DNA from: Vezdaea acicularis
Lineage: Eukaryota
NCBI GenBank assembly: GCA_026025075.1
Contig: JAPEUI010000101.1
Coordinates: 1-58,820 of the forward strand
DNA length: 58,820 bases
Direction: 5' to 3'
Shown: piece by piece, positions 1 through 58,820 of the stretch
Layout: each line of letters starts with the position of its first letter
How positions within the stretch are numbered: the first letter of the stretch is position 1
The notes under the pieces: model-generated
What the model was told of the DNA's origin: nothing
Seen by the model: the letters and a program-made list of their open reading frames with translations, nothing else
Databases searched by the model: none
Position numbers and translations under genes: made by a program

Positions 1-933
1 CTTTCAACAACGACAAAATACCCCTGCTTATTGAAAGCACTTAGGCCGTCTTGAGCTTAGACCCGCTTCCTGACGGCCAATAGAATTGTTCGATAAACAC
101 ATCCCGGCCGTGATGCTGGCAATGTCGCATGTGACAGCCTAACTGGGCCTAAGTGCTTTCAACAACAACGAAATACCCCTGCTTATTGAAAGCACTTAGG
201 CCATCTTAAGCTTAGACCCGCTTCCTGACGGCCAATAGAATTGTTCGATAAACACATCCCGGCCGTGATGCTGGCAATGTTGGGTGTGACAGCCTAATTG
301 GGCTTAAGTGCTTTCAATAACAACAAAATACCCCTGCTTATTGAAAGCACTTAGGCCGTCTTGAGCTTAGACCCGTTTTCTGACGCCAATGAAATTGTTC
401 GATAAACACATCCTGGCTGTGATGCTAGCGGTGTCGGGTGTAACAGCCTAATCGGGCCTAAGTGCTTTCAACAACAACGAAATACCCCTGCTTATTGAAA
501 GCACTTAAGCCGTCTTGAGCTTAGACCCGTTTTCTGACGGCCAATAGAATTGTTCGATAAACACATGCTGGCTGTGATGCTGGCAATGTCGGATGTGACA
601 GCCTAATCGGGCCTAAGTGCTTTCAACAACAACAAAATACCTCTGCTTATTGAAAGCACTTAGGCCGTCTTGAGCTTAGACCCGTTTCTTGACGGCCAAT
701 AGAATTGTTCGATAAACACATCCTGGCCGTGATGCTGGCAATGTGGGGTGTGACAGTCTAATCGGGCCTAAGTGCTTTCAATAAGCAGGGGTATTTCGTT
801 GTTGTTGAAAGCACTTAGGCCATCTTGAGCTTAGTCCCGTTTCTTGACGGCCAATAGAAATGTTTGATAAAGACATTTGGGCTTTGAGGCTGAAAATGTT
901 ATTTGTGACAGCCTAATTGGGCCTAAGTGCTTT
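1..933. repeat. ~155-bp tandem array (6 units plus the left arm of a 7th, probably continuing off the window); each unit has a 17-bp inverted repeat around a 23-nt loop
   Basis: The unit marker CTTTCAA recurs at 1, 156, 311, 465, 620 and 775. Arms are GGCCTAAGTGCTTTCAA / TTGAAAGCACTTAGGCC (e.g. 146-162 / 186-202). Confidence 0.97.
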
Positions 934-1059
934 TCAGATCGAGGGAGTAGAAATAAATAAATTAAAAGCTATGCCGACAAACTTTAAGTGTTAAGACAAG
1001 GATCAATGATCAGTAACTCAGAATCAATTTCAGAAAGCCTGAAGGGTAAAAATAGTTCG

Positions 1060-1775
1060 CAGATCAAAGATTGATGTCTCGAAATCAATTCCAAAGGATC
1101 ATCAGATTGAGAATCGTCAAATCCGTGATCGATGACGCAAAACCGATGCCGGAAGATCAAGAGGGTTGAAACTGGCAGATCAAGAGCTGATCCCAAGAGT
1201 TGATGTCTCAAGATCGATTCCAGAGGATCATCAGATTGGGAATCGTCAAATCCGTGATCAATGACGCAAAACCGATGCCGGAAGACCAGGAGGGCTGGAA
1301 TTGGCAGATTCCTGAAAGACGACTCGGAATCTATTTCAAAAGGCCAGGCGGGTAAAAATCGACAAGTCAAAACCAATGCCGGAAGATCAAGAGGGTTGAA
1401 ACTGGCAGATCAAGAGCTGATCCCAAGAGTTGATGTCTCAAGATCGATTCCAGAGGATCATCAGATTGAGAATCGATAAATCCGTGATCGATGACATAAA
1501 ACTGATGCCACAAGATCAGAAGGGCCAAAATTGGCAAGTTCATCATGGATGACTCGGAATCTATTTCAAAAGGTCAAGAGGGTAAAGATCAACAAGTCAA
1601 AACCAATGCCGGATGATCCAGAGGGTAAAAACTGGCAGATCAAAAAAGTTGATGTCAAGAGTTGATGTATCAAGATCGATTTCAGAGGATCAACAGATTG
1701 AGAATCGACAAATCCGTGATTGATGACGCAAAACTGATGCCAGAGGACTTGAAGATTCAAAATTGGCAATTCTTC
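1060..1775. repeat. Composite tandem array (~129-bp subunit within a ~230-bp higher-order unit)
   Basis: The marker ATGACRYAAAACYGATGCC occurs at 1132, 1261, 1491 and 1723. GATCATCAGATTGAGAATCG-type blocks occur 4 times, and GACTCGGAATCTATTTCAAAAGG occurs at 1321 and 1551. Confidence 0.93.
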
Positions 1776-1868
1776 ACTCAATGTCTGGAAACTGCTGCCA
1801 GAACATTGAATCTATCAAAATTGACAGATTGAAATCCATTCCACGATGATGACCACGCAAAACATCGA

Positions 1869-4800
1869 TCAGTTTTCTCTGGTTCTTTCCAGTTGATTTT
1901 TGAATTCTAAAGCTAGATTTAGCTTGGTGTCTATGCCAAATTGTATTGGATTTTTGATTAATCCGGAGTCTTCAGAATGAATGTCACCTTCAGTCAAAAG
2001 AAGAAGCTGATCTGCTCTCGTCAGTTGTTCATGAATTTCTTGCCAATGTGGATTTGATCCAGTACTAAGACGGCTCTCCTGCTGGACTGATTGCTCCAAA
2101 GCTTCAAACATTCCAAAATACAGTGGATTCAGCTGCGGGATAACCCAGTTGGTCCGAGACAATGTTTCCATCTCTTGCAGCATTTCAAAAGTCTTGGGCG
2201 CATTGTGCTTTGAAGCTGTTCGTATGACAGAGAGTTTGTCAATATTGTACTGCGGTATGATCCACATCTTTTGGCAAGCGTGAAGATTGATCACTTTTTC
2301 AAAGCTTTTTGATGTCTTTGGTCCTAGCACATCTTTGACAATATGTCGAAGCCGGCGTTTCCATTCTCGAAATGGGCTGTGTTCCCATCCACGTTTTTTG
2401 ACTGCGCCAGGCATGTTATCATCTAAACCAAACAGTCCAGCAATGCGGCCAATCCAGGTACCAGTATTGTATTGATCCAAAAGGCTCACACCACGACGGG
2501 CGGCTTTTTTAACTAGGATCAGATGCGGCGGCATCTCCAGAAGTCTTGTTAAAAGATCATAGCTAAATCCCTCTAGGCCTTTAGACTGTATTGCATCAAA
2601 GCGTTCTTGGACTATGTCTATTCTTGGATCCAATTCCTTGGAACGTTGACGCAGAATATCAAGGATCTCCAGTTGATAGGATTGAATGATCAATTCAGCT
2701 CCTAGTTGAAATACCCATTTGCGCGCATGAGGATCCAAGCTCTCCTTAGGAAAAGTCAGTGACCGCTGCAACCATTCCCGAAAAAGCGCCAACTCTCGAT
2801 GTTCTTGCTGAAGAAGATTCTGAATCCTCAAGGTTTGGTTTCTTTGTCTACCAAATCCATTGATTGCTAGTCCTAGTCGAGGAATGATATCTGGCTTGAA
2901 CATTGGAAGACCTTCCCATAGGATTAAATCTGAGGGCAACCAAGCTAAACCAGTCTGTTCTAAACTTTTGCGATAATCCAGCCCTAGACGTGTTGAAACT
3001 TCATTTGATTCGTCTTCTGTCTCTGATTCACTCTCATTTTCTCGGTCTGGATATGGTTTGCATTTCCACTTATGCAACCAGAGAGATCGGTGGTGTAATT
3101 TTCGGAGGCTTCCTAGATTGGCTTTTAAGGTTCTGATGATAGCGCTAACCATCACACCATTGATCATCTGTTGCTCTGCAGATGCAGGAGAAAGTCCAAC
3201 GGGCCCTGGATTAACTTGACAGATCAATGCTTCTAGACACATCAACCATCGATTGATGTCATATCCGATATATGTATTGACATCTTTGGTTCGGAAGACA
3301 AAATAGGGCCGGTGTTGATGTGGATCATTGCTTGCTGCGTCATTTAAAGCAGCATCCAACTGTAGGCGGGAAAAACGTTCAAGAGTCATTCGATATTCTT
3401 GCCGTACACCAAAGCAGGTATCAATGGTAGAACATATCGCTTGATTTACCCGTTGTTTAGCATGTTGATATATCTTTAGCAGATGCTGGCGTTTGTCTAG
3501 ATGGGAGGTTTGCCTGCCCCGATAGCTCAACCCATACCAACGGTTGAGCAGGTCTTGATCATATGCTAATCCTTCCAGCTGCTGATGATCAAATGGAACC
3601 AATCCTTTTACTGGAGTAGTAAAGAGATCTTTATGAAGGCTATAAGCTTTGTTAAAAGCAATTCCGCCTTTGGCATGCCATTTGTTTGTTGGCAATATTT
3701 CAGCACGAGTTGACATGATATCTCGAGTTAATGCCCAAGGAAACTCTTGAGTGCGAAGAAGTGATGATCTTTGATCCACAGCTTGAAATTGAATATTCCA
3801 GCTGGCACAACATTTGGATTTTCGCAAAAGAGTTACTGCTTCATTCTGAAATGGTTCTGGAGTGTCTTCCAGTCCTAAATCTATCTAACATTTCTGTGCA
3901 GGCATGTAGCGTTCATTGGCATGAAAACATCGACGGAGATGACGGAAATAATCTTGTCGAACCTGTTGAGGATCAAGCTTCTTGGTGAAGAGCTTTAGAT
4001 TGTGCCCTTGCACAATCAAAAACACCCCTCGAAAAATGGCGAATCTAGGGCTGTTGCATTTCTGCAAGACAAGATTCCAAAAACAATCCAAATACTCCTC
4101 AGGAATGCAATATCGAAGATCTATTGGCGGTTGCACACCGGTAGGATGCCATTCTTGTTTGGCGGTTGATTTGATTTTAACTTCTGCAAAACTTCGAGGA
4201 TGATGTTGCAAAATATCATTTGGACAACTTTTGCGCAAGGACGGAATGATAATGTTGTCAATCCATTCCTCCTGTTGTATATCTGTCAAATGAGTTCCAT
4301 CCCGATGAAGAACAGGCATATGAGGAAAGAAAACATGGCACTGATAATTGAATCCGGCAGAGGCAAGTCCATGTCCTAATCTTTGGTTTTTTAACTGATG
4401 CAGGCGTTTTCTTTGAAATCTAACATAAGGATTTTGCGTCACACGTCGCAAGTATGGAGGACGATAGGCTAGATCAAATCCATCCCGATGTACGCCTAAA
4501 CTGGTAACCTCTGCTATCAAGCTGTCCACATCCCAACGACGAGATATTTGAAGAGAAGATTCTTGAATGGGGATACCAGACTCTATTTCCGAACAGGAAA
4601 CATTTAGACTTGGAGGATTTCCATCTTCCCCCGCTAATAATGCTTTCCAAGCAATGTTCTGATAGTCTCCGTGTCTTCCATCTCTTGGTAACAGATTTTC
4701 ATAATTTATCGGAAAGGTATTAGAGTGACTGGAACTGTCCCTTCTTGGCATATGCCTACTCCAATATTGACACATTTCCTTAAATCCTAAGCCCAATTCA

Positions 4801-5492
4801 TCTGATAAATTTGTTCCTGCATTGCAAGAACAAGTGGTGCTCCAGGATTTTTGTAGTCGTTCATCAATCTCATGATCCAATCCTAAAGCATCGTCTGAAT
4901 TTGTTTCACTCAATGTAAAAGATTGAGTGTCTGCAATATCATCGTCTCTTTCCAAGACATCAGACGCTATACTGGAAGAGATATCTGAGCTGTCCAAAAG
5001 CTCTAAAGGTTGTCTGAAGGCTTTCAACTCAAGTCTGGCCTCATCAGCAACATCTAATTGGCCTTGAATAGTTGATGGTTCCTGATTTGATGCAAATGAT
5101 AGATTTAGAAGTTCATTGGATTCCGAATTGACTTCATCTGAAGTAGTTGAATGATGATCTAGTAGAATATTTAAGTCAATATCAGATTCTTCAGATGCTT
5201 CTGCCGGCAAAAGAGGATGATCTGCTTCTGGATTAGACTCAACATCAAGTTGGGCATCAGCAAAAAGATTGACAAGTCCATCAAAAGGCTCATTCTGTTC
5301 ACTTGCAGCATGCAAAACTGGTGAGGAAATTGATGGAGCCAAAATAGCTGGAATAGATGATGATGTGGATTCTGGTAAGACGCTTAGTGGTATTGATGAA
5401 TAGGGCTGATTCAAGGTTCTAAGTTGATAACGATTTTGCCGTGCTTGTTAAGCCTGCAGCTTTTCTGCTTGAGTCTTTGCTTTTCGCCCCAT
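1869..5492 (-). pseudogene. Intronless ~1207-aa uncharacterised protein (putative mobile-element protein) interrupted by two in-frame stops
   Basis: ATG at 5492 (MGRKAKTQAEKLQA*QARQNRYQ) is in frame with the 509-aa ORF. That ORF is in frame with the 652-aa ORF across TAG 3887-3885 (QKC*IDLGLEDTP...VTLLRKSK). The N-terminus is acidic and low complexity, followed by a motif-rich core. Confidence 0.8.
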
Positions 5493-5588
5493 GATTTTGA
5501 TGGAAGACATCAAATGCTATTGCGGATGCGTTGATATTTATTGACATGGTAGGAAGGCCACTTATGGCTTATAGTGACGTGTCTATAA

Positions 5589-5922
5589 TAACCAATCACA
5601 AGTAGAATAAACCGTCAAGCGTGATATGAAAACTGCTTATTCCATTTTTGTTAGGTCTGATTTAATGGAACTAACCAATTGCGAATTGATTTAGCTTAAG
5701 CGAGATTAACACAAGCAATTTTCATACATGCGCGATTTTTTTTATCCAATGATTCAATGACACGGCAGGATATTAGAAGTTGTATGGTCGCTACCATAGA
5801 TAGAGCACACTAAAAATTGAAGTGTAACCAATGAGATGAGGAATAAACCGTCAAGCGCCGTTAGTCCTTGACGCCAAGCAAAACGAAAGCGCGCTTGACG
5901 GTTTATTCATCGTTTAATAGGC
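5589..5922. promoter_or_regulatory. Three copies of CC(A/T)AT-N8-GAATAAACCGTCAAGCG, two of which form an 18-bp perfect inverted repeat
   Basis: Direct copies at 5605-5621 and 5841-5857, inverted copy at 5892-5908. Hairpin arms are 5841-5858 / 5891-5908. It lies just upstream of the ATG at 5492. Confidence 0.7.
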
Positions 5923-6600
5923 TGCGTTGCATTAGAGGCGCATACTAATGCTCGCTTATGCACAAATAACCAATTAGCATCTATGCCGTTCCTCCACTAC
6001 AACCACGTCATCCCGGTATGCAACCATCTTCTAGGCCGTCTGGCTGCTGGAAGAAATTCCCATAATCCTAATCGTGTCACATCATCAATGTTTGGTTTTT
6101 TAGATGCGCCACACACCATAAGAACAAGCGGGTTAGATTTAGGCTACGCAAGTAAACAAGCAGTCATCAAGGTGCTTTGGCATGGTAAAAATGTCTAATA
6201 TGCTTGTTTGAAGATTGGATGACCATCCATATGAATTTTCTGATTTTTCACTTTCTCTCACTGTCACGCAGGCCGCTGCTGCTGATTGCAATTGACCTAT
6301 CTTATATAGACCGAATCAAAAGATTCTAGAGGCAGGGTTCAACAACGCAGATATCGATTGCCTGTTGTGCAAAATCATACGAGAATGTGAAGCAGTTGTT
6401 CACTGGAAAGCATGGATAGAAGATATATTCGCTGCCAGAAAAGGTTCTTGAAGAGGGAGCGAATGGTTTCTTGTTGCTTCTTCGAGTGAAGCAGGAGAGA
6501 CTGCAATCGGCAATTGTCAGAAAATGCGACTGCATATCTATTGTACCTGCATGACGTCGTCAGTGTGCCCGTCGCCTACGCACCCTTTCAACGAAATGAA

Positions 6601-7251
6601 ATGCCACCAGCATCTCCAACCTTCTGGAATTCAATCACTTTCCTTGTATTAATCACCCTCGCGTTCTTCCCTGGATTTTTCATTGGCACTCTTCGGGCTC
6701 CCTTGAGGCTACTTTTGGTGCCGTTCGCCTCACAGCCCCGAAACACGGAAACAACGGATATGTCGTGGATGCAGAAGACCTTCTCCTTACCAGCCAAGTC
6801 TCGTGGCTCCTACCTCATCACCGATGAAATCGAACGACATGTACCGGAGATACGAAGTTACAAAGTCGGGCTAGTCAATTTATTCATGCAACACACATCT
6901 TGCGCTATAACGCTGAATGAAAATTGGGACGAGGATGTAAGAGCAGACATGAGCGATGCTTTAGACCGGATCGCACCTGAGGACCGCAAGGGGGAAATTT
7001 ATAGGCATTCAGCAGAGGGATTAGACGACATGCCGGTTTGTGCTACTTCGACTTCTTCTAAATGCGATTTGACATAATCAACTTTTGAACAGGCCCATAT
7101 CAAGTCAGCTCTTATCGGTGCTTCAATCACTGTGCCTATCAAAGACGGTAAGCTAGCTTTGGGCACTTGGCAAGGCATATGGTATCTAGAATTCAGAGCA
7201 GCAAAGCACGCGCGGAAGGTGGTAGCTACAATACAGGGACAGAAAGTATGA
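6601..7251 (+). CDS. YjbQ/UPF0047 family protein (secondary thiamine-phosphate synthase-like)
   Basis: Motifs [26 protein letters not shown] and LGTWQGIW. Intron 7036-7092. The conserved start is probably ATG 6760 (MSWMQK), with an optional hydrophobic extension from 6601. Confidence 0.9.
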
Positions 7252-7867
7252 GAGTGCCGATCCTTGTTAGGTTACGAGCAGAAGGAGTAGTCTACATAGT
7301 AAGGTCAAAATCATACCTGGGTAACTTTTTCTCCCTCGGAGTTTTGGGCAATATTGTTCTCAGCGTCTTAATGGTACGAACAGAATCTTGCAACGGGCAT
7401 AGCATGGATCCTCGTCATCTTCGCAATGATGTTTACAAGGCATGGCAAAATTTATACAAAGGATCTATTGGCGATAATAGATAGTACAATGAAATCACAT
7501 ATAAAACGAAGTGGATGGTAGTGGTAACAATATCTACTCGTTGAACACGGGAAAGTTCCCATCAAGAGTAGTATATTGTATATCATCATGGGCTTGCCGT
7601 TGTTAACATGAAAGGTCATAGACTCGTATTTACAGATGCCATGTCCAGAGCAATGAAGGACTTCAAGAGCACAGGTACTGAGCCATTATACCAGATGTAA
7701 TTCAGAGTCGCCAGTAGAAGCTTCAAAAGAATTTGCTCACATGCCGGAATGGAACACTCCCAGATAGGACAAATTGACTCCCATCGCAGGCTTTCTAAGT
7801 GCAGTCAGCGATTGTTATTCACACCTACAGATGATACCCTTCTTACCTGTAGCTGACATAAGACTCT

Positions 7868-8671
7868 TCAAGTTGGAGGGGTTCTGAGGAAGTAATGATG
7901 CCCTTCACCATAAGCTACCCAACGACCCGGTTGGAGGTGATCGTTGATTGCCGCGATGTCCCTTAGAACATACGTTCCGTCCAACTCACAGACATAGTAT
8001 TGGATCGTGATATCATCACGATTGGCAGGTACCATATCAATAGGGCCTCCGCCGCCAGTGGTGGTCGCTATGATGGCGTCTTCTTGTTGAACCTCTGACC
8101 GCGTGTTGCCGTACCAAACGTAGCCCTCTAGCTTCGGTGCAGGGGCGGGCGGGGGCCCAGGTGCAGCTTCTTGTAACGTAGGAGGGTAGTAGACTCCCGG
8201 ATGAACCCACGGAGGGTAAGCCAAAGGATGAGTTGACTATGAAAAGAGTTTGATGGTTAGTGAAAGTTTAATGATTGTTTGGACGCATCGACCAACATCA
8301 TACGGGTATCCTGAGTAGAGATGTTGTGCTCCATAGTGGAGAAAGTATGGGTAAACTGAGTACGGTGTCTGGGGCCATAATTGGAGATTGCACGGAGAAT
8401 TTGGTGGAGGATTCTGTGGAGGGTTTGGCGGAAGGTTTGGCGGCGGATTTGGCGGCGGGTTTGGTGGAGGATTAGGTGAAGGATTTGACATGGCAGTAGG
8501 CACTGGCTCAGGTACTGGCTGAGCTAGAGGTGCTTCATGTGGATTGTCGAACCTTGGTATGTAGGTGTAAGTGATTGGCCCATCAGGACCAACAGCTGGG
8601 ACTTGAGGTCCATGCTCGGGCTGCCCTTGGCTGAGTAACCACCAGTCTTGCCCTGACTGGTTGGCAGCCAT
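7868..8671 (-). CDS. Proline-rich hypothetical protein
   Basis: Two ORFs can be joined by an intron of ~8295-8237. Contains PPPN repeats and a globular-looking C-terminus (YYVCELDGTY...LQPGRW). Confidence 0.6.
8398..8487 (-). repeat. 12-bp coding minisatellite (PPPN-type repeats)
   Basis: Translation reads SNPSPNPPPNPPPNPPPNLPPNPPQNPPPNS. Confidence 0.8.
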
Positions 8672-9971
8672 GGCCGAAAGCTCAGAGAAAATGAAACCTC
8701 AGGCTTGTTGCAGAGACCATCAAAGTAGGTAATTCCCCAGTGAAGTGAGAGTAAGAAAGAATTTGACCCGCGTAAGACAGGCAAGGGAAGCGGGAGTGAT
8801 TCAGGAAGCAACGTCCGTTGGCTGATGAGCGCAAGAGGTCACGATCACAATTTGGAATAAACTCACAGCGATGACTCCAGGGTGTTCAGTTGGCACATAG
8901 ATCCAAGCCCTAGGCCTCGGCTCCTTTGGGGGTGCTTGAAAGAAGATGTCCGTAAAGGGCCAGCAGCACATGGTTATTTAATTGGCGAATTGGAGTTAGA
9001 AGGATTCTCACTTCGCATTAATTCAAGCCGCAAATGGTCGGAGTTTAGCAAGAACTGTGCGTCTGTGTGAGGCCTTGTTTCTCGATTCGATTGAAGCTTC
9101 GATCATCAAACACAGTGCTTAGCCTTTCGAATAGCTGGCCTCTCAATTGTATAAGGTCCATTGGGAAAGGAAAGGGACTATATAATAGACTGAATATACA
9201 AACTCTAGGCTAACTAGACACGATTTTTGTATGAAGGAATTGATGCCTTGGCTATCAAGGCTTTGATGCTAAGTGCAGCCCACGGAAATGGAAATAGCGG
9301 CCACGAGTCAGGGAGGTGATGGTCGTAATACAGGCCCGTATCATACCTTTTCACGTACTCATCTGGCGTAAAAGAACACATATGGACGTTCACGCCGAGT
9401 CAAAGCATTTGAGTGCTTAGAATACCAGCGAACGACCAGCCATCGTACGTCAGAGACGGACAGGAGGAAATAAGTAGGCAAGGTCGATATATAGCTTTCG
9501 GAACCTGGGAAGAATACGAACATACTGAGGAAATCGCGCTACGCCGCTTCATAGGCCATCTCCACGCGCAAAAAGACGCAAGAGTCACAACCCACGAACC
9601 GGCGCTCTTCACGGTTCAATTAGGTAGACTAAAGTAGACCTAGGTGGAGGGGAGGCTATTCACTGTACTAGCAGGGCCTTAAGGACAAGGACGCTTCGTT
9701 GAGCATTGTGAAGGCTGCTGCGCGGTCGAGGCCTATACGCGACACCAGCCGTCGAAGGGCATGAGGGGTAAGCGTAGAAATGCAATAGCAGGCGGAATTG
9801 AGCGCTAGGACGCGCTACAGTAGAGCGCCTAGCGTTTCTGCATTCTATCCGTGTCCAGCTTTCGCAAGGGCTTGGCATCATACCCTGTCAGGGTTATTTA
9901 CACACCCTGCGTGCCTGACAGGTCAGAACAACCATTGCTGAGGTGCAGAATGGGCCTGAACGTTGCTCGAA

Positions 9972-10913
9972 ATGTCAGAAGATCTTTTGAATGAAATTGA
10001 AGCAATCAACGCAATATACGGTGAAGGCACTCTAGAAGTCACTGAGGAAGCTTCCATCTATATTCTTCGTATTCCCGCTCGAACAACTTCTGTAAAACTT
10101 ATATTTCCTGAGCAGTATCCTGAGGCTGCCCCAAGAGTATCAGGCGTTCACAGCGCTGGAGATACAAAGCAGAAAGGCAAGGCAACTCAGACGCTCGACC
10201 TGGTTAGTCAGAAAATACTGGATGTATATCGACCTGGCGAGGTGTGCCTTTTCGACTTACTAGAAGAACTCGAAACCCTTCTTGAGACCCCTCAAGAGAA
10301 GGGTTTGCTCAGTGAAAACGACAGTGGTGGCTCGCACACGGATGATTTTACGGATAGCAAAGATGACTGCGCCCAAGACTCTTTGCCAGAGCCCAATCCG
10401 CAATGGAGCGTGTCGGAAATTGTCACGGAGAAAAAGTCCGTTTTTGTCGCTCGGGCTGCGACCGTCTCCTCTAAAGAGCAAGCAGAGCAGTACGTTAACT
10501 ACTTATTCTCAATTGATAAGAAAGTAGCAAAAGCGACACATAATATCACGGCGTGGAGAATCAAAGGCAATGGCGAAGTGATCTACCAGGACAGTGACGA
10601 CGACGGAGAGGATGCAGCCGGTGGACGTCTGTTACATTTGATGAAACTCATGGATCTATGGAATGTCATGGTTGTTGTCACAAGATGGTATGGGGGAATC
10701 AAACTAGGACCCGATAGGTAAGCTTGTAAGGTCCCTTGCCCGAGGAGACCTTCTTCCATGTTCAATCATACTGTACGGTGTGAAAGACCAACTAAAGCAA
10801 AACTCTGCCAAAGATTCCGGATCATCAATTCAGTAGCGCGCGATGCGTTTGTAAGGCACGGCTTCGTAATGAGTCGGATCAAGGGAATCAAAGGGGAAAG
10901 AAGGAACCCATAG
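9972..10913 (+). CDS. YIH1: IMPACT/YIH1 (RWD + UPF0029 domain; GCN2 pathway inhibitor)
   Basis: RWD domain (EIEAINAIY...YPE) plus ATHNITAWR, DDDGEDAAGGRLL and VTRWYGGIKLGPDRF. Intron 10718-10813. Confidence 0.93.
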
Positions 10914-11087
10914 CCGACCGATGTTTCGCCTCAGTTAACATAGCAGCTATCTGTCAATTGTTAGAGTATATGGCTAGCCTTTCCTGATAGAAACGATAGG
11001 TGAGACTATCGTGGAACATAGCTTCTTAGCATCTAGAGTAACCTCTTATATACAAGTTTTTGATTAGTTCGCTCAAGAGTCCAAACA

Positions 11088-11875
11088 TTAACGTTGAGCA
11101 ATCGGCTCATCTGTGACTTTTTGCGGTTCAGCTACTTCTGCAGCATCTCCCTGGGGCCCCAAAGGATACGAGGTAGACGGCAGTGATTCAAGGTGAGCTC
11201 TGTGATGCTCATGCGCCTTAATGTCAGGGGCTCTTGTCAGCATACTATCTCTGCAATGTGATGCAATTCACAAGATCTGCAGCACGTTCAAGAACTCACA
11301 AATGGAAGCCCACAATATGTACACGAACAAATCTGGGGCTTGTCAACGTTGATAAAGATCCGTGGATGGCCAAGCGGTCCACCTCCACCATCGCAAGAGA
11401 CCACTCTTTCGCTAGTCCATCGCACAGGCTGCTTATGGATGAGCTCAATGGCTGCATAAGGTCTTGGCTAGTTACGAACATCAATGTCAACAAATGTCTC
11501 TTCAACGGTATTTGAGATCCGGAAGTCGAGGGCACACACCTGCATTTCCATGATAGTCTGCTCAAACCTTGGTCCACTCATGGCCTTACTCCGTTGTTGC
11601 TGGCTTCGTGACCAGACTACTTCTCGGTTTGGTGCTTGGGTCACTCGGCCCTCCTCTGCCTCCTTGGGGAGCTCTTGCAGCGGAGGATCTTGAGCCCCTT
11701 TAGCTGATGTTGGCGCAGCATTCGTGGCTGATACATTAGGAACTGGCTTTCGAGTATTTGGATCATTGGCGGGAATTGGATCATGCGTCGTTTGCGTTAG
11801 AAATCGCCGAGGCAATGACCCACGTGGATGTAAAAGTGGCCTATAAGGTAGACGGGCCCGAGCAGAAGGGAACAT
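11088..11875 (-). CDS. NDUFS6: NADH:ubiquinone oxidoreductase zinc-finger subunit (NDUFS6 / 18.4 kDa)
   Basis: Mitochondrial leader, QAPNR...WSRSQ...GPRFEQT, and across introns CDGGGGPLGHPRIFINVDKP...CTYCGLPF (zf-CHCC). Two introns. Confidence 0.92.
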
Positions 11876-12150
11876 GATGCCCAATGTATGTTTTGTATGA
11901 GATTGGAATGGTCACGCATGGAGCTTTACATTGGAACGCTAGCGAGTCATAGCTAAGGTAGGGTGCTGTGATTGGCTTGACTTCGGGATTGCCAAGGAAT
12001 CTTTCTTCTGGGCGCCATATTTCAGTTGTGCTTCTATAAGATGCCACTGACAAGAGTAACCTGCCACGGTGCAGCTGCTATACCGAATCGTATCTACCAG
12101 GCAGTACTACTCCAATCATAGAGAATCATCCCGCTTTTTACTACAGGAGA

Positions 12151-13272
12151 ATGGCGGGACTCGGCAGTCCGGCAGCTCAAACGCCCAAAGCCATGTCGTC
12201 GCGCCTGATGACTATGAAGGTGTGTCACCTGTCCTCATTTGATGCAGAGAGACAATACTAAAGCGTGAATGGCTCTACAGTTTATGCAACGAGCGGCTGC
12301 TTCTGCTTCATCGACCGGGCCCAGTACTCCTGCAGTATCGTCCCCGAAGCGGCGGAAACTTGACTCCAGCTCGAAACCAGCAACGCCGACTTCCGATCTT
12401 CAAGAAATCCAGATAGCTTTGGCTTTTGAAGATGCAAAGCGTCAGGAGGCTTTAGAGCGACAAGGCAAGGATGCTGGTGAAACGAGATGGGCATTGAGCT
12501 TCAAGCCCAACAACTATAGCGAACACGGTGCCGTCGGCAAATGCGCCATGCAGGTCTCTCATATAAGCCAGGATGAAATCGATTATTCACAGAGCGGCTC
12601 ACATACTGAGGTTAAAGATGATGAGAGAACAGGAAGCTGGAGAGATACAAACACGCTCGGACGTAGAAGTTTCGGGCAGTTCAACAAAGCCCTCGAAGTA
12701 CGTCTAATTCAATTGCCATACTATCACGAACATGAAGCATCGCGACGGGCTCACTGATTTATCACGTGAAATAGAGATCGCAGCAGAGTTCGGGAGCTTC
12801 CCTGTCTTCTTCCTCAGAAGGCTCGCCTATGTCTGGCTCTGACGAGGATTCTGAATTTGAGCATAGAGAAGAGGACGATCCTATGAACACTAATGATCCG
12901 ATGAAGGCCATGAGAGGCGTATCACAGCAGGCATATAAATCAGAACTTAAGATAAAACATAAGGCTGGACGTAAGGAAGAGAGAGCCAAGCCACTTCGCC
13001 CGGCCAGGGAGCAGAACATGAAAACAACTGGCTTGAGTGGACTCTTGGCAGTGTCTGGAGTGAAAGCTACGAGGCTGCGCGAGGCTGAGGAGCCTAGGAA
13101 TGCAAAGGCTAGCCTCCAGAGGCTTGAGGAAGATGTTACATGCTATAAATGTAGAGGGAAGGGCCATATGGCAAAGGGCTGTCCAATTAGAAGCGGAGAG
13201 CAAAGTAAGCAACGGCATGAACGCGATGGTAGCCCAAGGGTTACTAAACCCAAAAGAGCGAGGATCAACTGA
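12151..13272 (+). CDS. MPP6-like exosome cofactor with C-terminal CCHC zinc knuckle
   Basis: MSSRLMTMK|FMQR and GRRSFGQFNK resemble the two MPP6 motifs, followed by the knuckle CYKCRGKGHMAKGC. Introns ~12220-12280 and ~12698-12774. Confidence 0.7.
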
Positions 13273-14248
13273 ACTGCACAATAATCGTTTAGCTTGGTCC
13301 GTGGGTCCTTCGTGGGCAGGAACCCTGGTGGATAGAGCGTCTCGTATTAGGTATGCAAGAGATCCTTCGAAAATAATTTTTCCCCTTTGATCAATAAAAC
13401 CAAGAACATTGACTCCACCTAGAAACCACTAATATCCCAAAGCATGACTTAGAAGTCAATCTGCAGGAAGCGAAAATCTTGACGCCTGTGTCATCCAATT
13501 ACTTGGGTTAAATCTTCGTGTTTTGTTGCCGCTATAATGCACAGCTTAACGAAGAAACGAACGGTCGTCGAAGATTGATGGCGCATCAATGAACAGTGGG
13601 CATGTTTACCGATCAGCATGCGCAAATCTCAGCAATTCCAAGATCGTTGGTAGCCCATGATAGTTTGCTCTAGTATGGGCTCGATATTACAGCGCCTTTT
13701 TTCTCTTTTGACTATCGTAGTCTACGCTGTGCCCACGGCCTGGCGGGGTACGTTTTGTGCCTTCAAGCGTGTCGCATTCATGTAGCTGTGGGGGAACCCT
13801 CGCTTACGCGCCATCAATTTCGTCGTCCACTTCGCGTGAGTGTTAAGCTTCGCCCACGCTAGAGAATTACAACAATTTGCTGGGGACGAGCCGTATGAGT
13901 AGACTATCTAGAGCAGACGCAGGTCTAATACGTCTCACACAGAAAGCATCTTCTCATTTCGCTGGTTTGCCTCAATTTTTAGCACATGTTCCTGGGGCGG
14001 AACCGCCCTCTACTTTCACCCCTGCCCGGATCAACATTCGCGACGCCTGGTACAAAGGCGGGCTACCACTTGTTGTGAAGCCTCGGGCGAAGAGCCTACA
14101 AAGGATTGGGTGTCATCAGTCGCTACTTCTGTTCCCAAGTCAAGCTACCCGGAGTCTCTTTCCCCAACCTCTTTTGAAGAAACTGCACTTCAGTCTTTCT
14201 TACACTACTTGTTACCCTTCCACGATTTGTGAAAGAGAACTCCGAGCC

Positions 14249-17200
14249 ATGCGCTCCTCGTCCCCCACCCAGCAGGATATGCCGCGGCATGATACCATAG
14301 AAAATCCCCAGCCAGCGAAGCAAGTCGAACGGCTCGCGGATCGTCTTGAGGCCCCGTCCTTAGATGATCGAACTTACAGAGTCATTCGCCTGTCGAATCA
14401 GCTTGAAGCCCTTCTTGTGCACGATGGAGACACTGACAAAGCGAGCGCCGCTTTGGATGTGAATGTTGGGAATTTCAGCGATCCTGTGGACATGCCTGGT
14501 ATGGCTCATGCAGTAGAGCATCTTCTATTCATGGGAACGGAGAAGGTACAGATCGGGCCTTCTGTAACTTTTTCCCTTTAGCGGCCACTGACAATAGGAC
14601 TTTTAGTATCCCCAGGAAAATGCCTACAATCAGTATCTTACCGCGCATAACGGCCATTCAAACGCCTACACTGCTGCATGCTCTACCAACTACTATTTTG
14701 AAGTTGCGGCCTTGGGGAGCTTAGAAGGTTCGGGCAGCCGATCTGAGAGTGAATCCCACATCAACAAGAAATCTCCTTTGCACGGAGCCCTAGATCGGTT
14801 TTCACAATTTTTTATTGCGCCATTATTCCTTCCTTCCACTTTGGACCGGGAGCTGAAGGCGGTCGACTCTGAAAACAAAAAGAATCTTCAAAGCGACTCG
14901 TGGCGGTTAAACCAGCTCAGCAAGTCACTTTCAAACCCGTCTCATCCGTTCTGCCACTTTTCGACAGGCAACCTTGAAACACTCAGAGATAAACCCAAGG
15001 AGCGTGGCGTCAATGTAAGAGATGAATTTATGAAGTTCCATGAGCGAGAGTATTCTGCAAATCGAATGAAGCTTGTTGTCCTAGGTCGTGAGTCTCTTAA
15101 CGAACTCGAATCTTGGGTTCTAGAGTGCTTTTCAGGTGTTCGTAATAAGGATCTACCGAAGTCAAGATGGGACGATGTCGCATTATTCTCAAATAAGGAA
15201 CTCTTGACACAGTATTGTGCAAAGCCTGTTATGGACAGTCGAACTCTAGAACTTCAGTTCTCATACTTCGACGAGGATGTCCTTCACGAGTCAAAACCCG
15301 GGCATTACCTTAGTCATCTCATCGGTCACGAAGGACCTGGAAGTATACTAGCGTACCTGAAAGCCAAAGGTTGGGCAAATGGTCTTTCTTCTGGTGCTTT
15401 TAATATCTGTCCAGGGTCGGCTCTATTTACCGTGCAAGTTCGTCTCACGGAAGATGGATTGAAGGAGTACAAGGAGGTCGTCAAGGTGATCTTCCAGTAC
15501 ATATCTCTTCTGCACGAAACACCGCCCCAGCAATGGATTGTCGCTGAACTCCAAGGAATGGCCGAAGTCGACTTCAAATTTAGGCAAAAGACGCCAGCTA
15601 GCAAATTTACGAGCAAGCTGAGCTCCATTATGCAAAAACCATACCCTAGGGAATGGCTTATGAGCGGGCCTAGCCTAATCCGCAAATTTGATCCCAAGTC
15701 TCTTAGCAAAGCGACATCTTTCCTTCGACCCGATAATTTCCGCTTATGCATAGTAAGTCAGGAGTACCCTGGAACTTGGGATAAGAACGAGAAGTGGTAC
15801 GGAACAGAATATACCGTTCGAAGGATTTCATCGGACTTCCTGGATGAGATCAAAGCTGCAGGGAATGTCACCAGTAAAGAGCGCATTCCAGACCTTCATC
15901 TACCTCATAAGAACGAGTTTATCCCCTCAAATCTGGAGGTGGAAAAGAAGAGCATCAAGAACCCAGCAATCTCGCCGACTCTCATTCGTAACGACAAAGC
16001 TGCAAGGACTTGGTTCAAGAAAGACGACCGGTTTTGGGTTCCAAAAGCTAATGTTTTTGTCACTCTTCGTAATCCGCTTGCCGCTGCTACGCCCGAGAAC
16101 TCAATCATAACGACTTTGTACACGGAATTGGTACGAGATGCTTTGACAGAATACTCTTACGACGCAGAGCTAGCGGGTCTTGAATATGACTTGAGCGGGC
16201 ACTCAGGCGGCCTTGATCTTGAAGTAAGCGGTTATAATGAAAAAATGCCGGTCCTATTAGAGAAAGTTCTCGTCACTATGAGAGATCTAGATGTCAGGGA
16301 AGACAGATTCAAAATCGTGAAAGAGCGGGTCATGAGAGGATGCCGCAATTGGGATTTCCAAGAGCCCTACTACCAAGTTGGACAGTTCACCACTTGGCTA
16401 AACACCCAAAAATCTTGGATCAATGAGGAACAATTGGCGGAGCTTCCGCACCTGACTGCTAAAGATATCAGAGCATTCTTTCCCCTGCTTCTAAGACAAA
16501 CACATGTCGAGACCCTAGTACATGGTAACATGTACAAAGAAGATGCTTTAAGGATAACACAACTTGTGGAAACGACTCTCAACGCTCGACCCCTACCAGA
16601 AGCCCAGTGGCATGTTCGAAGATCTCTACTTCTTCCGGAAAACTCCAATTACGTCTATACCCGGCCGCTAAAAGACCCGAAGAACGTCAATAACGTCATT
16701 GAGTACTTTGTGGCGGTAGGAGACATCACAGATCGGTTGCTACGGGCCAAAGTCCAACTCTTTTCACAAATGACAAACGAGCCTGCTTTCAACCAGCTGA
16801 GAACAAAAGAACAGCTTGGCTATATTGTATTTACAGGGCCCAGGCTCTCCGCTACACGTGTGGGCTATAGAGTCGTTGTTCAGAGCGAGAAACCTGCCGA
16901 GTATCTAGAAAAGAGGATCGACGCTTTTATGGCAAATTTCGGGATTGCCTTGAGAAATATGCCTCAGGCTGAGTTCGAAGACCACAAACGCAGTCTCATC
17001 AACAAGCGACAAGAAAAGCTTAAGAATTTGAGTCAAGAGAGTAATCGGTTTTGGAACCACATTGGCAACGAGTTCTTCGACTTCAGACAAGGTACAGTTG
17101 AAGTCACTCTCATGTTCTGCTCCTAACACATAACAGTTGACCTCGACGTCGATGCAATCAAGTCCCTCTCCCAGGAGGACATGCAACATTTTTTCACGCG

Positions 17201-17729
17201 CTTCCTTCAGCCCTCATCACCACACCGTTCCAAGATCTCAGTCCACCTGGTAGCTCAGACCTCTCCTAGCGCTTTAGCAAATGAAACCAGCTCCGAAGAA
17301 AAGGACTCTCTAGTATTGAGGCTTATTAGCCAGTATCTTAATTCACAAGGCGTAGTAGTTGAACATGAGAAGTTACAAAAACGCTTTGAGAGCGTTCGGA
17401 TTGCAGAAGGAGATCAAAACGCAGTCGTCGCTGCTATCCAAATATATCTCACGGATGATGCGAACGAAGCCCCGGAGAAGACCAAAGCCATCCTAGAACA
17501 AGGACGAGAGTTGCTCGGCACTATATTACCCAGCCTCGGCGTTGAGGTCAGCAAGATGGATGACCTTAAAGATGGTGAGGCGCTACCGCCAAATAGCGAG
17601 AGTATACCCGCAAAGGAGCCAACTATTATCGACAATGTCCATGAATTCAAAGCGAGACTTGAGGTCAGTGCGGGAGCGACGCCGGTGGAAGATATCACCA
17701 CATTTGAAGAGATAGAGTCAAAATTGTAG
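14249..17729 (+). CDS. STE23: Insulin-degrading-enzyme-like M16A metallopeptidase (a-factor processing STE23)
   Basis: HAVEH inverted zinc motif, GHEGPGS, FNQLRTKEQLGYIV. Introns near 14546-14606 and 17092-17135. Start uncertain because the frame is open from 13877. Confidence 0.93.
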
Positions 17730-18942
17730 TCGCTTTGTTCGGTATGATCAGTCTTGCACGCCCAATTTTGCATCATCTGGCGCCTGTGGAGCTTGTGAGC
17801 CAAAATGTAGTATTCTAGACAAAGCACGATTAGCGTTAGCGCAGGAGCTGAGTGGTTGGCAATTGCAACTAAAATAGATCTCTAGTGCAACCGCTCAAGT
17901 AGCAAAATCCTTTCAGTATAAAGCGGATTTGACATATTTTCGCCTTTGGCCTGGTGTGCTTTATTCACCTCGAGGCTGAAAGGAGGCTTAGCCCTAGGGC
18001 TAGCCTTGACCACGATCATCAGGGCTGAACCGAGTCAACAGTGGAATGGGCAGACATATATTTAGGACGTTGAAACATCTCTATATCTCCAGCACGGGGA
18101 CTTTTTGGTGACAACTGTTCGACAACCTCTTCCTACTCCGCTACACCTATGGCAAAGAGATTGTCTTGTCACTCTCGCGAGTCCTTAGCAGCGAATTGCT
18201 ATATATCTGCCGATTAAAGCTGTCCTATGACGAGCTGTAAACTCCTCCTCACTTGATGTGACACAAGTTACCCTTCTATCATAACAAGTTGACACTTGGC
18301 TGGAAAACATGCCTTACTGTTCAATGACCACGCTACGCGAAAACCCCAATCCAAGCTATACTAGCTATCGTATCTCTGTGTCCAAACACACAATCGATTT
18401 GACTAGCATAGTATCTGTAGACCAGGTTTGTTTGGTGTTACCGTAGCATTCCACAAAACTGCCACGTATCTGCGGAGCGAGGGTCAAGCCTGCAGATTTA
18501 GGTTTGAGCTCAAGGCTTTGAATCCTCTCCACGAGGTATAAGCTCGCTTTGAAGCACCAGTCCAGACTTGATCTAAATCCTAAGACCCTACCAAATCCAG
18601 CCCAAAATGTGAAATAGTTGTAAGGTGTACGCTCTATCCTAGTTATGAGCAAGAATCGAGACCAAAACTCAATATTGCACGTAGTGCGGTCGCGACCTGA
18701 ATTACGTATGAAACCTGATCTTATTCCCAACATTTGGTAGTTTCCAGGCCTTGTTACATGTGCACAAATTCTTCGAGTAGGTCTTGTATCCTACCATCCT
18801 ATTGGCCCTACGGTTGGCTGAATAGTTACTTGTAGATTGCTACCGTAGAAGGCCACGGAAGTTGCCGTCAGCCTTATACTTGACGACGAAGTTCGATAGC
18901 CTCTCAGTCGGAGGCTTTGCCTAAAGGTTCAGAGCCGCCGAG

Positions 18943-19917
18943 ATGTCTACTATCACGCTAACATCTTTACAGACCTCGTACCCGTAAGTGTATTCACTAA
19001 TAAGGCTATATATTGTATTCTTAACTATCGAGCAGGCCAGTAATTCCTGAAGGCTTTTCGTCCAACCAGCCCAAGACCATTAGGCTCTATCCTCTGAGCA
19101 ATTATACTTTTGGCACAAAGGAAACTCAGCCAGAAGAGGACCCGTCAGTCCTAGCCCGTTTGAAACGCCTTGAAGAGCACTATGAGCAATTTGGAATGCG
19201 AAGAACTTGTGAAGGCATCTTAGTTTGTCACGAACACAACCATCCCCATATCCTCATGCTACAGATCGCGAATGCTTTCTTTAAACTGTAAGTATATGCT
19301 GTAGTCGAACAGTCGACATTCCTCTGCTTACCTCAACCGCAGGCCTGGTGATTATCTCAAGCCAGAGGATGACGAGATTGAAGGGTTCAAGTCTCGGCTT
19401 AATGAAAGGTTAGCACCAGTGGGAAGCCAGTTCTCTGGTGAGGGTGTGAACGAAGAATGGGAAATTGGAGATACTCTTGCCCAATGGTGGAGACCAAATT
19501 TTGAGACCTTTATGTATCCGTTCATTCCAGCACATGTAACGAGACCAAAGGAATGTAAAAAACTGTACTTCATCCAGCTTCCTCGCAGCAGTGAGCACCC
19601 CCTCTCATCCTTCATCCCCTTATCAGGTCAAGGTACTGATCCTGATAGAGGTACTAAGTGTCCCCAAAAACATGAAGTTATTGGCCGTCCCTTTGTTTGA
19701 GCTATACGACAACACAGCTCGATATGGGCCGCAGCTCTCTGCTATCCCACACCTCCTTTCCAGATATAACTTTGAGTTTGTGGATGAAGAAGGTAATATT
19801 GTAGCTGTGACTCCTGGTGGGGACCCAGCACAGAAACATTTGACCTTGCAGCCGAAAGTTTTGGCTGGTGAAGAGGAGGAGATGAAGGATTGGGAAAGGG
19901 TTGAGAATGGAGTATAG
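18943..19917 (+). CDS. NUDT21: Cleavage factor Im 25 kDa subunit (Nudix-like)
   Basis: YPLSNYTFGTKE, GMRRTCEGILVCHEHNHPH, WWRPNFETFMYP, LLAVPLFELYDN. Three introns. Confidence 0.95.
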
Positions 19918-20653
19918 GAGAACACACCCAATTCACGCTGAGGAATTAGTCTGAGTAATCAGGAAATTTGGGTTTGGGGATGCTCTCATTGCTTTTCTCA
20001 CTCATGATACACTATTTTCCAGTATAACATCTGGGTTTCCGGAGCATTTGTGAGTAGCTTTAAAGTTGGGTAGAATTCGGGGGGAGCATGGCGCTAACAT
20101 GGCATCATGGAAGGTAGCGGGTTGAACTTTGAGCTTGTAGCAAATGACCCAGCGCAATGATAATATCACTTCTTGCGCCAGCAGCTATGCGGTCTTATAT
20201 TGATGTCATTCGGTTCAGCCAAATAGAAGACTTTAAACCCTTGCGCCGAAGGGGCTCTAGCACACAGCCGGTGGGTGTCATGCTCATGAGGCAACTGGCT
20301 CTCAAACATTGCGGTTTGGGGGACATAGTCTAGGGGGAATAGCACTGCTGTTGATACAGTGGTACTCTTTCATTAGAATGCCTGATGAGACTTTTCGATA
20401 AGTCATATTCCAACGTGTAAAGCGGCTCCTGTAATTTGCATGGGGCCATCGGACTGCTTCACGAGCCCAGTGTTCATGTCGAGTGAGGCACTTGCGATAC
20501 CAGTTACGGCTTGGTCTTATTTTAGTAACTTATTCCTTTGTGACTAGCCTTTACATTTTTTGATCCCAGGCAAATTACGCAAAGTCTACTAGTGGATTGA
20601 AAATCGCTAGCCCGCCCATTGTTTCGACTCGACAACCCATCGAATCCCAAACA

Positions 20654-21475
20654 ATGCTATTAATCGGCCTCACAGGCTCAATCGCGACCGGCAAATCCAC
20701 AGTGTCCAACATCCTTTCGCGACCCCCCCACTTTCTACCTATCATCGATGCCGATCTCCTCGCCCGAAAGGTGGTCCAGCCTGGTACCTCTGGCTACGCG
20801 GCGATACTATCTCATTTTTTGCCTACGACTCCCGACCTTCTCCAGCCTAGCCCACCGGCAGGAAATAACGGAGATAGGGCCAATCTTAAAGGCCAGCCCC
20901 TCAACCGCGCTGCGCTCGGTCATAGGGTTTTCGGTGACAGTGAAGAATCAAAGCACGATCGCGAGGTACTGAACGGAATTATTCACCCGGCCGTACGGCG
21001 AGAGATGCTGAAAGCTGTGCTGTACTACTACGTAAGGGGTCATTGGGCTGTCGTGCTAGATATTCCATTGCTCTACGAGTCTGGTCTCGACCTTATATGC
21101 GGGGTTGTCATGGTCGTTGCGGTCCGTAACCCACACGTACAATTGGCTCGACTTAGAGCGAGAGACCCACATTTGAGCCCGAAAGAAGCGGAGGAGAGAG
21201 TGGCCGCTCAATACGATGTGAGACTCAAGGCGAGGAGGGCAGAGAAGGCGGGGGACGCGGGGATAGTGGTGTGGAATGATGGGGCAAAGGACACATTGGA
21301 GAAGGAGATAGAGAAAATCATAATCGAGATCAAAAGAAGGCGTCCAAATTGGTGGGCTTGGTTGCTGGTGCTAACGCCGCTAGGGGCTTTCATAGCACTG
21401 TGGAACGTTCTAAGAGCCCTTTGGAGGAAAAAAGAATGGGAACATGCTCAACGACAGGAGAAATTAAAGCTTTGA
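20654..21475 (+). CDS. CAB5: Dephospho-CoA kinase
   Basis: IGLTGSIATGKST P-loop, IDADLLAR, LNGIIHP, DIPLLYE and a C-terminal hydrophobic tail. Confidence 0.93.
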   Translation: MLLIGLTGSIATGKSTVSNILSRPPHFLPIIDADLLARKVVQPGTSGYAAILSHFLPTTPDLLQPSPPAGNNGDRANLKGQPLNRAALGHRVFGDSEESKHDREVLNGIIHPAVRREMLKAVLYYYVRGHWAVVLDIPLLYESGLDLICGVVMVVAVRNPHVQLARLRARDPHLSPKEAEERVAAQYDVRLKARRAEKAGDAGIVVWNDGAKDTLEKEIEKIIIEIKRRRPNWWAWLLVLTPLGAFIALWNVLRALWRKKEWEHAQRQEKLKL

Positions 21476-22076
21476 TGTTTGGGGCTGGGTAATGTGCACA
21501 ACTGAAGGTGTTCCGCAGGTTATGAGGCGTTCGGGCGTATTGGGTATGAGCTTGAGCAGAGGCATCTGCTGCACGCGTATGCACCTAGCAATGGGTCGAA
21601 TCGGAGTACTTTTGGACATAGAATTCTGGTCATTTGGAAGGCGAAAATCCGACTAGCAGCTTGGTATTGGCGGGACCTTGACTTGCGAGCGAGGAGAAAG
21701 AGGAGAGCGTAGGCGATGCTGAGTTGTAGGTCAGAGCAGTAATAACATATCGTGTTATTGCCAAGTCATTAGAGTTATTCTTAGAGACTGTGCAAGAGTA
21801 GTGAAGCTCTCCAGCGAAAGCATTCTCAGCTCTATATCTGGACTAGCCGGGATTGCTTAACGAATCAGACGCAGCCGCAACGGCTGAGTAGCTGTGCGCG
21901 AGACTCCTGCCGCGACTACACAGAAATTTGAAGCCTGTGACTGAGTGGGATTCACTTTTGTGACATTCCGCACGGCATGGAAAGCCTCGGACGCGCTGCA
22001 GTGGAGCTCAAATCTGCAAGATAATGCAGAGTCGATTTGGACCAATTATCCATCACTAATCACACATCTTCTGGAA

Positions 22077-24578
22077 ATGGGGCACTTGACGACTATAGCC
22101 ACATGGTCCGTAGGTCGGATTGAACCCTTCTTGGCTTCATTCTGACAAGGCTTGCAGCTCTCTGAACCAATGGGCGTTGGACTTCGAGGGGAATGTAGGT
22201 CGGATCATTGAAAGCGTCCGCCAAGCCAAGGCCGCAGGGGCGAGCCTGCGCGTTGGGCCTGAACTTGAAATCACAGGATATGGTTGTTTGGATCACTTCC
22301 TCGAAGGGGATACTTATCTCCATTCGTGGGAGATGCTGGCAAAGATTTTGGAACATAGCGAGTGTCGAGATATCTTACTCGACATTGGCATGCCCGTGAC
22401 CCATCGCAATGTCCGCTACAACTGTCGCATCATCATATACAACAAGAAAATTCTGTTGATCAGGCCGAAGCTCTGGTTGGCCAACGATGGCAACTATCGC
22501 GAGATGCGGTATTTCTCTGCATGGCAGCGTCCACGGCATGTGGAGGACTACTACCTCCCTGGTATGATTCAAAGCATCACAGGGGACGAGACGGTACGAT
22601 TTGGGGATGCTGTAATCAGCACGCAAGATACCTGTCTTGGAGCAGAGACATGCGAAGAACTCTTCACCCCGCGCAGGTAATCCGTGGACGCTGATTCTAG
22701 GTGGCACAGCTAATGCTATGACCAGTCCGCATATTGACATGTTTCTGGACGGCGTCGAGATTCTTACGAATTCAAGCGGTAGTCACCATGAACTTAGGAA
22801 GCTGGACACTAGAATCGAGCTAATAACAGAGGCTACCAAGAAGGTAAGGCGTGTCCTGAGCCTTCGTAAAGGCCTTGACTAAGCGTTACAATAGGGCGGT
22901 GGAATCTATCTCTACGCGAATCAACAGGGCTGTGATGGAGACCGTCTATATTATGATGGCTCGGCATTGATCGTCGTAAATGGCAAAGTTGTTGCCCAGG
23001 GAAGCCAGTTCTCCCTAAAAGACGTTGAAGTTGTAACTGCCACTGTGGACCTCGAAGATGTCAGGAGTTTCCGATCTGCACCGAGTAGAGGGATGCAAGC
23101 AACACAGTCACAAAGCTACGAGCGTATCCCCGCCCGCATGCGGCTTACGAGGAGAGGACAGGACGTTGGTCCAAGTATCAGGCCATCGAAAGAGATAGAG
23201 ATTCGATATCATACGCCTGAAGAAGAGATTGCGTAGGTTCCTTCCGTCCGAATGATTTCTAGCTCTGCTAATTCAATATTAGGCTCGGGCCCGCTTGTTG
23301 GCTTTGGGACTACTTGAGAAGATCCAAAGCTGCAGGGTTTTTCATTCCACTAAGCGGTGGTATCGACAGCTGTGCGACCGCCGTAATTGTCTTCTCGATG
23401 TGTAGACTGGTCATTGATGCGGTGGAACACGGAAGTAGGAAATCTCCAACGACCAAGTCCTGTACATCTGTGTATTGATTATGTCCGTTTTCAAACAGAT
23501 GCTCAAGTGATTAAAGACGTTCGAATTCTTTGCTCTAAGCCAGAAGATTCTGAATGGGTTCCCGAGACCCCTCAAGAGCTTTGTGGGTATGTTAGCTCTG
23601 TACCAGAGTTTTCCCCTTACTTACTGGTATCATGCAGACACATTTTCCACACATGCTTTATGGGCACCACAAACTCCAGTCCAGATACCCGAGCCAGGGC
23701 CAAAACACTTGCGGGAGATATCGGTGCCTACCACGTCGACCTTAACATGGACGGCGTAGTTACTTCCCTAACCAACATGTTCACCATGGTAACGGACTTC
23801 AAGCCCCGCTTTTTGGTACATGGCGGTACCAAAACAGAGAACCTTGCATTGCAAAATATTCAAGCGAGATTAAGGATGGTAATTGCATACCTTTTTGCTC
23901 AACTCTTACCAACGGTCAGGAAACGGGCAGGTGGAGGCAGTCTCTTGGTATTAGGAAGCGCAAATGTAGATGAATGGTGAGAAGCTTTTTCCAGGTCGCA
24001 CCTTGCATGCAGCTGAGCTAACAGAAGCTAGCCTTCGTGGATATCTTACTAAATATGATTGCTCTTCAGCAGACATCAATCCTATTGGGGGGATATCTAA
24101 GACAGACCTTAAACGCTTCATCCACTACGCTACTAGTGCTTTTTCTCTTCCAATTCTCGATTCCTTTCTCACGGCTGTTCCCACAGCTGAGCTTGAGCCC
24201 ATTACAAAGGAGTATGTGCAATCAGATGAAGTAGACATGGGCATGACCTATGATGAGCTCTCTGTCTTCGGGCGTTTACGCAAAGTCAACAAGCTTGGGA
24301 TATGGGGTACGTGGGAGCGTTTGTGCCATGACTGGTATGAGAAATATACTCCTAGGGAGATATACGAGAAGACAAGAAGATTTTTCTACTATTACGCAAT
24401 TAATCGACACAAGCAGACGGTGCTAACGCCTAGCTATCATGCGGAGCAGTATAGTCCGGATGATAACAGGTATGACTTGAGGCCATTCCTGTATCCGCAC
24501 TTTTCATGGGCGTACAAGAAGATTGAGGCTACGCTCGCTCGGCAGGAGAAACTAGCAGATGGCGGAAAGGAGGAGTAA
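22077..24578 (+). CDS. QNS1: Glutamine-dependent NAD+ synthetase
   Basis: Nitrilase domain ([30 protein letters not shown]) plus synthetase domain ([30 protein letters not shown]). Several introns. Confidence 0.96.
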
Positions 24579-24795
24579 ATTGCTAGCTTGGGCGTTGGAG
24601 AAACAAAACTTAAAGCTGTGGGCAATCGTCCAGCAATACTTGCTGGTCGTATAGACTGATCGCGATTACGGTAAACGGGTATTCATAAGGACGGTCCAAA
24701 AACTCAAGGTTCAATCACTAGAGCGCCTTCCCACTATGTTGAAGTATAGGGCTTTTTTCTGCTTCAACCAGGTAGCAAATAGTCACAATACCACC

Positions 24796-25755
24796 TTATA
24801 AGACATGTCCCCAGGTATCTCTGTACGGTTCTGTACCTAAGACCCCCAGCTTTGCTTCTGGCCGCTCCCACACCAATCCATCAGTCCCACAGCATTCATA
24901 GCTGACATATGATGTATTACATGGACATGCATGGCGATTTTGCACAACGCTTCTTCCTCGTAGTCCTAAGCCCCGCGAACCACGATATCCTGGACTATAT
25001 CCCACGGCCTTACTCCCCACACCGACTAGCGCGCAAACAGCAACACTTGTGATGATGTTGGACATGCCCCTTACGAACTGCTGTGTAAGATCCTTCACGA
25101 CACAATGGCATCCTACATCGTCCGGCGCTCTCCTTACTCCTGGTGGAAGGCAGTCAATCGGACTCTTGCATTCCCCACCGCACGTTCCCAGGCTTATCAA
25201 GTCCATAGGGTTGTTACCCGACGTTTGCGAGCAGGTCTCCATATCCGTGCCGCCCCCTCCTGAACCTCCTCCGGGCCCTCCCTCCAATTTTCCTTCTGAA
25301 CCTTCGTCTACGTTAAGGTCTGGAAATATCACTGGCTTCACTCCCAAACATCCCAAGGACGCTCTAACTTTCTGCCAGTAGCCAGGCCGATGATGTCGCC
25401 GCTTATAAGCTAGAGGGCATCGGCAGCTCTCACGACAGAAGTTCCGGATGGTTAGAGAATTCCATAACGCCTCATTTGTTGATGTGGTTCTTGTGCAAAC
25501 AGCCTGTAAGCTCCAGGAACATTGACAATTGAGGCCGAGCTGACCGAAGATGTTTCCATCGACGCAGAGTGCGTTTGCAGAGTTATACTGGTCAGGAGAG
25601 TGTCCTGTAGGCCAACCGGTTGTTGGCAAGGGGCCGGAACAGACTATGAGGTCTAGATCGTATTGCCTGGTAGAGTCTGTACGGGCCAGTGATGAATGCT
25701 GAAGAAGAAAAATTAGATAAAAGAAGAGAGCCCGGAACAGGTTCTTGTTGCTCAT
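24796..25755 (-). CDS. Secreted cysteine-rich protein, function unknown
   Basis: Signal-peptide-like MSNKNLFRALFFYLIFLLQHSSLA, many Cys, a Gly linker and C-terminal CPCNTSYVSYECC. Intronless. Confidence 0.75.
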   Translation of the reverse strand: MSNKNLFRALFFYLIFLLQHSSLARTDSTRQYDLDLIVCSGPLPTTGWPTGHSPDQYNSANALCVDGNIFGQLGLNCQCSWSLQAVCTRTTSTNEALWNSLTIRNFCRESCRCPLAYKRRHHRPGYWQKVRASLGCLGVKPVIFPDLNVDEGSEGKLEGGPGGGSGGGGTDMETCSQTSGNNPMDLISLGTCGGECKSPIDCLPPGVRRAPDDVGCHCVVKDLTQQFVRGMSNIITSVAVCALVGVGSKAVGYSPGYRGSRGLGLRGRSVVQNRHACPCNTSYVSYECCGTDGLVWERPEAKLGVLGTEPYRDTWGHVL

Positions 25756-27567
25756 AGCTAATGGGTAGCGTTGTAGCCTTAACGTCAACAGGAGATAAGG
25801 ACTGCGCACTTTCCAAACATTGAAAGAGGTAAGTCAGACGAACGCCGCCGTCGAAGAGGTAAGCTGTCCATTATGACTAGACTGCGTTTCTCATTCCGAT
25901 GAAACACTTATAGGCTATTCTATGTTTGAGGCAGCTGGAGTGACGGGATATGCATGTTTAACTCCGCGACGATCATTAGAATGGAATACGAGTCTTGAAA
26001 CGAACAACTTTCGAATCCAGTTGAAAAATCGCGCAAAGAGGACGTAATGGTGTGAGGCAGGGAAAATTTAGTATGACTTTGAAACGGGCTTCGAGCATCT
26101 ATTGTCGACCCAATCGATACGTCGCAAGAGGTGTTTCAGGCCCCGGGTTGATCAAACCCATTGGAAAAGTGATCGATAGAAAGGTGTCTATTGACTACTC
26201 GTGTCAAAAATGACGAGGAAGAGAGAGGGATAAGTCTATCATCACATTCTTTAGTGGGTCAAATCCTTTGGCTTGGCTTGATGTTTCGCTTGAGCGATAA
26301 TAAGTTGCGGTTCACTCGCAGTCAGAATTAGCGATTTAAGCCTCAGTAGGGCGCTGACAAAGCCCGTTGGGTGGAGTGAAAAGATTGCTTTTGTAAAGCT
26401 TGCTCATAGGTCCAAGGGTTTCTTATGGAAGCAGGCCTTTGTCAAGGAGATTCCAAGAGGATGTACGTACATACTTCATGATTGGCAAGCGCCAGCGTCA
26501 AATGATACTCTGAGCAAGACATCACCACTTGCGGGTAGGGCATAGTTTAAGGTACTTTCGATTAGGTCATCTCATCTTTGGAGGTGTCTCATTCCTAGTG
26601 TAGAAAAGGCTCGAGCTGGGAAGGAATGCAGGTGCAGTGATAGGCTGGGAGAAAAACTACATAGAACTCTAGATCGTGAGGTTCATGATAGACGTAAGGA
26701 ACTTTGTGGCGGAAAGCTCGAGCTACACGGGAGATCAGCACTCTAATAATGTGCAGCTATCAGGCCTTAATATCTGCCAATGTAGGGCATCAGTCTTTGC
26801 CTTGCACCTCATGCTCAACCAGCGACGTGCTTTGCACGAGTGTAAAACGCGGCTGAGTCTTCGGTTTACCAGAGCTATCGAGTATCTTCATTGCACTGAA
26901 GAGGAATAGTTTGATAAGAAACTTGGCTTACTGAAGCGTGCGATAGCGATCGCGATCCTCCTTACGGTTGACTTAGGAGGTTGAATGACTTGTAATGTCC
27001 CAGCATTCAGGTCGTCACCGCATCATGGTTGCCACACGAGAGGCCCTCGTGATGACGGTTTTAAAGCGGGGTTTAAAAGCAATCTCGACACACACAATGG
27101 AACCATCAGCTGAGTGGAGCGCATAAGGTCGAGCTGGTGATAATTTGATTCGGTGGTCTATATTTATATGTGAAAAGCCGAGCAGGAGAGAGAAGTCAAG
27201 GTCGACTACACTAAGCTAGAAGCAGATGGCTAGCCGAGTTGGGTGCATCGAGCGCGCTTCAACCTTTAAAAGCATCTCGAAATCTTCAAGACACTATAAT
27301 CACTTCTTACACGAATGTCAAACCCTATAAATTAGTACGACTCTCTCTACAACCGGTGTATTTGTTAGTTTTATCTCCGTTTGAGCACAAATATCCGCCA
27401 TCAAACTCATTCTACGCTCGGCCCACTATCTAAGAATTTCCATTCCTCACCACCAAAACCATACCTTTACACGCAGTCTGTTATAGCCTAAGGGCGCAGA
27501 TAATATAGAAAAGAGCGCACCAGGCTTTAGCTTCCTACTATAATCTACATTCCTACGTCCAACGCTG

Positions 27568-28735
27568 ATGGATGGCAGCAACACCTGGGGCCGTAGGTCA
27601 AAGTGAGTACTCTCCACCTAGATATAATATTGCTCGTCGTTCTATCTTTGACCTGCTGTGCTTGAAGCTTCAATAAGCTCTCATTGTCTATGTCAGGAAA
27701 TGACAAGGCCAGTGAGGACCATGTTCCACGCGCGTTCGGCTCCTCGAAGCGATTTGGCGGGGAGAGCTCCTCTCATGGCAAGGTCAATCCTTTCAACAAC
27801 AGTAGCACAACCCCTCTGAATACCTCCAGCGTTACATCGCCGCAATCTGGGGCATCTTCTGCGTTTGGCCTGGGATCTGGGGCATTTGCTTCGTTCGGTT
27901 CCGCCAAGCTTCCCAAGTCTCCGGGAAATACCCTCGACGTCACTACCGGCAATGGGGCAACAGCTTCTCCTTCGCCCGCTGCGGATAGAGGCGATCGAGA
28001 CACTTCTACCAATATCAAATCAAAGGCTTCGACCTCCTCGTTGACAAACTCTGCCTCTAGCACTCAAGCGGAACATCCACTCAAGTACAGTTGGGTTGTC
28101 TGGTACCGCCCGCCAACTTCGAAGTACTTAGACTATGAGAAATCGACCGTACCCTTAGTCTCATTCGCTTCTGTAGAATCTTTCTGGACTGTATATTCCT
28201 ATTTGAAACGACCGTCTTCTCTACCTTCAATTTCCGACTATCATGTTTTCAAGAGAGGCATTCGGCCTGTGTGGGAGGATAGGGAGAATAGAAAGGGTGG
28301 CAAATGGATTGTCCGATTAAGAAAAGGAATCGCGGATAGGTACTGGGAAGATCTGTTGCTTGCGATCGTAGGGGACCAGTTTGCAGAAGCGGGGGAGGAA
28401 GTCTGTGGGGCAGTTCTCAGTGTGCGTACTGGAGAGGACGTTCTCAGTGTGTGGACAAGGATTGATGGAGGCAAGAATATTCGTATACGGTAATGAACGT
28501 ATGGTATCGCACAGGGTTCATACTGACAGGTTGCAGCGAAACGATTAAGCGGCTCCTCGCGTTCCCTCCGGACACACATATTGTGTGGAAGAGTCATGAC
28601 GATAGCATAGCGCAGCGTTCAGCAATAGACCAAGCTCGGCAGGATAAAGGAGGCAGCAGCGTTGTTGGTCATCACTCAGAAAAGCGGGTCAGCCGACACG
28701 ATGGAGATTCGACGGCAGACCGAAGCAGAGGGTGA
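27568..28735 (+). CDS. eIF4E class II (4EHP-like) cap-binding protein
   Basis: HPLKYSWVVWY, VESFW, FKRGIRPVWED, GGKW, GAVLSVR. Tyr occupies the class-I Trp positions. Two introns. Confidence 0.9.
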
Positions 28736-30662
28736 AGGGTCGGAGCTGTAGTATATCTGCTACCATGTATTGATGATCTGCTACACATTGGGATTGACCT
28801 TGTATAACAATTTTAATGCTTTATCCCCACCTTAGGGTGGAAATAGTCGCAGGAGTTCACCTGTAAGTTACGAAGTGCGAGCGAACAAAAGTAAAGACCC
28901 CTTCCAGGTCCATTGAATCCAAAGATGGAAGACCCATCGACTGGTAGACTGTATATCTGATAGGTTACTAGCTTTTTTTGACGACTCAAGTCGTCATGAT
29001 AAAGCGCTATACTCAGAAAGAGCAGTAAACGTACCACCATGTATGTTGTGGTACGTAGGAGTACGGTATGTCAAAAGCTGGCGTTATTCACCAGAGGTAG
29101 ACCCTTGCAAGTGATAGTGAGCGCCACCGGATCCCTAGCCGAATCTCGCAAGACTAAGACGTTACAAAAGAATCTCTCAGGAATGCTCCACCTACCACTG
29201 TGCATACCATCGCGTACGGCCTCTCTATTGCTGAGGAGGGCGTTAGTGAGATTGATATCTGCTTGAGTTTCTTTGTCAGGCTGCGAACCTGCACCTATGC
29301 GTGGCTTAGCCTTTTTCGACATCGTCCCACGCAATGTCCGGTAGTAGTCCTGGCGAACGCCAGTACTCTCTTCGTAGCCATAAGCAGAGAGCTCCAGCAT
29401 ATGACCCAGTGTCGAGCTCACCTCGTGAAGACGCCGAAAGTTCCAGCCTTGTAAAACAAGTATGTATAATTTCTTAAACCAGCATGACATGCACCTGTCT
29501 TGAGTTCCCTAGTGAGCACCGTAAACTCTCTCGCCTTTCGCGCGGACATCTCCGCAACTGACCTTTGTCGATTGCTAGAATATCTCCCCTCACGAGCCGA
29601 TTCGGCAGATTGGACGCGCTCGACTAGCTTCTTCGTCTTCGAAGGGTCTAAGCATAGGGTCATATTCACGCTCACCCGAATCGGGGTTTGTCATATATCC
29701 CAAGTCAATAGCCGGTGTCCTCGCTGAACCTTTTAGCCCAACAATCAAGACCCCCGCTTCTACGACTGTACAACGTGATGACTCTCCTCAGGCTCGCCGA
29801 ACTAGATCTCGGAAAAGCTTAGCTTACGAAAGGTCGGGGTAGTTTTGGATGTCACTCTACGTTGAAATCCACTGACTTGGATAAAGGCCACTAGAATTAG
29901 AGAGTGCTACAAATACCCACCGACGGTCTCTTCGTACTCAAGTGAGAGATACGCACGCTGCTCGTGATGAATCATTCACAGTGTGAGGGCCTTCCAAGGA
30001 CGCAATTTTGGACGCATCTGATGCTCTCTAGCCCTAGAAAGAAATTCTCGCCTCACCCACGTCCAACACAGACCTCGATATCATCATCTGTTGCATTAAG
30101 ATCACCGTCGTTGCCAATATCGCCGGAGAGGTTTGACCCATCTACCGCAGCTCCATAGTGCTCTTAATTACTCCTTGGCAGGTTGCTGGAGGAAAGTCCA
30201 AAAGTACCCTCACCAAGAATTCTACCAAATCGGCAATTGGAAAAGGAAGGAGACTTATCGGGCCCGCTTGAGTCGTAAGATGTCCTCATCGAACATCAAG
30301 AACATACGCTAATGGATACGCAGAATTAGCGCGGAGGTGAAGGTCCTATTAGTCACAAGTCCGGCTCCCGAAAGACCAGGTTCTGGTGAATTGATCGTAG
30401 AAGAGAGCATCCAGGGTTCGAGCTCTTCCAGAGATCAAGCTGATGAACAGAGATTATTACCTAATTACAACGAGTAAGCTTCTGCAACCCCTATACGATT
30501 GGTATAATATCGTACTCACTATTTGTATTAGCGATCCTTTAGATGCCCAGCTCATAGGAGTCCCCCACGAGATGTCAGAAAAGGGGCGGTCTTGGCGGAA
30601 GCCCAAGGTACTTGCCTCAATCTTAATACGCCTCTTTTTTGGTAGCTAATTTCTCTCTACAG

Positions 30663-33600
30663 GAATTAACTGGCGGCCTTCGACCACGAAACAGCTTACT
30701 CGCTGATCATTCACGGAGTAATGGAGACGCAAATTTACTTGATGCTGTGGAAGCTGGCATCAAGAGACCATATGCAAACATCCACAACAAGACTAACATG
30801 AAGAACAAAGCCTTCGATCTTCATTCGAATTGGGAAAATGCGAAATACAGAACAATCAAACGTCAGAAACTTGAGAAAAGTGTACTCGACTCGCCAAAGA
30901 CCCCTGACCTCACCACAATTGAGGATTCTGTGGCGGTCATGATAGAAAGCATGCCGAGTACCGCTAGCATCGTTCACGCCTCGAGTCATTTACTATCGCC
31001 GGTGCCACAGAGCGTAAGCTCTAGGAATAGTTATAGAAGGCAAATTCATAGGAATGCCGGAGTGTCAGAATACAGGCTTGTGGAGAACACCCTAAGACAA
31101 GCTCGCCCTAAATGGCGGAAATCAAGGAATGATGGAAAGAAGAGCTCCGAATCAAATTACCAACAGCATACACGTCCATCGAACGCGGAGACGTATTTAA
31201 CCAACGCAGATAGAGTTGCGAGCCCTGATCGAGTTTTCACAATGATCAATGGTAGCGAAATTTCCAACGATCCGATCGAAGAAGTTGAACACCCCGCAAT
31301 GAAACACCAATCTCCAGGTCGTACCAAACGCAAGTCGTCTTGGATCCTGAATCGCAGTACTTCAAATCCTTCTCTCCAAAGACATGTTCAAGAGCTACCT
31401 AGCAGCCTAGATAATTATGAACAACATCAGCGCGAACACATCAACGTAGATGATGCCAACGACGACCTAACGAGAAACTCCACAGAGGAAACTGACATTC
31501 CTGTATTTGGTTCAAGGGACCGTAAACGTCAACCTTCCATTGCGTTGGGGTCCTCATGTAGTGACATCAAACCAACTGAGTTCACTAAGCGCAATACCCA
31601 AAATTCAACCAGAAATATTTCGCAGATCATAAGGAACGATCAAGAATTTGAAGTTGAACTCCTCCGAAATGGATCCATTCAGTTAGGTCCAGCACAACGC
31701 CACACTTTATTCTGGACCTACGACCCAAAAGGTCGAGTCATGATTCCAAGCTCGAGATCTCACGTAACAAGCGACGAAATATTGCTATTGACGTTACGCC
31801 CTTCAACCATTAATCAAATGATCTATGATTCCGAGGATCCAAGCAAGATCCAGCTCGCGCTCAGCCGAAATGAAGGCAGACGGGACTGTCATTTCGATAT
31901 ATCATTATTTGAGCAGAAAGCTGGTGCAGACTTGTTGAGATTTTTAGGAAGACTTGGAACGGCTAAGCCACGGCGTAGACCACTGTAGGTATTCTCCTCC
32001 TGGATTGCCGATCTCTATCGTGAGTCCGTAGACACCCTAAGGTTAATGAACAATAGGGATACAATGGACCGAATGTTTCGTAGGCGAGAGGCCGATCGTT
32101 TTAATGATTGGGGGGGTTCAAAACATCACGTGAAAAAGCTTGCTGAAGATGCTATCTTGCTTAAGTATACTGAAACCCAGCAGGGCAAGGAACAGAACGA
32201 AAGACTGCGAAACCTCTCACAAACACAGTCGCCGTACTTTGCTCCGCATGTTATGCCGGGTATAGGCAGGACAGAAACATCCTCCAACCAAATCGGAAGA
32301 AGGGCCCGCAGTGGAGATGAGCAAAGTTCTCAGTCCAAGTCAGCACCAGTGCGAGATTTTCTAAGGTCGTTCAAGGAGACGCGCAGTCGTATGGCAAGGG
32401 ACTATAGTCCGGGAAAGAACGATGCAAGCTCCGACGAACTGGGCTTTCCTTCAGATGATATGGTTCGCACGACAAGATCGCAAGCTGCTGTTCTAACGTG
32501 AGCTCCCTCTACTTTCTTATCACTCTAGTGCTAAAATCGTGAAAATACAGCGCAGAGCCCCTTAGGCCTGTAAAGTTCTCGGAGACGGTGGGACTCGGCG
32601 TCAGGTGGGCACGGTATCGCTTCCTCAAACAAAACCCTTCAATATTTACGTTATCTTTGCTAACGACTGCTGTAGGCCATTGGTTTATCCAGCTGTTGGT
32701 AGAGACAAAGCTACTGTTGACTTCGATGACCTCAAACGCCTAGATGAGGGCGAGTGGCTCAATGACAATTTGATCATGTTCTACCTCAAGTATGTGCAAA
32801 GGCTTTGTAGATTTCATAGGCTAACCATTGAAAATTAGGTACCTAGAAAACAATACAAAGAAGTCATCGGATGAGAATGTCTATATATACAATACCTTCT
32901 TCTATCAGCAATTGACTGATGTGAAAGGTCGCCAATCAATTAACTACCTATCAGTCAAAAAGTGGACCAAGATTGTCGACATATTTGCCTATAACTTTGC
33001 AATAGTTCCAATTAATCAGAAGTGAGCTGTTATCTATGATCAAGCTTATGCAAGCCACTAACGGAAGAAAAGTGCTCATTGGTGGTTGGCAATCATTTGT
33101 AATCTGCCCGAGCTTGACCCGGAGTCCAAGAGGATGGATTCTCCTGAGCTTGTCGTTGATGGCCCTGGGTTCGATGACTCTCTGGCCAATGATTACATCA
33201 ATAATACAGAATTAACAGCCGACAACTTGAGTATAGCACAACGATCAACCATTCCTCACGGCAGCAATGGCTGTGTTGAAGATGCCATATCTCGCCTCGC
33301 TCTTCAACCAAGTAAAGAATCAAACGATGGAAGAGCATGTACGGATGTTGGCCTTCAGCTTGAGAATGAGCTCGGAAAAGGCATTGGGAGTATGAACAGG
33401 GACCAACCTCAACGAGATGGTGAAGCTGTATCTGGGGATTTTGGTCCCTCAAATGAATCCATTTCCTCATCGCCAAGTGATCCTGGTGAGCCGGCTGTAG
33501 CAAGCCTCTCGAACGCTCAAAATGCTCAAGAAAAAGCCGTATCATCACCGCTGAGGAAGAGTAAGGTGCTCATTCCCCCTGTAAGGAAGTATAACTCTAG

Positions 33601-34706
33601 ACAGTAAGTTTCTGGGCCCTATGAACAAAAGGCTCGTACACCATTCCTGACCTGTTCTTTGAAGGCCAGCAATTATCTCGCTCGATTCTTTAGGAATTCC
33701 CCGGTCTGGAAATCTCAGGTTGCTCAAGCAATACCTAGTTGAAGAAGCCACAGACAAAAGGGGCGTGAATGTGCAAGTAGAAGATATTCAAGGGATGAGC
33801 GCCAAGCAAATTCCTGAACAGCAGACAGACTGTGACTGTGGAATCTACTTGCTCATATACATGGAGAAATTCATGGAAAACCCCCGCGAGTTTGTTGACA
33901 AACTTTTGCGCAGGGAAATGAATGTGACGAAAGACTGGGAAGGCGTGAACGCAAGTGAGTTCAGAGCAAAAGTAAGGAAAGAAATAATACAGCTTCATGA
34001 AGAACAGGAGAGGCTATATCAGTCTAAGAGGGCCCTAAACAAGGGCGCCAAACGGGAAAAGAAACATCGACTAAATGCAGATGGAATAAGTATAAACGAG
34101 CCTCCTCTAGCCGGAGGCACTTCTTCTAAAAGTTCACCTATCCAAGACCAAGATTCTCGAGCAGGGGTGGGTCATAAAGTTAGGGCCGAAGACACATCCT
34201 GCCAATCTTCTCCTAGCGACGTAATAGCCTCTTTCAGCGGAGTGCCGTCCTCAGGAGGCGTGCTTGCGCAACGGAGCGGCTCCGACACAACATCAGTGCA
34301 GCATCGAGGTAATACTGTACATGAGCAATCACAATACGAGCAGTCCAGCACACCAATAGTCAGGGATTCGTTTCACGTCCGTACTACGTTATCTCCCCCG
34401 CACAGTCCAGGGCAACTCGAAATGGAAAGTGCCAAGGATGACGCTATTGCTACTGTTCCGATTGCGGTCACAAGCCAAGAGGAGCCTGACGACGACGACG
34501 TGGTCATGATGCATGAGCAGAAAGTGCAACATCTAGTCAAAAGACGTAAAAGGACATTCTCCTCGATCACACCATATGGAAACGTTTCAGTTCAGAATAG
34601 CGACCAACGCAGCGATGATGAGGCACTGCTTGGTGCGTTCCCAGGAAAACGGGGGGTGGACAGGACTCTCACGCAGCATAAAGCGGCTGCGCGAGTGGAA
34701 AGGTGA
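30663..34706 (+). CDS. Ulp2-like SUMO protease (peptidase C48); 5' exons uncertain and probably extending upstream
   Basis: LDEGEWLNDNLIMFYL, YNTFFYQQL, VPIN..AHWWLAII (His), SLDSLG (Asp), QQTDCDCGIYLL (Cys). Confidence 0.88.
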
Positions 34707-35281
34707 TTGGGGGAGGAGATAGTCGGTCGATATGATTTTGTTTCTGTGGCTCTGACTCTTTTGCAGTATGTTAGAGGCTGTCTCGTGCAGGGAAGTGCAT
34801 TGCAAATGGCGTCCCAACTATGATGACATACCAGTAGCTCAGAAATCTTCATGTAGTTACAGGTAGCTCAGTAACTATACAATTTGGCATTAAATGCCCA
34901 ATGTGTCAGTCACGCATCTGGAGTTCTGCTATGTATCATGCCTTGCCTCAAGGTTTTCTAATCATCTCTCCCAAGCTTGGAGAGTGCAGGTTCTAGACAT
35001 GAGTAGTCTCTATGACCTCAATGCAACCAATAGCATGAACAGAGTTGCAGGCGAGCTTATTCGTTTTGCGCTAGTTGAATTTCACGAGATCATGAAATTC
35101 CTCAAGCTGGAATTCATATATCAATTATTTCTGCGTCGCCAATCATAATTCTCCTACGTGTAGTAGCTTTATCGTAATCACGTGGAGATCCGGGCATGTA
35201 CAAGAGCCCGGGAAAGAGATTGGGCTCACGTAATTGGATCGGCCGTGTGCATCTCATCCCAATTGACCAACAGTCGTCTAG

Positions 35282-36237
35282 ATGGACGCAATGGGGCTAA
35301 TCACTTTTATAACGTCCTACATCGCCCCTCTTTTGTACGTTGTCCTACCTCCTCTGGCAAATTTCCAAACTAAACCGTTAAAGCTTGGTAGTTTCACCTT
35401 TTACCTCTTACGCAGATCAGATATGGAGCATCCACAAGACCAGGACCTCAGCTGGTTTTTCTTTGGACATACCTCTTATTATGCTAGTGGCTTCGATCTT
35501 ACGGTGGGTCTTGATCTCATAAGGGAGCTTGTACCCAGAACCCCTGTGTTCTCGGTTTATACTAATGATATTTAGTGTTTTCTACTGGTTCGGCTCACGG
35601 TTTGACACAGCTCTGTTAATTCAAGCATTTATTATGATTGCAATGCAGGTTGTGCTTCTGAAAGTCTCCCTCGATAACCGCCCGTTCCCGAGTCAAAAGG
35701 GCGAGATAGGAAGCACTCCCTTCGTTGGAGTAAGAGAAGGCGACGTACTCTCGAAACGGCCATACGGTTTCTGGCAGTGGCGGCGGCGGCGGCCGTGAGT
35801 TTGCAATTCCAACGACTCGTTGAACTCGCAGCTGATAACTACATTTTAGCTATTGGGAATTCCTCCTATATTTTGCCGTTACTCTCACAGCTCTAGAGCT
35901 CTTTGGTTTCAGCAAAATGCCCGCCTATACTCAATTACTTGGTCTCCTATCTCTTGGAATCGAGGCGACTTTACCGATCCCACAAATATTGAAAAATCAG
36001 CAATCGCGTTCTTGCGCTGGCTTCAGACTATCGGTCCTCGGCAATTGGCTCGTTGGAGACATCATGAAAATGATGTTTTTCTTCTTCGCAGATAGCAAGA
36101 TTCCTTTCCAATTCAAGGCATGCGGCATCTTCCAATTCCTTTGTGATATGGGACTAGGCCTGCAGTTCTGGGCGTTTGGTGACAGTAGCACTAGTCGGAC
36201 CATTGGCGGTACTGAGAAAGATACTAGAGTACGGTGA
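35282..36237 (+). CDS. PQ-loop repeat membrane protein (PQLC1/Any1-like)
   Basis: SYADQI...SAGFSLDIPLIML, EATLPIPQILKN...GFRLSVLGNW and several TM segments. Three introns. Confidence 0.85.
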
Positions 36238-36362
36238 GTGAGATCACTACTCGCCTGGAGCGTTTGATATGCGTAGACGCGAGGCCCTGGAGGAAAACAT
36301 AGAATAGCGTCGGCTGTATTTCTGTGCATATATGATTGTTCGACCTGAGTATACCCGATTGT

Positions 36363-37079
36363 CTAGAAGGATGCAGCATTCAATTCATGCGCTATTCTAC
36401 CGCCTGGACCTCGTGCGCCCATTGGATCCCTTCCAGTATGCGCCGTATCACTGCTTACAGCTGCATCAACATCCCTATACTCTTCTTCGCCTCCTTTGCC
36501 AATCCATCTACTCATCTTCTCTCTCTGAAACATGGCGAAGTCCCACTCCTCCTTCTCTAGCCGCTCTTCCCCTGCAACCCAGACATAGGTATCGCTTCGC
36601 AGCTCTTCACCCTCGACATTTCCATCACCGGTCTTTTCATCTCCGGTTTTGTCTAGCAACCTCACTCGGACCTTTTTCCTTATATACTCATCGCCCTCAA
36701 AAATGTCCAGCCGCCAAACGTCCCCCTCAGTAAGGCCACTGACAAAGGTACCACGCACGACAGAATCTTGCTGGGGTATGATAGCAGGATAGTCGCAGTC
36801 GCGGACCTTGTGGCGACCGTAACCATGGAGAACGGCGGAGCGAATAGTAAGAAGAGATGATTGCCAGGGAGGAGGATCGGGTGTCCCATGAATGACACGG
36901 TAAAGCACTTTTGGTGCCATCTATGGTAAACTTGTAAGTAATGATAACCGATCGTCTTATCTTTATGGGTTGGAATTAGGGTGGAATACCAAAGTTCCTG
37001 AGCGACGTCACTTTTAGAACCAATATGTCGGTATAAGGGCTGTTCACGCACCGTAGAAGAACGCATTGTAGTCGCCCAT
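36363..37079 (-). CDS. AIG2-like / gamma-glutamylcyclotransferase-fold protein
   Basis: FFYGTLM is assembled via an 8-nt microexon (36990-36997). Also DYPAI and LDIFEGDEY. Confidence 0.9.
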
Positions 37080-38142
37080 CCTTGATCCTCTAGGCCAGTC
37101 CCATTTACGGTTGCTTCAAGTTTTCGCTGTGACCTTGATCGCCCACAAATCTACTCTGGGAATGACGTCCTTTACCATGCGCGATGCGTATAGCTCGTAA
37201 AAGAAATTTCAAGCACCATCATCCATGATGGTCAGCGGTGCTGCAGCCCTTGTTTGGGATTGAATTGCGCTCCTCTCTAGTGATCGTATCAATAACTCTT
37301 TGATGCGGGTCGATAAGGCAACCGACATCGCTTGATACGGAGCCTCTTGGGAAGAATATCTTGACAAATCATGTCACTCTCTGCAACTCAAGATGCCCCA
37401 TGCGATAGAAAATGTTTCAGCAGTACACGTTCTAGCAATGCGATTTTTGATATAAATTTTGAGATGATCACACGCTCCTCGATCGAACAATCAGTTTTAC
37501 AATCTCCCTCATCTTGTCCCGAGCTTTCACTCGCATCCGTTTAATACCAACTCAATCCGGTTGTTTTCGCCCCCTCCTTTCTGTGCCCACATTTTGTCTG
37601 CTTTTATTGAAGAATCGGTCGGTAAACTTGCTCGACTGGGTTCTCCAGGCATACGAAACACTTCGGAGAGTGGTGCTACACCGTCTCCGTGAGATCGCGA
37701 TTCATGATATTACGCCCAACGCTATGGACTTGGGCGGCGCTGACCCCGCGCTAGGCTGGCACGTGGCTGACACCAGGCTGAGCCTCGGGTGGAGCGTTAG
37801 GCTTGTTGGTATCGCTAAAGCCCCTTTGAAACCCAAAGGGTCGCAAGGGTCGCCGAAAAAGGGTTCCCACCTTTCGCTTCGCCTGTTGCTGTGACAACGC
37901 AAGAATAAGAGAACTGTGTTTGGCGAGACTGCGATCTCACCATGTTTCCCCAAGGCGATATCGAGAAACGTCACTTGTTCCTTTAACGTACGTTGCAAAC
38001 CATGCAAAGCTGCACGTATGTCTGTGCGAGTCTATGCTATAATCTCGCAGGCTTTGACAAACGAGTAAATTTCCAATATCAGCCTTTTTGGGTTCAGGGA
38101 TACCAAGTGACGACAGTCTGAAATCGGTCGGGGAATTCAATC

Positions 38143-41100
38143 ATGGGGCCTGCACCACCCCTTCTTCCTACAAAATTCCCGTGCTGGTGTAGGGCAACTT
38201 ATTCTTGGGGTGGTGAGGTAGGATAACCTTTTACTCTCGTCCTGCTAGAGACTGATCTAACACGTTACACAGACCAAAAGGGACCTTGGCTTCATCGAGG
38301 GGGACTTAATCGAATGCCTAAATGCTGGAGACGGATCGTGGTGGATGGGAAGGTTGCGCAGGGACAAGCGAATGGTCGGATTGTTTCCTTCAAACTTTGT
38401 GGAGGTACTCGATGATGGTTTTCGACCTATGAGCAGGGCAGCAAGTCCGTTCCCGCCCAACAGCGAAAGCAATTCACGTCAAAAACATTCAAATCAAGAT
38501 TCAGGGTCCGTTCGTGCAGCTTCTCCTGCCAAATCTCCTCAGAAGGGCACGACCACATCCTTTCGAAAACCGTTTCAGGCGTATGCAAGCGGAGGCACTC
38601 CGAAGGCAGCGGTTAGAAAGCAAGAGAAGGATTTCAGAGCTTCAGAATCACCCAGCAAGTCCAATTTTAACTCAAGACCTGTATCGAGACAAACGTCATT
38701 TGAGCAGCATAGCCCGTACCCATCACGGGGACCCTCACCAGCATCACATTTATACACTTATTCGCACTCGCGGGACCCGTCGCCTACACCGCAAGTGGGT
38801 TATGATTCCTCACCGCCGCCCCCAGCGCCACCTCCACATCGATTCAAAAATCCAGATAATCGAGCCCTCTCCCCAGCTCCGCCAGTCCAGCAGATACAAG
38901 GCCATGTATCTCGAAATGCCACTCCTGCTCCAAACTCTCCGGGGATGATGGGCAATACTCCCTCACCTCTCCGAGACGCGATGGAGGATGTCATGACATC
39001 GTTACATGACATGGGCTTGTCTCGAAATGCTTCACTTCAAGATCGCGAGGGCTCACCTCTCAATCCTTGGTCGCCAGAATCATTTGAGCAAATGAGCTCT
39101 AGGCGGCCACGACTTCAGGAGCGATCAAGAACGTCACTCGGTATAGCCGGAGAAGACATCGAAACCGACAGCCAGGAAAGCTTTGTTCAAATGGGTCATG
39201 GGCAGTTTGACTTGAGCACCTCGGAACGTCAGTTGGAGGACTATGAGCAGCGCATGACTGGTAGGCTACGAAGAATGCAATCGATATCGCGACCACCCGA
39301 CGAGCTTTTCCTCCCTCCAGATCACCAGGAAGTGAGCGCAGGCCTTCCGCCACCAGTTCCACCAAAGAATTCGAAATTTGCGAGACCACATTCCGCACTA
39401 AGCAGAGGCCGACCTGAAGGTGAGAGTACAGACTCAGTAAAATCGGCAAGACGCCTGCGGAATCGGAAGTCAGCGTACGAGCTTGGTCGAGAGATGCTAG
39501 GTCGCACCTTCACTATCCGCTCGAGTGTCACAACGGCTTCATCAACTGCACAGAGTACGAGTACGAACCAAAGCAATAGCACTGGAATAACAAGCCAAAG
39601 TTTGATGAGCACTTCTTCGGCCGGGGGTGTTAGTGCTACGAGTGCCGGTAGCCTCGCAAGGAAAAGAGCTCAGACTGCGCCGAGGCCAATGAGCGTGATG
39701 GAGACGGGTAGGCATGGCTTTCGAAGTATGGGAAGTGACACCAGCGGCTCTAGCAGGCAGAGACCCCAAACGCCTTTGACCGGCGTCACATATCATTCTA
39801 GCCATGGTTCTCAGAGTGCCGCATCACCCTACGGGAACTGGACCAATGGAAGCGCTGCTGAGAGTGGAGAAGGTCAAGGGGCGCTTGCACCATCGAAACT
39901 GAAAAAGAGGCGTTTCTTCGAGAAGATCATCGAGTCAGGCAAAACAGCAGCTGCTAGCGCCCGAAGCAATCTTGCGGCTGGACAGGCCGTGTCTAGATCT
40001 AATCCAGTCAAGAGTATGATTCCGAATGGTGTAACTTCCATAGCGGGTGGAAGCGCGGCTAGAGACATGGGCCTTGGAGGAAGTGGGAGCGGCACGATTG
40101 ACTGGGTCCAAGTACGAAGAGATGTCAATCGCTCAAACTCGCTCAGCCAAAATGAGAGGATTGATCGTCGAGAGAGATGCCATATGGTGGACTACCCAGT
40201 CATCAGCCCAGTCGACGCACTCTTTGGTTCAATTGACGGCGACGAAAGTGCCAACGGACAAGCTGTCGAAGAGCCGACAAACTTTCAGGCGGTGAACTTC
40301 AATCTTGTTGATAAGAGTGCGAGGTTTATCAATAGCCTGCCACCGATGACTACCGCCGTCAGCCTAGCTCAGGGCTATGTCTGCCGTCCGTATCGAAGCG
40401 ATGTTCAGCGACTGCGAGCCATATTTATATGGGTTAGCGAGAAGATTGTCTGGGAAGAAGATTTCGAGGGGGGAGCCGACTCCTATCGAACGATTCAAAG
40501 TAAACGTGGCTGTGCAAAGGAAGTGGCCGTTCTAGTAAAGGAAATGTGTGGCGCCGTAGGTATCCATGCGGAGGTCGTACGTGGTTATCTCAAGTCTCCT
40601 GGAGAGCCTCTTGAGCTTGATAATATCAATCGTCCCAACCACTGGTGGAACTCTGTAGTTGTTGACGGTGAATGGCGAGTCATGGATTGCTCACTCGCAA
40701 ACCCCACAAACCCACGCCGCAGTCAGTATTCGAGTGCAGGGTCTCAGATCGCTGAAGGATGGTATTTCCTCACGAGGCCAACAGAGGCATGTTATTCTCA
40801 TGTCCCAATCGCATTCGAGCAGCAGCATCTATGTCCGCCTTTACCATATGATATCTTAATGGCACTGCCTTGCGCTTGCCCGCCTTACTTCAAGAACGGG
40901 CTGCACGTGTTTGATTATGACACAAGTCTGGTACGATTGGAAGAGCTGGAGATTGCGCATGTCCATGTCTCAGTTCCGGCAGACGTCGAGTGTGTGGCCG
41001 AAGTAGAAACCAAAGCATTCCAGCGTGATGCAGATGGCGATTTCTTTGAAAGTGGTGAAGTGGTGAGGAAGCCTGCCTTAGCGCAGGCAGAGTGGGTTGG

Positions 41101-41822
41101 CGGAGTGAAGCGGTACACTGTGAAGGCATTGCTCCCTGGCGATGAAGGTTATGGGGTGTTGAAGGTGTACGCTGGGAAACGGGGGCTTATGGTATGTATC
41201 TCCTCCTCGGGCGCCTCTGTGGGAATAATCTGGATATCTATTGACATTGACCTTCTAGCATTCTATAAAAGACAATCCACACCCTCTAGCATTCGCTCTT
41301 CCTCTGCTACACACTGGCACTAACCCGGCGTACTCTTTCTTCACTCGGCATCCTACACCGCATGCCCAACGTCATGATCTATACGTCTCACAACCACAGT
41401 GTGCGAGACTAGCTTTAAACAACACCTTCGTCTTCGCTGTCCGGCAACACCCATCTTCTGCATCCTCATCCGGGGCACAGAATGGCTCAACCTCTCCCAT
41501 TCCTTCAATTGCACGTCCAAGCTCGGCAATGTCGATGACAAGCTCACAAGCAAGTAGCAGCCAGCCAAGCACCACTTCAACCACATACGCTCAAAAGAAA
41601 CCAGCCAAGTTGGCAATTCAAGCACCATCGGGGAAGATACTAAGACTGATGCGCAAGAGCGAGCATACGACCAGCAACAGTGGCCATGAAGGGGCTGAAG
41701 TTGGAGACGGAGGGTTGTGGGAGACAATCATCAAAGTCGGAGAAAGAGGCGTTTGGAGGGGTTTGGTGCTCGCGGATAGGAGCGCAAGGTGGTGCGTATT
41801 CGCTGAGTGGACCTGCGCGTAA
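38143..41822 (+). CDS. CYK3: Cytokinesis protein Cyk3 (SH3 + transglutaminase-like)
   Basis: N-terminal SH3 (DLGFIEGD...WWMG...GLFPSNFV) and TGc-like RAIFIWV...VRGYLK...HWWNSV. Two introns. Confidence 0.92.
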
Positions 41823-42182
41823 ACTATCACCGTTTGATAAATCAGGTTCACGAACTGAAGCTTTTCGCCGTCGGAGAGTCGATTTGATGGTTCTGCATTA
41901 GAGATGCATCCGTGGCGCTTTGGGACGATACGATGCATTGCTGGTCACCGAGCAAGGCGTCTGAAGAGATCTTAGGTTGTTTATGGACGGATACATGCGG
42001 TCTCTGGATTATCCTTTGTGCATTAGCATACGGCCCTAATATCATGAGCTAATGAAAACATCAGTCTTGTACTATTTGAACTCCAGTAATGCTCGTGATG
42101 CACAGTCTATGTGGTAAGAAGGTGATCATGCCTTCGCTGTACACGCACTTTTCAAAAAGCATACCGCCCAGCGTTGCTCCAA

Positions 42183-44271
42183 TCACTTGAGCAACAAAAT
42201 ATCCCACAGCCTATTCGTTTCCACATAAGCGTGGTCAATAACATTTACAAGCCAACATTGCTCGCGAACCTCCCCTAGTAATTTCGCCGTCCGTGATCGT
42301 GGGTGGTAGACGTCCTGCCATTCTTTCCATATACCAAAGGCTTCGTCGAGCCATGCGCGGAACGAAACTTCCTCGATTATGGTAGGAGTTATGATCCTGG
42401 ACCTGTCAGTATCTTCATGAACTGATGGAAATAAGTCTTACTCTTTCCCGGGGAAGGCCCCCCAGGTTACTGCATTAACAGCACTGATGTCGTTAGACTC
42501 TAGCTCACCCTTACAATTTCCGGCGTAGTAGCTGACGTCCTCTATCTCCCTCAGCTTGTCCCTTAGCTTGAACCAATCTTGCTCGGGCAAGAAAAGCTCA
42601 ACGAATGCTTTCTGGAAGACGAAGCCGCCTTGTGGGCCCCACCCAAAGGTCTGATCGCTACTTCTGACTCCATTGACAGCAGGCTGAGATGCTACAGTCC
42701 ACCAGCTACGCTTGTTCAGTGCGAGCAGCTGGTAACGTATCACATTGGTTTCTTCCCGGAGGTCTTCCTCGCTCCAGGGAATTGCAGATAGAGTGCCCTC
42801 AACATACTTAACGAATATTTCCGTAATGCCTTCCCTCGTAGTCGGATGGCCCCATAGCTTGATGGCTTGGCTCACTGACATGTGTAAAGAAACGCCGTAT
42901 CCATCAATCTCACCGTATGCGGGAGATCTCGCGTCACCCCATCGTCCGTTAGGGTAATCGTCCCAAGTTGCTTCTCGGCCAAGCGCGCCCTCCCCCTCTG
43001 ATATTGCGAGGGTGTTGGCGCGTGTATTAACTTTCTCACGTGGGAAGCCCGCCTCATCCGCCGGAGCCTCAAAATCTTTGTTCGAGGTGCTTGATGCCGA
43101 GTCTACCACTAACCTGTTATGCGGGTCTGATGCGACCGAAGACTGGCGCCGCAGCTTGTCGCCATGTTGGTCAGCCTGACGGGGCACAAGTAGGAAGTCG
43201 TCCGTCTCCTCCATATCGATTGCAGATTCAGAAACACAACCGTTTGGCGTAGAGGGTGGTATCAGGTGACAGCGTTCTAAAATGAACGCCACGGCTTTCT
43301 CGAGGTTGAGAGTGTAGAAGTGGAACCCACGTGGCCGAGGAGATGGCTTTGATTTGATCTCTTCCACGATCTCACAAAGGATATCAACGCCAACCCGCTT
43401 CACAGCTTCATCGTCATTTTTGAACTTATCTAGACGCTTTTCAATATCAGGAGGAACTTTCGCGTGGCTAAGTTTTGTCGTCCGTTTGAGAGTGGAGTAG
43501 CTCTGTACTGGCATTAAACCTGGGATTATTGGTATTTCTTTGAAAATGCCGCTATCATGGTTCCTTAGTAAGGTCTCATATTCGTCGAAGGCTCGAACGT
43601 CAAAGAAAAGCTGTGTGAGGATAAAGTCTGCTCCTGCTTTCACCTTCTCTATTAAATATGGCAGATCATGCCGTAGATCCTGAATGTCTGGCACAGCTTC
43701 ATCTGCGTGTCCTTCAGGGTAACCTGCAACGCCGATGCAGAAATAGTCGTTGTGTTCCTTCCGTACGTACCGTACGAGATCAGCGGCCCAGACAAACTCC
43801 TCATTTTCCCTTGATTCCTCCGGGGTGGTGTCTTCGTCCCGATATTCTTCGCTACGCTGCGGATCTCCCCTTAAAGCTAGTATGTTTCGTATACCCAATG
43901 CTTTTGCTTCGCTCAAGGCCTTGTCGATCAGCGATCGATTCATGTTGGTGCATGTTAAATGTAGGCAGGTCGTAAGCCCTAACTGTCTTTGGCATGTCTC
44001 AGCGAGTTCGAGAGACTTCGCCGCAGTACTGCCTCCTGCTCCCCATGTAACATTGACGAAAAGCGGCCTCAATGCTCTGGACATCCGTTCTAAACGTGTT
44101 TGAAGATTTGAAGAGCCCTGAGATATGGTCAGCACATAAGCCGGAATATGTGATGTGACCCGGCCGGTCGAGGGGTGAGCAAACCATTGAGGTCTTAGGT
44201 GGAAAAAACTCCAACGAGAAGAAGGTCGCACCTGGCGGCAACGCCGCAATCTTGTCCGTTATTTTTTCCAT
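42183..44271 (-). CDS. MET12: Methylenetetrahydrofolate reductase (Met12/MetF-type paralogue)
   Basis: SLEFFPPKT, VTWGAGG, HLTCTN, ALRGD, GYPEGH, TQLFF, WDDYPNGRWGD, FQKAFVE. Two introns. The paralogue assignment is less sure than the family. Confidence 0.9.
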
Positions 44272-44594
44272 AATTTGTACGTAAAGATTGTGTAGCTTCT
44301 ACGTTGAAAGAGCTCAAGAATCAGTGGCGGGGCAAATGGTACGCCAAAGCGTTCGCGTGTTTCGCGTGGATTAGCCCGTGATAGAATATTCATGATAGGT
44401 CTTCTGTCTTGAGTTTTGATTTGGCCACTATGTCGACAGATTGGACATGACCTTATGACGGGGTCACTAATGACACGATCGATGGATAACAGCGCTAGAT
44501 GCGCTAAACGCCTGCAAAGATTGCCCTGAATATACATGTACGGTCACAATTGATGCATTGCGCACGACCCAAGCCCCTTCAACACTTTTGACAC

Positions 44595-45283
44595 TCAAAC
44601 GTATCCCTTCCTAGCCCCTTGGAAAAAGAATCGTACGACGAACACCTGAAGACCCGCCATCGCGACCATCATCGCAGACTCTACTACTGAAAAATTAAAT
44701 ATGCGTCGCTCCGTACTCCGGACAGTGCTAAAGTTACGATTTTCCCTTGTGCGGAAATACTTCTGATTCCGGTTAATTGTGCTAAGCTGACCGGAAAGCT
44801 TGAAGATTGACTCCTCGAGAGCTGTTGTCTGTTCCGGAGATGTCCCTTGCTTGGAAGGTAGCGTCGCACGAGACTCGTTCTCAACCTAACAAGGGGGGAA
44901 GTTAGCCTCCATGGAATGAAGTATAATAAGGCTATCCTTACAGCGATCTCAAAGTCTACAAGCTTCTCCGCGAACGTGCTCATTTCATTGTTAAAGCAGA
45001 ATCGATATTCGCCAGTCCTCTCAGCGGTGAAGACGAAGTCCGCTTGCCGTTCTTTTGTGCCTTCCATTATAGGCTTGTCATTGGGGCCGTAGACCGAGTA
45101 ATCGACGTCGAAAGAACCCCCGGACTGGACTGCGAAATAGAATGCAACTTTTGCCCCTTCCTTATCCACCCATGCGTAGAAGCATGCTTTCTCGTTCGCT
45201 GCGAGTTTATAGGTGAGAGCAGTAGAGGTGACGAGGGGGAGGAAAGCTAGCAGTGTGGAGGTGATGAGTGTAGGAAGATGCAT
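44595..45283 (-). CDS. p24/emp24/gp25L family cargo receptor (Erp-type)
   Basis: Signal peptide, GOLD domain (ACFY, AVQSGGSFDVDY, YRFCFNN), TM segment and RFFF tail. One intron. Confidence 0.92.
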
Positions 45284-46001
45284 ATTGGGCGGTGGCAAAG
45301 CAATTCAATGTTGAGGGATTGCTTTCCGTGAGCAGTGTCGTATGGTGAGGTAACAGGACTCTCACGTGGAAGCAGAATATTTTCGGGACCAATACAATAT
45401 TTCGACGTGGTCTGTGAAAAGGGAACGTTTTTCGCGATCTCAGGGATTACAGGGGCGGGACCGCGATTGGCTGCTAGGCGAGCGCAATTGGAGCTCATGA
45501 GCAAATCCATGAAATTTTGATTTTCTTCACAACAGAAACCTCCGAGCCATATTATAGTGGCTACGAGCAACGTTATGCGTCCTGCTCCTTACGCTTGTTC
45601 AAAAGGAGGTTTCGAGAGTAAGAACCCGTCGTTAATCGCGCATGTGACCTTTTCAGTAGGGAATATGCGTTTCATATCAGGGCTACATAATGCTAGGGAA
45701 GCTAGCAAAGCGATTTCAGAATCTGTGATCTCTCTGAGCGGATGGGGATGAAGTTCAAAAGTAGTGCGAGAGGTTCAGAAATCATTCCATTTCGAATTCT
45801 ATCCTACGGTCTTCAGTCGCAGAAATCAAGCTCGATGACCCTACCCGCCCATTTCTAACTAAAACAAATAGCAAGGCTTTTCCTTGCTGTGCTATCTTTA
45901 TAGCGGTTGAAAGTTTAGCTGTCATGGTGATATACAAATGATATTTGGCATGGTACATAACTTCAACGGTGCAGGTAGGCTTCTCGTGCTGGTTTGCCCA
46001 T

Positions 46002-46773
46002 TTACCGCCTTCCCTTTTTACCGGCCTTTGATGAAGATACGGTACCCCCACCCCTATGATCCAATGTTCCTCTCTTTTGCTGTAAGTACTGACGCACAAC
46101 ACCCTCCACACTACCCATATCGTGCTTTTTCTTCCTCAAATAGTATAACCTTGCTCGCCTCGCCCTTTTCTTCCTTCTTTGTACAACCTCTATACCCTCT
46201 ACGTTCGGCGAATAGATTTTGTACCACATCTCCACACCCATACGGGTTAGTTGATTCCGCAACAGAATACCGCTATCTACGCCTCGTCTCCGAATATTGA
46301 TGCAAACCCCGGAGAACGGGTCTCCATTCTTTTGCCGCACGAGCAGTATATCTCCAACACAGATTCGGTCAAGGTGATCGCGAGATATGAGCTTGCTTCG
46401 AATACCAGTGGGATCGAGAAGGGCTATTTGAGAGGCGGAGACAGCAGCGACAGGATCTTTTCCAACGACGCGAGCGGAAGGAGGGGGGGCGATGGCTTTG
46501 ATGAGTTTGCCGTGAGCTATGAACGGGTTAGACAGTGCTAAAGCGAGAGATGATATTCCTATCAACATCCTTTCGAGTTTCAATGGGGGAGTCTTTACAG
46601 CTTGGTCTGATATTCCTGGTAGTCCAATGCCGCTTTGGTACGAGTGCTTCGTCTAATCTCTCGGGCTCGTGAGACGTAGATGACCTCCTGCTCAATATCC
46701 GGAGACCGTAGAAAGGTCGATGTAAGGTTCTCCAGCAATTCAAAGGTCTAGCTGCCTTCGATAATAAAGCCAT
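46002..46773 (-). CDS. IMG1: Mitochondrial ribosomal protein bL19m
   Basis: FSGVCINIRRRG, LRNQL..GVEMWYKIYSP, RARRARLYYLR. Mitochondrial leader. One intron. Confidence 0.9.
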
Positions 46774-46945
46774 TGTAGTATGCTCAGGAAGGTCGTCTGT
46801 AGACTTGACAAGAGAGCTTCACTTCCTCGCTAAATCTTGACTAATCATAACTCGTCAGTTTTGCCTGCTCTCGATTTTCTGTTTCCCTTAATTAAGTACT
46901 TCATCAACTCTTGGTCTAAGACTCTCTGAGTATCTACAGATCTAC

Positions 46946-48142
46946 ATGTCAAGAATGAGGTTCGCAGCTCGGTGGCGTTGCCCGCGCTGCGTTGCTCCTC
47001 CTGCTTGGCAAGAGCCTCCATCCGCGGCGTTGAAAGTTTTCTTTAGTAGCTCCTCAAAAACTCGAAAGCATGGTCAATCACCCGCAAGCTTATTTCTAAC
47101 CACTGAAACTGACCATTGAGATATAGGCTCTGTGACTGCTTTTCCTCATGAACCTTCAAGGCCAGAGATGGCTGCCTTGCTCTCTGATGTCCGGACCAAT
47201 ATCCTAATGCCCTCGCATCTACTACGCAGCCAGCAGAACCTTATGTATAGACAACGTTACAAGGCGGAAGTAGAGCGCAATCCCCCAACAGTCAGTATCA
47301 AAGGGGAACGCTTTACTCTCGGCCACGTCGATCGATTGAAGGACGTCGTAAGTTCAAGGAAAGCCTACAACAAATTCATTGAGCTTGCGCAAGGCCATGA
47401 TTGGGACAACCTGCCTGCGCTTTTGGAAGGCTTCAACATTGCGAAACGGAAGCTGTATGCGCACGAAGATAGAATGGCCAAGACAGCACGGCTGGCAGCT
47501 GCAGCTGGAAGGCCAGAAATAATGCTGGAATGCGCTAAGATAAGGAAGACCGGGTTCAACCTAAACCATACCCTGGTGGTCCGAGAGGTAATATGGGGCT
47601 TCCACCTCAAGGCTCTGAAGTCTGAGTGGGACGAGGCTACAACGCGAAAAGCCCTTAGCAATGCGGAGCATGTAGTGTTTGGCCTGGGGCATGAGAGGAT
47701 CACCCCCCGTCAACGTTTTATTAGATCAGGGCCTGAGATGGTTGGGGTAGTACTAGAGCTTGCTGCCGCCCTGGCTGTCAAGCACGAGGATAACAAGGAT
47801 AGTGAAGGAAAAGTGCTCCGATATGCCGAGATGCTAAGGGACAACATACGAGAGTTTAAAGTCCCTTCCGCAATAGGAGATAAAACATGGCGTGTCGATA
47901 ATGTCCTCCTCTTGTGTAGCGTGCCATTCCTAAATGGTTTAAGGCTTGCCTCACGCATATTGGACGAGGAGAGTAATATAGGAGCTTGGGTGAAGGCCGA
48001 AGTAGCTTCTACCGAGTCAATAGTAGAAGCTGCGAGGCAAGCTGTGGAGAAGGTCTATAAAGATCGGGGCGGTCCAAAACCTAGGGGTCTCACCTTCTAC
48101 GAGGAGACACTATCCTTATACAAGTCGGATCAAGATAAGTAG
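46946..48142 (+). CDS. Hypothetical protein, probably mitochondrial and helical
   Basis: Arg-rich leader exon (MSRMRFAARW...), intron ~47073-47126, then a 336-codon ORF. Divergent from IMG1. Confidence 0.7.
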
Positions 48143-48201
48143 AGCCTTCGGCACTTGATTATAACTACACAACACATCTCGAACAAGTCGACAAAATCCT
48201 T

Positions 48202-50121
48202 TCATACGTAGGCTAGAGTGCCATCACCTCTAAATGTCGCTAGAAGGCCTAAATTAGCTTCACCCCCAACGACAGCAGGCCCTGTTGCCACCAGTTCTCC
48301 CTCCGGATCTCTACCATCCAAATTCCTATGGGATGGCGTATCAACGAGTCTCAACTCCAAACAACTAAGAGGGCCGCCAAAATGCGAACTTTTCTGTTTA
48401 GATGGCGACACAATTCTGTAATCGAAGATCTTTGTTTGGCAGACAGCCCCTGCGACTTTCGAGGCGCTGAGAGCGTAAATCACTCTTGCGCCAGTGAAGA
48501 TCCGAAGATCGGAAAGTTCTTGGGACGTGATAGGGGGTGACTCTGTATGTACTCTCTGCGGAATGTAGAGTAGGCGTAGCTTTCCAGGCACATTTCCAAT
48601 TATGGGTTTCAGGTGATTACTCATTCTTGATATGGGCGTGCTCTCTGGCATTCGCCCTTCTGACAGGGTTCGTGTCTGAACTGCATGCACAACCTTATAT
48701 CCCAGATTTTTCATCTGTGATACAGTCTTGCTGTGGGCTTTTAGTGCTGTCTCAGGGGACATTACTACGATCGTTGGGGCCACGTTTCTAGTAGCCAGTG
48801 TTAGATCTACCCCAGGCCCAGCTACCGAATTCAGCGCAATGGAGGCATGTGAATATAAAGCAGCCAATGTCAGAACGAGAGGGTAGATTGAGGAAAGTGA
48901 ATCGACGGGCAAGAGAAGGTCTGATGGGCCGATACGTAGCGATTTTCTCGGAATAGTAGAGATCTGACTAGCGATTGCAGACACGATGTTCTGGACTCAT
49001 TAGCTCATCTTACCTGTTTGAGGACATTGAACCTACTCGTTGGGAGAACTGGACGGCTTCGCCCACCTCATCGTGCTTGCTTTGCCATATGAAGACAACA
49101 CCTTCCAGATCAGGGCCCTTTTCGATGAAGGGCAAGTCCTTGCCTACTTCAGCTCTCTTATCATCAATGATATCTTGCCAAACCGAGACCCCGAACTTCC
49201 CTCCAATACCCTCAGGGACCTCATTCCAGTCCATGTGCTGGCTACCCTTATCCACAACCCAAATTATTTGCATGAGGGCAGGATACCCATATACTAGCTC
49301 TGAAAGAGGAATTGAACCTGCTGCAGCGATCAAGAAGTCCGGCTTGGTCATCTGTAATTGGTTCACTAGAGTTTTAGAGGACTGGTTGAACGGAAGTATA
49401 ATGGGAGTCAAGCCATAGAAAGCCGAAGCTTAACGTGGTATTGCGTAAGTAGTGTACAAGTGTTCATGTCAATGGAATACCCACCAAAGATGGTCGTCAG
49501 AAGCTCTACCGAATTAGGCAAATAGATAGCGACTCGCTTTGATCTGTGTCGCTGAAAGTATTGCCCCATTGCATTGATTTCATACGATAGGTCCTCTGAA
49601 CTTGTCAGTCAGCACGGCCAGAGGGCTCACGTGAAGTACGCCACCAACGTCTAGTTGGATATTGATCAAGTCTTACCAATGCTATGTTCAATCACCTCCT
49701 CTTTGCCTAGCACCGTAAACATACGCGCCGGCTTCTCCATTGTCGGCCCATCGACCTCCACATGCCCTTTGGCAGCGCGTTTCCAAACATCGCGGAGATC
49801 TCCATCTCTTCCACTGACCCACCTAGAAACTCCTGGATCCTTGATATCCAGACCCGAAGTTAAAGGATGTCCATGGAGGATTTCCTGAGAGCGATATATG
49901 GCCGATTCGCCTTCTTTCCTAGTTCGAGAAACATTGGCTTGCCGCGCAAGAAGCAATGGATGTGTATCTGGAGGCTCTGCACTCAGCCATGGATATATGA
50001 TTATTGTTGCAACAACAAGTGCAAGGATGATTGTCCAGATGTCCCACGGAGATACGAGTTTTGTGATGAACTCATCAATCTTTTCAATGACGATGTCTCC
50101 TGACGCTTTATTCATTATCAT
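48202..50121 (-). CDS. Acyl-CoA synthetase (ANL)-like protein with N-terminal TM segment, degenerate
   Basis: N-terminal TM, ESAIYRS, AIYLPNSVELL..FGGPLSCLELRL...GEL..TGPAV. Several introns. No recognisable SGTTG.PKG loop. Confidence 0.75.
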
Positions 50122-50451
50122 ACTGGTAGTGGGGCCAACCAACAAGAATGAAGTTTAATGGTGGCGCGGACCTGACGCCGGCGCAGGGGATCCACGGAAT
50201 ATACCGGTGCCTGGTCTACTGTAGTGGAACCGAACGCGATCGACGTTTCCAGTCCATCACGCGTAAGGGATCTTCAATACCACGACCATGCAGTAGCAGC
50301 TACTGCCCAAACTTCTAATCTAGCAGGTATCTGGGTAAGTAAGGTAAGCAAGGTGGAGTGTCTTCAGAAACACGGTAAGCCCTCAAGCCATTTTATTCAG
50401 CTTGCCCCAACCTTGAATCTGACTTGGCATATTATAGCTCCTCTGAATACA

Positions 50452-51319
50452 ATGGCATTGCCGACCACACCCGTCACACCAACTACACCAGCTGGAAATA
50501 AAGCTTCAACGCCTGCAACGGGGACATGGCGACATCCACGGTTCGAAGAAATCGCAAGGCGGCAGAATGCGACTATGTTTGGTGAGAAAAACGTCAGCCA
50601 AATTGTGTGGAACAGCGCCAGCCTCTTTCTGACATTTCATGTCGACAAAGTGCTGGGTATGCTGTAGGTTTCAGCTTCTTTGATATATCTCAGATGAAAG
50701 CTGACAAAACCATATCAGGCCCCAGCTCTACAAGCTGCTTTCACCACTTGCGCCTTATCCCAGCCATGCGATGTTCCTCTTGCGCCTGTTATTTTTCATC
50801 AACATCCTAGTAGCGATATTTCCTCTTATCCGTCGCAAAGACGATCTCTCAGACATTCCCCTTACGCCCTCTCAGAGAGCGCTCTTAGGCCTAGATCCAA
50901 ACGTTTCGTCTCCAGCCACACCTGGAGGTACCTTCATCACTCCGCCACGATACGCATTATCTTCAACTCCTCGCAGTAGTACGCCACCGAGCAGAAATAG
51001 CGCATATTCGACCTCGCCTTTATCTGGCTACGGCAGCCAAGTATCCTTAAAGGATGGTCAAGGGGGCTCGTCATTTTCGCCAGCTTCTCCAAGTCCGCTT
51101 TTGCAAAAGGCTCTTGGTGCTAGGGACTCCACTCGAAGGGCATCGTACGGGTCACCTTCTCCAAATGGAATAGGGGCAGGCGTAAACAGCACTAGCCTCG
51201 TTGGCTTACCGTCTACGCCAAGTCCAGTCTCTGGTAAAGGTAGCAGCGTGGGGCTCAATAATCGATGGCTGTACGAACGCGGTAGGGCTAGCCCGGGAGG
51301 CAGAAGCGTGTATTCATAG
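50452..51319 (+). CDS. POM34: Transmembrane nucleoporin Pom34-like (NPCC family)
   Basis: TPATGTWRHPRFEEI, two TM segments, DIPLTPSQRALLGL and an S/T/P-rich tail. One intron. Confidence 0.8.
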
Positions 51320-52413
51320 GAGTCTAGGCTTTGCGGGTTTGCGCACTAGATGATGCGAAGGCAGTCATATGTTGGCAGCAGGGGCGTTGAGATAGGAAAC
51401 TTGGAATTTGTCGACTTGGGCAGAAGGTACAGGGTAGTTCACGAGTTAGCATAAGAGCGTTGCGGACGACGAGATCACAAGCAGATTCTCGTGTGGCGCC
51501 GTGGGTCCTGAGTCTCTTTGCGCGGACCACCTCTGTTGAGACCAACGCCGTGCGTTTACAACGTGGCCTAGAGCGAACGCTTTTGAGCGCAAGTTACAGA
51601 GCACACAAATAACTATATGGTTCGGGAGGGTGACATGGGAGGCTAAAAGCCGGAATGCGCATCCCTTCTCTGTAGGGCATGGCTTATGCCCTGGACATGA
51701 TGTGATCCGTAGCTTCAGCTGACACTCCCCAAGTGACATATGCTTCAGCTTTCCGGCTTGTAACAAACGAGGCTCAACGTTCTGTCATGGTCTCTCGGAT
51801 CAAGGGCTGGACGTACTAGTATGTAAGGCCTTGCGCGTCGCTTCGTTTGATACTGTAGATTCGCTTCCGCCATGGCAACCGGGTGTTGCCCCGCAGCGGC
51901 CCCTCGGCTTCTGGGGATTGTTTACCCTAGCTCCAGCCTACCAATGAAACCCCAAGTCGGCTCGAAGGAGTATTCTAACCTCCAGTGCATTTTCTGTCTC
52001 TACCTTTTTCAACTTGGTTCAGGGCCCAACACCTCAATCACCATCGATTTAGGCTCGCAGGGCTGGGTGTAGAGGTGTTAATCATTGTTCACACATAGAT
52101 ATGCACAACACTACAGTACATCACTCCTTAGCTACAACACACGCATGATGCCTATTTAAATCAACCTTCAAAGCAACCAACCTTTACTCTCTACCACCAC
52201 GGACAATACTCCCCTAAGACAAGAATATACGACCTTGGTAGCTTATACAAATGTGAAATTTCTTCAACACTTAGGAACCACCCAAGAGTTCTTAGCAGTA
52301 ACCACCAAAGCTCTTTGAGTACCAAGTCTGCTTCACCTTCTTGAGCGAAGAGCAAAATCAACGGTAGCCTGCGCCGACTGTGCTCTAGGAGAATCACTCG
52401 TCACACACACGCC

Positions 52414-54551
52414 ATGTCGGGCGCAAAGGACTACCAGGTCCTCGAAGAGCTTGGACGTAAGGGGTGATAAAGTCCGCCCATCATATTATAGGTGCTAACA
52501 TATTTCGATGTTCAGGGGGCAGCTTTGGTGTTGTATACAAGGCAGTGGAACTTCGTACTGGGGAGCTCGTCGCCATCAAACATGTACGTCACCGGCACCT
52601 CCATAGGACGACTTCAATGAGCACTGACATCGTTCTCAGATCGATCTTGAATCAACGGATGACGATATAGAGGAGATTAACCAAGAGATATCTCTTCTGA
52701 GTACTTGCGATAGTCCCTTTGTCACGAAGTACAAGGCGAGCTTTCTCCATGGCACAAAGCTATGGATCGTGATGGAGTACCTTGGGGGCGGATCGTGCCT
52801 AGATCTGGTATGTACGAACGACTAAGGCTAGCAATTTTGCTAACAAGAACAGCTTAAAGCAGGCCCTTTCAGTGAAGCACAGATCGCGATCATCTGCCGC
52901 GAGCTGTTACGTGGCCTCGATTATTTACACGCTGGGGGCAAGATGCATCGCGACATCAAGGCCGCTAATATTCTCTTGTCTTCTAACGGAAAAGTGAAGC
53001 TTGCTGACTTCGGCGTTGCTGCACAATTGTTGAACCTTCAGTCGCAACGCAACACTTTCGTAGGGACTCCATTCTGGATGGCCCCGGAGGTGATCACTGA
53101 GTCTGGCTACGATTTCAAAGCAGACATTTGGTCACTAGGGATTACAGCCATGGAAATGGCCTATGGTGAACCTCCTTTATCTGACGTACATCCTATGAAA
53201 GCTTTGATGATGATTCCCAAAGAGGCACCGCCTCGTCTGGATGCTCAGAAGTACAGCCGCGAGTTTAGGGGCTTTATCTGCGCCTGTTTAGATAAAGATC
53301 AGGATGAGAGAGCTTCCGCAAAGGATCTTTTGACCTCGGCTTTTATCCAGCGGGCTGGTAAAGTGGAAGTCCTTCAAGAGCTCATAGCGAGGTGGCAAGT
53401 CTACAGCGATGTTGGAAACAGCAAGGAACAGAGGTTGTACCAAGAAACTATGTAAGTGAAAGCTTCTCGAATACTTCGAGGGCTGCGTTTACTGATTATT
53501 CAGGGTTCCGGCAACCAGGCGGGGAATTGATGATGGCTGGGACTTTGACACTGTGAAAACGTCGAAGATTGCCACTTGCAAAACCACTCAACGTCGAAAA
53601 AGGCTTTCCCTCGTCTCAGGAAATTCTCAGCCAGCTTACACTCAAGACCCCCAGAAGCTAGATATGGACTCTGCGCCGTGTTACAATAAAAACACCCCAT
53701 CGGCGCTTTCAGAAAACAACAAAGCTCAAGGCCGGGTAGTCTCGGGCACTGTCATCAGGTCTCCGGTGAGACCAAAGGCCGTTGAGAAGACTTCAAGTCC
53801 AGGTAGCGAACTTCTGCTTCCCACGAGTGAGGTGACGAGACTCGGCCCACAAGAAAGCTCCCGAAAGCAACCTCTCGGGGCAGATCTGAGTTTTGGGAAT
53901 GCTGCATCATCGGCAAGCCCATTTCTGCGCGTATCCGACGTTGCGCCCTCCACTTCGCGAAAACTATCGGGTAAAAGAAAATCCTCCATACTACTGCACG
54001 ATGACAATTGCTCTCCGGCAGCCGAAAATTTAACAAGGGAGGGTGTTCTAGGTCAGAGGGCTTATTCATGCGTCGTCGAGAATGCTTTCGAAGAGGTTTA
54101 CGCGCAGACAGCGTCGCAGAGGAAACGTGAAGCTCTGTCTCAGGCAGCAGCTGCTTGGCAAGTACTTAACGCCATAGATCCCGAGGGAGAGCTTCATCTT
54201 CTTAAGCTGATATTTGAGAAGGTCCAAAGGTTAGTATGGAGTCGAAAAATTTATGAGATTGAGAAGGCTAACGGTGTTTCCAGCGAGCCGAAGCTTGCCG
54301 CAATCCTTGCGCCTGCGTCAAACCCAACAACCCCGCAGAAGGCTAAGTTGATGTTGGCACAAAATAACCCTCATCTAAAGAGCCATAAGAGGCGGCAGTC
54401 ACTACAAACTCCGGTGCAAGACTCTCATACTGAGAAGCCTTCGAATTTACCTAGTCAGCTTATCTCAGGTATGGAGCATACAAAGCACCTCTCGGATGTC
54501 TTATATAGACGATGGTTGGATGGATTAAAATCGCGTTGGCCGACCACCTAG
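52414..54551 (+). CDS. STE20/GCK-family Ser/Thr kinase (Sid1/SepL-like)
   Basis: [23 protein letters not shown] and GTPFWMAPE (STE20 signature). Several introns. Confidence 0.9.
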
Positions 54552-55125
54552 GTAGCAAAATCCTATGGCCAAACCCTTGGACGCGCCTGGGTCACTTTAC
54601 CGTACGGCCTTGTATTGGAGCGTTGCTGTTAAAAGGCTTGAACAGGCCACCTCTTTCAGTTATCTTCCTAGCAGAAGCGGCATTTTGTTTCTTATGAAAA
54701 CAGCATAGAAGAGCGACCGCATTGATATCAGGGAGTCTCTCCAGGCTACATCATCGGCATCTGCGATTTTCAGCATTTCTCATGGGCGGGGTTTCTTTTC
54801 CTTTTTTCTTCATGCAACTCACTTTTTGAATGTGATGCAACTTGGATCGATTGTACTATACTCTTGAGGGTGATATTTGGTGGCGTTATAGAGCTCTTAT
54901 GTAACAGCGATGAGCCCCTGATTACGAAAATAGACAATCTCGACCCCACGTGTTACAGTCTTGTCCATCATGCGTGAATCAGGAAGAATCTCGAAGGAAT
55001 GTAGTCAGTCTCATCATAATCATATCAAATAAAGGGATGAGGGTATCCATGCACTAATCAGAGGCAGCTAGCAGCTTATGGTCGATAGTCTCCACCTTTA
55101 ATAGAGGGCTAATTTTTCCAATGTC

Positions 55126-56970
55126 TTATGTCGCTGGAGTCGGATGTCCGAGCTCGCTGACTATTTTCTTTAGCATCGGCATAACGGCCTTTCGCGTCAT
55201 GTCTCTATTCTTTTGTTGAAAGTATTTCCTGAGCGGCCTCTTCTGCTCATCATAGAGATCTATGTCTTCTGGCGGTATGTCCCTCGCAGTCGACACTTCT
55301 GACAGCTCACCGTAGAACTCATCAAGTGAGGGTTTCTCCAGCTTCAGCTCTTTTCCATAGCGTTCCTCAAACTGCTCAAGAATTACTGCATGGGCTGGGT
55401 CGGAAGCACAGAGACAGAGAGCTCGTTGCTTCTTTGCGTCAGATTTGGTATCACTTGAGACGTAGTTCATCATGACCACATATATTGCAAGGTTTCGGGC
55501 TTCCGCAAACTCTTTCATCGCCAAGGCGATATCAGTCATCGGGTTTCCCGTACGAGAGATACCAAGGGCAATGTCCTGACGGCAGAGCCATTTCCAAGAC
55601 TTCCCAACAGAGCTGATTCCGATGATGGGTGAACTATCTATGCCGCCAAACTGCTTGAAATCCTTTTGTAGGATTTCTCGTATGTTGAGTTTGCTCATGT
55701 TGGCTTTTGCTTGAGCTATCTGCTCGTAGAATTCAGTCATAAAAGAGTCTCGCACTCCCCCGTCTGTGGATGCGGACATTTGATATGTAATTCCTTTCAG
55801 ATAGCGATAGGCCTCAAGATCTGCCACTTCTGTCTTTGATTTGTTCGCTAGGTTTGAGGTATCGATCGTGATAGCAGCTAGAAGCAGCTTTGCCAACTGC
55901 TGATTTGAGACCACAACGTCCGATCTGTGGGCTATGCGGGAGTTATCCGTTGAAAATTCAAGTGAATCCGAGTTCAACTGATTGCTTCCTTCAAGGCGGT
56001 TGCTGTCCGCTGATTTTTCTCTACCTTTCACCCCCTCCATCATTTTCACGTCTGTGTCTGACATGGCCGTGTTTTCATCCTTGCATTTACTAATTGCAGA
56101 TCTGGTGATAGTCTCCCAAATGTCTTTGCAGTAGATCGTTACTAGACTAGAGCAACTGCCAGACTTCCGTATGATCCGAGGCAAAGCCATCTGAGAAACT
56201 ACCTGCTCGTCTTCATGATGATCTATTACACCAAACACCCGATGTTGATAGTAGAGGCCGAGCTTGCCTCCGAATGTATTTTGGTCCACGAGAATCCATT
56301 TTGTCTTCTCAGGAGAAAGCCATTCGATGACTGACTTTGACACAGGTGGAATGAAGTCGTCAAGAGTGACCAGGTGGTTCTCAATTACATCTTCACTAAG
56401 GCCTGATATCTCGAAAACCTTCATGAATTCGGGCCTAAGTTGAATGTCTGCAGCAGGGATGTTAAGGACAGGAATCCAGGTATCCTTCTTGGAAGGTAAT
56501 AGTGCCGGGTTATGGTCAGCGCCGTATTGCTCATGAGATTTGAAGAAAGCAAGAGCAATAGCCGATGCCATAGAGTCAAGGTCTGAAGGGCAGCCTTAGC
56601 ATCACTCAAAATTCAGAAAGGACCACCACGTGAGTTGCTCACCTGCTGATTCATTGCCTATGATAAGTTGAATGGATTCGCCGTTACTTAGAGCATATCG
56701 CAATGTCTCTTTAGCGTGCCTCAGGAAGACATCAAGACATGGGATACGCTCTTTCCCCGAGCGCCTCTCAACGTCCATCTCTTCGTTCTTTGGTCTAAAT
56801 CTGCTTCTAGTTCTTGTAAGTATTGCTTGGTGAATTTGTCGAACGTTTAATGGACAAAACTCCTGTCTTGGAATGACGTAGCGCAGAAATTTGCTACTTC
56901 TATTCAAAATATTGAGATATGGTAGGGTCAACTTGCTGACTCTCTCGATGTATTTATAACGAGCGAGCAT
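55126..56970 (-). CDS. PPX1: Exopolyphosphatase (DHH/DHHA2 family)
   Basis: GNESA|DLDS, IDHH, SGSCSSLV, AITIDTSNL, KDFKQF, QKNRDMTRK. One intron. Start at 56970 or 56778. Confidence 0.88.
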
Positions 56971-57194
56971 TGAGACTTCACATGTTATACGGGATAAGAG
57001 CTACGCTATGTTCCTTATGTCAGGCATAGAAGGCAGGCCTGCTGGACCTTTGTGGTCAAAAGACCTGGAACCTCGATTCGAAATTTTCATTGCTGAATAT
57101 AATATCATACATATGAGGGCTTTGAAATTTCTCGGAGCTTACCCCGCCTCGGCATCTTGTCAAGCTTGAAGTTCCGCGTATGTCCTGAGAAAAA

Positions 57195-58364
57195 ATGTCT
57201 GAATCTGGAGCTAAGACCGTACTCGTAACCGGTGGAACTGGATTACTCGGTCGAGAAGTCGTTAGAGCGTTTACTGATGCACAATGGCACGTAATTGGCA
57301 CAGGTCTTACAAGAGCAGATGTTCATCCCTTTCGCAAGCTTGACATTCTTCAACCAAGCTTAGTGGAAAATGCACTGGATGAAGTCAAGTGAGCTTTTCT
57401 CTGCATCTGGTGAACACAAACGTTGGACCTAACTTATTTCATTTTTCCTCATGAAGACCAGATGTTGTGATACACTGTTAGTCATAACGCTATATGCTCC
57501 TCTGAACCTATACTGAACTTGCTGACGGGCTCTCGGCGCTATAGGCGCTGCTAATCGCTTCCCCGACTCTTGCGAAGAGGACCCCCATGGAGCATTTCGA
57601 TTAAACGTCACTGCCTCCCAGGAACTTGCCCGTGCTACATCAGCTCGGTCCATTCTACTTATTTACATTAGCACTGACTACGTCTTTCCTGGCTTGCCTG
57701 GCGAAGCTCCATACTCTGCAGTACATCCGAAAAACCCCCCGAACATATATGGCAAAACTAAATCCGATGGTGAGGAAGCTATCCTAGCGGAGACAAGGAA
57801 TACCGGCCTTGGTGTGGTGCTTCGTGTGCCGGTACTTTATGGAAAAGTTGGAGTACACTCCGGGGCAAATAAGGAGAGCTCTGTAAATATGCTACTAGAT
57901 TCTGTACGCTTGGCAACTGGATCTAGGGACACCGAGCGAATAACAACTATAGACGACTGGTCCATCAGATACCCGACGAATACACAAGATGTGGCGCGTG
58001 TCCTCTTGGAACTATCCAACGTGTACCTTGATGACACAATGCCAGATCCGATGACACGCCCTAAGATTCTCCAGTTTACTTCGGAAGACGCAATGACCAA
58101 GTACCAGATCTGCCAAGCCTTTGCAGAGATCTTACACCAAGACATATCTACCAAACTGGTCCCGCTAAAAGATGATGGCGGAAGTGGAGCTGTAAAGAGA
58201 CCATATGATTGCCATCTTTCAACGAAGGAGCTAGAAGGGCTGGGCGTCAATGTGGGCACCTTAGATTTTGTAGGGTGGTGGTATGGTCATGCTAGCATGT
58301 GTGAGTCGTTGATATACTAACACGATTATATAGGAGACGAGAACTCAGGGTATTTAGGCATTGA
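57195..58364 (+). CDS. RmlD-like extended SDR (methionine adenosyltransferase II beta-like)
   Basis: VTGGTGLLG, HCAANRFPD, ISTDYVF, YGKTK, LRVPVLYG, RP.DCHL. Three introns. Confidence 0.88.
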
Positions 58365-58820
58365 AAGCCCCGCACACCCGAACGCGGCCGAACTTGTTTC
58401 TGGGCATTGAACGACCCCGGCCCAACCCTCGATAAGTACGTATTCTCAACGGGTAAATAAAACATCGTAACAGTTATTTCCCATTCAAGAGTACGTTTAT
58501 GAAGATCGCCGAGACAACATGGCATATTGTCCTTAGTTTATAGCCGATATAAGGTTACATGCTCAGGAGATCGTGCCGCATAGAACCGAAAGGGGCCTCA
58601 TCTATTCGCCCGCCCCTTGGGCCGGTTGCTGCAACCTATAGAAGGGTATGACTGCAGACGACTCCTTCAAGAGCCGAAGTAGTAAATCAAAGGAGTTTCC
58701 TTATATGCAGTGATAAGGAATCAATGCACCAGAGCCTCTTGCCCTCTATGCTTTTTTACTGAAGTCGCTCGCTTGCAGATTTCTTGTCATTGAGGGTAAT
58801 CGAACCCTTAGACCGTCTAA

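Follow-up and report, generated by a model that had tools for sequence, protein, structure and literature searches.

Organization of the locus

The window, i.e. the whole 58.8-kb stretch of Vezdaea acicularis DNA analysed here (contig JAPEUI010000101.1), carries housekeeping genes identified with Pfam from 6.5 to 58.8 kb. Its first 6 kb looks like a repeated chromosome-end segment with a broken copy of a large gene, for which the status of new transposon is unproven. No part of positions 1-6500 was found again elsewhere within the window. The following features were delimited:

1..933, no strand: array 1, a 155-bp satellite (period 155, 6.0 copies, 89% matches; TRF and unit alignment)
781..807, no strand: flipped loop of the unit-6 hairpin, exactly reverse-complementary to that of units 1-5 (direct reading)
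1067..1776, no strand: array 2, period 230, 2.8 copies, without significant hairpin (TRF and folding)
1869..5492, minus strand: pseudogene belonging to an unnamed, large family of Pezizomycotina, 1207 codons plus TGA (ORF reading and homology)
3011..3130, minus strand: acidic low-complexity stretch of the ORF (joints and loose ends of contigs)
3885..3887, minus strand: in-frame stop TAG, codon 536, where the paralogue P0002 has W (sequence and alignment)
5448..5450, minus strand: in-frame stop TAA, codon 15 (sequence reading)
5605..5621, plus strand: 17-mer copy 1, with a CCAAT box just before it (sequence reading)
5841..5908, no strand: 17-mer copy 2 (direct, 5841-5857) and copy 3 (inverted, 5892-5908) (folding)
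6059..6071, no strand: degenerate telomere-like motif in C-strand orientation just inside the edge, at most 2 edits from two CCCTAA units
6090, no strand: right edge of the repeated segment, where a telomere-capped X1 contig and a diverging 17-kb X5 contig both change
6490..7481, plus strand: UPF0047/YjbQ family gene with an intron, the first chromosome-unique gene (Pfam)

An intronless frame of about 1207 codons in an otherwise intron-rich genome was at the centre of a preliminary description of this locus, and both elements of that statement were borne out. The frame spans 5492..1872 on the minus strand, with its terminal TGA at 1869-1871, and is interrupted by the two in-frame stops, while the genes neighbouring it are broken into several ORFs, as introns would give. 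The N-terminal ~280 residues are acidic and of low complexity and the conserved core corresponds to residues ~280-1207. Other copies have 115-121 differing letters at 3011..3130, and the gene model of P0002 omits residues 785-851. Upstream of the ORF, in a CCAAT-rich region, the triplicated 17-bp sites and the 18-bp hairpin previously noticed were recovered, copies 2 and 3 forming an 18-bp-stem hairpin of -25.9 kcal/mol (z -6.6). The 17-mers and CCAAT boxes may represent promoter elements.

Two different tandem arrays lie downstream of the gene, one of them with strong hairpins and a flipped loop, as had also been described. Array 1 extends to the very first base of the window and each of its units is predicted to form a 17-bp-stem hairpin (-18.1 and -19.9 kcal/mol, z -6.4 and -6.9, with none of 200 shuffles folding as well); the inverted loop of unit 6 could have been born from an inversion between the hairpin arms. 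In array 2, the 230-bp period was located at 1138-1776 and a 129-bp sub-period from 1067 by TRF, and no significant fold was found (z -0.18). Array 2 was multicopy and variable in copy number in public runs, where joints skip 461 and 469 bases and summed depth is raised. Contig cover of array 1 (1-900) was zero in 4 public runs, which permits no conclusion either way.

RIP-like mutations had been reported over the whole region. A transition bias was indeed observed among array-1 units (42 of 54 differences: C>T 17, G>A 11, T>C 8, A>G 6), and the two in-frame stops are also of a C>T or G>A kind. Relative to its 96%-identical paralogue, the window copy has 14 real amino-acid differences, which imply six G>A, three A>G and one T>C changes and 4 transversions. 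Classical RIP is characterized by TpA/ApT values above ~0.89 and (CpA+TpG)/(ApC+GpT) values below ~1.03. However, the indices of the ORF (0.50 and 1.81, respectively, vs 0.79 and 1.24 elsewhere in the window) go in the wrong direction and classical RIP of the region was rejected; the values were 0.11 and 2.28 for array 2, and 0.91 and 1.36 for array 1. The bias and the stop types are at most weakly suggestive of a RIP-like process.

Repetition of the segment and its right edge

The preliminary description had itself named a single-copy gene, syntenic across related species, as incompatible with its proposal; the gene is not of this kind. At least three versions were present in Vezdaea-like data, namely the window copy and two further Vezdaea acicularis proteins, P0002 (96-100% identity) and P0024 (90%), and the ORF and array 2 appeared in public runs as many diverged short contigs. 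Run X1 yielded 107 contigs on positions 1-9000, 24 of them at 99% identity or more, 41 at 95-99%, 31 at 90-95% and 11 below 90%. Summed depth, which is not equivalent to copy number, reached 20-63 in the bins of the ORF and array 2 vs ~11 for 6090-9000.

The repeated segment ends sharply near position 6090. One X1 contig of 2368 nt corresponded to 6090-8427 with 2 differences and opened with 30 extra letters, including three CCCTAA units in end orientation, in place of the window ORF; this telomere evidence consists of one Logan contig from one run, with three repeat units. With telomere repeats joined near 6090 in this near-identical genome, the segment probably lies at a chromosome end. In a relative, X5 record 19 (17,268 nt) followed 5517-6090 with 52 differences and was then unlike the window, and X5 record 20 (52,872 nt), which covers 6522-8999, started just 226 nt before 6522. 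Such a sharp edge in two species is fitted equally well by a mobile element and by a recombination block, and the join at 6090 in the window assembly may be chimeric. Perfect TTAGGG or CCCTAA hexamers were absent from positions 1-7000 of the window, which stops short of the telomere; the degenerate motif at 6059..6071 was picked out only after the boundary was known and is one of 21 comparable 10-nt bins along the 58.8 kb.

Discrete ends had been anticipated for the element. A discrete right edge was recovered. No terminal inverted repeats were found: no inverted repeat linked the 6090 edge with 900-2000, and none surrounded homologues (L002, L011, L015 and others).

The protein family and its genomic neighbourhood

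The window copy belongs to a family of 664 clusters at 50% identity in Pezizomycotina, the named homologues of which are scattered over classes of this group. Intact and decayed copies were mixed at metagenome loci, and the intact ones are under strong purifying selection (dN/dS 0.11-0.15 in four pairs). Intact copies are carried, for example, by the culturable fungus Coniosporium apollinis. Tyr, Asp, Lys and Arg residues were invariant across 54 family sequences. AlphaFold2 models were confident (pLDDT 89-93); neither of the two models submitted to Foldseek matched a PDB entry at E<=0.001, a Foldseek search of BFVD gave no match, and profiles A1 and A2 had no sequence match in PDB at E<=10.

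The preliminary description had recognized no transposase, recombinase, HUH, RT or helicase motif, and Pfam was in agreement, assigning no such domain to the protein. No Pfam family matched either half of the window frame at E<=1, neither a DDE/RNase H-like domain nor that of any other known transposase appearing at this threshold, and none matched the long family forms (1376-1713 aa). Among 37 relatives, only chance-level scattered rows were obtained, without transposase, integrase or Rep match at E<=1. The Starship auxiliary domain DUF3723 (PF12520) was also absent from the Pfam results of the window protein, long forms and relatives. Language-model neighbours of the protein included integrase and ResT/TelK clusters (0.87-0.88), a similarity that is a lead only because shared-feature counts were low; a tyrosine-recombinase-type fold was absent from the VIA lists and from the Pfam matches. 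Unnamed bacterial clusters returned by the ESM Atlas for the whole protein (0.90, 88-90 shared features) were judged to be chance matches.

A helicase neighbourhood recurs around the family. In 9 of ~24 independent metagenome loci, and in 7 of the ~12 with at least 5 kb of flank, a helicase gene of the TLH-type RecQ or the Rad5/SNF2-like kind adjoins the family gene in the same orientation or is fused to it, and intact family members of other fungi are among those with such partners. Co-oriented TLH-like genes or pieces were present at L003/4/5/12, L016, L019 and L028, and co-oriented SNF2-like genes at L011, L014, L015, L031/32 and L034. At L003/4/5/12 the family gene lies ~680 bp upstream of the TLH-type gene, and at one locus (L016) the family ORF and an SNF2-type C-terminal half form a fusion. 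The TLH-type genes of these loci have a C2H2/OrsD plus RecQ architecture, as in P0168, which combines an OrsD domain with a RecQ-family core (RECQ5, 1.5e-37); the best solved relative of P0169 is RAD5. In a tblastn search with P0168 and P0169 against the whole 58.8-kb window, no match was obtained and a RecQ helicase gene is absent there. Five loci (L002, L006, L025-27) had no helicase and lay amid retroelement or Tc1/mariner debris, so the family is not shown to be always subtelomeric.

The protein had been supposed to act on its own hairpin or iteron sites, possibly through single-strand, rolling-circle or rolling-hairpin intermediates, and a look for hairpin arrays beside its homologues had been advised. 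Tandem arrays do occur near many homologues, as in the window, where they flank the gene and mark a border. However, the window arrays were common to none of 37 related loci, a blastn comparison of the first 12 kb of the window with these loci giving no 200-nt match, and none of 15 tandem arrays beside homologues reached hairpin-grade folding (z <= -4, vs -6.4 to -6.9 for array 1). Neither a link of the protein with hairpin or iteron arrays nor rolling-hairpin or rolling-circle transposition is supported by these results. At L003/L005, the order is a TTAGGG-containing 12-mer array, the family gene, the TLH gene and, ~11.4 kb on, a related 12-mer array. L003 was the only homologue locus with perfect tandem telomere hexamers nearby. 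The terminal 12-mer array of L003/L005 was considered as a true telomere and rejected; since its G-strand orientation is opposite to that of a telomere at that end, it fits a border repeat.

Nature of the repeated segment

Taken as a whole, the observations of the preliminary description were partly confirmed and its interpretation was partly supported. The reading that we favour, with moderate confidence, is that positions 1-6090 are a subtelomeric repeat block rather than a transposon of the cut-and-paste or rolling-circle type. Going inward from the chromosome end, such a block would comprise the two satellites (array 1, then array 2) and the dead gene copy, the 3' end of which would face the chromosome end, and its inner side would abut the UPF0047/YjbQ gene. 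Its spread from one chromosome end to another may have relied on homologous recombination or break-induced replication, a route proposed for the Y' elements of yeast and the TLH-containing regions of fungi. The arrays would be subtelomeric satellite, an alternative that the preliminary description had itself named, and comparable to the helicase-associated repeats of Magnaporthe oryzae. The family protein would work on DNA ends alongside helicases, a putative role suggested by gene neighbourhood alone.

A clearly less probable alternative, in essence the proposal of the preliminary description, is that the block is an autonomous DNA transposon from a superfamily not yet described. Its large protein would be a transposase or recombinase, perhaps a tyrosine-linked breaking-rejoining enzyme acting on hairpin or 17-mer sites. 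Multiple copies, a patchy taxonomic spread, an intronless ORF, the coexistence of intact and decayed copies, the edge shared by two species and the invariant Tyr, Asp, Lys and Arg residues can all be accommodated by such an element. However, no terminal inverted repeats were found either between the visible ends or around homologues, no target-site duplication could be delimited, the left end of the block being undefined, and neither the Pfam results nor the arrays beside homologues favour it. Moreover, the 89% homology between L003 and L006 stops at the ORF ends.

It is rather improbable that the window shows only the inner edge of a larger multi-gene repeat or giant mobile element, comparable to X3X3R8 or to a Starship-type cargo carrier, in which the family gene would travel with RecQ-like and Rad5/SNF2-like helicases. 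The co-oriented three-gene neighbourhood at divergent loci, the fusion ORF of L016 and the relationship of P0169 to RAD5 are in line with this possibility, and the sequence left of base 1 is out of sight. On the other hand, Starship markers, including a DUF3435 captain and DUF3723, were seen in neither the window nor the loci, and the named family matches include no Parastagonospora nodorum protein. Finally, an ordinary fast-evolving single-copy host gene beside unrelated satellite DNA, which purifying selection on intact relatives and lineage-specific arrays could evoke, is scarcely credible given the versions and diverged contigs recorded over the ORF, the two nonsense codons, the different flank of a related species and the telomere that takes the place of the ORF in a near-identical genome.

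A bolder proposal, which we regard as a long shot, is that the ~1000-residue protein is a new DNA-end processing enzyme, possibly a covalent-tyrosine cutter comparable to recombinases, telomere resolvases or rolling-circle initiators. With the TLH-type RecQ and Rad5/SNF2-like helicases it would constitute a self-propagating, chromosome-end-seeking module of Pezizomycotina, of which the flipped-loop hairpin satellite would be a footprint.

Comparison with known systems

Small inversions flanked by hairpins ('flip-flop' loops) occur in organelle and viral DNA. In the window, too, one copy has its loop reversed between perfect inverted-repeat arms, but this concerns one of six units of a nuclear satellite, without tie to replication or to the neighbouring protein. 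The X3X3R8 repeat of P. nodorum is likewise a multicopy cluster with Rad5/SNF2-like helicases and uncharacterized ORFs, partly decayed by point mutation (PMC3017866); no P. nodorum protein was among the named matches of the three family searches.

Helicase cassettes of subtelomeres, among them the Y' elements of yeast and the TLH regions of fungi, are known, but their biology is poorly understood. Y' elements are proposed to spread by recombination. Like the Y' elements of S. cerevisiae, the block would be a long-ORF repeat of subtelomeres that some ends have and others lack, with short repeats containing telomere-like sequence at its border (PMC1635262). The likeness implies no sequence relation. 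The Y' ORF encodes a helicase, whereas the family protein has no recognizable helicase domain.

TLH regions offer a parallel in several respects. The TLH gene of M. oryzae subtelomeres is flanked by tandem-repeat blocks marking the border with unique sequence (PMC1635262), the TLH regions of Fusarium oxysporum measure 6-13 kb and, alone or in arrays, have telomere repeats at either side (10.1101/2024.02.27.582403), and the Botrytis cinerea TLH has the OrsD plus RecQ architecture of P0168 (10.1101/2022.03.07.483234). The tlh genes of S. pombe are reported to stay silent unless telomeres are under stress (PMC1635262). As in M. oryzae TLH region I and F. oxysporum TLHcr, a multicopy block would extend from the telomere to chromosome-unique genes, with tandem-repeat blocks at its border, telomere-like motifs in or near the border repeats and the 3' end of the gene toward the chromosome end. 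The window block differs by the absence of a RecQ helicase in the visible 58.8 kb and by a gene from an unnamed family that is absent from the available sections of these TLH reports (PMC1635262, 10.1101/2022.03.07.483234, 10.1101/2024.02.27.582403). A full-text literature search for helicase partners named no such family as a partner of TLH.

A Rad5/SNF2-like helicase as second frequent partner of the family is a further difference from TLH regions. What this locus adds to the helicase-cassette setting is a large conserved family, with its 664 clusters, purifying selection and confident predicted structures for which no solved counterpart was found, which recurs beside helicase genes of both the TLH-type RecQ and the Rad5/SNF2-like kind. 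Should these three genes work jointly, they would provide a tangible entry point to the rebuilding of fungal chromosome ends or to the spread of such cassettes.

Organization of the 5' block

The best-supported reading of the 5' block of the window is that of a subtelomeric repeat block. The frame of about 1207 codons announced by the preliminary description was borne out, as were two different arrays 3' of it and triplicated 17-bp sites upstream:

1-933: array 1, period 155, 6.0 copies, 89% matches; reaches base 1 of the window, downstream of the ORF
1138-1776: array 2, repeat of period 230 in 2.8 copies, a 129-bp sub-period starting at 1067; downstream of the ORF
5492..1872, minus strand: family ORF, 1207 codons, followed by TGA at 1869-1871
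3885-3887, minus strand: in-frame TAG, codon 536
5448-5450, minus strand: in-frame TAA, codon 15
5605-5621 and 5841-5857 (direct), 5892-5908 (inverted): 17-mer, upstream of the ORF
6059-6071: degenerate two-unit telomere-like motif, just inside the edge at 6090

In every array-1 unit, perfect 17-bp inverted-repeat arms enclose a loop of roughly 23 nt. Predicted single-stranded DNA folding energies were -18.1 and -19.9 kcal/mol, with z scores of -6.4 and -6.9 (equalled by 0 of 200 shuffles). The flipped loop reported earlier was also found: segment 781-807 of unit 6 matches the loop of units 1-5 exactly when reverse-complemented, most simply explained by inversion between the hairpin arms. No significant fold was obtained for array 2 (z -0.18). 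Upstream of the ORF, the inverted 17-mer pair forms a hairpin with an 18-bp stem (z -6.6), surrounded by several CCAAT boxes.

The RIP-like mutations claimed for the region were weakly supported overall. Transitions accounted for 42 of the 54 differences between array-1 units and each ORF stop is of the kind produced by a C>T or G>A change, but the classical indices pointed the opposite way (TpA/ApT 0.50 in the ORF vs 0.79 in the rest of the window; (CpA+TpG)/(ApC+GpT) 1.81 vs 1.24) and 14 real amino-acid differences from the closest paralogue imply a mixed mutational spectrum.

The first 25 or so residues of the ORF (window 5425-5492), ahead of a long acidic disordered region, are strongly basic and resemble the N-terminus of the homologue P0017; they may form a nuclear-targeting or DNA-binding tail.

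Repetition of the block and its edge

Two V. acicularis proteins are close relatives of the window copy: P0002 (96% identity over residues 392-784 and 100% over 852-1207), which has W in place of the TAG, and P0024 (90% identical). Parts of window 1-9000 were present in eight public runs, and Logan contigs from four of these were compared with that interval. In X1, a run from a near-identical genome, 107 contigs were recovered (24 at 99% identity or more, 41 at 95-99%, 31 at 90-95% and 11 below 90%). Short, diverged contigs are numerous over the ORF and array 2, as expected of a repeated segment; summed depth, which is not a copy number, was about 20-63 in the ORF and array-2 bins vs about 11 for 6090-9000. 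Other copies carry 115-121 different letters in place of the acidic stretch 3011-3130, and Logan contigs of array 2 contained joints omitting 461 and 469 bases, equivalent to two units.

Contigs of both X1 and X5, a relative about 90% alike, change at 6090, which therefore marks the boundary of the repeated block in each organism. Record 5 of X1 (2368 nt) matches window 6090-8427 with 2 differences and starts with 30 extra letters including three CCCTAA units in left-chromosome-end orientation; on the sequence of this single contig, a telomere appears to occupy the position of the ORF and arrays in the near-identical genome. In X5, a 17,268-nt contig aligns over 5517-6090 and beyond that is unrelated to the window, and a 52,872-nt contig with the UPF0047 side begins only 226 nt before 6522. 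A sharp edge common to two organisms would also suit a mobile element of the kind proposed by the preliminary description.

The motif at 6059-6071 lends weak support, since it was spotted after the boundary was known; 21 telomere-like 10-nt bins of this kind occur in the whole 58.8-kb window. A second telomere-like motif, in G-strand orientation at 6123-6139, lies about 35 nt right of 6090 and faces the C-strand motif at 6059-6071. Ordinary housekeeping genes are found to the right of 6090. A 12-bp (36-bp) tandem repeat, GGAGGATTTGGT, present in 7.8 copies at 8393-8487 within a minus-strand ORF, is probably a glycine-rich coding repeat.

Extent and properties of the protein family

Searches used residues 280-1207, the conserved core, with X substituted at the stops. 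A word-indexed search yielded 22 proteins, and an exhaustive search of 50%-identity representatives gave 664 clusters at E<=0.001, of which 404 remained at 1e-10 and 160 at 1e-30. The distribution is patchy over several Pezizomycotina classes; named members are all annotated 'hypothetical protein' and come from Vezdaea acicularis, Coniosporium apollinis, C. tulheliwenetii, Flavoplaca, Xylographa, Teloschistes, Pycnora, Stereocaulon, Lepidopterella, Metarhizium guizhouense and Ilyonectria. In four pairs of intact copies, dN/dS was 0.11-0.15, indicating strong purifying selection.

As first noted from the sequence alone, the window frame holds no recognisable transposase, recombinase, HUH, RT or helicase motifs: neither half matched any Pfam family at E<=1. 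Pfam searches with 20 long or divergent and 37 further members revealed no credible domain except a helicase C-terminal domain in the ORF of locus L016, and profiles of 14 and 54 family sequences retrieved nothing from the PDB at E<=10. AlphaFold2 models of high confidence were obtained for 928 residues (pLDDT 89.2, pTM 0.82) and for a 326-residue N-terminal alpha/beta domain (pLDDT 92.8, pTM 0.89); Foldseek searches of PDB and BFVD with family models yielded nothing at E<=0.001, and thus no solved counterpart. For residues 70-400 of the family protein P0003, the nearest clusters in a language-model Atlas were phage integrases and ResT/TelK telomere resolvases (0.87-0.88), these matches sharing only 94-105 of 256 features and thus falling under the Atlas trust level. 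Together with a Tyr and an Asp, Lys and Arg invariant across the family, they are leads rather than evidence towards an enzyme cutting DNA through a tyrosine. Enzyme-like invariant residues and a patchy, multicopy family lend some weight to a transposon, but a recognisable catalytic domain is lacking.

Homologous loci and their surroundings

A scan of metagenome contigs identified 37 family loci, about 24 of them independent. ORFs were intact (about 890-1320 codons) at L001, L002, L004, L011, L015, L016 and L018, and broken at L006, L021, L022, L028, L030, L031/32 and L025-27. A helicase neighbour was present at 9 of the ~24 independent loci (7 of ~12 with at least 5 kb of flank), co-oriented with the family gene in all nine. 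In the related loci L003/4/5/12, a 1583-codon ORF about 680 bp after the family gene combines an OrsD (C2H2-like) domain with a RecQ-family core (RECQ5, 1.5e-37), the architecture given for telomere-linked helicases (TLHs) in 10.1101/2022.03.07.483234; pieces of an OrsD/RecQ-type gene precede the family gene at L016, L019 and L028. Beside the family gene at L011, L014, L015, L031/32 and L034 there is a Rad5/SNF2-like gene whose closest solved relative is RAD5 (2.3e-12). At L016:9824-13774, a single 1317-codon frame joins the first ~750 family residues in frame to an SNF2-type C-terminal half homologous to the L011 neighbour; this could reflect a deletion that merged neighbouring genes, or be a genuine fusion.

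Downstream of the TLH-like gene, very AT-rich, degenerate repeats of 12-27 bp extend over several kb (L004:12300-15853, L012:8300-11873) and look like heavily point-mutated repeat DNA.

The preliminary description had asked whether homologues sit beside hairpin arrays. No such link was found: the window's arrays were present at none of the 37 loci, and among 15 selected arrays near homologues, each with a period of at least about 40 bp, none folded at z <= -4 and four at z <= -2.5. The best, an 86-bp unit with a TTAGGG/CCCTAA palindrome (L002:7471-7635, z -3.14), lies roughly 2 kb 5' of an intact family ORF. Common near homologues were 12-13-bp minisatellites and arrays of 40-105 bp; at L002, L016 and L025-27 the gene lies amid retroelement and Tc1/mariner debris. 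No terminal inverted repeats surrounded the gene in the window, L002, L011, L015 and others. At L006, direct repeats of 55-84 bp (86-93% identity; L006:64-347 and L006:5373-5486) flank a 5.3-kb unit containing a broken family gene, with surrounding 12-13-bp minisatellites in both orientations. With neither termini nor duplications found, and no conserved link to hairpins, a transposon seems a less likely, though not negligible, account of the block.

Comparison with known subtelomeric systems

Under the subtelomeric reading, the order from the chromosome end inward would be satellites, a dead family copy pointing to the end, its promoter and the first unique gene. Such a block may spread by recombination between chromosome ends, by analogy with Magnaporthe oryzae TLH and yeast Y' elements. 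The two-gene unit of L003/L005, bordered by related 12-mer arrays spaced about 11.4 kb from each other (TTAGGG occurs in the first), is similar in its flanking repeats to the TLH regions of Fusarium oxysporum, described in 10.1101/2024.02.27.582403 as 6-13 kb long with telomere repeats on both sides. The window block itself resembles yeast Y' elements as well as the M. oryzae arrangement, in which, according to PMC1635262, the TLH gene is flanked by tandem-repeat blocks marking the border with unique DNA.
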